From: Octopus vulgaris
Taxonomy: Eukaryota
NCBI GenBank assembly: GCA_951406725.2
Contig: OX597827.1
Coordinates: 82,584,001-82,648,000, forward strand
Length of the DNA stretch: 64,000 nucleotides
Reading direction: 5' to 3'
Shown here: in pieces, positions 1 to 64,000 of the stretch
How the letters are laid out: every line of letters begins with the position of its first letter
Position numbering within the stretch: the first letter of the stretch is position 1
Program-made: the position numbers and the translations under genes
Notes under the pieces: model-generated
Told to the model about the DNA's origin: nothing
Databases searched by the model: none
The model's input: the letters and a program-made list of their open reading frames with translations, nothing else

Positions 1-719
1 AGGTTTATTCCAGTTAGTGCTGGTCAGACAATGTTTGATGCTCTGTAGTTTGGTGGTCACTAACAAAAATTACTTGGACGGCTAATGAGAGCTGTGCAAA
101 CCATGTAAAGGTATGTTGTTAGCAAAGGGAGATTTTGTAATGAACTCACTTCTTGTACTCACTGTTCTCCCACCCTGTTTTTCTTCTATAATCAGTCTTA
201 CACCATGATGCTGTTTCTACTCAAACTCTTTTCCAACAACTCTCATATAGCTGCATATCACTCTCTCTCTCTCTCTCTTTCTCTTTGTCTTTCATTACTC
301 TACCTCTATCACCGATTTCTTCGTATTCCTTCCCCCTTTCTATCTTTCTCTCTCATTAAAAGACCAACAGCATGTATAAATAGACCTGAGAAGTACAGAT
401 GTAATCAAAGTGGCTACATATTCTACAAAATCTTAAAGTTCTTCAACTCCAATGATGTATGGTTCTTGGGCCATAAATTTGTCCTCTAGAATGAAAGGAA
501 TTTGGCCTCATACTTTCTCAGACATTCTCATATCACATGAGACTTCAGTGTGTAACCATCTTGAATACTTCATTCATTTTGTTTTTAGACAAACTGACAA
601 ATGTAGGATCTTTCTAAAGACCCAAGTGGGATCTGTTTTTTAAGATGACTTTTACGTGGCACTGGTGCAGGGCTCTTGCAGGCCAACCCCCTTCACCAGG
701 GGAGCGGTCTTAAACACTT

Positions 720-1578
720 CTGCTGTGGAGTACAAATCTTCTTGAGTGCAGCATGGTTCCAGGTATCTCAACCCTTTGACATTTCATCTGAAAGGTTCAG
801 CGTCCTTCAGTGCTTCATCAATTGTCTTCCTGGGTCTTCCTCTTCCACAAGTTCCATCTAATTTGAGAGACACTTCTTTATGGAGCTGTTGGCATTACTT
901 GACCAAATCAGTACAGTCTCCTCTCTTGCACACTGCATCTAATCCTTCTAATGCCTCTCACAATACACTAGCACCCTGTCAAACATGTACAAATACATTA
1001 CACACCCAGCAGAGCATACTGGCCTCGTTCCTCTCTAACTTTCACATGTCCTCTGCATCCAGGGTCCATATCTCACTACCATGTAGAATTGCTGTTCATC
1101 TACATGCATTATAGAATCTTCCTTTCAGTCGGAGAGAGGGACCGGGTTGCCAACAGAGGTAAAACCTCTCTGAATTTTTTCCATTCTATTTTCATTCTAG
1201 CTATTACACTTTCTGTACACCCTCCCCACTACTAATTTGGTACCCTAAGTAGCAGAAATTATCTATTACATCTAATAGACCTCCAGGGCATTTGAGAAAA
1301 TCAATTTCCTGAGTATCTGTAGCTTTTATGGCGCCTATACAGCTTCCACATATGGACATTACTTTCTCTGATAACCCTCCTACCATTCCACTGCACCTCC
1401 TGTGTGTCCATAGCTTACATTGTGCACACTATATGGATATTCCTGCCAACGTCTTACCTACAAATCAAGCAGGACCACCCACCTGAAGTGAGTAGGGTCC
1501 TGTCTGTTTCCTTGCTTACCTTAGTCTTTGCCAAGTTAACCTTAACTCTCTTAGATTACAGGTTTTGCTTCCACCTCT
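720..1578 (-). mobile_element. Decayed RTE-clade LINE, C-terminal RT region with PHD-like Cys-rich insert
   Basis: Minus-strand translation gives WKQNL*SKRVKVNLAKTKV..WSCLICR..CKLWTHRRCSG..ICGSC..DNFCYLG..ILHGSEIW..LERNEASML..GTCGRGRPRKT, with stops and frameshifts. Confidence 0.85.
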
Positions 1579-1581
1579 AGA

Positions 1582-1633
1582 AGATAAGAGAGGAATTCAA
1601 GACTGGCAACCCTGAGAACTACTATATGCTGAT
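1582..1633 (+). mobile_element. Inverted 5' piece of the same RTE (YADD region)
   Basis: Plus-strand IREEFKTG.P*ELLYAD with one frameshift. In an intact element this RT motif lies just upstream of the adjacent minus-strand piece. Confidence 0.65.
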
Positions 1634-1679
1634 TTTGTTGTATTTTTATTTTCTCTTATATTACCACTTTTTTTACATT

Positions 1680-1865
1680 CATTTCATTTTCTCTCCTTCT
1701 TTCTGTGTTTTTCTCTCTCTGTGTATCTTTCTGTTGAAGAGCGTAGGCTCGAAACGTTAAAGACTTGTTTTATTTATATTTCCTGAGCGCCATACTAATA
1801 CAATTGTTCGTTTGTTTTCCACCTGCCTTCGTCTTTTGTTTATTTTCATAAAGCTTCCCGTTATA
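1680..1865 (+). mobile_element. ~190-bp dispersed repeat with variant hammerhead-like fold, copy 1
   Basis: TCTTT-CTGTTGAA-GAGC-GTAG-GCTC-GAAA-CGT-T-AAAGA at 1726-1763, then a conserved 3' part ending in (TA)n. Near-identical to 37495-37685. Confidence 0.7.
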
Positions 1866-1894
1866 TATATATATATATGTATGTATGTATATTC

Positions 1895-2085
1895 ACCCTG
1901 ATAGATCACTAGCCACTAAACCTTTTTCTATTTTCTCTCCCTGTTTATTTCTGTGTTCCTTTCTGTCGAAGAGCATAGGCTCGAAACGTAAAAGACTTTC
2001 TCACTTCCGAGCGTTAAACTAATACATCTGTTTGTTGTTATTACACCCGTCTTCGTCTTTTGCATTTTTGTAAATTCTAACTATA
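1895..2085 (+). mobile_element. ~190-bp hammerhead-like repeat, copy 2 (tandem with copy 1, diverged subfamily)
   Basis: CCTTT-CTGTCGAA-GAGC-ATAG-GCTC-GAAA-CGT-A-AAAGA at 1958-1995. The 3' part (GAGCG..ACTAATACA..TTTGTT..CTTCGTCTTTTG) is homologous to copy 1. Ends in (TA)n. Confidence 0.65.
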
Positions 2086-2097
2086 TATATATATATA

Positions 2098-2410
2098 TAC
2101 CCATGCTAGCAGGGGAAACGGACGTTAAACGATGATGATGATGATGATATTTATATATTTTTTTCAGTGTGTTTAGCTAAATATTATATATATTTCAATA
2201 TCATCATCATCATCATCATTGCTTAACGTCCGCTTTTCATGCTGGCATGGGTTGGCCAGCTTGACTGAGTGCTGGCAATCCAGGAGGCTGCACCAGGCTC
2301 CAATCTGATCTGGCAAAGTTTCTACAGCTGGATGCCCTTCCTAATGCCAACCACTCCAAGAGTGTAGTGGGTGCTTTTTATGTGCCACTGGCACAAGGGC
2401 CAGTCAGGCG
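2098..2410. mobile_element. Two RTE 3'-end fragments arranged tail-to-tail
   Basis: + copy CCATGCTAGC..GGACGTTAAAC(GAT)n at ~2098-2147; - copy (ATC)n..TTAACGTCCGC..CATGCTGGCATGG..GGATGCCCTTCCTAATGCCAACCAC at ~2200-2410. Both match 37320-37493. Confidence 0.75.
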
Positions 2411-3096
2411 GTAATTAGCTATGTAATTAGCTATATTGTATTTATATATTTCAAAGTGATTAGGTGTGTACTGCTTGAAATGTCTTGATAAATTTCATTC
2501 CATTATGTTTAGTAATGAATTAAGTTTGGAAAAGATGACCAATTTGTGTTAACTTCTTTGTCATGGCCAGACAAAACATTGGTAAAGTTTTGTTTAAAGA
2601 CAGCGAAACACTTAAGAAGACAGAATTAATCAGGTTGATAGTTTGTAATTATTGGAGATGGCAGTGGTGGTGGTGGTGGTGAGGAGGAGGAGGAGGCTGA
2701 AGAGAACAACAGTAATGGTGGTGTGGTGCTGGTGATACTAGTGTCAGTGTGGGAGGTAGTAGTGAATCTAGTGGGTGTTGTTGTTGTTGGTGGTGGTGGT
2801 GGGTTACTGGCAGACTGGGATATTATGAGAGAGCAATAGTGAAACTCAAAAAAAAAAAAACAGTGATCAAAAAGAGAACAACTCTTACCTTTGAACCCAT
2901 GATCTCACAATAACAAGTTTGACCTTCCTGACCTCTCTCACCTCCATCTTTGAATAAAGTTTAACACTGTTTATACTTAATAATGACTTATACTGCATTA
3001 TTTACATATTTACACTAATTAGACATTTATGTGGTTGTGTGTCTGCTCTTGTATGCATGTGTGTGTGTGTGGGTATATGTGCATGTAGGCATATGC

Positions 3097-3131
<35 letters not shown>

Positions 3132-3774
3132 TACACACATGCACACACACACATGTCATTTATATCTTATATTTTATTTGTCTCTCCCTGTATTCGGTGG
3201 CCATACTGGGGCACAAAGTTTATGCCATTGTATGTATATGTATACATATATACTTTATCCAAAGGTTAACGAGGCTACCAATCATTTCATTATGATTGAG
3301 CACTCATTCTCACTGTCCGATATTAGTTTACATATATACATACATACATATATATATATACACACACACACCCATACATGTGTATATATATATAATGTAT
3401 ATGATATATATATATAATATAATATATATGTGTGTGTGCATATATATATATTTATATATACATGCATATATATATACACATATCTTCCTCCATTTTATGT
3501 GTGTGTGTATACACACACACATTATCAGTCACTTGTCCATAAATCAGAAAAATAGCAGACTCTAAAAAAGAAATTGAGCAGTTATGCTTTGGAATGGGTG
3601 AGCAGTGTCTCTGTGGTTATGGCACAACCAGGAACTTTAGAATCATGCGAGAAAGAGAAGCTACACTTAATACGAATATCATTTTCCTCAAGTTTACAAA
3701 AAACATATCCATGTATCACTGTTTTGTAGAGTATCTGTATGTATGCATGTATGCATGTACATGTATGTATATGC

Positions 3775-3819
<45 letters not shown>

Positions 3820-3846
3820 ATATTTATGTATGTATGTATATACATG

Positions 3847-3880
<34 letters not shown>

Positions 3881-4678
3881 TGCTTGTATTTGTTTGTCTG
3901 TCTGTATGTATATGCATCTATATATGTATGTATATGTCTATGTATGTTTGAGATGCTGGTCTAAATGAAACCACCATCAATATCGCCATTACTCTGAACA
4001 AATCCCATCACCTCGTCCAGCTGTCCTCTTATTAATTGACCACCACCACCACCACCATGACCACTGATCACTATTTGAACATCATGGGGATCAGTAACAT
4101 CTATTTACTCCATTAACTACCTTTACTCAATGATGGACGTCACATGATGGAAGACATATATATATATATTGATATCAGTCGCGTGGTGTATATATTAATG
4201 TAGACATACAAGGACAGTGAAAACCAGGGTCAACTAAGAGCTTAAGTGTTGAGGGAGTTGGTCAGTAGACAGATGAAATAGGCCCCAGATTCAAGCATCT
4301 TCAGGGAGTTAACAGGATCAGCTGATGCCATGTACATGTAGCACCAGACTGGCCATAGTCATGTGACTAGAACTAAGGAAAGGATAAAAGTGAAAATGAT
4401 GTGTCTGCATGTATGTATGACAAGGCATACGCACATTCTATATCAGTATATATATGTATTTGCTTATACATATGTGTGTGTGGGGGGGAGAGATGTGTGT
4501 GGGAGGAATGTGTGTGGGGGGTATGTGTGTGCGTGTGTGTGTGTACAAATTGATGAGACCCAACATCACGAAAACAAACAAAAGCAAAAATGTTTGCAGT
4601 CATTGATCAATGAACAAGTTCATTTCAAACACACATACACATCTATGTGTGCATATATACATATACATATATATATAT

Positions 4679-4744
<66 letters not shown>

Positions 4745-5542
4745 TATATATACATATACATATACATATATATATATACATATATTATATATATATACAT
4801 ATTATATATATATATATATATATATATGCATATATTTGTATATATGTATATATGTATTTATACACATATATATCTATGTATAGAAATATATGTGTACGTG
4901 TGTGTATATATATATATAACTACATACATGTGTGTGTTTGTGTGTGTGCATACACACATAAAGATAAAGATATAAAGATAAATGTATATACACATAAATC
5001 TAGAAAAACGAGAGAAAAAAACTCGGCGATCTGGGTTTAGTTTGATATTGCAATATCGTGGATGTTGCTAATAGCATGCTGATTGCTTAATGATATAACA
5101 TCATAAAAGAATCAGTAAAATTGTGTATAGTCATTAGCGTAGATTTACTTAACGAGGAGTCAGTCGAAGACATTTCATTCATCTGTTTGATTTGTCACTC
5201 TCTTTAAAGACTTGTCACAAATTGCTTCTGACTTAATGGACAGTCACTGCTTCGTTAATGTCACGACAAAATGTGCCAGTTAATTAGTCTTCACTTATTT
5301 GTATTGGCCTCCCATATATGTATGTTTGCCGAGATGTGTATATAAATATATTTACACACACACACACACACACACATACACATACATTTGTACATAGATA
5401 TAGATGTAGATGTAGATATAGAAACAAATATAAATATACATACACACACACACACATATATATATATGCATATATACACATCTATATATACATTATGCAG
5501 ATATATGTACATATGTCTGTTTATGTATATACATACATATAC

Positions 5543-5678
<136 letters not shown>

Positions 5679-6377
5679 ATGTACATAAATGCGTGTGTAT
5701 ATCATTACCTCATTAATGGGTTGTTATGTTAACGGACACAATATCATATATTTTTTTACACAACACATTCACATCACACTTCCATGATGCACTGTTTTAC
5801 TTTGCCAAGTTTAATTCATTAATTTTTGTTCTTCTTTTCTTCTGCGTCTCTATCGGGGGGGGGGGGCGAGGGGGGGTCGGGGGAGGGGGGTGTTTAATCA
5901 CTGGATGCATCCAATTTATTGTTCATAAGCACACATACTTACAGTTATTTGTCTGCCTGTGTGTCTGTGCACGCACATACATACATACATATGTATATGA
6001 TTATGATTGTAAATGTAAATACATCTACATTAATGCTTATATGTGTTTGCGTGAACGAGTGTGTGCATATAAACAACTATATATACGTTTGCACATACAA
6101 GTGCACACGCACACACATACACATACATAAAACATAATGGAACATAGACAAATACATGTTTATAAAGATATACGTACGCACACATTCGTATGCATTTTGT
6201 ATATTTGAGATTCCTCTCTTTCTCGCAATTTCCTCCTCACAGATATATGGCTGTCACAGCTCTAATTAATTTTTAAATATTCATTGAGCAATTCCAAGTA
6301 AAAATAGAAATTGCTTTTATACACATTGACATAAGTACCAGGGAGCCTACATGTTTCATTCTGGCTGTCTAACTGCC

Positions 6378-6596
<219 letters not shown>

Positions 6597-6600
<4 letters not shown>

Positions 6601-6677
6601 CAAAACCGTCCAACCCATGCTAGCATGGAAAGTGGACGCCAAACGATGATGATGATGATGATGATAATGATGATGAT
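6597..6677 (+). mobile_element. RTE 3' tail fragment
   Basis: CCGTCCAACCCATGCTAGCATGGAAAGTGGACGCCAAAC(GAT)n. Confidence 0.75.
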
Positions 6678-6694
6678 GTGTGTGTATGTGTATA

Positions 6695-7860
6695 TCATCA
6701 TCATCATCCTCTTTGTTTAATGTCTGCATTCCTTGCTGGCATGGGTGGGACAGTTTTACAGGAGCCAGCCAGGCAGAAGCCTACACGAGACTTCTGTAAC
6801 TGTTTTAGTAGGATTCTTACAGCTGGATGCCCTTCCTAACACCAACCACTCAGCAAAGTGGACTTGGTGCTCTTTACGTGACACAAGCACAGGCAAGGTC
6901 AGTTTTGGCAAGTTTTTTACAGCTGGATGCCCTTCCAAATGCCAAGTGTGGACTGGATGCTTTTTAAGTGGCACCTGCACTGGCAGGGTCACCAAGTACC
7001 TTGCAAGACAAAAAAAAAACCTTTGAGATGGGAGGGGGGCATTGGAGGAGGTGATCTTGTGTTAGATCAAGAAAGGTTGTAGTGAGAGATAGAAACAGGT
7101 ATCTTGCTGTAGAGGAGGTACAAGGTTACCTGGCCAGAGAGAGAGAGAGAGAGAGAGAGATCAGGAATGAAGAAAGGAAAAGGTGTGCTGCTGCAAAGGA
7201 GATACATGGTTACCCAACATGAGGGAAGGAGAGAGAGAGTGGGAGACAACAGGATAGAGATGGTGGCAAAAAGGAAGAGAGTGATATAGAATGTGGCAAG
7301 TGTCAGGGCAGACCCTTGAGGTTCGAATGTCATAATATAAGTGGCAGGATATTGCGAAAGGAGCATGATTGGAGAGTGCAGAGGAGGGAGAAAAGGGTGG
7401 TGAGAACCTGAGTATATATAGAGTGGTGGGGTGGGCTACCGGATAGCAATAATACAGAAAAACATGGCCATGAGGACAGGATTGGGGAGTGAGAGGTAAG
7501 CATAGAGCATGAAGTGGAAATGTGAGGGAGAGGAGAGATGTAGTTTGGTTTGTTGTGGTAGGGTGTGTGAGAAGTTTTCATGTTAAGTGTGGGTGGGACA
7601 CACAGCACTTCTAGAACTCAGTTTTGCTGACACGGGCAGGTCTTCTCAAGAGCCTCATATTGCCAGATATCTCTGTCCATTGACATTTCTTCCATGTGCT
7701 TATTGTTCCTGCACATCTGCCACATACAAAGACAACTTTATCAGTTAATCTATCCGTGATTCCACTGCACCTCTTATGTATCCATAGTTTACCCGGGATG
7801 CAGCGAATGGACTTTCTTCCAACTCCTTTCCTACATATTGAGAAGGGGCCATTTACCTGA
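6695..7860 (-). mobile_element. Internally deleted RTE LINE with long 3' UTR
   Basis: (ATC)n tail and conserved 3' end at ~6695-6990. ORF-end-like sequence at ~7620-7690 joins directly to the PHD-like segment at ~7705-7860 (GKW..ICRKGVGRKSIRCIPGKLWIHKRCSGITDRLTDKVVFVCGRCAG). Confidence 0.65.
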
Positions 7861-9338
7861 CAGAAAGAAAGTTTTCTCTTCTGTGGTCAAACCCTTGCTG
7901 GAGAGGGAGGGTTGTTGCTCGAAGCTCATATGTGTGGCCGCAGGATTTGGCTCCTGGTAAAAGTGAGAAATGATTGTCAAAGAACTTCTACAACTTCACC
8001 AGCTCCAATGTCTGGCTCCAACTTTCTTCAACTGTACTCCCATGTATTCCTGTGTGTGTGATACAGTTGAGAATGACACCAATTGCTCTGCCTGCAGCGC
8101 CAAGGCCAAGCTGATGGCCAAGATCAAGGAACTTCCGAGAGATGCAGTGAGGAATGCAGGCACCAGGTCCTGGAGCCATCTTCAGGTCATAGAGGAATCT
8201 AAGGGTGGCTGTTATCTCGCAGCCACCCTTTTTGGCAACCAAAATATATCTGGTTGATATTTTTTTTTTAATTACTTTTATTTTCGAATGGGGTGTTTTC
8301 TTTTTCTTTTATGCAAATTGATGAATAAACCCGAAGCAGCCTGGTTGCGAATACTGCACACTCTACATGTATACACCCTGCATCTTATATTCACAGACTA
8401 GTCATAGCACATATGTATACTTTCACATTATATATATACACATATTACATACACACACATATGTGTGTGTGTATATATATTATATATATATATAATATAT
8501 ACATACATATACACACACACATACACACACACACACACATACACACACACACACACGCATAAACATACATTACACATTATATATATATACATACACCCAT
8601 TCACAGCCAACACAGTGTATTATGTTAAGAGAGAATGAGAAGGAGAGGCCAATCCTCATTAAAGTCAATGTTGGAGTAATTAGTGCACTGGCTGTTAATT
8701 ACCTTCTATGTAGTGGTTGAGGGAGTGGAAGGGGGCTTCGAGGAAAAACTGGGGGTTGTGTGTCGAGGGGAGAGACAGACAAAGTGACAGTGAAGTAGCT
8801 TATAAATGGTAGGGGTGGGGTATTTAAGTGAGAGATTGATGATGATGATGATGATGATGACAATGATGGTGATGGTGGTAGTGGTGGTGGTGGTGGTGAT
8901 GGATCTAAAATAAACTAGGGACACACAGACAGCCGGGTCCATAGAAAGTTAAGTCAAGGGGTTAGCGTCAGTTACAACGAACCTCATTGAATTGACATAT
9001 GAAATGACTGAGTATTCCACAGACACATGGACTCTTAATGTAATCCTTGGGTAGAATCAGTGTGACGCAGTGTGGGACAAGGTATGTTTGCCATATCACT
9101 CCGATGGCTTGGCTCAACCTGGGCCCCTGGGCCACAGTAAAAGACATCCGCCCCATGATTCCATGCAACAAGATCAAAGCAAGAGATTTGGAACTGCAAG
9201 GGGAACTTCTTAGGTATTCAGCTTTGCTCAGACCCAAAGATACACACAACACTCACACACACACACATGCACACATACATATGTGTGTGTGTGTATAGAT
9301 ATGTGTGTGCATATATATATATACACACACATGTATAA

Positions 9339-9406
<68 letters not shown>

Positions 9407-9510
9407 GTATATATACATATATATACACATACACATATATAACTATACATGTGTATGTGTGTATGTAAATAGATGTATATTTGTATATATACCTACACAC
9501 GTGCACACAC

Positions 9511-9541
<31 letters not shown>

Positions 9542-10701
9542 CATTTGTGATACTGGTTCAAGTTTACTAATTAGACAGTATGAAATAACAAAAGGTGGGT
9601 GAGTGTGTGGCAAAAGCAGAATTAAAATTCGGCTGATTTGATGTGTTTATTTCACTGCCTGGAGTAGGAAAGTAGATTGTGGAAAGGGAGGAGTAGCAGT
9701 GGAAGTATTTAGAAGTGAATGTGTTGAAGAAAGGGGGTGTTATAGTGATTGGAGGGGCAGATAAACAAATGAGAGAGGAAGAAAAAGAGGGGGAGGAGAG
9801 TTAAGAAGGCATCACATTTCTAAACAACCAGCTGACTGTAATAGATAACCCAAGTGATTAGGTGTCATGTAAAGTTCAGGTAATTGACCAGCTGTTTGTC
9901 GTGAATTATAGTTTGCACTTTGAATATTGGTGGAGGTCAAGGAGGACTCTTGCAATCAGGTGTCTTGACAAAGAATATCGTAATTTAGAAATTATTACAG
10001 GAAATATTGATATAATAAAATTTGAGTATTTCATACATTCTATACTCAAGCAATTTCTAACTCACCATCTTTTCATCTCTCTCTCCCCTTTTCCCTCTCT
10101 CCCCCTTTCTCTCTCTCCCCTTTTCTCTCTCTCTCTCTTTCTCTCCCTCTTTCTCTCTCTTCCCTACAACCAACTTTGCTCAGTTTCTGTCCCCGCCTTC
10201 ATGTTTCTCACATTGTCTATTTTCCCTCCCTTGCTATTATCACTTGTCTCTCTTCCTTACCACACTATATTCCTACTTTCCTCTTCCTCTTCCTCTTCCT
10301 CCTACTTCTCACTGTTTCACATGTCTTGCTCTCCCCCTCCACCCCTGCATTTTACAATGGCTGAATTTCTGTTTTCTCCTTGATTTGTTGTTTAAGGCCA
10401 CAAGGCCCTCTAACATCCACCCCCACCCTTTATGTGTTACATTATTTATAAATAATTAACATCCTTATTATTTCCTTGCTTGTTTTATTTTGTATTTTTC
10501 TTAAATTTGTCACAGTACACTCATTTTTTCCTTGTTCTTGATTATACTTCACATACACCCATCTACATTCATCCATCTCTAATAGTTTGTCTTAGGTGTC
10601 AAAATTGTTATGATTTATAATTGGCAACTGATGAAGGACTCAGACATGTGCATATCTATCTACACAATCACCTTACATAAGCATGTATATATATCTATGT
10701 A

Positions 10702-11056
10702 TCATTGGACTGCAACCATGTTGGGCCACTGCCTTGACGGATTTTCTTAGTCAAATCAATTGACCCCAGTACTCATATTTGCTTAAACCTGATATTTATT
10801 CTATCAATATCTTTTGCTGATCCACTAAGTTATAGGGATCTAATAACACCAACACCAGGGGACAAATACAGACACAAAGATACATACACACACACTATGT
10901 ACAACAGGCTTTTTTCAGTTTCCGTTTACCAAATCCACTCACAAGCCTTTGGTTGGACTGAGGCTATAGCAGAAGACACTTGCTCAAAGTGTCACACAAT
11001 GGGGCTGAACCTGGAGCCATGTGGTTGGGAAGCAAGCTTCTTACCACACAGCCATG
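10702..11056 (-). mobile_element. tRNA-derived SINE (family A)
   Basis: Reverse complement of the GGCTGTGTGGTAAGAAGCTTGCTTCCCAACCAC..GGTTCAG..GCAAGTGTCTTCT..GAGTGGATTTGGTA..GGAAACTGAAA unit plus its 3' domain. Confidence 0.8.
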
Positions 11057-11074
11057 TCTGAGTATGCGTGTGTG

Positions 11075-11123
<49 letters not shown>

Positions 11124-11147
11124 AAGTATATATATATATACATTAGA

Positions 11148-11585
11148 AAGTAAGGAAAGATGTCAGGAAGGGCATCGCTGTTGCACTTCCAGAAGGGAAG
11201 GGTCTTCCTTTGATTCTGACGTGCAATGTTTGTGCGAGACCCTGCCTCAGTAAAGCTGGACTCAAGAGTCATCTTCGTAGTCATAAAACGAGACAGATGA
11301 GTGACAACCTGGCCACTGGTGGTGGCGTAACACACCATACTAATCATATGTGTCGGGCATGTGGAAGAGAGTGCAATTCGGGAGGAGGACTTAAACGACA
11401 TGCAAAGATACATGAAGCCCAGTTACAACTACAGCCGGCTATGACCGGTAAAGGTTATAGTTGCCAATTTTGTACAATACATTGTAGATCTTAAGTTGGG
11501 CTAAAAAGTCACATTCGATCACAGCACCAGTAACAGTTAAGCTTCGTGCAATGGCCATACTCGATAACGAGGGGGCAGCCATCAT
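11148..11585 (+). mobile_element. LINE ORF2 3' end with three C2H2 zinc fingers (pseudogenised)
   Basis: CNVCARPCLSKAGLKSHLRSH, CRACGRECNSGGGLKRHAKIH and [21 protein letters not shown], with an in-frame stop at 11492-11494 and a terminal stop at 11531-11533. No TGEKP linkers. Short 3' UTR, then (TA)n. Confidence 0.65.
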
Positions 11586-11601
11586 ATATATATATATAGT
11601 G

Positions 11602-11634
<33 letters not shown>

Positions 11635-11638
<4 letters not shown>

Positions 11639-11700
11639 CGGGAAGCTTTATGAAAATAAACAAAAGACGAAGGCAGGTGGAAAACAAACGAACAATTGTA
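11635..11700 (-). mobile_element. Truncated 3' part of the hammerhead-like repeat family
   Basis: Reverse complement of ~1799-1864, embedded in (TA)n on both sides. Confidence 0.7.
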
Positions 11701-11756
<56 letters not shown>

Positions 11757-12374
11757 TACATACATATATAGGGATGTGAATTAAATATTAAAACAGAAGC
11801 TGAGAGTTTCTCTTGTGATTTAAGTTTCATGTCATTGCACAGAGTCTCTCTCTCTCTCTCCCTCTCTCCCTCTCTCTCTCTCTTTCCCTCTCTCTCCATG
11901 TATGTGTGTGCTTGTGTGTGTATGGGAACCTGCATACACAGGCAAACTGTTGTAAGCACATGTCTACAAATCAACTTACAACCTACTCATGCATACAGCT
12001 ACATTTAAATACATGATCACACACATAAAAAAAAGCATATATACAATTACACTTATATGTATAATACGAAGACACCTACACACACACAAATGCAGACACG
12101 CACACACACACACACACGCACAGTGCGAAAAGGAGAAAATGATATGAAACCAGTTCCCCACCTCCACCTCCCCCATCCGCTGACGATAACTTGATTTCTC
12201 TTACTTAAGCAATTAAATGCAGTCAGTTTGATGTAAGAGTCTCAATCAAATTAAACATCCCTCTCCCTACCCCCTCTCCCTCTCTCATTCACACACACAC
12301 ACACTCTCTCTTTCTCCCTATCTCAACTCATCTATACATTTCTCTGTCTATCTACCCTATCTATCCATCTACCT

Positions 12375-12413
<39 letters not shown>

Positions 12414-12447
12414 CACACATATATATATTTGTATATATATATGTGTG

Positions 12448-12503
<56 letters not shown>

Positions 12504-13559
12504 CATACATATATATACATACATACATACATATACATACATACATACATATATATATGTAAGTATATATATGTATATATATATATACATGCATACATAC
12601 AAACATATATGCATACACACACAAACACACACACATATATATATACACACATATATGTATGTATATATATATGCATGCACACATATATAGGCATACATAC
12701 ATATACGTATATATATATGCGTATGTCTCTACCTATCTACCTCTCTACCTATCTATCTGTCTGCCTGCCTGTCTTTACCTATCTCTCTCTCTCCCTCTCT
12801 CTCTCCCTCTCTCTCCATCTCGCTCTCCCCTCCACCCTCCTCCGTCTCTCCACTTCCCAAGTTTACTCAGTACTCATCTACAACTGAGCAAATATTTCAT
12901 TACATATATTACACAGTTACATTTGTTTGATGTTGTTCAGGAGTTGGTGCGGGGTGGAGGGGTGGAGGGGGGGGCGTTCATTAAGAGGTGGGGTTTTTTT
13001 GGGTTTTTTTCTTACATTTTTGTTCGTTGGTTGATGTTATGTTGAGTGATAATTATTGAACAAGTAGCGTTGGTAACCAAGTTAATGTTTTCTCTGCAAA
13101 CGAACATTCCTGATAGAAAAAGAAATTAAGTTGATGAAATTTAATGAAGATAAACTTAAGTTGAAGATCGTTATATAGGTTTATTAATTCAGGTTAGGTT
13201 TTATTAAAATGGTGCTGTTGTTGTTATTGTTGGTGGTGGTGCAGTGGAGGTGTGGAGGGGGGGGGGGCAGAAAAAATTAGAAGAATTCAAGGCAAAGACT
13301 ATAGTCTGTTGAAGGGAAAGCTTAAGTGAATTGATGTGTGTGCATGTGTATGCTATATGTTTATGTATGTATGTGTGTATGTATGTGTGTGTGTGTATTA
13401 CACATGCACATACACATATATACATATATAGTATGTACACACACACATAAATTCACTTAAATTTTTCCTTCAATAAACTACTGTCTTTTCCTTGAATCCT
13501 TAATTATATGTGTGTGTGTGTGTGTAAAAATACATATATATATAGGTGTGTGTGAAAGA

Positions 13560-13886
13560 ACATGGCTCAGTGGTTAGAGCGTTGAGCTTACGATCATGAG
13601 GTAGTGAGTTCAAATCCTGAGCCGGGCTGTGTGTTGTGTTCTTGAGCAAGAAACTTTACTTCACGTTGCTCCAGTTCACTCAGCTGTAGAAATGAGCTGC
13701 AATGTCACAGGTGACAAGCTGTATTGGCCCCTTTGCCTTTCCCTTGGATAACACTGGTGGCACAGAGAGGGGAGGCTGGTATGCATGGGTGACTGCTGGT
13801 CTTCCATAAAACAACCTTGCCTGGACTTGTGTCTCAGAGGAGAACTTTCAAGGTGCAATCCCATGGTTAGTCATGACTGAAGGGGG
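13560..13886 (+). mobile_element. tRNA-derived SINE (family C)
   Basis: A-box TGGCTCAGTGG and B-box GAGTTCAAATCC, then the body GTTCTTGAGCAAG..CTTCACGTTGCTCCAG. A partial relative lies at ~28583-28700. Confidence 0.75.
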
Positions 13887-13901
13887 TGTATATATATATA
13901 T

Positions 13902-14298
13902 ACAACTTATAAATAAGGGCCAACGAAAACATTTCTAATGCCAAATATGCTGAAATTGGACATATTGTCCATAACCATATAATTTTTCACAATACGCACG
14001 CTACCATATCGGACCGATTTCATAAGAACCCTCCCTTAGTGTCTTGCTTCTTCCATGGGTTTGAGTAAGTATCTCATTTATTTCTTTGCCACATTTATCA
14101 CTGATGAAGGAAGGGTTCTTATGAACTAACCCTGAAATCGGTCTGATATGGTAATGATGGAATTTTTTAGAAATTTCTATCGACCTTTTTTCGAGTAGCG
14201 TGCGTATTGTGAAAGAATTATATGGTTATGGACAATATGTCCAATTTCGGCATATTTGGCATTAGATAATTTTTCATTTGCCCTTATTTATAAGTTGT
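13902..14298. mobile_element. Foldback (long inverted repeat) element carrying the hammerhead; probable Penelope-like inverted pLTR remnant
   Basis: 13902-14004 is the reverse complement of ~14195-14298 with few mismatches. ~14002-14040 is a deleted antisense copy of the ribozyme region. The left end abuts (TA)n. Confidence 0.7.
14096..14148 (+). ncRNA. Minimal type I hammerhead ribozyme (Penelope-like element type)
   Basis: TATCA-CTGATGA-AGG[AAGG GTTC TTAT GAAC TAAC]CCT-GAAA-TCG-GTC-TGATA. Stem I is TATCA/TGATA, the core is canonical CUGAUGA plus GAAA, and stem II is closed by AGG/CCT. Stem III (AUCGGU) is short and self-complementary. The GUC triplet predicts cleavage after 14143. Confidence 0.7.
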
Positions 14299-14535
14299 TT
14301 ATAATTTTAACCTTTAAAGGTATTTTTTTAATATGCTGGCCATTGATAAATTTTTTTTCTAAAAAATTTTATCCTACATTAAATAAATATATATATATAT
14401 ATACACACACATATGCTATACATACACACACACAAACACACATACACATATAGGTATATATATTTCCATATAAGTATATATGTATATATGAGCATACTGA
14501 CATATTATGTGTGAGTCTCTCTCTATATATATTTA

Positions 14536-14580
<45 letters not shown>

Positions 14581-15234
14581 ATATGTGTATATATATGTAT
14601 ATGTATGTATGCATGTATATATGTATTATATATGTATATATGCATATATACACACATATACATATATCATCTTCATCATCATCATTTTATGCCCTTTACG
14701 TCTACTTTCTGTACAAGTATGGGTTGGATGAGTCATCACAGTGCAAGTCGTTTTCTCATCGGGAGTCACTGCTCTCGAAGACTGTTGTTTGGTTCCAACA
14801 ATTTGCTTGGTTTCTCTGACTCTTTCTCCTTTCTATCACAAAACCATTCCACAAAGTGAATCTGCTACATTTTTCTCATCATACTAATTCTGGATAGGTT
14901 GAGTAACCCTCAGTAAATCAGGATTAAAGGGATACCATAACCCTGCACTTTCTCTGCTCATTTGCCAACCACTTTACAGAATGTTCCAGAGGCCTTTTCA
15001 TGGCACGAGCCCCAGGAGGGTGGCCTCCACCCAGTATTTATTTGCAGAAGGAATGGAATGGGCTCTTTCATAGCACCAGTACAGAAGATGGGTTTTCTTG
15101 TAGTCAGTTTAATACTGAGAGGAACTCACAGACAGACATTCGTTTATTCCTCTTGAAGCAAAGATAATTTCAATAAATCATTTATTTCTTGCAACAGACC
15201 TTTCTTCATCTTTCTTATCCAAATTGTGACTTAT

Positions 15235-15430
15235 ATCATCATCATCATCATCATCATTTTACATCCATTTTCCATGCTGGCATTGGTTTGACAGGTTGAC
15301 AGGAGCTAGCAAGCCAGAGAGCTACACAGGCTCCAATTTTGTCTGTTTTGGTTAGGATGCCAAGGCTGGATGCCCTTCCTGGTGCTAACCACTTTACAGA
15401 GTGGACTGAGTGGTTTCTATGTGGCACCAA
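15235..15430 (-). mobile_element. RTE 3' end fragment
   Basis: (ATC)n, CCATGCTGGCAT, GGATGCCCTTCCTGGTGCTAACCAC. Confidence 0.7.
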
Positions 15431-15981
15431 TAGCATGAATTTGGATAAGATGAATAAAGGTCCATCATCATTGTGTTGTTGTTATTGTTGTCATAATTGT
15501 CATCGTTGTTTTAATGTCCTCTTTTCCCTGCTGGCATGGGTTGCACAGAATTTGATGAGGTAGATTTTCTATAGCCAGTTGCTCTTCTTGTCACCGGTCT
15601 CACCTGTGGTTGTGTGCAAGATTTCATTTCCCCCAAGGCGGACATGTCCATGGAAGTAATATACATGTACACTCACTCACATACATGCATGCACACACAC
15701 ACACATACACACACACATGCACACACAAGCACACACACATGCATACATGCATGCACACATGCACACACACAAATATTCTCCAGATTCACATGGTTCACTC
15801 TGAGATTGTGTGGTGCAACTGAAACAGTAACATTGTGGAAGAGCAATTTCCAACCTTTTAAGAACACAAAATCTGTTAAGTTCCACTTTGTATTCATTTC
15901 TTTGAAGGGTCAAGAAGTTTTATAACACTTCTGCAATCTGGTCACTGCATCTGCAACATGCTGTGGAACTCTGTGTGTATA

Positions 15982-16143
15982 CACTAGCATAGCTGGGCAG
16001 TAGGGGCCGTCCACTCCGGGTGACACTTTTAAAGGGGTACCACTTTTGGGTCTGCTGTAGGCAATATGTGTTTTTTGTGGGGTCCGGGGGTGGCAAACAG
16101 AAGGTCTGCCCCCAGCAGCACACTCACACTAGCTACGCTAGTG
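15982..16143. mobile_element. Short MITE, hAT-like
   Basis: 13-bp TIRs CACTAGCATAGCT / AGCTACGCTAGTG. Imperfect 8-bp flanks TGTGTATA / TGTGTGTG. Confidence 0.5.
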
Positions 16144-16280
16144 TGTGTGTGTCGGGGGGGGGGGCACAATATCATGTGCCCATCCCCAGTCCACTCTGTG
16201 AAGTCATTCATGATAGGAAAGGAATCCATTGATGAGAATCTTATGCAAAAAGAACAAACAAGATGTAGCAATGGCTGACA

Positions 16281-16336
16281 AAGACATGGCCCTTGCAAGC
16301 CTCACTGGGAAGACATGGCCCTTGCAAGCCTCACTG
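16281..16336 (+). repeat. Direct tandem duplication, 29-bp period
   Basis: AAGACATGGCCCTTGCAAGCCTCACTG at 16281 and 16310. Confidence 0.9.
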
Positions 16337-16695
16337 CAGGCATCCTGTCTGGGAAGACAGCAACTTGAAAAATATTTGATGCCAACTAAAGCTGTATGAC
16401 AGCATCTGGATGTGAATCAGTGGAGGATAAGAGGGACTTCATTAAGGCATACATACACACACCCAGACATACACTTACAACTTTGGGGATTAAAAAGTTG
16501 GGGAAAATGGCTAATTAATAAAAAGGACTTGTTTTTTGTTATCCCAGCTCTGCTCTGTATATAGTTGCTTGATCTTGTTCTCATTCCTGTTCTTATTGTC
16601 ATTTAGAATCAGGTTGGCTCTGACTGAACAAAACCCCTATCAAAGGCATTCTAGCCATGACCATTATATAGATTACCAAGGACTAAACTGCTTAA

Positions 16696-16916
16696 CCCCT
16701 TCATTATCAACCCGGCTGAAACCACCCCTGGCCCTGAGGACAAATGTCTTGTTTTCATAAGTTTTGAATTAAAATCTTCCACCAAACCCTAGTCACAATT
16801 TATGTTCCTAACACTAGCTGAATGATAACTAAATTAGTTTACTAAATTCTTTGTTATATTTACAAGTAATTGAAAGAAACACAGAGCATCTCAAAATAAA
16901 TACAGTAACAAAAGGG
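16696..16916. mobile_element. piggyBac-type MITE
   Basis: TTAA at 16692-16695 and 16917-16920 flank CCC..GGG termini (CCCCTTCATTA / GTAACAAAAGGG). It interrupts another repeat. Confidence 0.7.
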
Positions 16917-17139
16917 TTAATATGTCAATGTATTGGTAAGGTCTGATTTGATGGAGGTTTAGCTGCTATTTCTAGCAGTTCAAAAAAGTAAAGTGAGGCT
17001 GCTGCCTGATCATGTCAAATGTTGAATACTAAGGCAACATCAGATCTATTGTTCTTACAGACCTAATGGTTCTTACAGAACCATTCTACAATATAGAGTG
17101 GTGGTGGTGGGGGGGTATTGATGTGATGGTGGCAGTATT

Positions 17140-17213
17140 GGTGGAAGAGGAGGCAGGGGTGGGTGGAAGAGGAGGCAGGGGTGGGTGGAAGAGGGGGCAG
17201 GGGTGGGTGGAAG
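17140..17213 (+). repeat. 22-bp G-rich minisatellite (~3 copies)
   Basis: GGTGGAAGAGG(A/G)GGCAGGGGTG repeated. Confidence 0.85.
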
Positions 17214-17399
17214 TGGGTTACAATTAAGATAAGAAAATAATTAATTTTGTTGATGAATTGCTTGGCTTAGAAATACTTAAAAAAGAAATAAATAAAAATA
17301 AAAGATAAATAAATAAACAAAAATGCAGATTACAGATTGTTTTTAAGAAATTATTAAATAAATTTATTGCAGTAAAACAGTATCTGAATTGACATAATA

Positions 17400-17456
<57 letters not shown>

Positions 17457-17470
17457 CAGTAGCAGCAGCT
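17400..17470. repeat. (TAG)n microsatellite
   Basis: Seen directly. Similar tracts at 23974-24037, 43735-43903 (AGT/AGC) and 57498-57570. Confidence 0.95.
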
Positions 17471-17786
17471 ACAGTAGCAGTAGCGGTGGTGGCAGTAGTA
17501 GAATAGAAGCAATAGCGGTACTAGTGGTGGTGGTGGTGGTGGTGGTGGTGGTAGCAGTAGTTGGCATAGTTGGTGTTGTTGTTGTTGGAGCTGTTACTGT
17601 TGCTGTCTGGTAGTGGTAGTTGCTGTTGTTCTGGTTGTAGTTGTAATGTCTTTGACATCCTCCATGTTTTCTGTTTCCATTTGACGAAACAAATTCCAAA
17701 ATTTATATATATATATATATTTATATAATATATATATATATATATTTATATAAATATATATATATATGTATATATATATTTATATA

Positions 17787-17950
17787 TGGTGGGCTTCTTT
17801 CAGTTTCCATCTACTAAATCTACTAACAAAGCTTTGGATGGTCTAAGGCTATAGTAGAAGACACTTGCCAAAGGTGCCATGCAGTGGGACTGAACCCAGA
17901 ACCATGTGGTTGCGATGCAAGCCTCTTATTGCACAGCCATACCTGCACCT
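17787..17950 (-). mobile_element. SINE family A
   Basis: Matches the 38137 and 55590 copies. Confidence 0.8.
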
Positions 17951-18427
17951 ATATACAACATGGCATGTGGTCTTAATAACATTCACATAAATGCAGGCAG
18001 CCATATTTGATAATATTTAATAATTCAAAATTATAAATATAACGAGACCAAAATTAATTAATGTTAGTGAATAATTTTATCATAAGAAGCAACATAATGA
18101 ACTCATGAAATTGTAGTTAATCAAAAATTAAATTATGTAGGAAGGGGGGACAACTTCAGGTATGATTCAGTCTTATTAAACTTCTTTCAGCAAAGAATAA
18201 TTAACATAAAGCTAACTGATCACAGATCAACTTGATAAACATATAATAAATATGTAAACACTTTCCTGATTGGACAATTTAAAATATTGAGATTTCCTAA
18301 GGATGCCTTCTGCAGTAAATCCATATAGTTATGTGCAGGCTTCTATAGTTAGCATGATGGGTTGGAGATTATTTTTAATATAAGTAACAGACAGACATAA
18401 CTTTGTAGTTTATTGTGAATGATGTAA

Positions 18428-18864
18428 ATATTGGTTTCAAATTTTGTCACAAGGCCAGCAATTTTGAGGAGGTGGGTTAATCAATTACATTGACACCAGT
18501 GCTCAACCGGTACTTATTTTATTGACCCTAAATGGATGAAAGGCAAAGTTGACCAAGGCAGAATTTGAACTCAGAACATAGAGACAGATAACATGCCACT
18601 AAGAATTCTGCCAGCTGACCACTTTTACAGGATGTAATATTAAATGGCAAATATCCTTTCTACTAAAGGCACAAGGCCTGAAATTTGGGGCTTGGAGACT
18701 AATCGATTACGACGACCCCAGTTTTTCACTGGTACTTAATTTAGCAACCCTGAAAGGATGACAGGCAAAGTCGACCTCAGCGGAATTTGAACTCAGAATG
18801 TAGCGATGGTCGAAAAACTGCTAATCATTTCGTCCGGCATGCTACCAATTCTGCCAGCTCACCA
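18428..18864 (-). mobile_element. Two adjacent SINE family B copies
   Basis: Reverse complements of the GAGCTGGCAGAA..TTCTGAGTTCAAATTC..GTCGACTTTGCCTTTCATCC..AAGTACCAG unit at ~18428-18615 and ~18652-18864. Confidence 0.8.
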
Positions 18865-18927
18865 CGTACACTGTCTGCAACATATTCAGCAATATTTTGT
18901 AATATATTGTACACTTATATCATATCA

Positions 18928-19044
<117 letters not shown>

Positions 19045-19345
19045 GTGATTTGACTCAGGTTTGGTGTTATTCTTTGTAAAATTTATGTGGGTAGCTGGCT
19101 CCTACCTGTAACCTTAGGTATCCACAAACTTTCAACAGACTTTCTAAACTCTCTTCATAATCTTCTTTGTCCCTAAGAAGCAAACCTTCTCTAGATGCTC
19201 TGCAGAATGTTCTCTTCCTGTCTTCTTTCAACCGTTTCTCTATATCTTTATTTCCCAGTGCACCAATTATTACTGCAACAACCTTTATAGTTTTCGTATT
19301 CCAAATTCTTGCAACTTCAAATTTTAAGGAATTGTATTTTTTTTA
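19045..19345 (-). mobile_element. 3' end of an RLE-type non-LTR retrotransposon (R4/Dong-like) abutting (TAA)n
   Basis: Minus-strand KYNSLKFEVARIWNTKTIKVVAVIIGALG..(frameshift)..EHLEKVCFLGTKKIMKRV*, the typical C-terminus of the restriction-like endonuclease domain. The 3' UTR runs into the (AAT)n tract. Confidence 0.8.
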
Positions 19346-19411
19346 GAAAATTACAATTTCTAAATCTCGCAATGAGAGATATTCAGCAACAGTACTTTGG
19401 AGTAAAAATTG

Positions 19412-19611
19412 TTTGCCAACATAACATGGCATTGCTGTAGTTTAGCCCCAGGAGACATTGTCTCCAGCTGGCTCTATGACATGATCTGTGTCCTTATATT
19501 TTCAAACAAGGACACAGATCGTGTCATATAGCCAGCTGGAGACGATGTCTCTTGGGGCTAAATTACAGTAACATTTGACCTAAACCAGGACTGCCATGTT
19601 ATGTTGGCAAA
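19412..19611. repeat. ~200-bp long inverted repeat (hairpin)
   Basis: 19412-19495 pairs with 19508-19611 (TTTGCCAACATAACATGGCA..TTTAGCCCCA..GATCTGTGTCCTT / AAGGACACAGATC..TGGGGCTAAA..TGCCATGTTATGTTGGCAAA), with a 12-nt loop and one internal bulge. Confidence 0.9.
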
Positions 19612-19853
19612 GAATCTTTGTATTTTTTGTTTCTTACTCTCATTTTTTACTGTCCTGGAGTCAAATGGACCACATTGCATGTTCTGTACTACTACATACT
19701 AATTACATTGATTATATCATGCACTAATTATATTATTATTTTGTACTATATTACTGTTTTGTTTTAACATATCATTATTATCTAATTGTGTATTACTGTC
19801 ATATTGCTACTATATTGAAATGTTTACAACAGTGTTGTTCTTATATTGCACTC

Positions 19854-19889
19854 TTATTATTATTATTATTATTATTATTATTGTTGTTG

Positions 19890-19945
<56 letters not shown>

Positions 19946-19948
19946 GTT

Positions 19949-19979
<31 letters not shown>

Positions 19980-19990
19980 TTATTATTTTT
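19854..19990. repeat. (TTA)n microsatellite abutting the protocadherin splice acceptor
   Basis: Seen directly. Confidence 0.97.
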
Positions 19991-20004
19991 ATTTTTACTT
20001 CCAG
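19991..20004 (+). promoter_or_regulatory. 3' splice acceptor of the protocadherin coding exon (implies upstream 5'-UTR exon(s))
   Basis: Pyrimidine tract ATTTTTACTTCCAG ending 22 nt before the first ATG, directly after a (TTA)n tract. Confidence 0.65.
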
Positions 20005-20026
20005 GAACACTTGATACCTTGTCCTG

Positions 20027-22429
20027 ATGTTCTACAAAGAAAACAATGACAATATGCTCAGACAAACCAGTCTTTTAATCCTGTTGTTTCACAGCACCCT
20101 TTGTGTTGATCTGGTTTATCACGTTGAGGAAGGCAAAAGTCCTGGCACCTATCTTGGTAACATTGCTGTTGATTCACAACTTCTGGAGACTATTCCAGCC
20201 CAAGACTATAATTTGATTCAATTCAGTCAGCTTCAGAGAAGAGAGACTCAACAATTTAACATCACAAAAGTCGGAGAAATCTACACGGCTGGCACATTGG
20301 ACACAGAGTCCCTGTGCCTCTACAACAAGGAGTGTTCAGTGATTGTCAAAGTGGCAGTTCGTAAAGCAAAGACTTTTATGAAGATTCTCAAAATTAAAGT
20401 AATTATAAAAGATGTTAATGACCACCGACCAGTGTTCCCAAGTGCACAATTTAATCTTCAGTTTGATGAAACGGATGGTAAAGGGACCACAAAACCAATC
20501 CCTAATGCCGTCGATGGGGATGTTGGCATATTAAATTCTCAAATAACTTACCGGTTGAAAAAAAACAAAAACGAACCATTCTCGTTAGCAGTATCAGAAC
20601 GAATTGGGGGAAAATCCAAACTGGGAATTCTCCTGGAAGAGAAACTTGATCGAGAAGTCAAAGATAATTACGATTTAGAAGTGATTGCCACAGATGGAGG
20701 TTCACCTCCCAAACAAGGGGTGTTAAAAATTCAAATATCTGTCATTGATGTAAATGACAATCTACCGTTTTTCTCTAAAAGTATCTACAATATTTCCATA
20801 CAGAGTTCCTACAGAAAGGACAGACCAATCATTACAGTGTCAGCAACAGATTTAGATTCTGGTGAAAATGGTAAAGTTACATATCACTTCAGTCCAAAGA
20901 CTTTAGATGTTGATCAAAGCCATTTCCGCTTAAATCAATACAATGGAGAAATATCCGTACAGCAAATGTTTGGCCATGGACAAAAACAAACATACAAACT
21001 GTTTGTCGAAGCCATTGACGGTGGAAGCCCATCGTTAAGTTCATCTGCTTTGGTTCTCGTTAACATCATTAATCAAAGAAACAATCCACCAACAATTGAT
21101 GTAGATTTTGTGTCTGGATTGAAAGAAAATACGACAGTAATTTCAGAAGACATTGAAGTGGGCAGTTTTATTGCTTACGTCATGGTGATCGACAACGACA
21201 ACGGTGAGAATGGAGAGGTGAAGTGTGAAATGAGACATGAGAAGTTTCAGCTTCTGAGTTTGGCTCCGAAAGAATATAAAATAACAATGAAAGGTTCTGT
21301 GGACAGAGAGGTGACCAGCCAGTATGAGATTAGAATTAACTGCCGAGATAATGGCTCTCCACCTTTACAATCAAGGAAAGTGTTTACTATCAAAGTTCAG
21401 GATGTTAATGACGTCCAGCCTAAGTTTATCAAGGACACTTTTAAGTTTTTGACTTATGAGACTGAAACAGCCAACTTTCCAGTTGGTTTTATAAGTGCTG
21501 TTGACCCTGACCTGGGGACAGGAGGTCAGCTGGTTTATTCTCTTCTCAATAAAAAGCACAATGCTTTTCCATTCCAGATAACTGAGTATGGATTTATTTC
21601 AACAACAGAAGCCTTAGATCGGGAAGAACAGAATATTTACAAATTCCAGGTTTTTGTCAGAGACAGTGGAGTCCCTCCATTAAACAACACAGCAAATGTT
21701 GTTGTTGAAGTTGTTGATGAAAACGACAATGCCCCTTATTTTACATTCCCTAGTGTTGACCCCTTTAGCCTTGATGTCCATTATTATCCTCAAAGCAAGA
21801 ACGACATCACAGTGCTGAGGGCTGTTGACAGAGACACTCGTGAAAATGCATTCCTTAAATATGGAATACTTCGGGGCAATGACAAACAGTTATTTGGGGT
21901 CAATCCTTACACAGGGGTCTTATCATTCTCTCGCACCGTCTACCAAAACGATGCCGGAGCTTATAATCTTAAATTAGTTGTGAAGGACAGTGGCAGTCCG
22001 ATTCTGTCAGCGATGACAACAGTCACTTTAACGCTGACAGTTAGTAACAAGACATCAACAATGCTGACAGCGGTTCAAGTCCAATCAGGTGAGATGATAG
22101 ATATCAATTTAGTGATTATCATCGTAATAATAGCAGTGGTAGTTTCCATAGCGATAGTTATCTTCATCACAACATGCATTGTTAGGAGCCAAAATGGCCG
22201 AAATGTAACGACAAGGACCGGTGACAACCCACATTATCGGTCCCGAACTGAAATGAAACAATTGATTTACCAAGCAAACACTGCGGGTATGATAGCAAGG
22301 AACCCAGAAGAAATAGCAGACAATGATGACCAATCAATAAAATCTAGGAGTCAGTTTTATCCTGAAGAGGAATCACAGAAGGAATGGATGACACCAACAA
22401 TTGTGAAAACATTTCCAAAAGCATCAAAG
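20027..22429 (+). CDS. Protocadherin, large coding exon (signal peptide, EC1-EC6, TM, proximal cytoplasmic tail)
   Basis: 806-aa ORF with cadherin motifs (DVNDHRP, LDRE, ATDGG, DVNDNLP, DLDSGENG, VDRE, DVNDVQP, DPDLG, LDRE, DENDNAP, DRD, KDSG). Protocadherin-type Cys-X5-Cys in EC1 (CLYNKEC). Signal peptide MLRQTSLLILLFHSTLC (likely start ATG 20054; upstream in-frame ATG 20027). TM INLVIIIVIIAVVVSIAIVIFITTCIV at ~22103-22183. Acceptor TTTTTACTTCCAG ends at 20004. Donor AAG|GTAAG follows 22429 (phase 0, codon 801), just before the ORF's stop. Confidence 0.95.
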
Positions 22430-22543
22430 GTAAGCAATTTCTGTTGATTATTAAACATGTCTTTCGGTTGATTGTGTTGTTCTTAAGATTAGGTATTACA
22501 ACTGTCCATGCTATTGTGACATAACACAAAAAGTCCACTTCTG

Positions 22544-22581
<38 letters not shown>

Positions 22582-22700
22582 CATATTTATGTATGTGTAT
22601 GTGTGTATATATTATTTTTACAGTTTGCAGAGAAATGGCTAAAATTCACCCTGTTTATTATTCATACCATATGTTACACATATATGTATATGTATTTATA

Positions 22701-22756
<56 letters not shown>

Positions 22757-22881
22757 CAATAAAAAAGGGTAAAATTAATTAATTATTAATTAATTTGACC
22801 GAGCAGTGTTTGGTATGTAAAACAACCATTTACGGTATATTTGAAATATTACTTTATAAAAATTAAAATATTTTTATAAAG

Positions 22882-22990
<109 letters not shown>

Positions 22991-23317
22991 CACACACACA
23001 TATATATAAGTATATATAAATATGTATATATATAGTTCTATATATATGCACATATATATGCATATATATATATATAATGTCTATATACATACACGCACAC
23101 ACACTCACACACACACACATACACACATATACTGATAATAACATCCTGTATGCCCCAAAGTCCCTCATAGCCAAAATTAATGTCTTTTCCTTAAACCAGT
23201 GAGACATGGAGTACAAAATTAGAATAACAGTGGTACAAACACAAAAACAGAGTAATTTGTTAATGGATGCTTGTCTGGAAATGTCTTATTAATGTTTTGC
23301 ATATAAAAATTTCTTTG

Positions 23318-23460
23318 TCCTCTTAATCATTCCATTGTTACACACCAACTTCCTGTATCTTTGTCCTATTAATTCAGTATTCCATTTTTGCACACCAACT
23401 TCAATATCTTTGTCCTCTCAATGTAACATTCCATAGTTGCTCACCAACTTCCATTCTCTT
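23318..23460 (+). repeat. Degenerate ~50-bp tandem repeat (~3 copies)
   Basis: Recurring TTCCAT..CACCAACTTC..TCTTTGTCCT. Confidence 0.6.
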
Positions 23461-23971
23461 TCGTAAGACATGAAGATCTTCCTGTCATTAAAACTTTACA
23501 AGTTTCTCTAATCAGATTCTCATTTTGGCCTAAAAATTAATCAGTTTTCTGTGTCTAGTCCAAGGAATTTGGCAAAATATGGAATAAACATTTTAAAGAT
23601 ATTATGTCTGGTGGCTGATGAGAGTAGGAAAACCATATTCTATCCAATGTGTCAATATCTTTTATAGTTCCACCATATTCAGACGATACAAAGACCCTTT
23701 GATGGGTATTGAACTCAGGAACTAAAGACATGTAGCTGAATATTACAAGGTATTTTGTCTTTTAACCACCACTACCACCAACACCAACACTAACACTCTG
23801 GTGTTCTATCAACACTAAGGCGCCAAAACCAACAGTACCACCATCATCATCTCCACCCTCCACTCTGGCCTTCTATCACTCCACCACCTCCACCACCACC
23901 ACTACCTCCACCGCCAGCCTTCCTAATCTTAAATAAGGATTTCTGACATTGGTAAAATGGGGGAAATGTTT

Positions 23972-24037
<66 letters not shown>

Positions 24038-25640
24038 ATAGTAACGATGGTGGTGGTGGTGGTGGCGGTGTTATTGATAATCTCATGTCATCTATTTTAA
24101 CAAACTACAATTAAAATCCAATATTAGATGGATTCCAGTTTTATTCTGTCACTGACAAATAATATATGTAGAATGGTATACAATGAATGGTATATACTGA
24201 ATGATATCATAGGCAGGTAAACTAGTGAATGGACAGTGAACAGTTAATATTAAGAATGGTATAGTGTCATACTGTAATGGTTTACAGCCATACCACAATG
24301 GTATACTACAATAATACCTTCTTGTACTACAATGGTACCATATAAATAATGAAATAACTAGAAGAATTTTTAATTTTCTGTTCTACTCCCAAGAAAGCCT
24401 TTACTTTGGTGACACAGGAAATAAGGAAAATATTTTATCTGACAAGTGTAAATCTTAAGAACTGAACATTCCACATTAAATGGAGATTTTTTTCCTTTCC
24501 TAAAGTCTGAGATTTGTTTAAACATTGAAAATGACAAAATTACCCAAGGAGAATTATTTAAAACAATGGCTGAATATCAGAAATCTTCGAAATTAAGTTT
24601 GGATAATTCATTAAGAACTCCTAAATTATGCATGGAATCGGATTAAATTCTCCAATGTGCAGCATATTGCCATTCTTTACCCTCGAGATGACATATGGCA
24701 GGAAAAGATTAATTTAATAAACCTTAAAAAACATAAATCTTCTTAATTCCTTAACAAGTTAATTAGGTAGAGCTGTTTTTGCTGTTTTTGTTGTCGTTGT
24801 TGTTGTTGTTCTCTCTGGTTTTTATCTGCCATTAACGATGAAGGTGAAATATGTTTTGTATAAACTAAAGATTATTTTAAAATATAAACACAAATAATTT
24901 ATATGAAAATAGATGAAAATCAATAATTCGGAAACAATTTTCCTCATTGTCACAAAATCACAACATATAAAAAGAAGTATATAGTCTATTTATTGTAACA
25001 CCATCCCCAAATATATTACTGGTAGTTATTTATGTTCCCAACTGAATGAAGAGTTAGATGTACCCCACAATGAAGAGAGGTGACTTACAGCTGTGGTATC
25101 ATCATGTTCTTTTGTTCTGATGTTGTTTTTGTTGTTATTGTTTAGCCCAAAGCCAGTTGTGATCATGTAGACCTAAGATGAGACATTCCAGCTGTGACCA
25201 TCTCACCATTTATTCAGATACTCTCTAGTTAGACCTACACTCTCTTATGTAGCCATCTTGTTTCTATTTTATTATTTTGTGCAAGATTCTTTGGCAATGT
25301 ACCTACCACTAACTAGGATTGAACTGGGAACCCTAAACTACATAACCACACAGTCATGCTTGTGCCCTAACTAGGGGTCTATTAATATGTCAATTTGGCA
25401 ACTAGTAATCCACTTGTGATTATATCAGACGCTACTTAAAGGTGTAGCCTACCTTTGTGGTCTTACCACACAATATCTAACTACATCACACAAGACATAA
25501 TGAGGTTTCACTTTCTGCTAGAAATAGTAGCCAATTCTTATTCAGTTCAAACCCTATCATCTAAAATTAAAGCAGAGCAAATTAGATGATGTAGTCCAAC
25601 ATAATCATAGAAAACCCACAATATATGTATATAAATATAA

Positions 25641-25703
<63 letters not shown>

Positions 25704-25732
25704 GTATACATGCACATATATATTAGGTCATA

Positions 25733-25962
25733 AGGCGGCGAGCTGGCAGAAACCTTAGCATGCCAGGCAAAATGCTTAGCAATATTTTGTCTGTTGTTAC
25801 ATTCTGAGTTCAAATTTCACCGAGGTCGATTTTGCCTTTCATCCTCTTGGGGTCGATAAATAAAGTACCAGTTTCGCACTGTGTCGATGTAATCGACTTA
25901 ATCCGTTTGTCTGTCCTTGTTTGTCCCCTCTATGTTTAGCCCCTTATGGGTAGTAAAGAAAT
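25733..25962 (+). mobile_element. SINE family B
   Basis: GGCGGCGAGCTGGCAGAA..GAGTTCAAATT (B-box)..TTTAGCCCCTT..TAGTAAAGAAATA. The mariner sits in its TA tail. Confidence 0.85.
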
Positions 25963-25969
25963 ATATATA

Positions 25970-27236
25970 TTGGGCCATCCCATAAATAATGTGGTTTTTG
26001 TCAATTGCATGAACTAAAAGTCAGAGGCCGGATAAACTACCTGCATCAACTTGCTACAAAAGCACGAAGTAAATTTACCTTGTGCTTATTCTTAGTGCAA
26101 GTTTTGAAGAGTGCAGTTCAATTTTAACAGTTATTTTTTTCAAAGTTATAATGGAAGTGACAACGGAGCATATTTGGCATATTTTGCTTTATGAGTTCAA
26201 TAAAGGCAACAACACAATAAAAAGTGTGAGGAATATTAATGCAGGATTTGGGGATTGGACAATAAGCATCAGCCAGTGTCAACGGTGGTTCCAGAAATTC
26301 TGAGCCAGAAATGACAGCCTAGAAGATGAACCTCATCCTGGAATATCTGTAGAGCTCAATGAGGATGTCCTGCAAACCCTGGTCGAACAAAATCCCATCG
26401 TAACTGTTGAGGAACTAGCAGAGAAGCTTAGATTTGGTCATTCAACCATTCATAAACACCTATGTGATATTGGAAAAGTCAGCAAATTGGGACAATGTGT
26501 TCCTCACAAACTTTCTGAGTCTAATCGCATACAGAAAGTGAATGTGTGCTCTTCTTTGTTGTCACGTCTCATGAATGAACCTTTTTTTGGTTCGAATAGT
26601 GTCTGGTGACAAGAAATGGGTTCTCTATCAAAAAAGTCAAGTGCCGAAGACAGAGGGTAGAGAAAAGAGAAACACCAAGTACCTCAGGCTAAAGAAGGTC
26701 TTCACCCACATAAGGTGTTGTTCATCTGTTTGATGGGATATGAAAGGTTTAGTCCACTTTGAACTTTTAACTCCTAAACCAAATAACAAAGGAGATCTGC
26801 TGTGGGCAGCTTGAGTGGCTTAAATCAGTGCTTGAAGAAAAAATGACCATCTTTGGTTTCAAGATGAAATGTATTCGGCCACATACGGCAAGGATGACAT
26901 TCCAAATGCTGGAGCAGTTTAATAGGAAACAACGCCCCACCCACCATATTCACTGGACATTGCCCCATTTGATTATCATTTATTCCGCAGTCTCCAAAAT
27001 CATTTGTATGGAAAAAATATGAATTCTCTAGACGAGGTCAGAACATTACTAGGGGAGTATTTTTCGTCACAGACAAGTGAATTTTGGAAGACGGGCCTTG
27101 CAAGTCTACCAGACAGGTGGAAGAGCATTGTAGAAAATTGAAGAGAGAATATTTTAGATTAAAAAGAACTTTGTTTATCTTAATTTTGAAAAAGATAAGA
27201 AGTATAAAAAACTGCATTATTTATGGGATGACCCAA
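25970..27236 (+). mobile_element. Full-length decayed mariner (Tc1/mariner) transposon
   Basis: ~30-bp TIRs TTGGG(C/T)CATCCCATAAATAATG..GTTTTT at both ends, in a TA context; ~1.27 kb long. Confidence 0.93.
26151..27160 (+). pseudogene. Mariner transposase pseudogene
   Basis: MEVTTEHIWHILLYEF..QCQRWFQKF*..LEDEPHPG..KLGQCVPHKL (WVPHEL-like)..IVSGDKKWVLY..PPYSLDIAPFDYHLF (YSPDLAP-like), with multiple stops and frameshifts. Confidence 0.9.
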
Positions 27237-27770
27237 CATACATATATACATATGTATGTATGCAAGTATGTATGCGTGTATGCGTGTATGTATGTATGAG
27301 CATGTATGTCTATGTATATATATATATATCTGTATGCACATGTGTATGCACATGTGTATGTATGAGTGTCTGCTTGTGTGTATTAGACTTCATTTATTTG
27401 CAAAACTGATGCCACAAACACCAAAGACTTCCTTTGTTGACTTCTTCTATGTTTGCAGACATTTTTGTAATGGTCACTCTTCAGATTACAAACAAATTGT
27501 GTTTGTCTCTTCTAATTTAGTTTAGCTTATTGCTAGCATAAAGCTATCACACACACACACACACACACACACGTGTGCATGCACGTGCATATATGTATCA
27601 CATATACACATGCAACTCTAAACTTATTATATACATATATGATTAAAAGTCTGTTTACAAAACATATATGCATACATACATACATACATACACACACACT
27701 AAAACAGCAAACTCACACCCAATCATATATACATATATACATACACATATATAGATGTGTGTATACACAC

Positions 27771-27845
<75 letters not shown>

Positions 27846-27854
27846 TTTTTTATC

Positions 27855-28248
27855 TTTTATCCTTTACTTGTCTCAGTCATTGGACTGCAGCCATGCTGGA
27901 GCACTGCCATGACGAATTTTTAATCAAATGAATTGGCCCCAGTATTTTTTTTTTTAACCTTGTAACTTATTCCATCAGTTTCCTTTCCTGAACTGCTAGG
28001 TTACAGGAACATAAACATACAAACACCGGTTGTCAAATGGTGATGGGGACAAACACAGATACACACACACACACACACACACACATATATGATGGGCTTC
28101 TTTCAGTTTCCATCTACCAAATTCGCTCACATGACTTTGGTCAGCCTGAGGTTATAGTAGGAGGCACTTGCCCAAGGTGGCACGCAGTGGGATTGAACCC
28201 AGAATAATATGATTGGGAAGCAACCCTCTTACCACATAGCTTCACCTA
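27855..28248 (-). mobile_element. SINE family A with 3' domain
   Basis: Matches 38137-38670 in reverse. Confidence 0.8.
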
Positions 28249-31200
28249 CATATATGTATATAAGTGTATATACATATATTTATATATATATATACATATG
28301 TATACACACACACACACACACACATTTATGCTTACAGTCCTGCATGTGAAGCTGCTATCACACTTGCAAATCAAAGTGGGGTGTTGCCCATTTGGCCACC
28401 CAAATGGCAGAATCCAAGTGCACTCACATTTCTAAACCATATTCTTCTGATGGTGGGCCTTTTGTGCCTGAAATATTCAAATGTTACTCAACTTTCCCAT
28501 TTGCATTTTAAGAGACTCTCTTCCTTCCATTTTTGCTTGCTATTCTACTCTTATCATAATTTATATCCACAGAATTGTGAAGGCACGTGGCCCAGTGGTT
28601 ATGGTGTTGCACTCACAATTACAAGATCGTGAGTTCAATTCCAGGACTGGGTGGTACATCTTGAGTAAAATATTTCATTTCACGTTGTTCTGTGGGTGGG
28701 TGAGTGGCAAAATCATTGGTACATCAGTAGAGATGCTTTACACTATATTTTCCTACCCTCTACATTCTGAGTTCAAATCCCACCTGCTTGGAGATGGCAA
28801 ACAGGAGGTATTCCAGTCTGCTCATGGTAGCCAAAGTTCTAGTAATCCACTTAATGGCAGCAGAGAAGAGTAGGGGTCGTCCCAGGTTTTATAGAGGGTG
28901 TTGGGGAGGAGGATTCATATGCTCAGGACCTGCCTAAGGGTAGACTGCCACTAGACTAGACAAAGATAATTCTATGCCCCAACAATCCACTGATATTCTT
29001 AACCCTTCAGTATATTTATATCCCTGGTATATTTTAGTATTATTTTAGTGTTATTATTAAATGTGCATAATATTATGAATGACATGTCTAACGATCTTAT
29101 CAAACAACCTATATTTGATTTATATTGAAATCTCATTCACCTCTTTCTTGGTTTCAAACAAGAGACACTCATTGCATCTTCATTCATTTCTCTTCTGATG
29201 TTTTTGTTTCCCACAATTTGACCCCCATCATTTTATTATTTATCTGTCCCTCACTTTTTACCTGTCCCTTCTTCAGCTATAATTACATCTTAATTGTTAA
29301 TTCTATTTGCATTCAACTTTTCTCAATATCTTCCTTCCAGTTTTAACACATCACTTTACCCTTCTTTTATTCTATTCTTCACCAATCTGTGTCGACAATA
29401 TTTTTGTACCCTAATTAACGATACAATATTATCTTATCTAAACTAAAGATGTAATTTTATTGCCTTATTAATTTCATTTCTTTCAAACGACTTATACCTC
29501 AACCTCACATTCCTCACCAATCATCAAACCCAGACTCCAGTTTACACACAAAAGAGTTTCATTTTTATTTCTCTTTCATCAACATCTAAACAGGAATTTT
29601 TCTGACAGATTTTTGCAGAAATTCTTTTGTAATTATACTTTAGAAAAGATTGAGAAAAAAACACAAGACCACCCCTGCAGCTAATATAGATAAATATTCA
29701 ACAACCTAGCGTTCTATAAACAAGTATTGAGTGCTTTATTCAAGTTTGTGGGTCCTACATGATACATTCATTAGATTAACACAGCCCTCACTTTTGAGGC
29801 AATTATCATTCATTCTGTCATGTGACCTAATACATGAACAGAACATGTATTGATCATCCATGTTGTCACATGATATTTTAACTCGAATGATACAGCCTTA
29901 ACTTTAAGTACAGTTATCAACCAAGCAATCAGCACCTCAACTAATGGTAATTCAAACCACAATCCCTCTATGAAAAGGAGCAAATATGGTATGGGGCCCC
30001 ATTCCATATTTACTCCTCTCTACAGAATCTCTGATGATGTGGAAACTTAGAAAACTTACCTGGCCTGAATTGCATAAAACAGCCATAATCTCCACTGAAA
30101 CACATAAAAGATGACATAACTGAAAGAAATTATGAACCAACTTTGCAGCTTTGCTTTACACATGTGTGTGTCTGTGTTTCCGAGTCTGTATGTGTATCTC
30201 TTTGTATAGAAATATATGTAAGTACGTAAGCTTAGGGTATTGATTCAATGAGCATTGAGACATAAATCAACCGTCAAGCGGAGGGGAGGGCGGGGTGGGG
30301 TCATATATCGATGGTAAAGTCACCACTGGAATGTCTTTGATAATGTTTATTCAATGTGGCCAGACTGAGAAGGAGAAGCAACAACAGAACTGCAATAACA
30401 ATAATTTTACAGTTCACTGCTCTGGGATAACAAAGGAGCTGCAGCATGGCCACTCAGTGTTTTAGAAATAGCAGCTAAATTTACTGAAAGTGAACAGTTA
30501 CGTTTGATGACACACTATATCTGAGTAAAAACAGGAAATCTGTTTGGTTTCTTAAAATTCAACTGGCAAGTCATATCGCATTGACTGTCTTTGAGGACAA
30601 ATGTGTATACATACATACTTACATACAACACACATAAGTACACATACACATACACACATATACTTACAGGGGAAGGGGTCGGTTATCATGAAATCTCAAG
30701 CAACATAGCAGCACTCAATATGTTTTGGAGATTAAAACATTCTGCAAATTCTGTTGCTTGAACAGAAAATAAACTCTTCCTTCTTATTCTGAAGAATAAT
30801 TTGAAATGTTCACACCAAATTTTATTGGCACATTCTCACAGAAAAGGGATTGAAAGAAGACAACATTTTTACTTCTTTGTTATAAATTGTTTGGGGCAAG
30901 TTCAATTCCAGGGGACGCAATTCCCCTCAAAAGTTTCAGGAAATGTAAAAATATGAAAAAAAACTGTGTATAATGTATGTTGTAAACTTCAGTTTTATGA
31001 GAGTGGGAAATGCAAGTTAAACTATTAAGGTATGAAACCCCTCATATAAATGATAGAGAACTTGGTATGTTAAATCTATTATATTATGTCTAATGGTGTT
31101 AGAAATAGAGATGATAAAAAAATTAAGAATTTTGTCAATATGTAAGTCCTGGAGGTAAAGAGCCACTCAGATAAGCAGAGGTGTTTCTTTCTGTGAATTG

Positions 31201-31549
31201 CAGAGAAATTTCTGAAACGTTCGTGATTTATTAACAATATCTATTTTTAAGTTGTCAACCGATTTACTAACAATATTTTTCAGCATTACATAAGCTACAG
31301 GTTTTCTTTCCAAAAGGAAATTCTCTCGTTTGCTACCAAAGCACCAATGCTAGAAAGGGTAGCCTGATCTCACTGAAACAAAACAGTCCTCACTTGCCTT
31401 CATTGTTTTCAATCATTCATTCACCAGCATCATGCACAAACACACACACACACAAAATATATATATAATATATATACATGTATGTGTGAGTGTCTATATG
31501 TAGACACATACATATATACGTATATATAAACATACATATATGTGTATGT

Positions 31550-31603
<54 letters not shown>

Positions 31604-32964
31604 ATTATCAACATACACACCCTCACACACAGACACACATGTATATAAATATATGTTTGTATCCAATCCCAATAATCTGTAAATTCCATGTTGCTGAAAG
31701 CTGTGCATATAATAGAAATGCAGTTGGCACATGTTAGGAGTCTTGTGGAAGCAGCAGCAGCAGCAGCAGCAGCATCACTACCACTATCAACATAATCACT
31801 ACAACTGCACCACCACCACCACCATCAAAGCCACTGTGGTGGTGGTGGGTAGGAGTTAATGAAAGGAGCAAGTAAAATATATGAAATCAACTTCACACAT
31901 GGTGATTAAATATAACAACATGGTGAAGACTGTTTTTGGACTCTGGTCAATGGACAACAACAAGAGCAACAACAACAACAACACAGATTCTTGGCAACTC
32001 TACAAAGTGTGAGAAAGGGACTCAATATATGTTTACATTTATGAGCACACACACACACACACACACGCACGCACACACACACACATGTCTACCTTACACT
32101 ATGTAGATACAGATGCTAACACACACACACACACACACAGGGACACATACATAAACACAAACGTACACACACACACACACATGGACATACACACACGCAC
32201 ACACACACACAAATACACCTACATATACATATACGCATGCATAAGCACACACAGTCATATATGCACTATGCATATACGTACACATATACATGCACAGAAA
32301 CACACACAGTCATACATGCATTACAACATTCTCACACACATATACAAACACGTGTACGCATAGATGTGCAAACACAAACACATACAGACACACACATAAA
32401 CACATACATATACGCCTATACACACACATGTACAAACAGACACACGCATTCCTCAAAAGGTAAATACCTGCATTCTCATGTTGATCACTCAACTAAACAA
32501 CTTATTCATTCAGGTGTCTCGTGTGTGGCTGAGTACCCCAAAGACACATGGTCCCTTTATGTCAGAACATGATTAACTTGACTCTTTCACCTGTCCTCTA
32601 GCTACAGGCTTTACCTGCCCACTTCCAATCATATAATTTATGTCATCCCACAGCTCGGGCCCAGGGTGGGAATAAGATATTCACATGAGGTCTCTGTTTT
32701 GGTCCTACTGTATGGTATCTTAAGCAAGTTTCTTTTACATATCACTATTTAAAGACAAACACAAACATACAAGTGCACAAACATGTATATACATACACAC
32801 CAACACAAATACATACATACACATATTCATACAACTACAGGGACACATCCATATACATTATGTAGACACAGACACAAACATACACATCTGCACATAATAT
32901 TGCACAAACTTATGTATATATATATATATATACGTATGTATATATGTATGTATGTATGTAACTA

Positions 32965-33132
32965 GAGTCCACTCTGTTGGGTGGTTGGTGCTAGGAAGGG
33001 CATCCAGCTGTTAGAATCCTACCAAAACAGTCACAGAGGTCTGGTGCAGGCTTCTGCCAGGCCGGCTTCTGTCAAACCATTCCACCCATGCCAGCATGGA
33101 AGGTGGACGTTAAACAATGATGATGGTGATGA
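32965..33132 (+). mobile_element. RTE 3' end fragment
   Basis: GTGGTTGGTGCTAGGAAGGGCATCCAGCTG..CCATGCCAGCATGGAAGGTGGACGTTAAAC(AT)GATGAT. Confidence 0.75.
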
Positions 33133-33199
33133 TATCTCGCTTCTCTTTGAGGAGGCACAGGTACTTATGTACACATGTACGCACATAACAGGAACTTGC

Positions 33200-33341
33200 A
33201 CCTACCAAATTCAATTACAAGGCTTTGGTTGGCCAGAGGCTATAGCAGAAGACACTTGCCCAAGGTGCCATGCAGTGGGACTGAACCCAAAACCATGTGG
33301 CTAGGAAGCAAGATTCCTAACCACACAGCCATGCCTGCACC
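33200..33341 (-). mobile_element. SINE family A
   Basis: GAAGACACTTGCCCAAGGTGCCATGCAGTGGGACTGAACCC..ACCACACAGCC. Confidence 0.8.
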
Positions 33342-33517
33342 TACACTATATGTACATGGATATATATGTGTATATATATGTGTGTGTGTATATATATATA
33401 TATATATTGTACTTGGATATGCATGTGTATATATATATGTATAAAAACATACATACTCATTCATGGGTAGACAGATGTACACATACATAATGCAAACACA
33501 AGCACACTGATATAAAT

Positions 33518-33554
<37 letters not shown>

Positions 33555-33731
33555 CATACATGGAAAGACACACATGTACACACACATATATAATACAGAC
33601 ACAAATACATACATAGTGATACATAGTCATGCATACACACTGCTATACATATTCATTCTTAGACAAACACATGCACATACATATATAGGCAGGCACACAC
33701 ATACACATTTACAATTCGGATACAAGCATAC

Positions 33732-33776
<45 letters not shown>

Positions 33777-35290
33777 TATGCATGTGCAATACATACACAA
33801 GCGCATGCATAGACATACAGACACAGAGAGAAACACTGAAATACACATTTACATGCATTAGTCAGAGGGAGTGGAGGAGGGTGGTGGCAGAGTGAGAGAG
33901 ATGGGGGAGAGAGAGGAGGAGGAGGAAGGGGAGATGAGCTACCTTTGCAGCATCTGATACTGTAAAGGTGAAGGGTGATGGTGGTGATGGCTGTGGTGTT
34001 GTTGTTGTTGTTGTTGGTGATGGTGATGGTGGTGGTGGTGGTGGTTAGATGACTGTATACACTTGAAGTATGCTCTACTTTTCATACCTAAACCAAAGTG
34101 TACGCAGCCAGCAGAGCATACCAAACTCTTTCCTTTCCATCACAGACAAGACATGACTACACATTGCTGTTAACACATTTAATGCAGGACGCATTAAAAA
34201 GCTAAACAGAAACAATTATGCTGTGAGGAAAATATAAACAATGTCTATTCAATGGCCAGTGTTATTTTAATTATTTTGGCAAGCATCAGAGACAACTCCA
34301 GACATGTTTCCGTATTGTTATGAACTCATCAATGAAGAATAGAGTTCACGGTACTTAGCAAAGTAGCAACAAGAGAATTACTTAATAACTGTACCAAATT
34401 GTACAATGGTTGGTTGGCGGGTTGGCTTGTTGGTGCAAAAAAATAAATTGGTAACTTATTCTTAAAGTTTGCCAAAACTGTCTTTAAACCTGCTTTCACC
34501 CATACCAACATAACCTTTTATTTTAGATTCCCATAGTACCTACTTGAGATGTTACCCTCCCTTCATTGATAATAACCGTATCTCTCGGTCAAAGAACGCC
34601 TCTTTAGTCCTGCAGTTAAGATGTATCTACCTGGGTATTGGTGTTTCAGAATTTGCTCTTTACTTCATTCTCATATTTGTCAAATTAGGATTGGTTACTT
34701 CATTGATTGGTTGATTGGTTAAGAACCAAACTGACCAAGCTCTAGCATTGTTATGACCAGTCAAAGCAGTGCCCCCAGTAAGTGTGTGTACACACAGGCA
34801 CAGAGGAAGGGACTTTGAACTTTCAGACTGCTAACCATCATCTTGTCAAAGTGTAAGAAATATGTACAAAAAGATGATTGAAAAATTCTTTTTTTTAATG
34901 TTAAATTGTTTTTATTATAACTTCACATTAAACCAAACATTAATATATATATATACATATATATTCATATATATTTGAAAGAATGAGTAGAAATGGCTTT
35001 TGCCAGGGCTAACTTTTATTTTATTGATAATGTTTACAGTTACTCTAATGAGTTTCAAGATTTTCAATAGCCATTTTCAAACTGAAATTCTGTGGTTTAG
35101 GAGGTTGTTTATATGGCAAAATAACTTTTTTTTATATGTCAAGTATACAAATACAAGTAGACAATAAAAAATAGAAAACAATAAAAAGTAAAGAATATAT
35201 ATATGTATATGTATGTATGCATGTATGTATGTATGTATGTATGTATGTATGTATGTATGTATGTACGTATGTATGTATGTATGTGTGTGT

Positions 35291-35339
<49 letters not shown>

Positions 35340-36135
35340 CAGACAGATAGACAGACAGACAGACAGATAGATAGACAGATAGACAGACAGATAGATAGAT
35401 AGATAGATAGATAGATAAATAAATATATAGATAAATATATATATATAGGAACAGGGGTATCAACTATATGAATAGATAGAGACTGATATATACACACATG
35501 TGTACATAAATGCATATATGTACTTATACATACACACATCTGTACTATTTTATTAAAGCTGAAAAATCTTCACAAACTGTTACTCAGAGTTTCATACTTG
35601 TGACATGTGTGTGTGTGTGTGTGTTTGTGCATGTACACCCACACACATATAATGCATTGCTGATGTTTTTGGATGATCAGTAAAGGTGGAATAGACTATT
35701 AATCTCATCTTTTTGTTTTATTCTCTTTTGTATGAAGAAAAAAAGAGAATAGAAAAGAGAAGATGTGGTCGGGAGAATAGGCTAATGGTGGAATCAGTGT
35801 GTGGTTGAGGGAAAATAACTGATGGCAGCAGATATATGGACAGATGAAGGCCTGACCGTTTTGAGTGATGGGTTTAGATGTCATGCGGTTGGTCCTAGCA
35901 CCGATCTTGGTTTCTTTGGTCAGCTGCATGGGGGGGGGTCAACTGACAGACAGACAGATGAGAAGGGAGGGAGCGGAATGTATAGCGAGGCTGGTAGACA
36001 GGCAAAGAGACTGATTGATTGAGGCAAGGTTCATTGGTTGACAAAGGATTCAAACTCAAATATGTAAACAGTTGTATATAAAAGATATTGCATGCATATA
36101 TATACACACACATTATGTATATGTATATATATATG

Positions 36136-36197
<62 letters not shown>

Positions 36198-36408
36198 CAT
36201 ATATATACATATACATATATATATATGTATATATGTATATATTTACATATATATATATGTACATATACACATATATGTCCATATATATATATATATATGT
36301 ACATATATATATATACATATACATATATATATATGTATATATGTATATATTATATATATATATATGTACATATACATATATATGTCCATATATATATATA
36401 TATGTATG

Positions 36409-36487
<79 letters not shown>

Positions 36488-36498
36488 CATATATATAA

Positions 36499-36558
<60 letters not shown>

Positions 36559-36559
36559 T

Positions 36560-37493
36560 AAGAAGCATTAGATGTGGTGTGCAAGAGAGATGACTGCGCT
36601 GGTATGGTCATGTGGCAAGAATGGACGAGGACAGCTGTGTGAAAAAGTGCCACACCCTAGTGGTTGAGGGAACCTGTAGAAGAGGTAGACCCAGGAAGAC
36701 CTGGGATGAAGTGGTGAAGCACGACCTTCAAACGTTAGGCCTCACCAAGGAAATGACTAGTGACCGAGACCTTTGGGAATATGCCGTGGGTGAGAAGACC
36801 TGGCAAGCCAAATGAAACCATAATCTCATGGCGTATGCCAGGGGCATAACCAGCCCACTTATTCGTAACCTTTTCCTTCTTTGGACACTAAAATTCTGCT
36901 TGCGAAGACCTGTTGAGGCAAGTGAAATCAAATCAATCAAAGCAAAATCAAAATTAAATTCGATGACTGGCGTCCATGCTAGCATGTTGCAAAGAGCACC
37001 ATATGAGCGTGATCATTGACAGAGCGGCTAACCGGCTTCCGTGCCAGTAGCACTTAAAGGGCAACATTCGAGCGTGATCGTTACCAGCATCACCTTACTG
37101 GCACTTGTGCCCATGCTAGTAGGGTGCCAAGAGCACCACCCGAGCGTGATCATTGCCAGAGCAGCCAACTGGCTTCCTTCCCAGTGGCACGTAAAAGGAC
37201 ACCATTCGAACGTGATCGTTACCAATGTTGCCTTACTGGCACCTGTGCCGGTGGCATGTGTAAAAGGATTCAAGCGAGGTCATTTCCAGTACCGCCTGAC
37301 TGGCCCCTGTGCCAGTGGCACGTAAAAAGTACCCACTACACTCTCGGAGTGGTTGGCATTAGGAGGGGCATCCAGCTGTAGAAACTCTGCCAAATCAAGA
37401 TTGGAGTCTGGTGCAGCCATCTGGTTCACCAGCCCTCAGTCAAAATGCTAGCATGGAAAGCGGATGTTAAACGATGATGATGATGATGATGAT
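36560..37493 (+). mobile_element. 5'-truncated RTE LINE: ORF end, repetitive 3' UTR and (GAT)n tail
   Basis: [61 protein letters not shown] (stop at 36815). The UTR has GAGCGTGATC-anchored subrepeats and ends GCATGGAAAGCGGATGTTAAAC(GAT)n. Confidence 0.9.
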
Positions 37494-37494
37494 G

Positions 37495-37681
37495 GACCGT
37501 TAGCTCCTACACGCATTTTTTTCTCTCCTTGTTTCTTTTCTGTGTATCTTTCTGTCGAAGAGCGTAGGCTCGAAACGTAAAAGACTTGTTTTATTTCTAT
37601 TCCTGAGCGCCATACTAATACAATTGTTTGTTTGTACTCCACCTGCCTTCGTCTTTTGTTTATTTTCATAAACCTTCCTGT

Positions 37682-37685
<4 letters not shown>
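37495..37685 (+). mobile_element. ~190-bp hammerhead-like repeat, copy 3
   Basis: TCTTT-CTGTCGAA-GAGC-GTAG-GCTC-GAAA-CGT-A-AAAGA at 37547-37584, with the same 3' part as copy 1, ending at (TA)n. Directly follows an RTE (GAT)n tail. Confidence 0.7.
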
Positions 37686-37712
<27 letters not shown>

Positions 37713-37950
37713 GTATGCAAAAAAAGTCTAGAAAGGAAGAGGTAGATGAGTACTAAAGCTATTTCAAAAGCACATTCGTTGCATTTTAATGTGTATTGAT
37801 TAATAAAGTTTATAGTCATTTTGTATTTTCTTTCTCAAACCATTCTTATGGTTTCAGACTAAACAACTGCAATTACTTTGATCAGTTGACTCATCCTACA
37901 ACACTTTACATACATACATACATATATATATATGTATATGTATATATATG

Positions 37951-38057
<107 letters not shown>

Positions 38058-38136
38058 ATATATACATGTATATATATGTATATATTTATATACATATATA
38101 CATAGACATGCATACATTTATACACACACACATATA

Positions 38137-38291
38137 TGGAGTGGCTACGTAGTAAGAAGCTTGCTTCCCAGCCACGTAGTTCCAGGTTCAGTCCCTCTGC
38201 ATGGCACCTTGGGCAAGTGACTTCTATTATACCCTTGGGCTGACCAAAACCTTGTGAGTGGATTTGGTAGATTGAAACTGAAAAGAACCTG

Positions 38292-38380
<89 letters not shown>

Positions 38381-38670
38381 CAGACAGACAAACAGACAGA
38401 CAGGTAGGTAGGTAGGTAGGTAGGTAGGTAGGTAGGTAGATGTATATATTTGTGTGTGTGTGTGTCTTTGTTTGTCCACCACCACAATCGCTTGAAAACT
38501 GATGCTGGTGTCTTTACATTCCCCTAACTTAGTCATTTGGCAAAAGAGACCAATAGAATAAGTACTAGGCTTACAAAGAATAAGTCCTGGGGTTGATTTT
38601 TTTCAACTAAAAGTGGTGCTCCAGCATGGCTGCAGTCAAATGACTGAAACAAGTACAAGAATGAAAGGAT
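38137..38670 (+). mobile_element. SINE family A, long form with internal microsatellite
   Basis: Head GGAGTGGCT..AAGAAGCTTGCTTCCCA..GGTTCAGTCCC, internal (TA)/(TAGA)/(TAGG)n, 3' domain ending CAGCATGGCTGCAGTCAAATGACTGAAACAAG. Confidence 0.85.
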
Positions 38671-38689
38671 AAAAAAATATATATGTTAG

Positions 38690-38838
38690 CATCCTGGAGA
38701 AAATACTTTGTGGTATTTCATGCTGAGGTCAACTTTGCCTGTCATCCTATAAACTAAGGACCAGTTGAGCACTGGGGTTGATGTAATCAGCTTACCCCAC
38801 CCTCAAAATTGCTGGCCACGTGCCAGAAATAAGAAAAG
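38690..38838 (+). mobile_element. SINE family B (degenerate)
   Basis: GAGGTCAACTTTGCCTGTCATCC..CCAGTTGAGCACTGGGGTTGATGTAATC. Confidence 0.6.
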
Positions 38839-39766
38839 AATATATATATATATATAAGGTTAGTTGAGTTACAGGTTAAAATAACCATCTAAGGGATAGA
38901 AGTATCCATTACGCTACTGGTATATTTAACCATGGGCGTTCATATGCAGACATATGTTCAGAAGCTCCTTGCTTCAGATCAGTTTTATTACCAAATATGA
39001 TTAATATTTTTACATATTTTTGCATATCAATGGCAATACATTGGAAGCAGAAACAGCTGTTAGATGGGATGTAGTCTATTTAAATCGAATTAATAATTCA
39101 ATGATAATTGATGTAAGTTAATTATTGTTCATCAGTACTTCTCCATTTTTCTGTTTTCTTTATATATTTATATAGATATAAAGTGGAGTAACATATCCTG
39201 GGGATCAGGGTATCAGGTTTATGATCCTAAAGTTATGGATTTCATTCTGGTATTGGTTGATGCAGATTTTTTTTTGCATCTGACACATTATTTTATATTG
39301 CTCCAGTTTCATCAGCTGAAATCTAATACCAACTGACTGCTGGGGTCAGCTGTCACTCTCCCCTCCAGCTGTTACGTTTTTGAAATATCACTGAATCAAG
39401 GGGTAGAATGGCAAAAAGGGGTGATGTCCATGTCTGCCCACCACAACAAAGCAATCTGTCACCTTTAGAAAATGCTTGATACATGTTGCAAAATCTTCTT
39501 TTCTACATCATTCTAATGTCCACTTAAACATGTTTGCTTGGGTCAGCTGGAATTCAGGGAATGCTCTTCCTGTCACCAACCTTTGCTGATTTCCAAACAA
39601 AAGTAGGATTTCTCCATGGCTGGATATGTGTTCATAACAGACTGGAAACAATGAACACCTCATGTATGAGGGTGAAGCTTGTTTACAATTACTGCACATT
39701 GTCAACACAAAGAGACACAAACACACTCACTTACATGCACACACACGCACACACACACACAAACAC

Positions 39767-39807
<41 letters not shown>

Positions 39808-39808
<1 letters not shown>

Positions 39809-39965
39809 CTAGCTTCTTTTAGTTTCAATCCACTGAATCTACTCACAAAGCTTAAGTCAGTCTGACTCTCTAGCAGAAGCCACTTGTTCAAGGTGCCATA
39901 TGGTAGGATTGAACCCAAAAACAATATGATTGAAAAGCAACCTTCTTAACGACACTGTCATGCAC
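39808..39965 (-). mobile_element. SINE family A (degenerate)
   Basis: TACTCACAAAGC..CACTTGTTCAAGGTGCCA..GGATTGAACCC. Confidence 0.6.
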
Positions 39966-40029
39966 ATGCACACTTGAGTATGTGTGTATATATACAAATA
40001 TACATACATACATACACACATACATACAC

Positions 40030-40060
<31 letters not shown>

Positions 40061-40755
40061 AACAGATACATCTTGTCTGCATGGCCTCTTCCTTGCTCTT
40101 CCAAACTTTCCCCTGCTCTGCCCCCCCACCACCACCAGTCCATCAATGCCCAAAACCTATTTGTGAATGGATGTCAATAGAAAGGGACTAAAAAAAATTC
40201 ATATTTCTGGAAGTGAATGAGAAACAACACAGCTTGACACCGTGTCATATCCGTGTGGTGGGCGAGGATGGGGCGTTGAGTCGGCATCTTAGGATGATGA
40301 CTTGTATTATATGGAGACAGGGATGGAGGCGGAGCAGGGATGTGCCATTCCAGAAGTTGGAACGGTTTGACAATAGAGAAAATATCCAATTTATATAAAA
40401 GCTAAGAAGGACCGAAGCAGCTTGCCTGCCAACCTTTTCTACATTCATTCATACTATACATGTACATGTAGGTGTGTACGTATGTATGTATATGTGTATG
40501 TATATGTGTTTTATATATATATATATATATTTATATATTCACACACACATATATATGTACACAATCACACATATATGCATGTATGTAAATATGTATGTAA
40601 GAATATAGACGCATATCTATGTACACACATATAGACACATATATATGTGTTATACACACTTACATAGACACATTTATACGTACTTGTATATATAGAAATT
40701 CTTCAAGTGGAGTTAATGAAAGTGCATGTCAACAGAATCCCTTTCTGTCTACATA

Positions 40756-40802
<47 letters not shown>

Positions 40803-42865
40803 ATATATATATAGATACTTACATATTTACAATATTTACATTTACATATTTACAATACACATACACACACATAAACCTACACATATATATTTAGATGTAT
40901 AGATATATATACACATTTACATATTTACAGTCACTCACACACACAACCACTCACACACACAACCACTCACATACACAACCACTTACACACACACACACAT
41001 AAGCCTACACATATAATTATATATATATAGATATAGATATAGATATATTGATATATATACACATTTACATATTTGCAATACACATACACACACATCCACA
41101 ACCACATACACAACTACTCACACATGTACACACACATACACATATGAATGTCTATGGATATGTACTGACTTGCCATATGAAGTTAACAGGAGTGAATATC
41201 ATCAGAATGTGTTTACATTTACACACACACACGTATATACATTTATATGAACGTGTGTGTGTGTGTCTATGCAGAGACATGTCATGTGCAGTTCGTGCGA
41301 GTGTATCCACCAACAGAAAGCTTCTCATAATTGATATTTGATTCTATAAAAATTGATATTTTTGTTTTACGAAAATTGAAGAGTAAATAGGTTTATGGGT
41401 TTGTGTAAGCCATGGGCCTTCTTTTGGGGGCATGGGGTGGGGCTGTGACATAAATGAAGGAAGATGACAACAAACAGGAATCCCTAGTGACCGGCTGATT
41501 GCAGTGACCAGAAGGTGGCAGCAAGATTTTGTCGCTTTCCTTTCATCTTTGGAATATAATTACAAGAAGTTCTTAAGAAAGAAATCTAATAAAGAGAAGG
41601 CTTTTGGATGAGTTTCTGCAATGTTTGGCAGCTATTTCAAAGGCAAGTTGGTTTGTTGTTGGTGAGATATGAAAGTGGGGGCCATTTTGGCTCCAATCTG
41701 GCTTTGTAATTCTCATTAACATTGAGAATTAATTGAATAACAAAGAGAGAAAATGGTTCAGACTATAAACAACATTGGAGAGAAAGAGATAAAATATAGA
41801 AGTAGGAAGAATGAGGTGTATACTATATGATGATGATGATGGTGGTGGTGGTGGTGGTGGTGGTGGTGGTGGTGGTGGTGGTGGTGGTGGTGGTGGTGGT
41901 GGTGGTGGTTATGGTAGTGGTGGTGGTGATGATCTCAAATTTTGACACAAGGCCAGCAAATTCTTCAATGTGGTGCCCCAGCATGACCACAGTCTGATAA
42001 CTGAAACAAGGAAAAGAATTAAAGAATATATATCACTTTAGTGTCCCCTTTTTCATAATAGCCTAGATTGGAGGAAATTTATTGAGGCATATTTTCTATG
42101 GCTGGATGCTCTTCCTGTTGCTAACATTCACCTGTCTTCAAGCAAAGTACCATTTCTCCATGGCCAGACATGTTCTTGAGAATATTGGAGGTGACTGACA
42201 TCACTTGTATGACACATAACTAATTGTTAAGTGTGGATCATTGTTTGAAAATAGGGGGACATATGATAAATGACATTGCTCGGGGAAAAAAGGGAAACTT
42301 GGATGATAAGTAAGATAGCATAGAAAAAAATAGCAACAGTTATTGTAAATGAACAGAGAGAAAGAGAGAAAGAGAGAGGAGGACAGGGAGAGAGAGAGAG
42401 GGGGGGAGGACTGATGGTGGAATCAGGAATTTTAATGTTCCAAATAAACTTAAATGAAATTATGAAAAAATGTTGATAAAATGGTTAATATTAGAAGAGG
42501 GTCATGTTTTCAATGATTAAAAGAGTTTGACTTGATAGACAATAATTCAAGAAAGGAGCTGTCCTCTTCAAATGTAAGTTTGTTGGTAGTAAATATCAGT
42601 GAAGCAGGTTCCTGCTGCAGTGGCTTGAAATGAAATCCTCTTCTGCATTTCCTGCTGCTGTCACCTCATCAGGTATTTTCAAAGGAAAAGTCACAAAGGA
42701 GTGAATAGTGTTTTGCCAGGTTTCCTGCTCAGTGGCTACGATACAATGCTGGGAGTGGAAAAAGACGCAAAAGGAATTCTTCAGAGAGTCTTTCTATCTT
42801 TTCTTTGATTCTGCTCAATGATTGTAGCTGACAAGGATATAATGTAACAGCTAACTATATCGCTT

Positions 42866-43093
42866 GGCGAGCTGGCAGAATCGTTAGCACGCTGGGTGAA
42901 ATGCGTAGCTGTATTTCGTCTGCCGTTACGTTCTGGGTTCAAATTCCGCTGAGGTCGACTTTGCCATTCATCCTTTCGGGGTCGATAAATTAAGTACCAG
43001 TTACACACTGGGGTCGATGTAATCGACTTAATCCGTTTGTCTGTCCTTGTTTGTCCTCTCTGTGTTTAGCCCTTTGTGGGTAGTAAAGAAATA
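42866..43093 (+). mobile_element. SINE family B
   Basis: Near-identical to the 25733 and 48336 copies; CpGs retained. Confidence 0.88.
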
Positions 43094-43327
43094 TATATCA
43101 CTTAATAACAAAACTGAACTGTCATCTTGCTGCCACCAGAGGAACTCTTTACTGATGAACTGTAATTCATGAGCTATTAAGTCTATTCAACAAATTTGGT
43201 AAAAAGTTTGATTAAGTTTACTGAAGTTCATAATCTCAGTGGAATTCTTTATTAAGGTGAGATTAGTTTTTCACTCATCAGGGTACTTTTGCTGCTCAAC
43301 ATCCACTAATACATTGCTTCTGCCTTG

Positions 43328-43364
<37 letters not shown>

Positions 43365-43519
43365 TCACATACGAACCCAAACACAAACACACACACACAC
43401 ACATATATACACACACATATTGCCACACATTTAGACACACACTGAAGTGTTTGTTTTTCCTATTTAATTACTTAATGATAATTATAATAATAACAACAAC
43501 AGCAATAATACAAATAATA

Positions 43520-43734
43520 ATTCTTTCTACCATAGGCACAAGGCCTGAAATTTAATTGAAGGGGACTAGTTGATTACATTGACCCCAGTACTCAACTGGG
43601 GCTTATTTTGTCAGCCCTCAAAGAATTATAGTCAAAGTTGACCTCGGTGGAATTTGAACTCAGATCATAATGACGGACAACATACTGCTGAGCATTTCGC
43701 CCAGCATGCTAACAATTCTGCCAGCACACTGCCT
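43520..43734 (-). mobile_element. SINE family B
   Basis: Reverse complement of the family B unit. Confidence 0.75.
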
Positions 43735-43785
<51 letters not shown>

Positions 43786-43837
43786 CAGCAGCAGCAGCAG
43801 TAGTAGTAGTAGCAGCAGCAGCAGCAGCAGCAGTAGT

Positions 43838-43899
<62 letters not shown>

Positions 43900-44910
43900 C
43901 AGTAAATTTGAGCTCAAAATTTAAGTCGGAAGAAATGTCGTTAAGTATTTAATCCAACATGTTAGTGATTCTGTCAGTTCCCCAGCTCCCAGCTTCCACT
44001 GCAGGGGATGCTGTTCAGTATTCATCATACAACCTGTTGCCCTTTTGTCAGCTTCGAAATATGAGCAGACTGAGACACAACTGAATATTTCAAGCCATAA
44101 AGTTTGGCACTCTACCAGTGCTGCCATTCTGCTCCATTAGTCTCAGGAAATCGAAACTCGGAACATTTCAAGAATCTATAAAAGGATTTTCCAAAGAAAC
44201 TGAAATATTTCTGACAAAGTTTCACACTTTAAAATAACATGAAGCATTTAGGTCCTTCTGGTATTCCATACAATCAAACCTCATTCCCTAACTTCTCGAG
44301 ATCCCCCGCCCACACCCACACACACCCACACCCACCCATTGCAACTTTTCTCAAAGACAGATCAAAGATAAGAAAACCAATTGTTTCCAACGAAATTTTC
44401 TGAAAATCATTTCGTTTGTTCATTTATTTCTTAATCTACAGGAAATGAATAAGTTTATCATGGCAAATATTGAATATTAGCTAATGGAGGGAGGGATTTA
44501 TACATATACAGACACATATATATATATATAAATATATATGTGCACATACATATATACTCATATATACATAGATATATATGTATACATATATACACACATA
44601 TATATCCATATATGTGTGTGTGTGTGTGTGAGTCTGCGTGTTGCTATATGTATGTGAATACATATAAGTTCTTTCTGGCCCATGCAAACATGAAAAAATG
44701 GACATTAAATGATGATGATGATGATAATGATGACGATGACGATGATGACAAAGTCTTTGCTTTTTCTGGATTTTCTCAGCCGGATGCTCTTCCTAACATC
44801 GAAATAATAATAATATTACGAAGCAGCTTAGCATTACCTTTAATTCTTTTTATATATAAATACAGCTTCAAGTAGACCTACACATGTTTCTATTGCATTG
44901 ATTAGTAACT

Positions 44911-44924
44911 GTTGCCATGGCAAC
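44911..44924. promoter_or_regulatory. Perfect palindromic RFX X-box motif
   Basis: GTTGCCATGGCAAC matches the canonical RFX consensus; function untested. Confidence 0.35.
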
Positions 44925-45204
44925 TCCACTATAATACCGATGCAGTTTCTTCAGGGCCTTCACTTTGATATCTTTTGAATTCACTGTTTAAAGATTTCTG
45001 GTTGTCTTCTCGGCGTTGTATGGTGTGGAGTTGTTTGTTAATTTAGACAGAAACTATCTTCCATTCAAGTTTTGATTGGATAATCCCTTGTTGTAGCCAG
45101 TTATTTCAAAGCATTCTGGTCATCTAAATGTTCGTTACTTGTTTATATTGAGCAAAGGTAAGTTTCCTTATATGCAAGCATTTGTGTGTGTGCGTGTGTG
45201 TATG

Positions 45205-45465
45205 TATAAAATGGTTGGTATTTGGAAGGGTCATCCAGCTGTAAAAACCTTGCCAAAACTGACCTCACCTGTACTTGTGCCACATAAAAAGCATTAAGTC
45301 CACTCTGCTGAGTGGTTGGTGTTAAGAAGGGCATCCATCTGTAAAAATCCTGCCAAAACAGTCGCATCACAGAAGGTGACAGAGCAGACTTCTGCCTGGC
45401 CAGTTCTTGCCAAACCATCTCACCCATGCAGCCAGGCAGCTGTTTGATGATGATGATGATTATGA
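45205..45465 (+). mobile_element. RTE 3' end fragment
   Basis: Duplicated GTGGTTGG..AAGGGCATCCA motif, ending in (GAT)n. Confidence 0.65.
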
Positions 45466-45859
45466 TATATATATATCTTTTTTATCGTTTACTGGTTTCA
45501 GCCCAGGGCTGAGGTCATGCTGGTGCACTAGATATACATATACACCCACATATATTCCTATGTGTGTGTTTAAGTGTGTATCTGTTCATAGTCTTAAACA
45601 GCCCCACCTGGAGCAAATGCACTCTACCCACTGCATTGAGTATCTTTATAAGGTAATGTTTGCATTTTGTCGATAGAAATGGTATTCGGCCACAGAATCC
45701 ATGGAAATGAGGCACTGATTCCACCCCCAGCTACATCATGGGTTGCAGAATATTGACCCTGAAGGATGTTGACCCTGAATATAAACTGATGCAGATTAGA
45801 GGGACTCTCTGGTCTTTGTTGGGCATATGGCACAACTTCTGTGTTGCAATAAAATGCAA

Positions 45860-46010
45860 TCAGGGCAACCACTCCTGCATGCCACATCCAATGCTTCTTA
45901 TGTCCAACATTTCTCCTGAGGGGGTGTGTGATGAGTTCACCTTCCTACTTACTAGAATTTTGGTCTTTGCTACATTGACTCTAAGGCCTTTTGATTCTCA
46001 ATTCCACACT
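45860..46010 (-). mobile_element. Internally deleted RTE fragment
   Basis: Minus-strand ESKGLRVNVAKTKILVSRK..PSG fused to EMLDIRSIGCGMQE. Confidence 0.65.
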
Positions 46011-46471
46011 GTAAAGACATTACAACAACTAAATTGACCAGTTCTGTCTAACGTGAGATTGAGAAGTTGAGTGTCTTGTTTAAGCTATGCCTGCATAGAA
46101 AAATGGTTGGATGAATGGCAGTGGTGGTGGAGAGAGTGATGATGATGATGACAACAACGATGACAACAACAATGATGATGACCACTACGATGATGACGAC
46201 GATGATGATGATGATGGTCATGATGATGATGATGATAGTGGTGGTGGTGGTGGTGGTAGCGGTGATGATGATGAGAAAGAGGAGGAGGAGGAGCATACAT
46301 GTATCCTCCCATACACACATGTACACAAATGTGTATGTGTGTGTGTGTGTGTGTGTGTGTTGCAGGTGATGCCCCAACATGACCACAGTCTAATGACCGA
46401 AACGAGTAAAGAAAGATATACACCCATACATGAAACACATTTACACATCTCTACGCAAACCTAGGAATGCA

Positions 46472-46510
<39 letters not shown>

Positions 46511-47040
46511 TTGCTTTATGGTTTGGGTTTGTTGATGTTGAAGCAATGAGGAAGAAAAAGAGGGGGAAATGGTAGAAATATAGGAAAATATGAAGAGAAA
46601 GGGGGATGAGAGAGAGAAGGAGGAGGAGGGAGGGTGAAAGGGAGAAAGAAGGAGAAAGATAGAAATATATAAAAAAATATATAAAAATACAGAGTGAGAG
46701 AGAAGGAGAAAGAATGAGGGAGAGAAATAGTGAGAGAGAGAGAGAGAGAGAGAGTGAGGGAGTGAAGGAGAGAGAAGGAGAAAGGAAGTGAGAGTGAGAA
46801 GTTTTAATGAGTTTCGAAATTGTGTGATTTATGAGTAAAGTTTGATTATTTCTGATTAATCCTTGTTGCTATTGAAACCAGAAATGGAATCTGGAAGCAA
46901 TTAACATTTGATAATTAAAAAATTAACACTAAATTGAAACCCCCTCCCCTCAAACACTACACGAAACGATTTGTTATTTGTCTGTCATTGTAACTCTGGT
47001 TGCCGTTCTCACTGGCAGAAATATTGTCCACTTTTTCCAG

Positions 47041-47229
47041 CAGCCTAAATCCAAGATGTCTAACTACCCTATAAGTGTGACATGTGGAGCAGACATGGAG
47101 GCACAGAGTGTTGCTATCGTCCCCAACTATCTTACTGAGACATTGTCCACTCACAAAGATGGTGGACGAGTCTGGAATCAGGGACAACATGGAGACTATG
47201 AAGAGATTCATAACATGGCAGGTAATTAG
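47041..47229 (+). CDS. Probable downstream protocadherin exon encoding the distal cytoplasmic tail
   Basis: Acceptor CTTTTTCCAG|CAG ends at 47040, in phase 0 to match the 22429 donor. Reads QPKSKMSNYPISVTCGADMEAQSVAIVPNYLTETLSTHKDGGRVWNQGQHGDYEEIHNMAGN*. It is non-repetitive, and the TLSTHKDGG..W..G..GDYEEI segment resembles coleoid protocadherin tails (from recall, not a search). A possible donor GCAG|GTAATT after 47221 could lead to a further exon. Confidence 0.7.
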   Translation, partial: QPKSKMSNYPISVTCGADMEAQSVAIVPNYLTETLSTHKDGGRVWNQGQHGDYEEIHNMAGN

Positions 47230-47371
47230 CCAGAAACCTTTCTATTTCTTGTGTAGACTATAATTAGATTCATACAACCACAGGTGGGCAGACACACACA
47301 CACCATCCGAACACATCACAGTGTTGGTTTAGCCATTATATATATACAGCTATACACACACACACATATAC

Positions 47372-47531
47372 AATGGGCTTCTTACAGTTTCTCCTCTACC
47401 AAATCCTCTCCGAAGGCTTTTAGTCAGCCTGGGGCTATAGTATAAGACACTTGCCCAAGGTGCCACACAGTGGAACTGAACCCTTAAGCATGTGGATGGG
47501 AAGCGAGCTTCTTACTACCCAGCCATGCCTA
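47372..47531 (-). mobile_element. SINE family A
   Basis: GGGCTTCTT..GACACTTGCCCAAGGTGCCACACAGTGGAACTGAACCC. Confidence 0.75.
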
Positions 47532-48335
47532 CCCCTTTATAAAACAGATAAATAAGCCACAGAGGACATCAGAATGAGTCACGGTTGGCTGTTTTTCACC
47601 AAAGAAGCTCAACAACCATTCTTCTGTCTTTGTACATCATGGATTCTCTTTGGCTGCAATAAAGGTCTGTGGAGTGGAAGAATAAATGGACAGAATCAAC
47701 TCTAGAAATATGATCGGAAGACAATATGCGTGACATGTTTCATTGCAGCTTGTCCTCTGCTTTTTGACCGTTCTGTTGTGAGCAATAAATCTCTCTTCAG
47801 GCTGGGTAAAAAGACAGGACCCTTCTGTGACCAGCACTCACATCGCATTGGATATGAAACAGCTTGACCAGTTTTGTCTAACGAAACAAGCACTTTCATA
47901 GGAAACTAGGTGTGCATCTAAATATCTTACACACACACATATATATACACTAACACACAGACACACACACATGCACACACACCCATTTCTTTTTGTATTG
48001 CAATTGGTGAGCCAGAGCATCGTTGGTCACAGGTCCCTAGTGGACCAAGCATTAGGTATATTTATGTTGTACTCCACGTGAAAACAATGACCTGAGACAG
48101 TCTCCTCAGTTATTTTGTGTTGTGGCCATTTCAGTTGTGGCTTGGCAGCTATTGGATGTTGCATTGTGGGATGTACTTTGTTGAATCCATCAACTTCAGT
48201 TCACGATTTGCAGTCTGTTAAGTTCAGCCGATTGAAAATGCTGCCTCTTAGACGAATTGATTTCATTGAATATTGTTATTTATTTTCTTTAATGATGGGG
48301 GAGTGTGTCAATGATGCTGATGATATTAGGTCATA

Positions 48336-48565
48336 AGGTGGCGAGCTGGCAGAACCGTTAGCACGCCGGGCAAAATGCGTGGCCGTATTTCGTCTGCCAT
48401 TACGTTCTGAGTTCAAATTCCGCCGAGGTCGACTTTACCTTTCATCCTTTCGGAGTCTATAAATTAAGTACCAGTTGTGCACTGGGGTCGATGTAATTGA
48501 CTTAATCCCTTTGTCTGTCCTTGTTTGTCCCCTCTGTGTTTAGCCCCTTGTTGGTAATAAAGAAA
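48336..48565 (+). mobile_element. SINE family B
   Basis: Near-identical to the 42866 copy. Confidence 0.88.
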
Positions 48566-50237
48566 CAATGATGCTGATGATGAACAGGTGGAGAGATGGC
48601 AGATCCTTTTTTGCCAGGGGTTATAAAAGCTAGGTGTGTGTGAAGCAGAAAGGGATCTCTGGAAAGGAGTCACAGGGGTTATTCAGGGAGAGGCGAGACT
48701 GTGTGATTGTTCAGGATGTAATGAGAGTTTAGTTGTATTTCTGTTGTATTGTCTGAAGAGTTTGGGGACAAAAACACATTTGTGGGCATTGAACCCTGCC
48801 TCAGATGATATCATTTGGGAGTATGTTGTGTTGTAGCCGAGGTGTACGTAGCCTGTTGTGACTGCTCTTAAGGCCAGTATACAAACACACACACACACAC
48901 ACATTTATTGTATGTTCTGTTACTGATTCATATTAGTTTTTATTAACTCAGTTGTTGTTGCTGTTCTTATTGTTTACGTTATTGTATAGTTTCCTATTGT
49001 TTCTGTTGTTGTTGTTATTGTTGTTGTTGTTATTATTGTTATTGTTGTTGTTGTTGTTGTTGTTGTTACTGCCACTGGTTTTATTGTTGTCAATTTCTTA
49101 ACAGTTCTGGAAATAAAAGTAAATATAATTTAACTGTGATTTGCGGTTTGGCACACACGTCAGATATGATGGTGGTGGTGGTGGTGGGCATGGGCAGAGT
49201 GTGCTGTTGTATATAGAGGGGGTGGGGTGGGGTGGGGTGGGGGGATGTTGTGTAACATGGTGTGGTGGAGGACCGTGATGCATCGAATGATGTTGTTGTG
49301 CTTCTGCATTTGTGTAGTCTATTGTCTGATGTGTGTGTGTGTGCTGGGGGGTGGGGTGGAGGCAGTGTTATTGCTGTTGGGATTGCCAATAACCGTAGAA
49401 TATTTCAGCAAGTTTATTTACCATTTCACACTGCCACAGGAAAAACTTGGAGCAGATCCATCATTTCTTCTTGTCATGAAATTATTCCGAGTAATGGTGA
49501 AGAGGAGGAGGAGGAGGAGGGTTATGATAGCAGTGGTGGCAGTGATGATGGTAGTGATGATGATGGTGATGGTGGTGGTGGTGGTGGTGGTGGTGAACAG
49601 TATGGCAGGGAATCTAGTGGAACGGTAATAAAACTGATAGTTCCTAGAAGTTTCCTCATGAAATTCAATATCACAATAAGCTGAGCTTGGAGGGAGCCAA
49701 GTTATTGATTGTAAAAGCGGTGTTTCATTCAATACCGGTTCCCCTGGGGTGACATAACAACACTCTGCCATGTTCTGTCGAAGTTGGTTGATGGCATCTC
49801 CTGCAGTTGTTAGTGAGGATACACAATGGTGTGATGCGTCACAGAATGGTGATTACATTCTATTCAACATGTCATAAAGTTGAGACATATCACACAACAG
49901 TGACATATCTTATGTGGTCACTTGGTTTTTAGTCATATATTATAAGATATATCACATGATATGATGCAGTGTGATAAATGTGAACATGCGATACATGATG
50001 TGTCATGTGGTTAAGAAATGTCTTACAATATTAATCTTGTAACTTTGGTTATATCTTCTTATAAAGACATTTCTTGTATGATGTATCACATACTATGATG
50101 TAGTTTTATGATTGCTAATATATGATACATAGTGTGTCATACAGTTGAGATATGTCTTATAATAGTGGTGTAGCCTTAAAACTGTGAGTTTAGCTGATCT
50201 GTTGAATTGTTGTGTAGTCATGTATTTCATGTAGCAA

Positions 50238-50362
50238 GCAGTTGTGACTGTGTGGCTAAGAAGTTTACTTCCAAACCAGGTTGCTTCAGGTTCAATCCCA
50301 GAGTGTGTACCATAGTCTTGAGCTGACCAACACCTTGAGGTGAAGTTAGAGAGAAACATCAT
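50238..50362 (+). mobile_element. SINE family A (degenerate head)
   Basis: GACTGTGTGGCTAAGAAGTTTACTTCCAAACC..GGTTCAATCCCA. Confidence 0.55.
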
Positions 50363-50976
50363 GGAAGTTCATTGTGTGTGTGGGGGTGGGGCGTGAGCGT
50401 AACCCATGCTAGCATAAAAAAATGGACATAAAACAAACAAACAATACATGTGTGTGTATTTATATCTGTATGGGATCAAACTGGTACATTTGAACAGAAA
50501 TGCACATCGGTGTTTATATCCAATTGAGTTATCTCCCCTCAGAGCAACATCTTGTTGAAATATGGACCAAACCAAGAACCGCAATTAATTTAATCAACTA
50601 AAATTATTGTAGGCAGTGCCCCAGCATGGCCACAGTACACAGACCACGGCAAATTAAAGAACGACAGGGTTATGTAAAATCACTCTTTCAGAAAATCTAC
50701 CACAAATAAATACAGTTAGGTGCTCAGTTTACTTGGTTGTAAATAGGGACCAGGAACTGGTTTGGTCTTCTGTTTTGCTGCCATCAGCTGGCTCGAAATA
50801 GGTACCATGCGGAGGTTCAGTAGAGAGATGTCTTTAGAAGTGATTGAAAATGCTATGTAAGCCATGACATTCTTCCATTGTCATCGTTGAGTCTTCTTGA
50901 GAGCTGACCATAAACTTTCCATCCTCTTCGTCACCAACTTTTCTCTTCGCATCAGTGAACGACTGTCAGAAATTGC

Positions 50977-51086
<110 letters not shown>

Positions 51087-52480
51087 CACACACACATGCC
51101 ACAACACATACATATTATTATTATGCTTGCATGATAACATCAGCAGCCCTGACAATGCATCGCATCGTCAGCTGTCATGATGCTGTCAACTGAATGGATG
51201 AGAGAATGATGTTACAAAGAAGATATCAGCTGCTTTGATATTGTGCTGGTGATGTCACCTGTCATACGGCATGATGATATCACCACAAGGATACCATTAC
51301 TGCATTTCCATGAAAATGTTTACTTTTATGATACAGTTTTAATATCAAAATTAGGCTTGTGTTGCCTTATTTATGTTAGCAATTATTGAATTATTAAATT
51401 CTAATTAGAATTACTGATGTGATGAAGAAAACACAGCATAAAGTCAATGAGTAATGTTGTTTTAATAATTTCTGAAGTATGGGAGATAACTCTGGGCATG
51501 TTTCAGTCTTGTTAGAACCTACTTAGCTAAGCATAGATTTCACTTACAATTGTGACTATATCTGGTGCGTTGCATTGTAGTGTAGTTATGTATTTCCTGC
51601 TGAGTGAAGGTGTGGATACCTGATGAAGAAGTTAACCTCACAACCAAGTGGTTCCAAGTTCAATTCAATGGTGTCCACCCTAGCATCACATTGACCAATT
51701 CCTTGTGAATACTTGTTGGAGTCATAAGGAGAGAAACACTGAGCAGGATTGGGGTTAATTAGTGTGTGTTTAGCAGATCATTAATTGAGTAATGAAGTAC
51801 ATTAATTCCCTTTTCGGAACATAAAGACACTTGCTTTTGCTATCTTGCAATGGAGATAGCTGTAGTATACCTCAGACATTTCTAGATGTGGGTGTGTGGG
51901 TGTGGTTTTGTGTCGGGGGTGGGGTATAGGTGTGTGTGTGTGTGAGTGTGAGTGGGTCATCATTGATTTCACTTGATGTAGTGTAGCAGAAACCAGTAAA
52001 AGTGGAAAGTGGAGGCCATGTGTCTCCAGATTATGAGCCATGAAGTACGGAATGGGAGAGAGAGAGGGAGGTACAATCAGAGAGAGAACAAAAGAGAAAG
52101 AGAGAGAGATAGGGAAGGAGGGGAGAGGGAGGGAGGGAGAGAGTGGGGGTGGGATATCAGAGACAGGATGAAGGTATTACTGAAAGGGAAATTAGAGAAA
52201 AACGAATTGAAGTGGCATTGCAGTTTTGATACACCATGAATAATTGCACATTGTCATGGAACACAGGAAGAATATGCTGCAGCATGGCCATCGCTAGGTT
52301 GGCAGGAAGACAAACCGAAGAACTAACAAACAACTATGTACACACACATACACACACCCTTATGTAAATAGACATGAGTGGATCATCATCATTGTTTGGA
52401 CACCTTGTTCCGTGTTGGCTCAGGTTTTTGCATTTAAATGGGATTTGATGGGCCTCAGCAATGCGTCCTGCACCCATGGC

Positions 52481-52512
<32 letters not shown>

Positions 52513-52775
52513 TGTGTGTGTGTGTGTGGGTGTGTGTGTGTGTGCGTACATACACACACACATGTACATACACACAAGCACACACACACACATACATGTA
52601 GATATACAGATATATTATGCGTACTATATACATGTGTGTGTATATGTATATATGTTCTCTGTGACCACACACACTCATGTATGTGCAAATTCATAAATTC
52701 ACATGTGTGTGAGTGTGTGTGTGTGTGTATGTGTATGTGCCAGCTTTGGAATATTTGTCTATTGGCATGGAAATG

Positions 52776-52814
<39 letters not shown>

Positions 52815-53324
52815 GATGAGGAGTACAGCAGGGATGGAGGGATGGCGACATGGGAGACATCTGACAGAGCAAACAAGTGCAGCTCCTTTCAGGGGGCAAC
52901 TGAGGCAGCTGAATGCACAAACTGGAGTGAGTGATGCTGGTAGCCAGGGAGCCAAGTGGCAACCCAAGCAGCTATGCCTATATATATATATGCACACACA
53001 CACATATATATATATATGTATACATAATATACACACATATCTATATTTACTCATACACATATGTACATGTATGTGTGTGTGTGAGTGTGTGTGTATCTGT
53101 GTGTATCTGTGTGTACATGGACAGTCAGAGAGATAACTAGTTTATTACATAGATATGAACACACACATACACACACACACATCTATATATACAGAGAGAC
53201 ACACACATGTATATCATTGTTCAGTTTTTTTTGCAAGATTTCTTGCCAATAGAAAAGGAGCTGGTTTCTAACCCAGATCCAAGGATCCTTCATTGGGATT
53301 TCAACCTTGACAACACAGTATTTT

Positions 53325-53374
53325 TGTATGTATGTATGCATGTCTGAATGTATGTATGTATGTATGTATGTGTG

Positions 53375-53408
<34 letters not shown>

Positions 53409-53490
53409 TGTATGTATGTATGTATGTATGTATGTATGTATGTATGTATGTATGTGTGTATATATGTATGTATGTATGTATGTATGTGTG

Positions 53491-53524
<34 letters not shown>

Positions 53525-53630
53525 TGTATGCATGTATGTATGCATGTATGTATGCATGCATGTATGTATGTATGTATGTATGTATGTATGTATGTATGTA
53601 TGTATGCATGCATGCATGTATGTATGTGTG

Positions 53631-53664
<34 letters not shown>

Positions 53665-53722
53665 TGTATGTATGTATGTATGTATGTGTGTATATATGTA
53701 TGTATGTATGTATGTATGTGTG

Positions 53723-53756
<34 letters not shown>

Positions 53757-54246
53757 TGTATGTATGTATGTATGCATGCATGCATGTATGTATGTATGTA
53801 TGTATGTATGTATGTATGTATGTATGTATGTATGCATGTATGTATGTATGTATGTATGTATGTATGTATGTATGTATGTATGTATGTATGTATGTATGTT
53901 ATTATGTATGTATGTATGTATGTATGTATGTATGTATGTATGTATGTATGTATGTATGTATGTATGTATGTATGTATGTATGTATGTATGTATGTATGTA
54001 TGTATGTATGTATGTATGTATGTATGTATGTATGTATGTATGTATGTATGTATGTATGTATGTATGTATGTATGTATGTATGTATGTATGTATGTATGTA
54101 TGTATGTATGTATGTATGTATGTATGTATGTATGTATGTATGTATGTATGTATGTATGTATGTATGCATGCATGTATGTATGTATGTATGTATGTATGTA
54201 TGTATGTATGTATGTATGTATGTATGTATGTATGTATGTATGTATG

Positions 54247-54280
<34 letters not shown>

Positions 54281-54426
54281 TGTATGTATGTATGTATGCA
54301 TGCATGTATGTATGTATGTATGTATGTATGTATGTATGTATGTATGTATGTATGTATGTATGTATGTATGTATGTATGTATGTATGTATGTATGTATGTA
54401 TGTGTGTATGTATGTATGTATGTATG
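53325..54426. repeat. ~1.1-kb (TATG)n tetranucleotide array
   Basis: Seen directly, with CATG and TGTG/TATA variant units. Confidence 0.97.
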
Positions 54427-55111
54427 AATGAATGAATGAGAGTCTCATTGCTTCTGTATCTCATAGAATTTGTTCTGAATCTGTCTGCAATATAAACTAT
54501 GAATAAAGGTTCCGACCAATTCTGAAGGAGAGCTGTAGTCATAAAAATCAATTCCCAAATTAGGAAGTATTTTAAGATTTGAACCTAAAACATAGTCAGA
54601 CATAATAATTCCAAGTCTTCTAGTCACTCTAGTTATATTGTTAAAGCATTGCTGCCACCAAATACCGTTTTCTAAAAGATTAACCCTGCATAACCACCCA
54701 GTTTCCACCCATCTTGACAATCCCCAAACTTATCACCATTTAAACATGCATTATTACAACTAGATTATACAAAATAACACTTTAAAACTATTCTGTTGTC
54801 TGGGGAGGGCCATTCTCTTTTGGTGCTTCATAATTTGACACACTCACTGGTAACTTTTCCACTCATTTACTTATTTATTTTCCCTAAAATTTTCATTGTG
54901 TCTTGCAACATATTCAAAAGTTGTAGACTTTTGCAAACCAAATCCAAAAAGGAAATAATTTAAAACTATGTTCGGCTGATAATACCTTTCTTAAAAGCAA
55001 TATTGGTCTGATATCGTATATCAACGTAATCTACAATATGGCCATGGAATACATATCAACATAATATGCACCAATTTGATATACAATCTAGCAATATGTT
55101 ATAGAGAGCAA

Positions 55112-55290
55112 AGGAGGTGAGATGGCAGAAAGGTTACCATGCTGGACAAAAGGTTTAGTGGCATTCTGGCCGTGCAAACGTTCTGAGTTCAAATTCCACC
55201 ACGGTTGACTTTGCTCATCATCCTTTCAGGATCGATAAAATAAGCATCAGTTTGATGACTGGGGGTCAATGTAATTACCCCCACCCACCT
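55112..55290 (+). mobile_element. SINE family B (degenerate)
   Basis: GGTGAGATGGCAGAA..GTTCTGAGTTCAAATTCC..GACTTTGCTCATCATCC. Confidence 0.7.
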
Positions 55291-55589
55291 GAAATGTGAA
55301 CCCAGTTTATAGAGTAATGTATAATATAACAACATAATATACAATAGAATGATGTATACATACATGATATAGCAGCAATATAATATGTGGTGTATCAATG
55401 TAATGTACATATGAATATAATAAATGTCAACATGGTGTATATCATTGTAATATAGAACATAGAAAGGAAATATGTTTATCAGTCTGATGTAGAGAAATGT
55501 AATGTATAAGAACATAATGTATAATATGGATATGCAATATCGATATGATATTATGTAATATATAGCAATATAATATGGGTGGAATGAAA

Positions 55590-55727
55590 GTAGCTTCCTT
55601 ACCAACCACATGGTTCTGGGTTCAGTCCCACTGCATGGAACCTTGGGCAAGTGTCTTCTACTATAGCCTCAGACCGACCAAAGCCTTGTGAGTGGATTTG
55701 GTAGACGGAAACTGAAAGAAGCCTGGT

Positions 55728-55730
<3 letters not shown>
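55590..55730 (+). mobile_element. SINE family A
   Basis: CCAACCACATGGTTCTGGGTTCAGTCCCACTGC..CCTTGGGCAAGTGTCTTCTACTATAGCC..GAGTGGATTTGGTAGACGGAAACTGAAAGAAGCC. Confidence 0.85.
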
Positions 55731-55770
<40 letters not shown>

Positions 55771-56619
55771 ACAGGTGCTGGTATAAATAACCATTTAATT
55801 TCTATCTGCCCAATGTCACTGCCAATACTTTGAAGGTGATCCAAGGGGCCAGGGATCCCTCTAAGCTGTCCATTTGTGTCCCTCCACACATCTTTTACAG
55901 TCAGGAAAGTTCAGTGAGTGCATTATGTGTGTTTCCCTTGTTGGGCTGGGGGTTAGGTGTGAGCTGCGTGGAAAAGAGCAGAGAACCCTCACTAAATACA
56001 ACTGTAATGGTTTTTATTTCGCTGGAGATGTTCTGGCTTTCTGGCATTTACCGTTTAAAGAAAAACAGAGTGAGCGAATATATTGTCAGGAGGTACCTAC
56101 ATTGAGAGAGGCATCTTGACATCCCGTGTAGGGCGTGGAAGCAATGAAAGGGAGCTAGCTATGGGCAGTTGGGAGCTGACTGCCCAAAAGAGCAAGTGTC
56201 CTGTGGAGTCAGGCTCCTTATATGCCTTTCACGACTTCCGAACGTGTGACATAACACTATAAAAGTTTCCAAGATGGAATGGGATGTTTTCTAATTAGAA
56301 AGACATTTGAGAAATTCTTACCCACATGGATGTGCAAACGGTTTATAAAGATGATATTTTGACACAGGAACATTTCCATGCACAGGCACAATAGAAGAAA
56401 GTCATGGAATCATTAGCTGAGGGTCTGGTAGAAGAGACTTGCTTAAGATGATGCTCAGCGGGGAACCAAACCTGGGAATCTAAGATGGTAAAGTAATCTT
56501 CTTGGACCACTTGGCCATGACACATGGAGATATATAAACACACAGGTACATACATTGATTACACAGCCATACGCAGGATGTAACTATGGTGATATACATA
56601 CATATATATATATATATAT

Positions 56620-56658
<39 letters not shown>

Positions 56659-56730
56659 TAGAGAGATACTTACAATGATATGAACATACATGACACAGGC
56701 ACGTAGAGACACATATGAACAGACATATAT

Positions 56731-56779
<49 letters not shown>

Positions 56780-57498
56780 TACACACGCACACACACACAG
56801 ACGTTAAGACTCATGCACACTCAAAGAGACATACAAAGAGACATTTACACATACAGACATACACATACACTCACACACACACAGATGTATCTATACACGC
56901 ATAAAAGATATATGGGCATACAAATGGAAACACAAAGAGCAAACCACACACACACACACACAAAAGCTGAACATCTCATTACGGTTATACACACACACAC
57001 ACATCTACACACATTTGTGCACACATTCAAAGACACACACACGCATACCCATACAAAGCTAGAGATTTCATTTTGGTTAAACACACAAATCTTTTCTCAC
57101 CCCCCACACCCAAGGTCAGCTGTGGAAGAGATGAGAGAGAGAGAGAAAGAGAGAAAGAGAAAGAGAGATGAGTGTGTGTGTGTGTGTGTTGATGTGGTTT
57201 GTTAGTTTAACTATTCTGTAGGGATTCCCTTATTCTGTCATAGAATTTCCTTGATCAAACAACAACCACATTCCATTCTCTTGATAATTTATATCAGACA
57301 TTGTCATATAACCACCACCACCACCAACACCACCAACACCACCAACAACAACAACAACAACTCCACAAACAACAACAACAACAGAAACAGCAACACCGCC
57401 ACAGAGTTTACACTTTTCTTCTCTTTTTTTTTTATAAATCTTCTCTTTTATTTCATTCTTCTTCTTCTTCTTCTTCCTCCTCCTCCTCCTCTCCTCCT

Positions 57499-57549
<51 letters not shown>

Positions 57550-57615
57550 ATAGTAGCAGCAGCAGCAGCATTATGTTTTCTGCTGTTTACTTCTTCTTTG
57601 ATGGTGATAATAATC

Positions 57616-57961
57616 GGCGGCAGCAGTGGCGGTGGTGGTGGTGGTGGTGGTGGTGGTGGTGGATGTGGTGGTGGTGGTGGATGTGGTGGTGGATGGTGGT
57701 GGCGGCGGCAGTGGCGGTGGTGGTGGTGGTGGTGGTGGTGGCGGTGGTGGTGGTGGTGGTGGTGGTGGTGGATGTGGTGGTGGTGGTGGATGTGGTGGTG
57801 GATGTGGTGGTGGCGGCGGCAGTGGCGGTGGTGGTGGTGGTGACGGTGGTGGTGGTGGTGACGGTGGTGGTGGAGGTGACGGTGGTGGTGGTGGCGATGG
57901 TGGTGGCAGAGGTGGTGGTGGTGGCGGTGGTGGTGGCGGTGGCGTGGTGGTGGTGGTGGTG
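57616..57961. repeat. (GGT)n-rich degenerate trinucleotide array at the left boundary of the duplication
   Basis: Seen directly. Confidence 0.93.
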
Positions 57962-57962
57962 T

Positions 57963-60911
57963 ATGTTTGTCCAATGGTTTAAATTATTTCATTTGGTTGA
58001 ACAAACTGTTTGTATTTGAAATTAGATTTAAGAATGTTGTTGTTGTCGTTGTCGATGTTGTTTAGCTGTTGTTGTTGTTGTTGACGTTCAGCTGTTGTGC
58101 TATTGACAGCATTTCACTAATGAAGTGTATGCAATTAAAATCCTTTTCTGTGCCACGGACGCAGGGTACGTCTTATGCACCGATAGCGTGCGTGTGTGTG
58201 TGTGTGTGTGTCCATATGTGTGTGTGTGTGTGTGCACACTAGTACAGAACTTCACGCATATACCAAAATATACATTTACACACCTGAACACTTATATAAA
58301 TACAATCCCTCACACATCTTCTCAGGATCCCTATATATTCTACAGAATACATACACACACATGCATATATATGTCAACACATATATACACACATCATCAT
58401 CATCATCATCATCATCATCATATCCCCTTTTCCACCCTTCCATGGATCAGGTAGAATTTGTTGAGGCAGGTTTTCTACAGCTGGATGCTCTTCCTGTCAC
58501 CGACCTCCACCAGTTCCTCCACCTCATTGCCCCCCCTCTCATCATCACAATACTTCATTACTCACTGATTCTTCAAGTGATTTCCCTTCAGGAGACGAAC
58601 CACCCTGTGTTCGAATCCTACTGAACCCACATCTACTGCCCTTGGTCAACCGATTTCCTTGTCATTAATTACTTAGTGTCGCTATCTGCATGAAAAAGAA
58701 AAATATTGCTAAATTAGTGTCAACACATTCAATGTGAACAACATTAAAAATCTAATTTCGATTTATTATGTGGAAATGGTAACATTGGATTAAATAGTAA
58801 AACATCTTCCCTCATTTATCACGAGGCTTTGAAGTGTAGACGTCGAGGAGAAGAGTAGAGAACAGTTGAGTGGCAGTGATAGGTGAATCATCTCCATGGA
58901 TTATCTTTTGACCATCTCCACTTTTTCCTGCTAGGGACTTCACTCTTCTGCATCATATATCAAGATCTGGGGCTTCCATGTTTTATGGCCCTTTCTCTTA
59001 TCTTGATGGATACAAGTGTGTAAATCCGCATAAAAAAAGAAAAATTACACTGCCTCACTGAGAGTATGGTTGTGTAAACACAAGTAATAGTCCATGAATT
59101 TTTGGGTAGCTGAGCATTACATGAGTCACTGGGGTGTGTTTGTAGAGGTATGAACAGAATCCTTGACTTATCACAGACCCTTATTATCACAAACCAATCC
59201 ATAATCACAGTTTGAGTGTAACAAGGGTCACTATTGACAGTAACAAGTCTTCATGAATTGTTTTAATTATAGAGCAATCAAGGGCAATAACTTCAGCTAT
59301 GTTTCGAAATTATTAGACCTCATCAGAAGAACAAACACTATTTTGAGTATGCTACTTTCTGAAACTTAATCACTACTACAGCTACTAATTCCTCTTAGTA
59401 GTCGTAGTAGTGGTGAGAGAATCACAACTATTAGACCTCCTCAGTAGACCGTAATAAGAAGGAAAACATGTTTCAAGTTGTCTCCCTTGCTTTCAAAAAA
59501 TGTTTCAAATAATATTTGTCATTGAGATAATGTCTTTTCCTCTCCACGTGATTATTTGTAATTAGTAGGTTAATCAACCGAACATGAATTAATAGACATG
59601 AAAGTATGAAATATTCAGGGAGGATAACATTAATCTCTCCTCTACATAATTACCAGCCTCTGCTTATTGTGATCATCTGAGGGGGAGCCTTTTGAATAAC
59701 AAAGACCAGCTGACATTATGTTTAACATTAAGAGTTTGGGACCCACTTAGTTTTATAACAATGGCTATTTGATGGTATTAGCTTCCTCTGTATCAAATTT
59801 TCTCTTTCTAAATCATTAAGTCTCCCTGCCAGCCGCGATACTCAGAACAGCGTCTCCCACGGATCTAAGAAGTTTATTAAATCCTTTTTTATTCATAAAT
59901 GGTTTTCTCCAAACATTTGACCTTCAAAACTACTCAACTGAACACTAATCCAATGAGCATTACTCAGACACCCACCCATGGCCATCCAAGCAGAAAGTTC
60001 TAAGATGGCTTTGGGCTGAGACAAGCTTCCAACACAGATGAAATTATAAATTTCACAATCACACATTTTGACTGTTTAAACTTTAAAATGATTAACCTTC
60101 AAAATAAACCATGAAAATAGGAAAGGCTTGTGTGGTCTTCCTTGGCAGTCCTGAAGACCACAACCAAACGAAAACAAACAACAAACTCAAGCGAACTTGC
60201 TGTGTCTTGGCATTGTCTGTATTCTTTGACTGTGTTTTATAAGCGAACACAGCAAATGAATGAGAGATTTCTCTGAGACACAGCTGTAAGTGCCATCCTC
60301 ACATTGTTGGGCTTTCAGGTGGCTTTAATTCAATTTCCTGATTTTTATTCAACCATTCAGAAAAGTGAAGCTGATGCTAATTGCTTATCACAGACAACCT
60401 AGCTGTAGTGGTGGCCGAGTGACAGTGGCAAGGATGGAGAGGAGGGAGGGAAGGAGGGGGAAGGAAGAGGAGAGCAGAGGAGGAGATGTTTCCCCCCTCC
60501 CTTAAGTGGATCAGCTGGCTTTCTATAGAAAATGACTGAAACATCTTGGTTTATCGAGTGTTTCCCGTTTATCGTTGGAACTTCTGTGTGATCAATGAAC
60601 CTGCTAGAAAGAGCAGCCATAGCACTCTGTCTTAAAAGTGGACAGAGACATTAGACAATGTCAAACCAAGATATATTATGGCTAAATAATTGACAGGATG
60701 GTCATGGCCAGAACACTTTTCATCAATAGTTTGCAGTTTGAAAATTGATCCTGGGATGAAAACAACTTATCAGGAATCTGAAATTGATGGTAGCCATTAA
60801 CACCACCACCACCACTACCATCATCACTACCATCACCACTACCACTATTTCCGTCATCATCATCACCACCATCACCATCATTATAGTCATCACTACCACC
60901 CTCTTCATGAT

Positions 60912-60943
<32 letters not shown>

Positions 60944-61191
60944 CCATCACAATGGTGGTGTTTGATATGTTTTTCCATTCTGGCATTATTTGGATAGGAA
61001 TTATGGCAATAAAGTTTTACAGATGGTGACCCTTCTTCGTGCTGGCCCTTTCCGCCACCCTTGACAACACAGAGGGATCAAAATGTTCCTATTCTAAAAA
61101 CAGGAACACACAAAATACAACTATATTGTTTTTTATTTAACTCTGACCCCAGAAACACCCTTTGGGGTGTTGGTGAGGTGTGATTTCTCTG
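57963..61191 (+). repeat. ~3.2-kb tandem duplication, copy 1
   Basis: Sequence starting ATGTTTGTCCAATGG at 57963 recurs at 61192 (offset 3229); the ORF-track translations are identical in both copies. Confidence 0.95.
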
Positions 61192-64000
61192 ATGTTTGTC
61201 CAATGGTTTAAATTATTTCATTTGGTTGAACAAACTGTTTGTATTTGAAATTAGATTTAAGAATGTTGTTGTTGTCGTTGTCGATGTTGTTTAGCTGTTG
61301 TTGTTGTTGTTGACGTTCAGCTGTTGTGCTATTGACAGCATTTCACTAATGAAGTGTATGCAATTAAAATCCTTTTCTGTGCCACGGACGCAGGGTACGT
61401 CTTATGCACCGATAGCGTGCGTGTGTGTGTGTGTGTGTGTCCATATGTGTGTGTGTGTGTGTGCACACTAGTACAGAACTTCACGCATATACCAAAATAT
61501 ACATTTACACACCTGAACACTTATATAAATACAATCCCTCACACATCTTCTCAGGATCCCTATATATTCTACAGAATACATACACACACATGCATATATA
61601 TGTCAACACATATATACACACATCATCATCATCATCATCATCATCATCATATCCCCTTTTCCACCCTTCCATGGATCAGGTAGAATTTGTTGAGGCAGGT
61701 TTTCTACAGCTGGATGCTCTTCCTGTCACCGACCTCCACCAGTTCCTCCACCTCATTGCCCCCCCTCTCATCATCACAATACTTCATTACTCACTGATTC
61801 TTCAAGTGATCTCCCTTCAGGAGACGAACCACCCTGTGTTCGAATCCTACTGAACCCACATCTACTGCCCTTGGTCAACCGATTTCCTTGTCATTAATTA
61901 CTTAGTGTCGCTATCTGCATGAAAAAGAAAAATATTGCTAAATTAGTGTCAACACATTCAATGTGAACAACATTAAAAATCTAATTTCGATTTATTATGT
62001 GGAAATGGTAACATTGGATTAAATAGTAAAACATCTTCCCTCATTTATCACGAGGCTTTGGTCTCAGACAACTACAGTGAAAAATTGGTCAGTGATAGGT
62101 GAATCATCTCCATGGATTATCCTTGACCATCTCCACTTTTTCCTGCAGAGACTACACTCTTCTGCATCCTGTATCAGGATGTGGGGCTTCCATGTTTTAT
62201 GGCCATTTCTCTTATCTTGATGGATACAAGTGTGTAAATCCGCATAAAAAAGAAAAACTACACTGCCTCACAGTATGGTTGTGTAAACACAAGTAATAGT
62301 CCATGAATTTTGGGTAGCTGAGCATTGTACATGGTCACTGGGGTGTGTTTGTGGGGTATGAACAGAATCCTTGACTTATCACAGACCCTTATTATCACAA
62401 ACCAATCCATAATCACAGTTTGAGTGTAACAAGGGTCACTATTGACAGTAACAAGTCTTCATGAATTGTTTTAATTATAGAGCAATCAAGGGCAATAACT
62501 TCAGCTATGTTTCGAAATTATTAGACCTCATCAGAAGAACAAACACTATTTTGAGTATGCTACTTTCTGAAACTTAATCACTACTACAGCTACTAATTCC
62601 TCTTAGTAGTCGTAGTAGTGGTGAGAGAATCACAACTATTAGACCTCCTCAGTAGACCGTAATAAGAAGGAAAACATGTTTCAAATTGTCTCCCTTGCTT
62701 TCAAAAAATGTTTCAGATAATATTTGTCATTGAGATAATGTCTTTTCCTCTCCACGTGATTATTTGTAATTAGTAGGTTAATCAACTGAACATGAATTAA
62801 TAGACATGAAAGTATGAAATATTCAGGGAGGATAACATTAATCTCTCCTCTACATAATTACCAGCCTCTGCTTATTGTGATCATCTGAGGGGGGAGCCTT
62901 TTGAATAACAAAGACCAGCTGACATTATGTTTAACATTAAGAGTTTGGGACCCACTTAGTTTTATAACAATGGCTATTTGATGGTATTAGCTTCCTCTGT
63001 ATCAAATTTTCTCTTTCTAAATCATTAAGTCTCCCTGCCAGCCGCGATACTCAGAACAGCGTCTCCCACGGATCTAAGAAGTTTATTAAATCCTTTTTTA
63101 TTCATAAATGGTTTTCTCCAAACATTTGACCTTCAAAACTACTCAACTGAACACTAATCCAATGAGCATTACTCAGACACCCACCCATGGCCATCCAAGC
63201 AGAAAGTTCTAAGATGGCTTTGGGCTGAGACAAGCTTCCAACACAGATGAAATTATAAATTTCACAATCACACATTTTGACTGTTTAAACTTTAAAATGA
63301 TTAACCTTCAAAATAAACCATGAAAATAGGAAAGGCTTGTGTGGTCTTCCTTGGCAGTCCTGAAGACCACAACCAAACGAAAACAAACAACAAACTCAAG
63401 CGAACTTGCTGTGTCTTGGCATTGTCTGTATTCTTTGACTGTGTTTTATAAGCGAACACAGCAAATGAATGAGAGATTTCTCTGAGACACAGCTGTAAGT
63501 GCCATCCTCACATTGTTGGGCTTTCAGGTGGCTTTAATTCAATTTCCTGATTTTTATTCAACCATTCAGAAAAGTGAAGCTGATGCTAATTGCTTATCAC
63601 AGACAACCTAGCTGTAGTGGTGGCCGAGTGACAGTGGCAAGGATGGAGAGGAGGGAGGGAAGGAGGGGGGAAGGAAGAGGAGAGCAGAGGAGGAGATGTT
63701 TCCCCCCCCCCCCTTAAGTGGATCAGCTGGCTTTCTATAGAAAATGACTGAAACATCTTGGTTTATCGAGTGTTTCCCGTTTATCGTTGGAACTTCTGTG
63801 TGATCAATGAACCTGCTAGAAAGAGCAGCCATAGCACTTTGTCTTAAAAGTGGACAGAGACATTAGACAATGTCAAACCAAGATATATTATGGCTAAATA
63901 ATTGACAGGATGGTCATGGCCAGAACACTTTTCATCAATAGTTTGCAGTTTGAAAATTGATCCTGGGATGAAAACAACTTATCAGGAATCTGAAATTGAT
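61192..64000 (+). repeat. ~3.2-kb tandem duplication, copy 2 (runs off the window)
   Basis: Matches 57963-60788 almost exactly, except for a divergent patch at ~62060-62360. Confidence 0.95.

Follow-up and report, generated by a model that had tools for sequence, protein, structure and literature searches.

Two adjacent repeats near the start of the window (the whole 64-kb stretch of Octopus vulgaris DNA that was analysed) each carry a hammerhead-like fold in which a conserved A of the catalytic core is replaced by U. Two questions are raised by this locus: whether the pair forms a self-cleaving RNA system of the retrozyme type, and whether a hammerhead with this substitution can be expected to cut. 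The reading that we prefer, with a probability of roughly 0.55, is that the units are separately inserted, truncated 3' ends (pseudo-LTRs) of Penelope-like elements (PLEs), carrying a U6 hammerhead that would be slow or dependent on assistance. The features of the locus are collected in Table 1.

Table 1. Features of the repeat family in the window.
Feature	Position	Strand	Evidence
Copy 1, subfamily A, truncated repeat unit, putative PLE 3' end	1685..1861 (5' boundary approximate)	+	93.8% identity to copy 3; contig depth rise
Copy 1, minimal hammerhead motif	1726..1763	+	motif match, folding, sequence comparison
Copy 1, stem I	1726-1730/1759-1763	+	
Copy 1, core	1731-1738	+	
Copy 1, U6	1734	+	
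Copy 1, stem II	1739-1750	+	
Copy 1, G12	1751	+	
Copy 1, palindrome	1754-1757	+	
Copy 1, predicted cut	after U1758	+	
(TA)n/(TGTA)n tract closing copy 1 at its 3' end, putative insertion target adjoining the start of copy 2	1862..1892	.	sequence
Copy 2, subfamily B, repeat unit whose 3' flank differs	1893..2082	+	77.5% identical to copy 1, 82.4% to copy 3
Copy 2, minimal hammerhead motif, 4-bp stem I, predicted misfolded	1959..1994	+	motif match, folding
Copy 2, U6	1966	+	
Copy 2, N7	1967	+	
Copy 2, G12	1983	+	
Copy 2, predicted cut	after A1990	+	
(TA)n tract, 3' end of copy 2	2083..2098	.	sequence
Copy 4, subfamily A, 66-nt 5'-truncated 3' end without hammerhead, (TA)n on both sides	11638..11703	-	65/66 identical to copy 1
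Copy 3, subfamily A, solitary, followed by (TA)n	37495..37681 (5' boundary approximate)	+	motif, identity to copy 1
Copy 3, hammerhead motif	37547-37584	+	

The pattern CTGTYGAAGAGC-N4-GCTCGAAACGT matched the window exactly at 1731, 1963 and 37552. No further site was found in the whole window when up to three mismatches were allowed, and none of 100 shuffles contained any match. The sequence-only reading, which had described a tandem pair and a third copy at 37547-37584, was borne out on this point. The core starts of copies 1 and 2 were spaced 232 nt apart. In hammerhead numbering, the motif consists of C3 U4 G5 U6 N7 G8 A9, an extra A, stem II, G12 A13 A14, an ACGU palindrome and H17, the last being U at 1758 and A at both 1990 and 37579. 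Stem II was formed by 4 bp (GAGC/GCTC) with a 4-nt loop in the window copies. Stem I, which had been described for both units of the pair, had 5 bp in copy 1 and in copy 3; in copy 2 a C-A mismatch takes the place of the fifth pair, leaving 4 bp. When the motif was compared with the consensus core (C3 U4 G5 A6 N7 G8 A9 / G12 A13 A14 A15.1 / U16.1 H17), it failed at position 6 only: this position was U in all three hammerhead copies of the window, as had been pointed out before, and all other core positions matched the consensus.

This architecture supports the assignment of the motif to a variant hammerhead fold of the minimal type I, of the Penelope kind, as originally proposed, with self-cleavage putative. 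The features fit the published consensus of the minimal PLE hammerheads (min-HHRs; PMC4209133), which share the type I topology, the short stem I, the extra nucleotide that separates position 9 from 10.1 (present in 42 of 44 rows), the G10.1-C11.1 pair and the GAAA-C-G-U-H palindrome (15.2-16.2) without a stem III, and which also occur as dispersed, mostly single copies. The extra A had been listed as unusual, but it is already part of the published PLE consensus CUGANGAH. Judged by comparison of motifs, the extra A, the 4-bp stem II and the ACGU palindrome are all published min-HHR features, and U6 alone is unusual. Position 6 was A in 44 of the 44 published rows, which had been collected with a descriptor that required an A6 core (PMC4209133), whereas it is U here; a further difference is that no parent ORF was seen for the octopus family in the window. 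PLEs of the Neptune type and of the Hydra clade that target (TA)n likewise have a hammerhead near the 3' end, a TA target and 5' truncation, but in Hydra-1_Obim position 6 is A, stem II has 7 bp and a genuine stem III is present (PMC8557442). Scanning of the window sequence alone against Rfam gave no hammerhead match at 1700-2060 at E values up to 10, and over the window only microsatellite-driven matches of miRNA type were present among the 150 of 366 rows listed.

To judge how general U6 is, contigs from several runs were considered. The stretch was present in 20 of the 24 listed runs, from 9 studies and 4 coded organism labels. Contigs of four of these runs were aligned at a likeness of at least 80%, yielding 22,863, 10,286, 22,968 and 4,508 contigs; contig depth does not equal copy number, and the repeat family is plainly very abundant. 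Depth of the family contigs climbed steeply from about 1685, and the interval 1895-2085 was covered by contigs in all four runs. Of 53 rows of variant calls, 40 were listed. Rows listed for positions other than 6 wholly accounted for the T>A tallies (4, 5, 5 and 5 per run) and the T>G tallies (1 in each run); A6 and G6 therefore each make up less than 3% of depth in all four runs. Between one and three T>C rows fell outside the 40 listed, and C at position 6 is possible. The shared U at position 6 is thus a property of the family in the four runs as well as of the window copies. Contigs with loose ends or joints just after stem I (at 1766 and 1999) revealed further subfamilies, which have the U6 motif with other spacers and 3' flanks.

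Variation in the motif was concentrated at N7, loop 2 and H17. At N7 (position 1967), all four bases were found, with A at 18-24%, G at 16-29% (29% in run X9), T at 10-23% and C at 37-41%. H17 was mostly A with some U across contigs, and the first loop position, which lies in a CpG, was either G or A. The remaining listed changes in the motif were CpG transitions, including one at G12 at 3.5-7.7%, and this decay means that individual copies drift. The constancy of stem II and the variation of its loop (GTAG/ATAG), both of which had been remarked upon, were seen again, but they do not amount to covariation evidence: the loop change sits in a CpG with the preceding C and may for that reason be methylation decay. 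Covariation of the stems had been proposed as a check on the fold. Across families, the pairs of stem I covaried in the expected register, with 13 double changes that were matched in 2 of 500 shuffles. Stem II showed no covariation within the family; it is fixed by the search pattern and invariant in the family, and is thus uninformative here.

A slow, assisted ribozyme working in master elements is, on balance, the probable state of the U6 hammerhead, its activity being putative. Against cleavage, folding predictions gave a probability for pairing of G5-U6 with A15.1-C15.2 of 0.97 in copy 1 and 0.4 in copy 3, and of about 0.01 with A6. Even A6-bearing minimal hammerheads of PLEs show weak activity (PMC4209133), and no cleavage was reported for 8 of 9 Xenopus dimers (bioRxiv 10.64898/2026.07.22.740005). 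In favour of cleavage, the natural A6C hammerhead of phage Bcep176 resembles the octopus motif in its pyrimidine at position 6 within an otherwise intact core, and is slow in Mg2+ and good in Mn2+ (PMC3088659, PMC7151607); the octopus family differs from it in having U instead of C, in being a high-copy animal repeat instead of one phage locus, and in that its activity is putative. Cleavage by the hammerhead of the Anolis PLE, likewise, takes place only when the PLE protein is present (PMC11167929).

The main rival, which we regard as possible but doubtful, accepts the same PLE origin and holds that A6U killed catalysis in an ancestor, the fold being kept as a non-catalytic cis-element such as a signal for RT binding or priming. 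The competing pairing of U6 described above is in keeping with such a loss, as is the low activity of CUGA-turn mutants in pairwise mutagenesis of a type III hammerhead (PMC9901934). It is also in its favour that insertion of the Anolis PLE in vitro does not need hammerhead cleavage (PMC11167929), and that Naiads thrive without canonical hammerheads (PMC8557442). However, the variation in the octopus family tracks the catalytic consensus, with N7 free, H17 restricted to A or U, and C3, G5, G8, A13 and A14 held, a pattern that a mere binding site would not have to show. The two possibilities originally left standing were an active variant and a family spread from a dead ancestor; either may hold, and the restriction of variation to free positions tends to favour a fold maintained by selection.

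A more far-reaching form of the active reading is equally tentative. An active U6 lineage might have swept the octopus genome in several PLE subfamilies, with the G5-U6/A15.1-C15.2 pairing serving as a safety catch until the element protein or Mn2+ refolds the RNA. If this were true, A6 would no longer be a required base of the natural core, and an entire class of highly abundant ribozymes in animals would have escaped searches based on CUGANGA.

The arrangement of the pair was next compared with that of a non-autonomous non-LTR retrozyme, which would be transcribed in tandem, cleaved at its two hammerheads and closed into a circular RNA of 232 nt; this was the dimer originally suggested. The spacing of 232 nt and the GC content of 34% are within the retrozyme range (PMC7229834), and the unit size, the low GC and the presence of two type I hammerheads about 230 nt apart are shared with these elements (PMC7229834; bioRxiv 10.64898/2026.07.22.740005). 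All three inter-copy helices of a double hammerhead could be drawn, and a derivation of retrozymes from PLE pLTRs has been proposed (bioRxiv 10.64898/2026.07.22.740005). The units themselves, however, did not behave as a dimer. From the core to the 3' end, copy 1 was 93.8% identical to copy 3, located 36 kb away, and only 77.5% identical to its neighbour, copy 2. (TA)n was present at the 3' end of all four copies in the window, beginning 120-131 nt after the core start in those with a hammerhead, and copy 2 started directly after the tract that ends copy 1. The two units, each closed by a (TA)n tract of its own, represent different subfamilies, and a retrozyme dimer is thus not supported. Of the four copies, two were solitary, and no contig piece spanning both units was found among the pieces listed.

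Folding pointed in the same direction. The double-hammerhead fold was predicted to lie 15.4 kcal/mol above the minimum, and stem II was predicted with a probability of 0.99 in copy 1 and 0.90 in copy 3, and of 0.01 in copy 2, which misfolds. The 232-nt circle was not unusually self-paired (z -1.3 against 100 shuffles, 50% paired). Published retrozymes are homogeneous tandems with highly self-paired circles and canonical hammerheads (PMC7229834; bioRxiv 10.64898/2026.07.22.740005) that have a 6-bp helix I and loop contacts (PMC4209133, PMC7229834), whereas the octopus pair consists of heterologous units split by a microsatellite, with a minimal non-canonical hammerhead and weak self-pairing. 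A working retrozyme is thus an improbable explanation. The pair in the window is likely an inert fossil, and its tandem arrangement is probably incidental.

Copy 4 is truncated inside (TA)n, and this truncation, together with the TA ends, is the pattern of truncated PLE insertions into TA microsatellites. 5'-truncated insertions of this kind have been described for PLEs (Craig et al., PMC8557442), with the hammerhead about 100-200 nt from the 3' end, which abuts (TA)n (PMC8557442), and PLEs tend to insert beside earlier copies (PMC6765202). A scenario for the locus can be outlined from these observations. An endonuclease-bearing PLE would nick TA-rich DNA and reverse-transcribe from its 3' end, and most insertions would halt after 70-200 nt. 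Copy 2 would have inserted next to the TA tract at the end of copy 1. In the master elements, selection would have kept the hammerhead fold despite A6U. The U6 hammerhead would most likely be a slow ribozyme helped by the dimer and by protein, with U6 slowing unassisted cleavage, partly via the pairing of G5-U6 with A15.1-C15.2.

Whether selection needs to be invoked at all depends on the contrast between the core and the flanks. Between copies 1 and 2, 0 of 22 fixed motif positions and 24 of 88 positions of the 3' flank differed (Fisher p 0.002), which suggests selection on the fold; between copies 2 and 3 the figures were 0 of 22 and 20 of 87 (Fisher p 0.007). Both significant tests include copy 2, and the flank alignments are of low complexity. 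Within subfamily A, the contrast was non-significant (0 of 22 versus 6 of 98, p 0.29). This last result would be expected if U6 had come from one very successful master and the conserved core reflected shared ancestry and chance, and a small number of masters can dominate a family; G12, moreover, is reached by CpG decay. Against this reading, which we consider about as improbable as a retrozyme, the flanks differ at 23-27% of positions between subfamilies while the motif differences are all at free positions, and N7 carries transversions at 16-29%. The comparison suggests a fold under selection in the master elements with neutral decay in the inserted copies, as judged from few subfamilies with low-complexity flanks.

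The same scaffold was sought in other sequence sets. When metagenomes were scanned without constraining positions 6 and 7, at least 119 loci were recovered, with 42 of 64 parts covered. Position 6 was A in 107 of 120 matches among those listed; when U16.1 and H17 were also present, A6 was found in 94 of 96 listed matches, with one U6 and one C6. These matches are not independent because they include many near-identical copies of few families. The U6 match (locus L159) and the C6 match (L074) were single complete motifs on low-GC contigs, in families that otherwise have A6, and are probably single-copy mutations. At another locus, L124, two minimal A6 hammerheads lay in opposite orientation about 30 nt apart (605-688). 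Such an inverted arrangement of hammerheads is known for PLE insertions. The U6 pattern had no match in viral contigs. It had 60 matches in 59 prokaryotic loci, none of which continues with CGT, and these were therefore treated as chance.

At three of the at least 119 loci (L066, L091 and L165), an ORF of PLE-type RT/GIY-YIG type was located upstream of the A6 scaffold on the same strand, in a search for which only PLE proteins were used as queries. The ORF of L091 matched RVT_1, and its homologues carry RT domains, with GIY-YIG also in 2 of 32. Both L066 and L091 have the GAGC/GCTC scaffold in common with the octopus motif, and have a cysteine linker preceding a nuclease-like region. From the shared features and the PLE ORFs near the scaffold, the window motif appears to be a widespread PLE scaffold with one change. 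The flanks are unlike those of L066, the similarity being at chance level (156-292 of 300 shuffles scored as high).

No PLE ORF remnant was detected in the 64-kb window by tblastn with PLE proteins, and two protein searches gave no protein matching the antisense translation of copy 3. No contig links U6 to an ORF, and PLE parentage is thus something that we infer. In the O. vulgaris assembly, PLEs make up 6.83% and include 31 recently active families according to a 2026 annotation, for which the repeat consensus library was deposited on Zenodo (PMC13282606). The repeat is probably already present in octopus repeat libraries. Identity with the published octopus elements Naiad_Obim or Hydra-1_Obim was considered and rejected, as the published 3' end of Naiad_Obim and the hammerhead motif of Hydra-1_Obim differ from those of this family, and sequence words of the family were absent from the octopus PLE entries compared. 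The least credible alternative is that the units are tails of a SINE, or of a LINE that targets microsatellites (Dong-R4, for example), in which case a non-PLE element would have captured a PLE hammerhead. In its favour, O. vulgaris has abundant, active SINEs and LINEs, Dong-R4 among them (PMC13282606), and the parent ORF was not found in the window by tblastn with PLE proteins. Against it, the upstream retroelement ORF at the scaffold loci was of PLE type (with PLE proteins as the only queries), and PLEs show the same placement relative to the 3' end and the same TA target (PMC8557442).

The surroundings of the copies were also inspected. The window is rich in microsatellites, with a (TGTA)n array of about 1.1 kb at 53325-54438 (278 copies, 95% match). 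An uninterrupted reading frame of 810 residues with cadherin repeats is present at 20015-22447 on the + strand; it shares 100% identity with a protocadherin of Octopus sinensis, 99% of the query being aligned, and has many paralogues at 52-64%, and the window is probably located in or near an octopus protocadherin cluster. Another dispersed repeat, which looks like a SINE and ends in (GAT)n/(ATC)n, was observed at 2099-2413, 37290-37493, 6613-6945, 15232-15427, 32966-33135 and 45215-45475. It forms an inverted facing pair at 2099-2252, directly after copy 2, and another piece abuts copy 3.

In the literature searched, neither a U6 hammerhead family nor the octopus motif was described; the survey of PLE variants by Lünse, Weinberg and Breaker (Lünse 2017) lies outside that search and could already list U6. 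In passages of PMC6962438, PMC13725137 and PMC6155905, nothing on the octopus U6 motif was found. The family represents a natural experiment on the role of the hammerhead in PLEs: a change that should impair catalysis has become fixed in divergent subfamilies of a highly successful repeat, with the rest of the core held. If the motif cleaves, the natural hammerhead core would extend beyond what current descriptors permit, and many motifs in animals would have been overlooked. If it does not cleave, PLE hammerhead folds can persist for a non-catalytic role.
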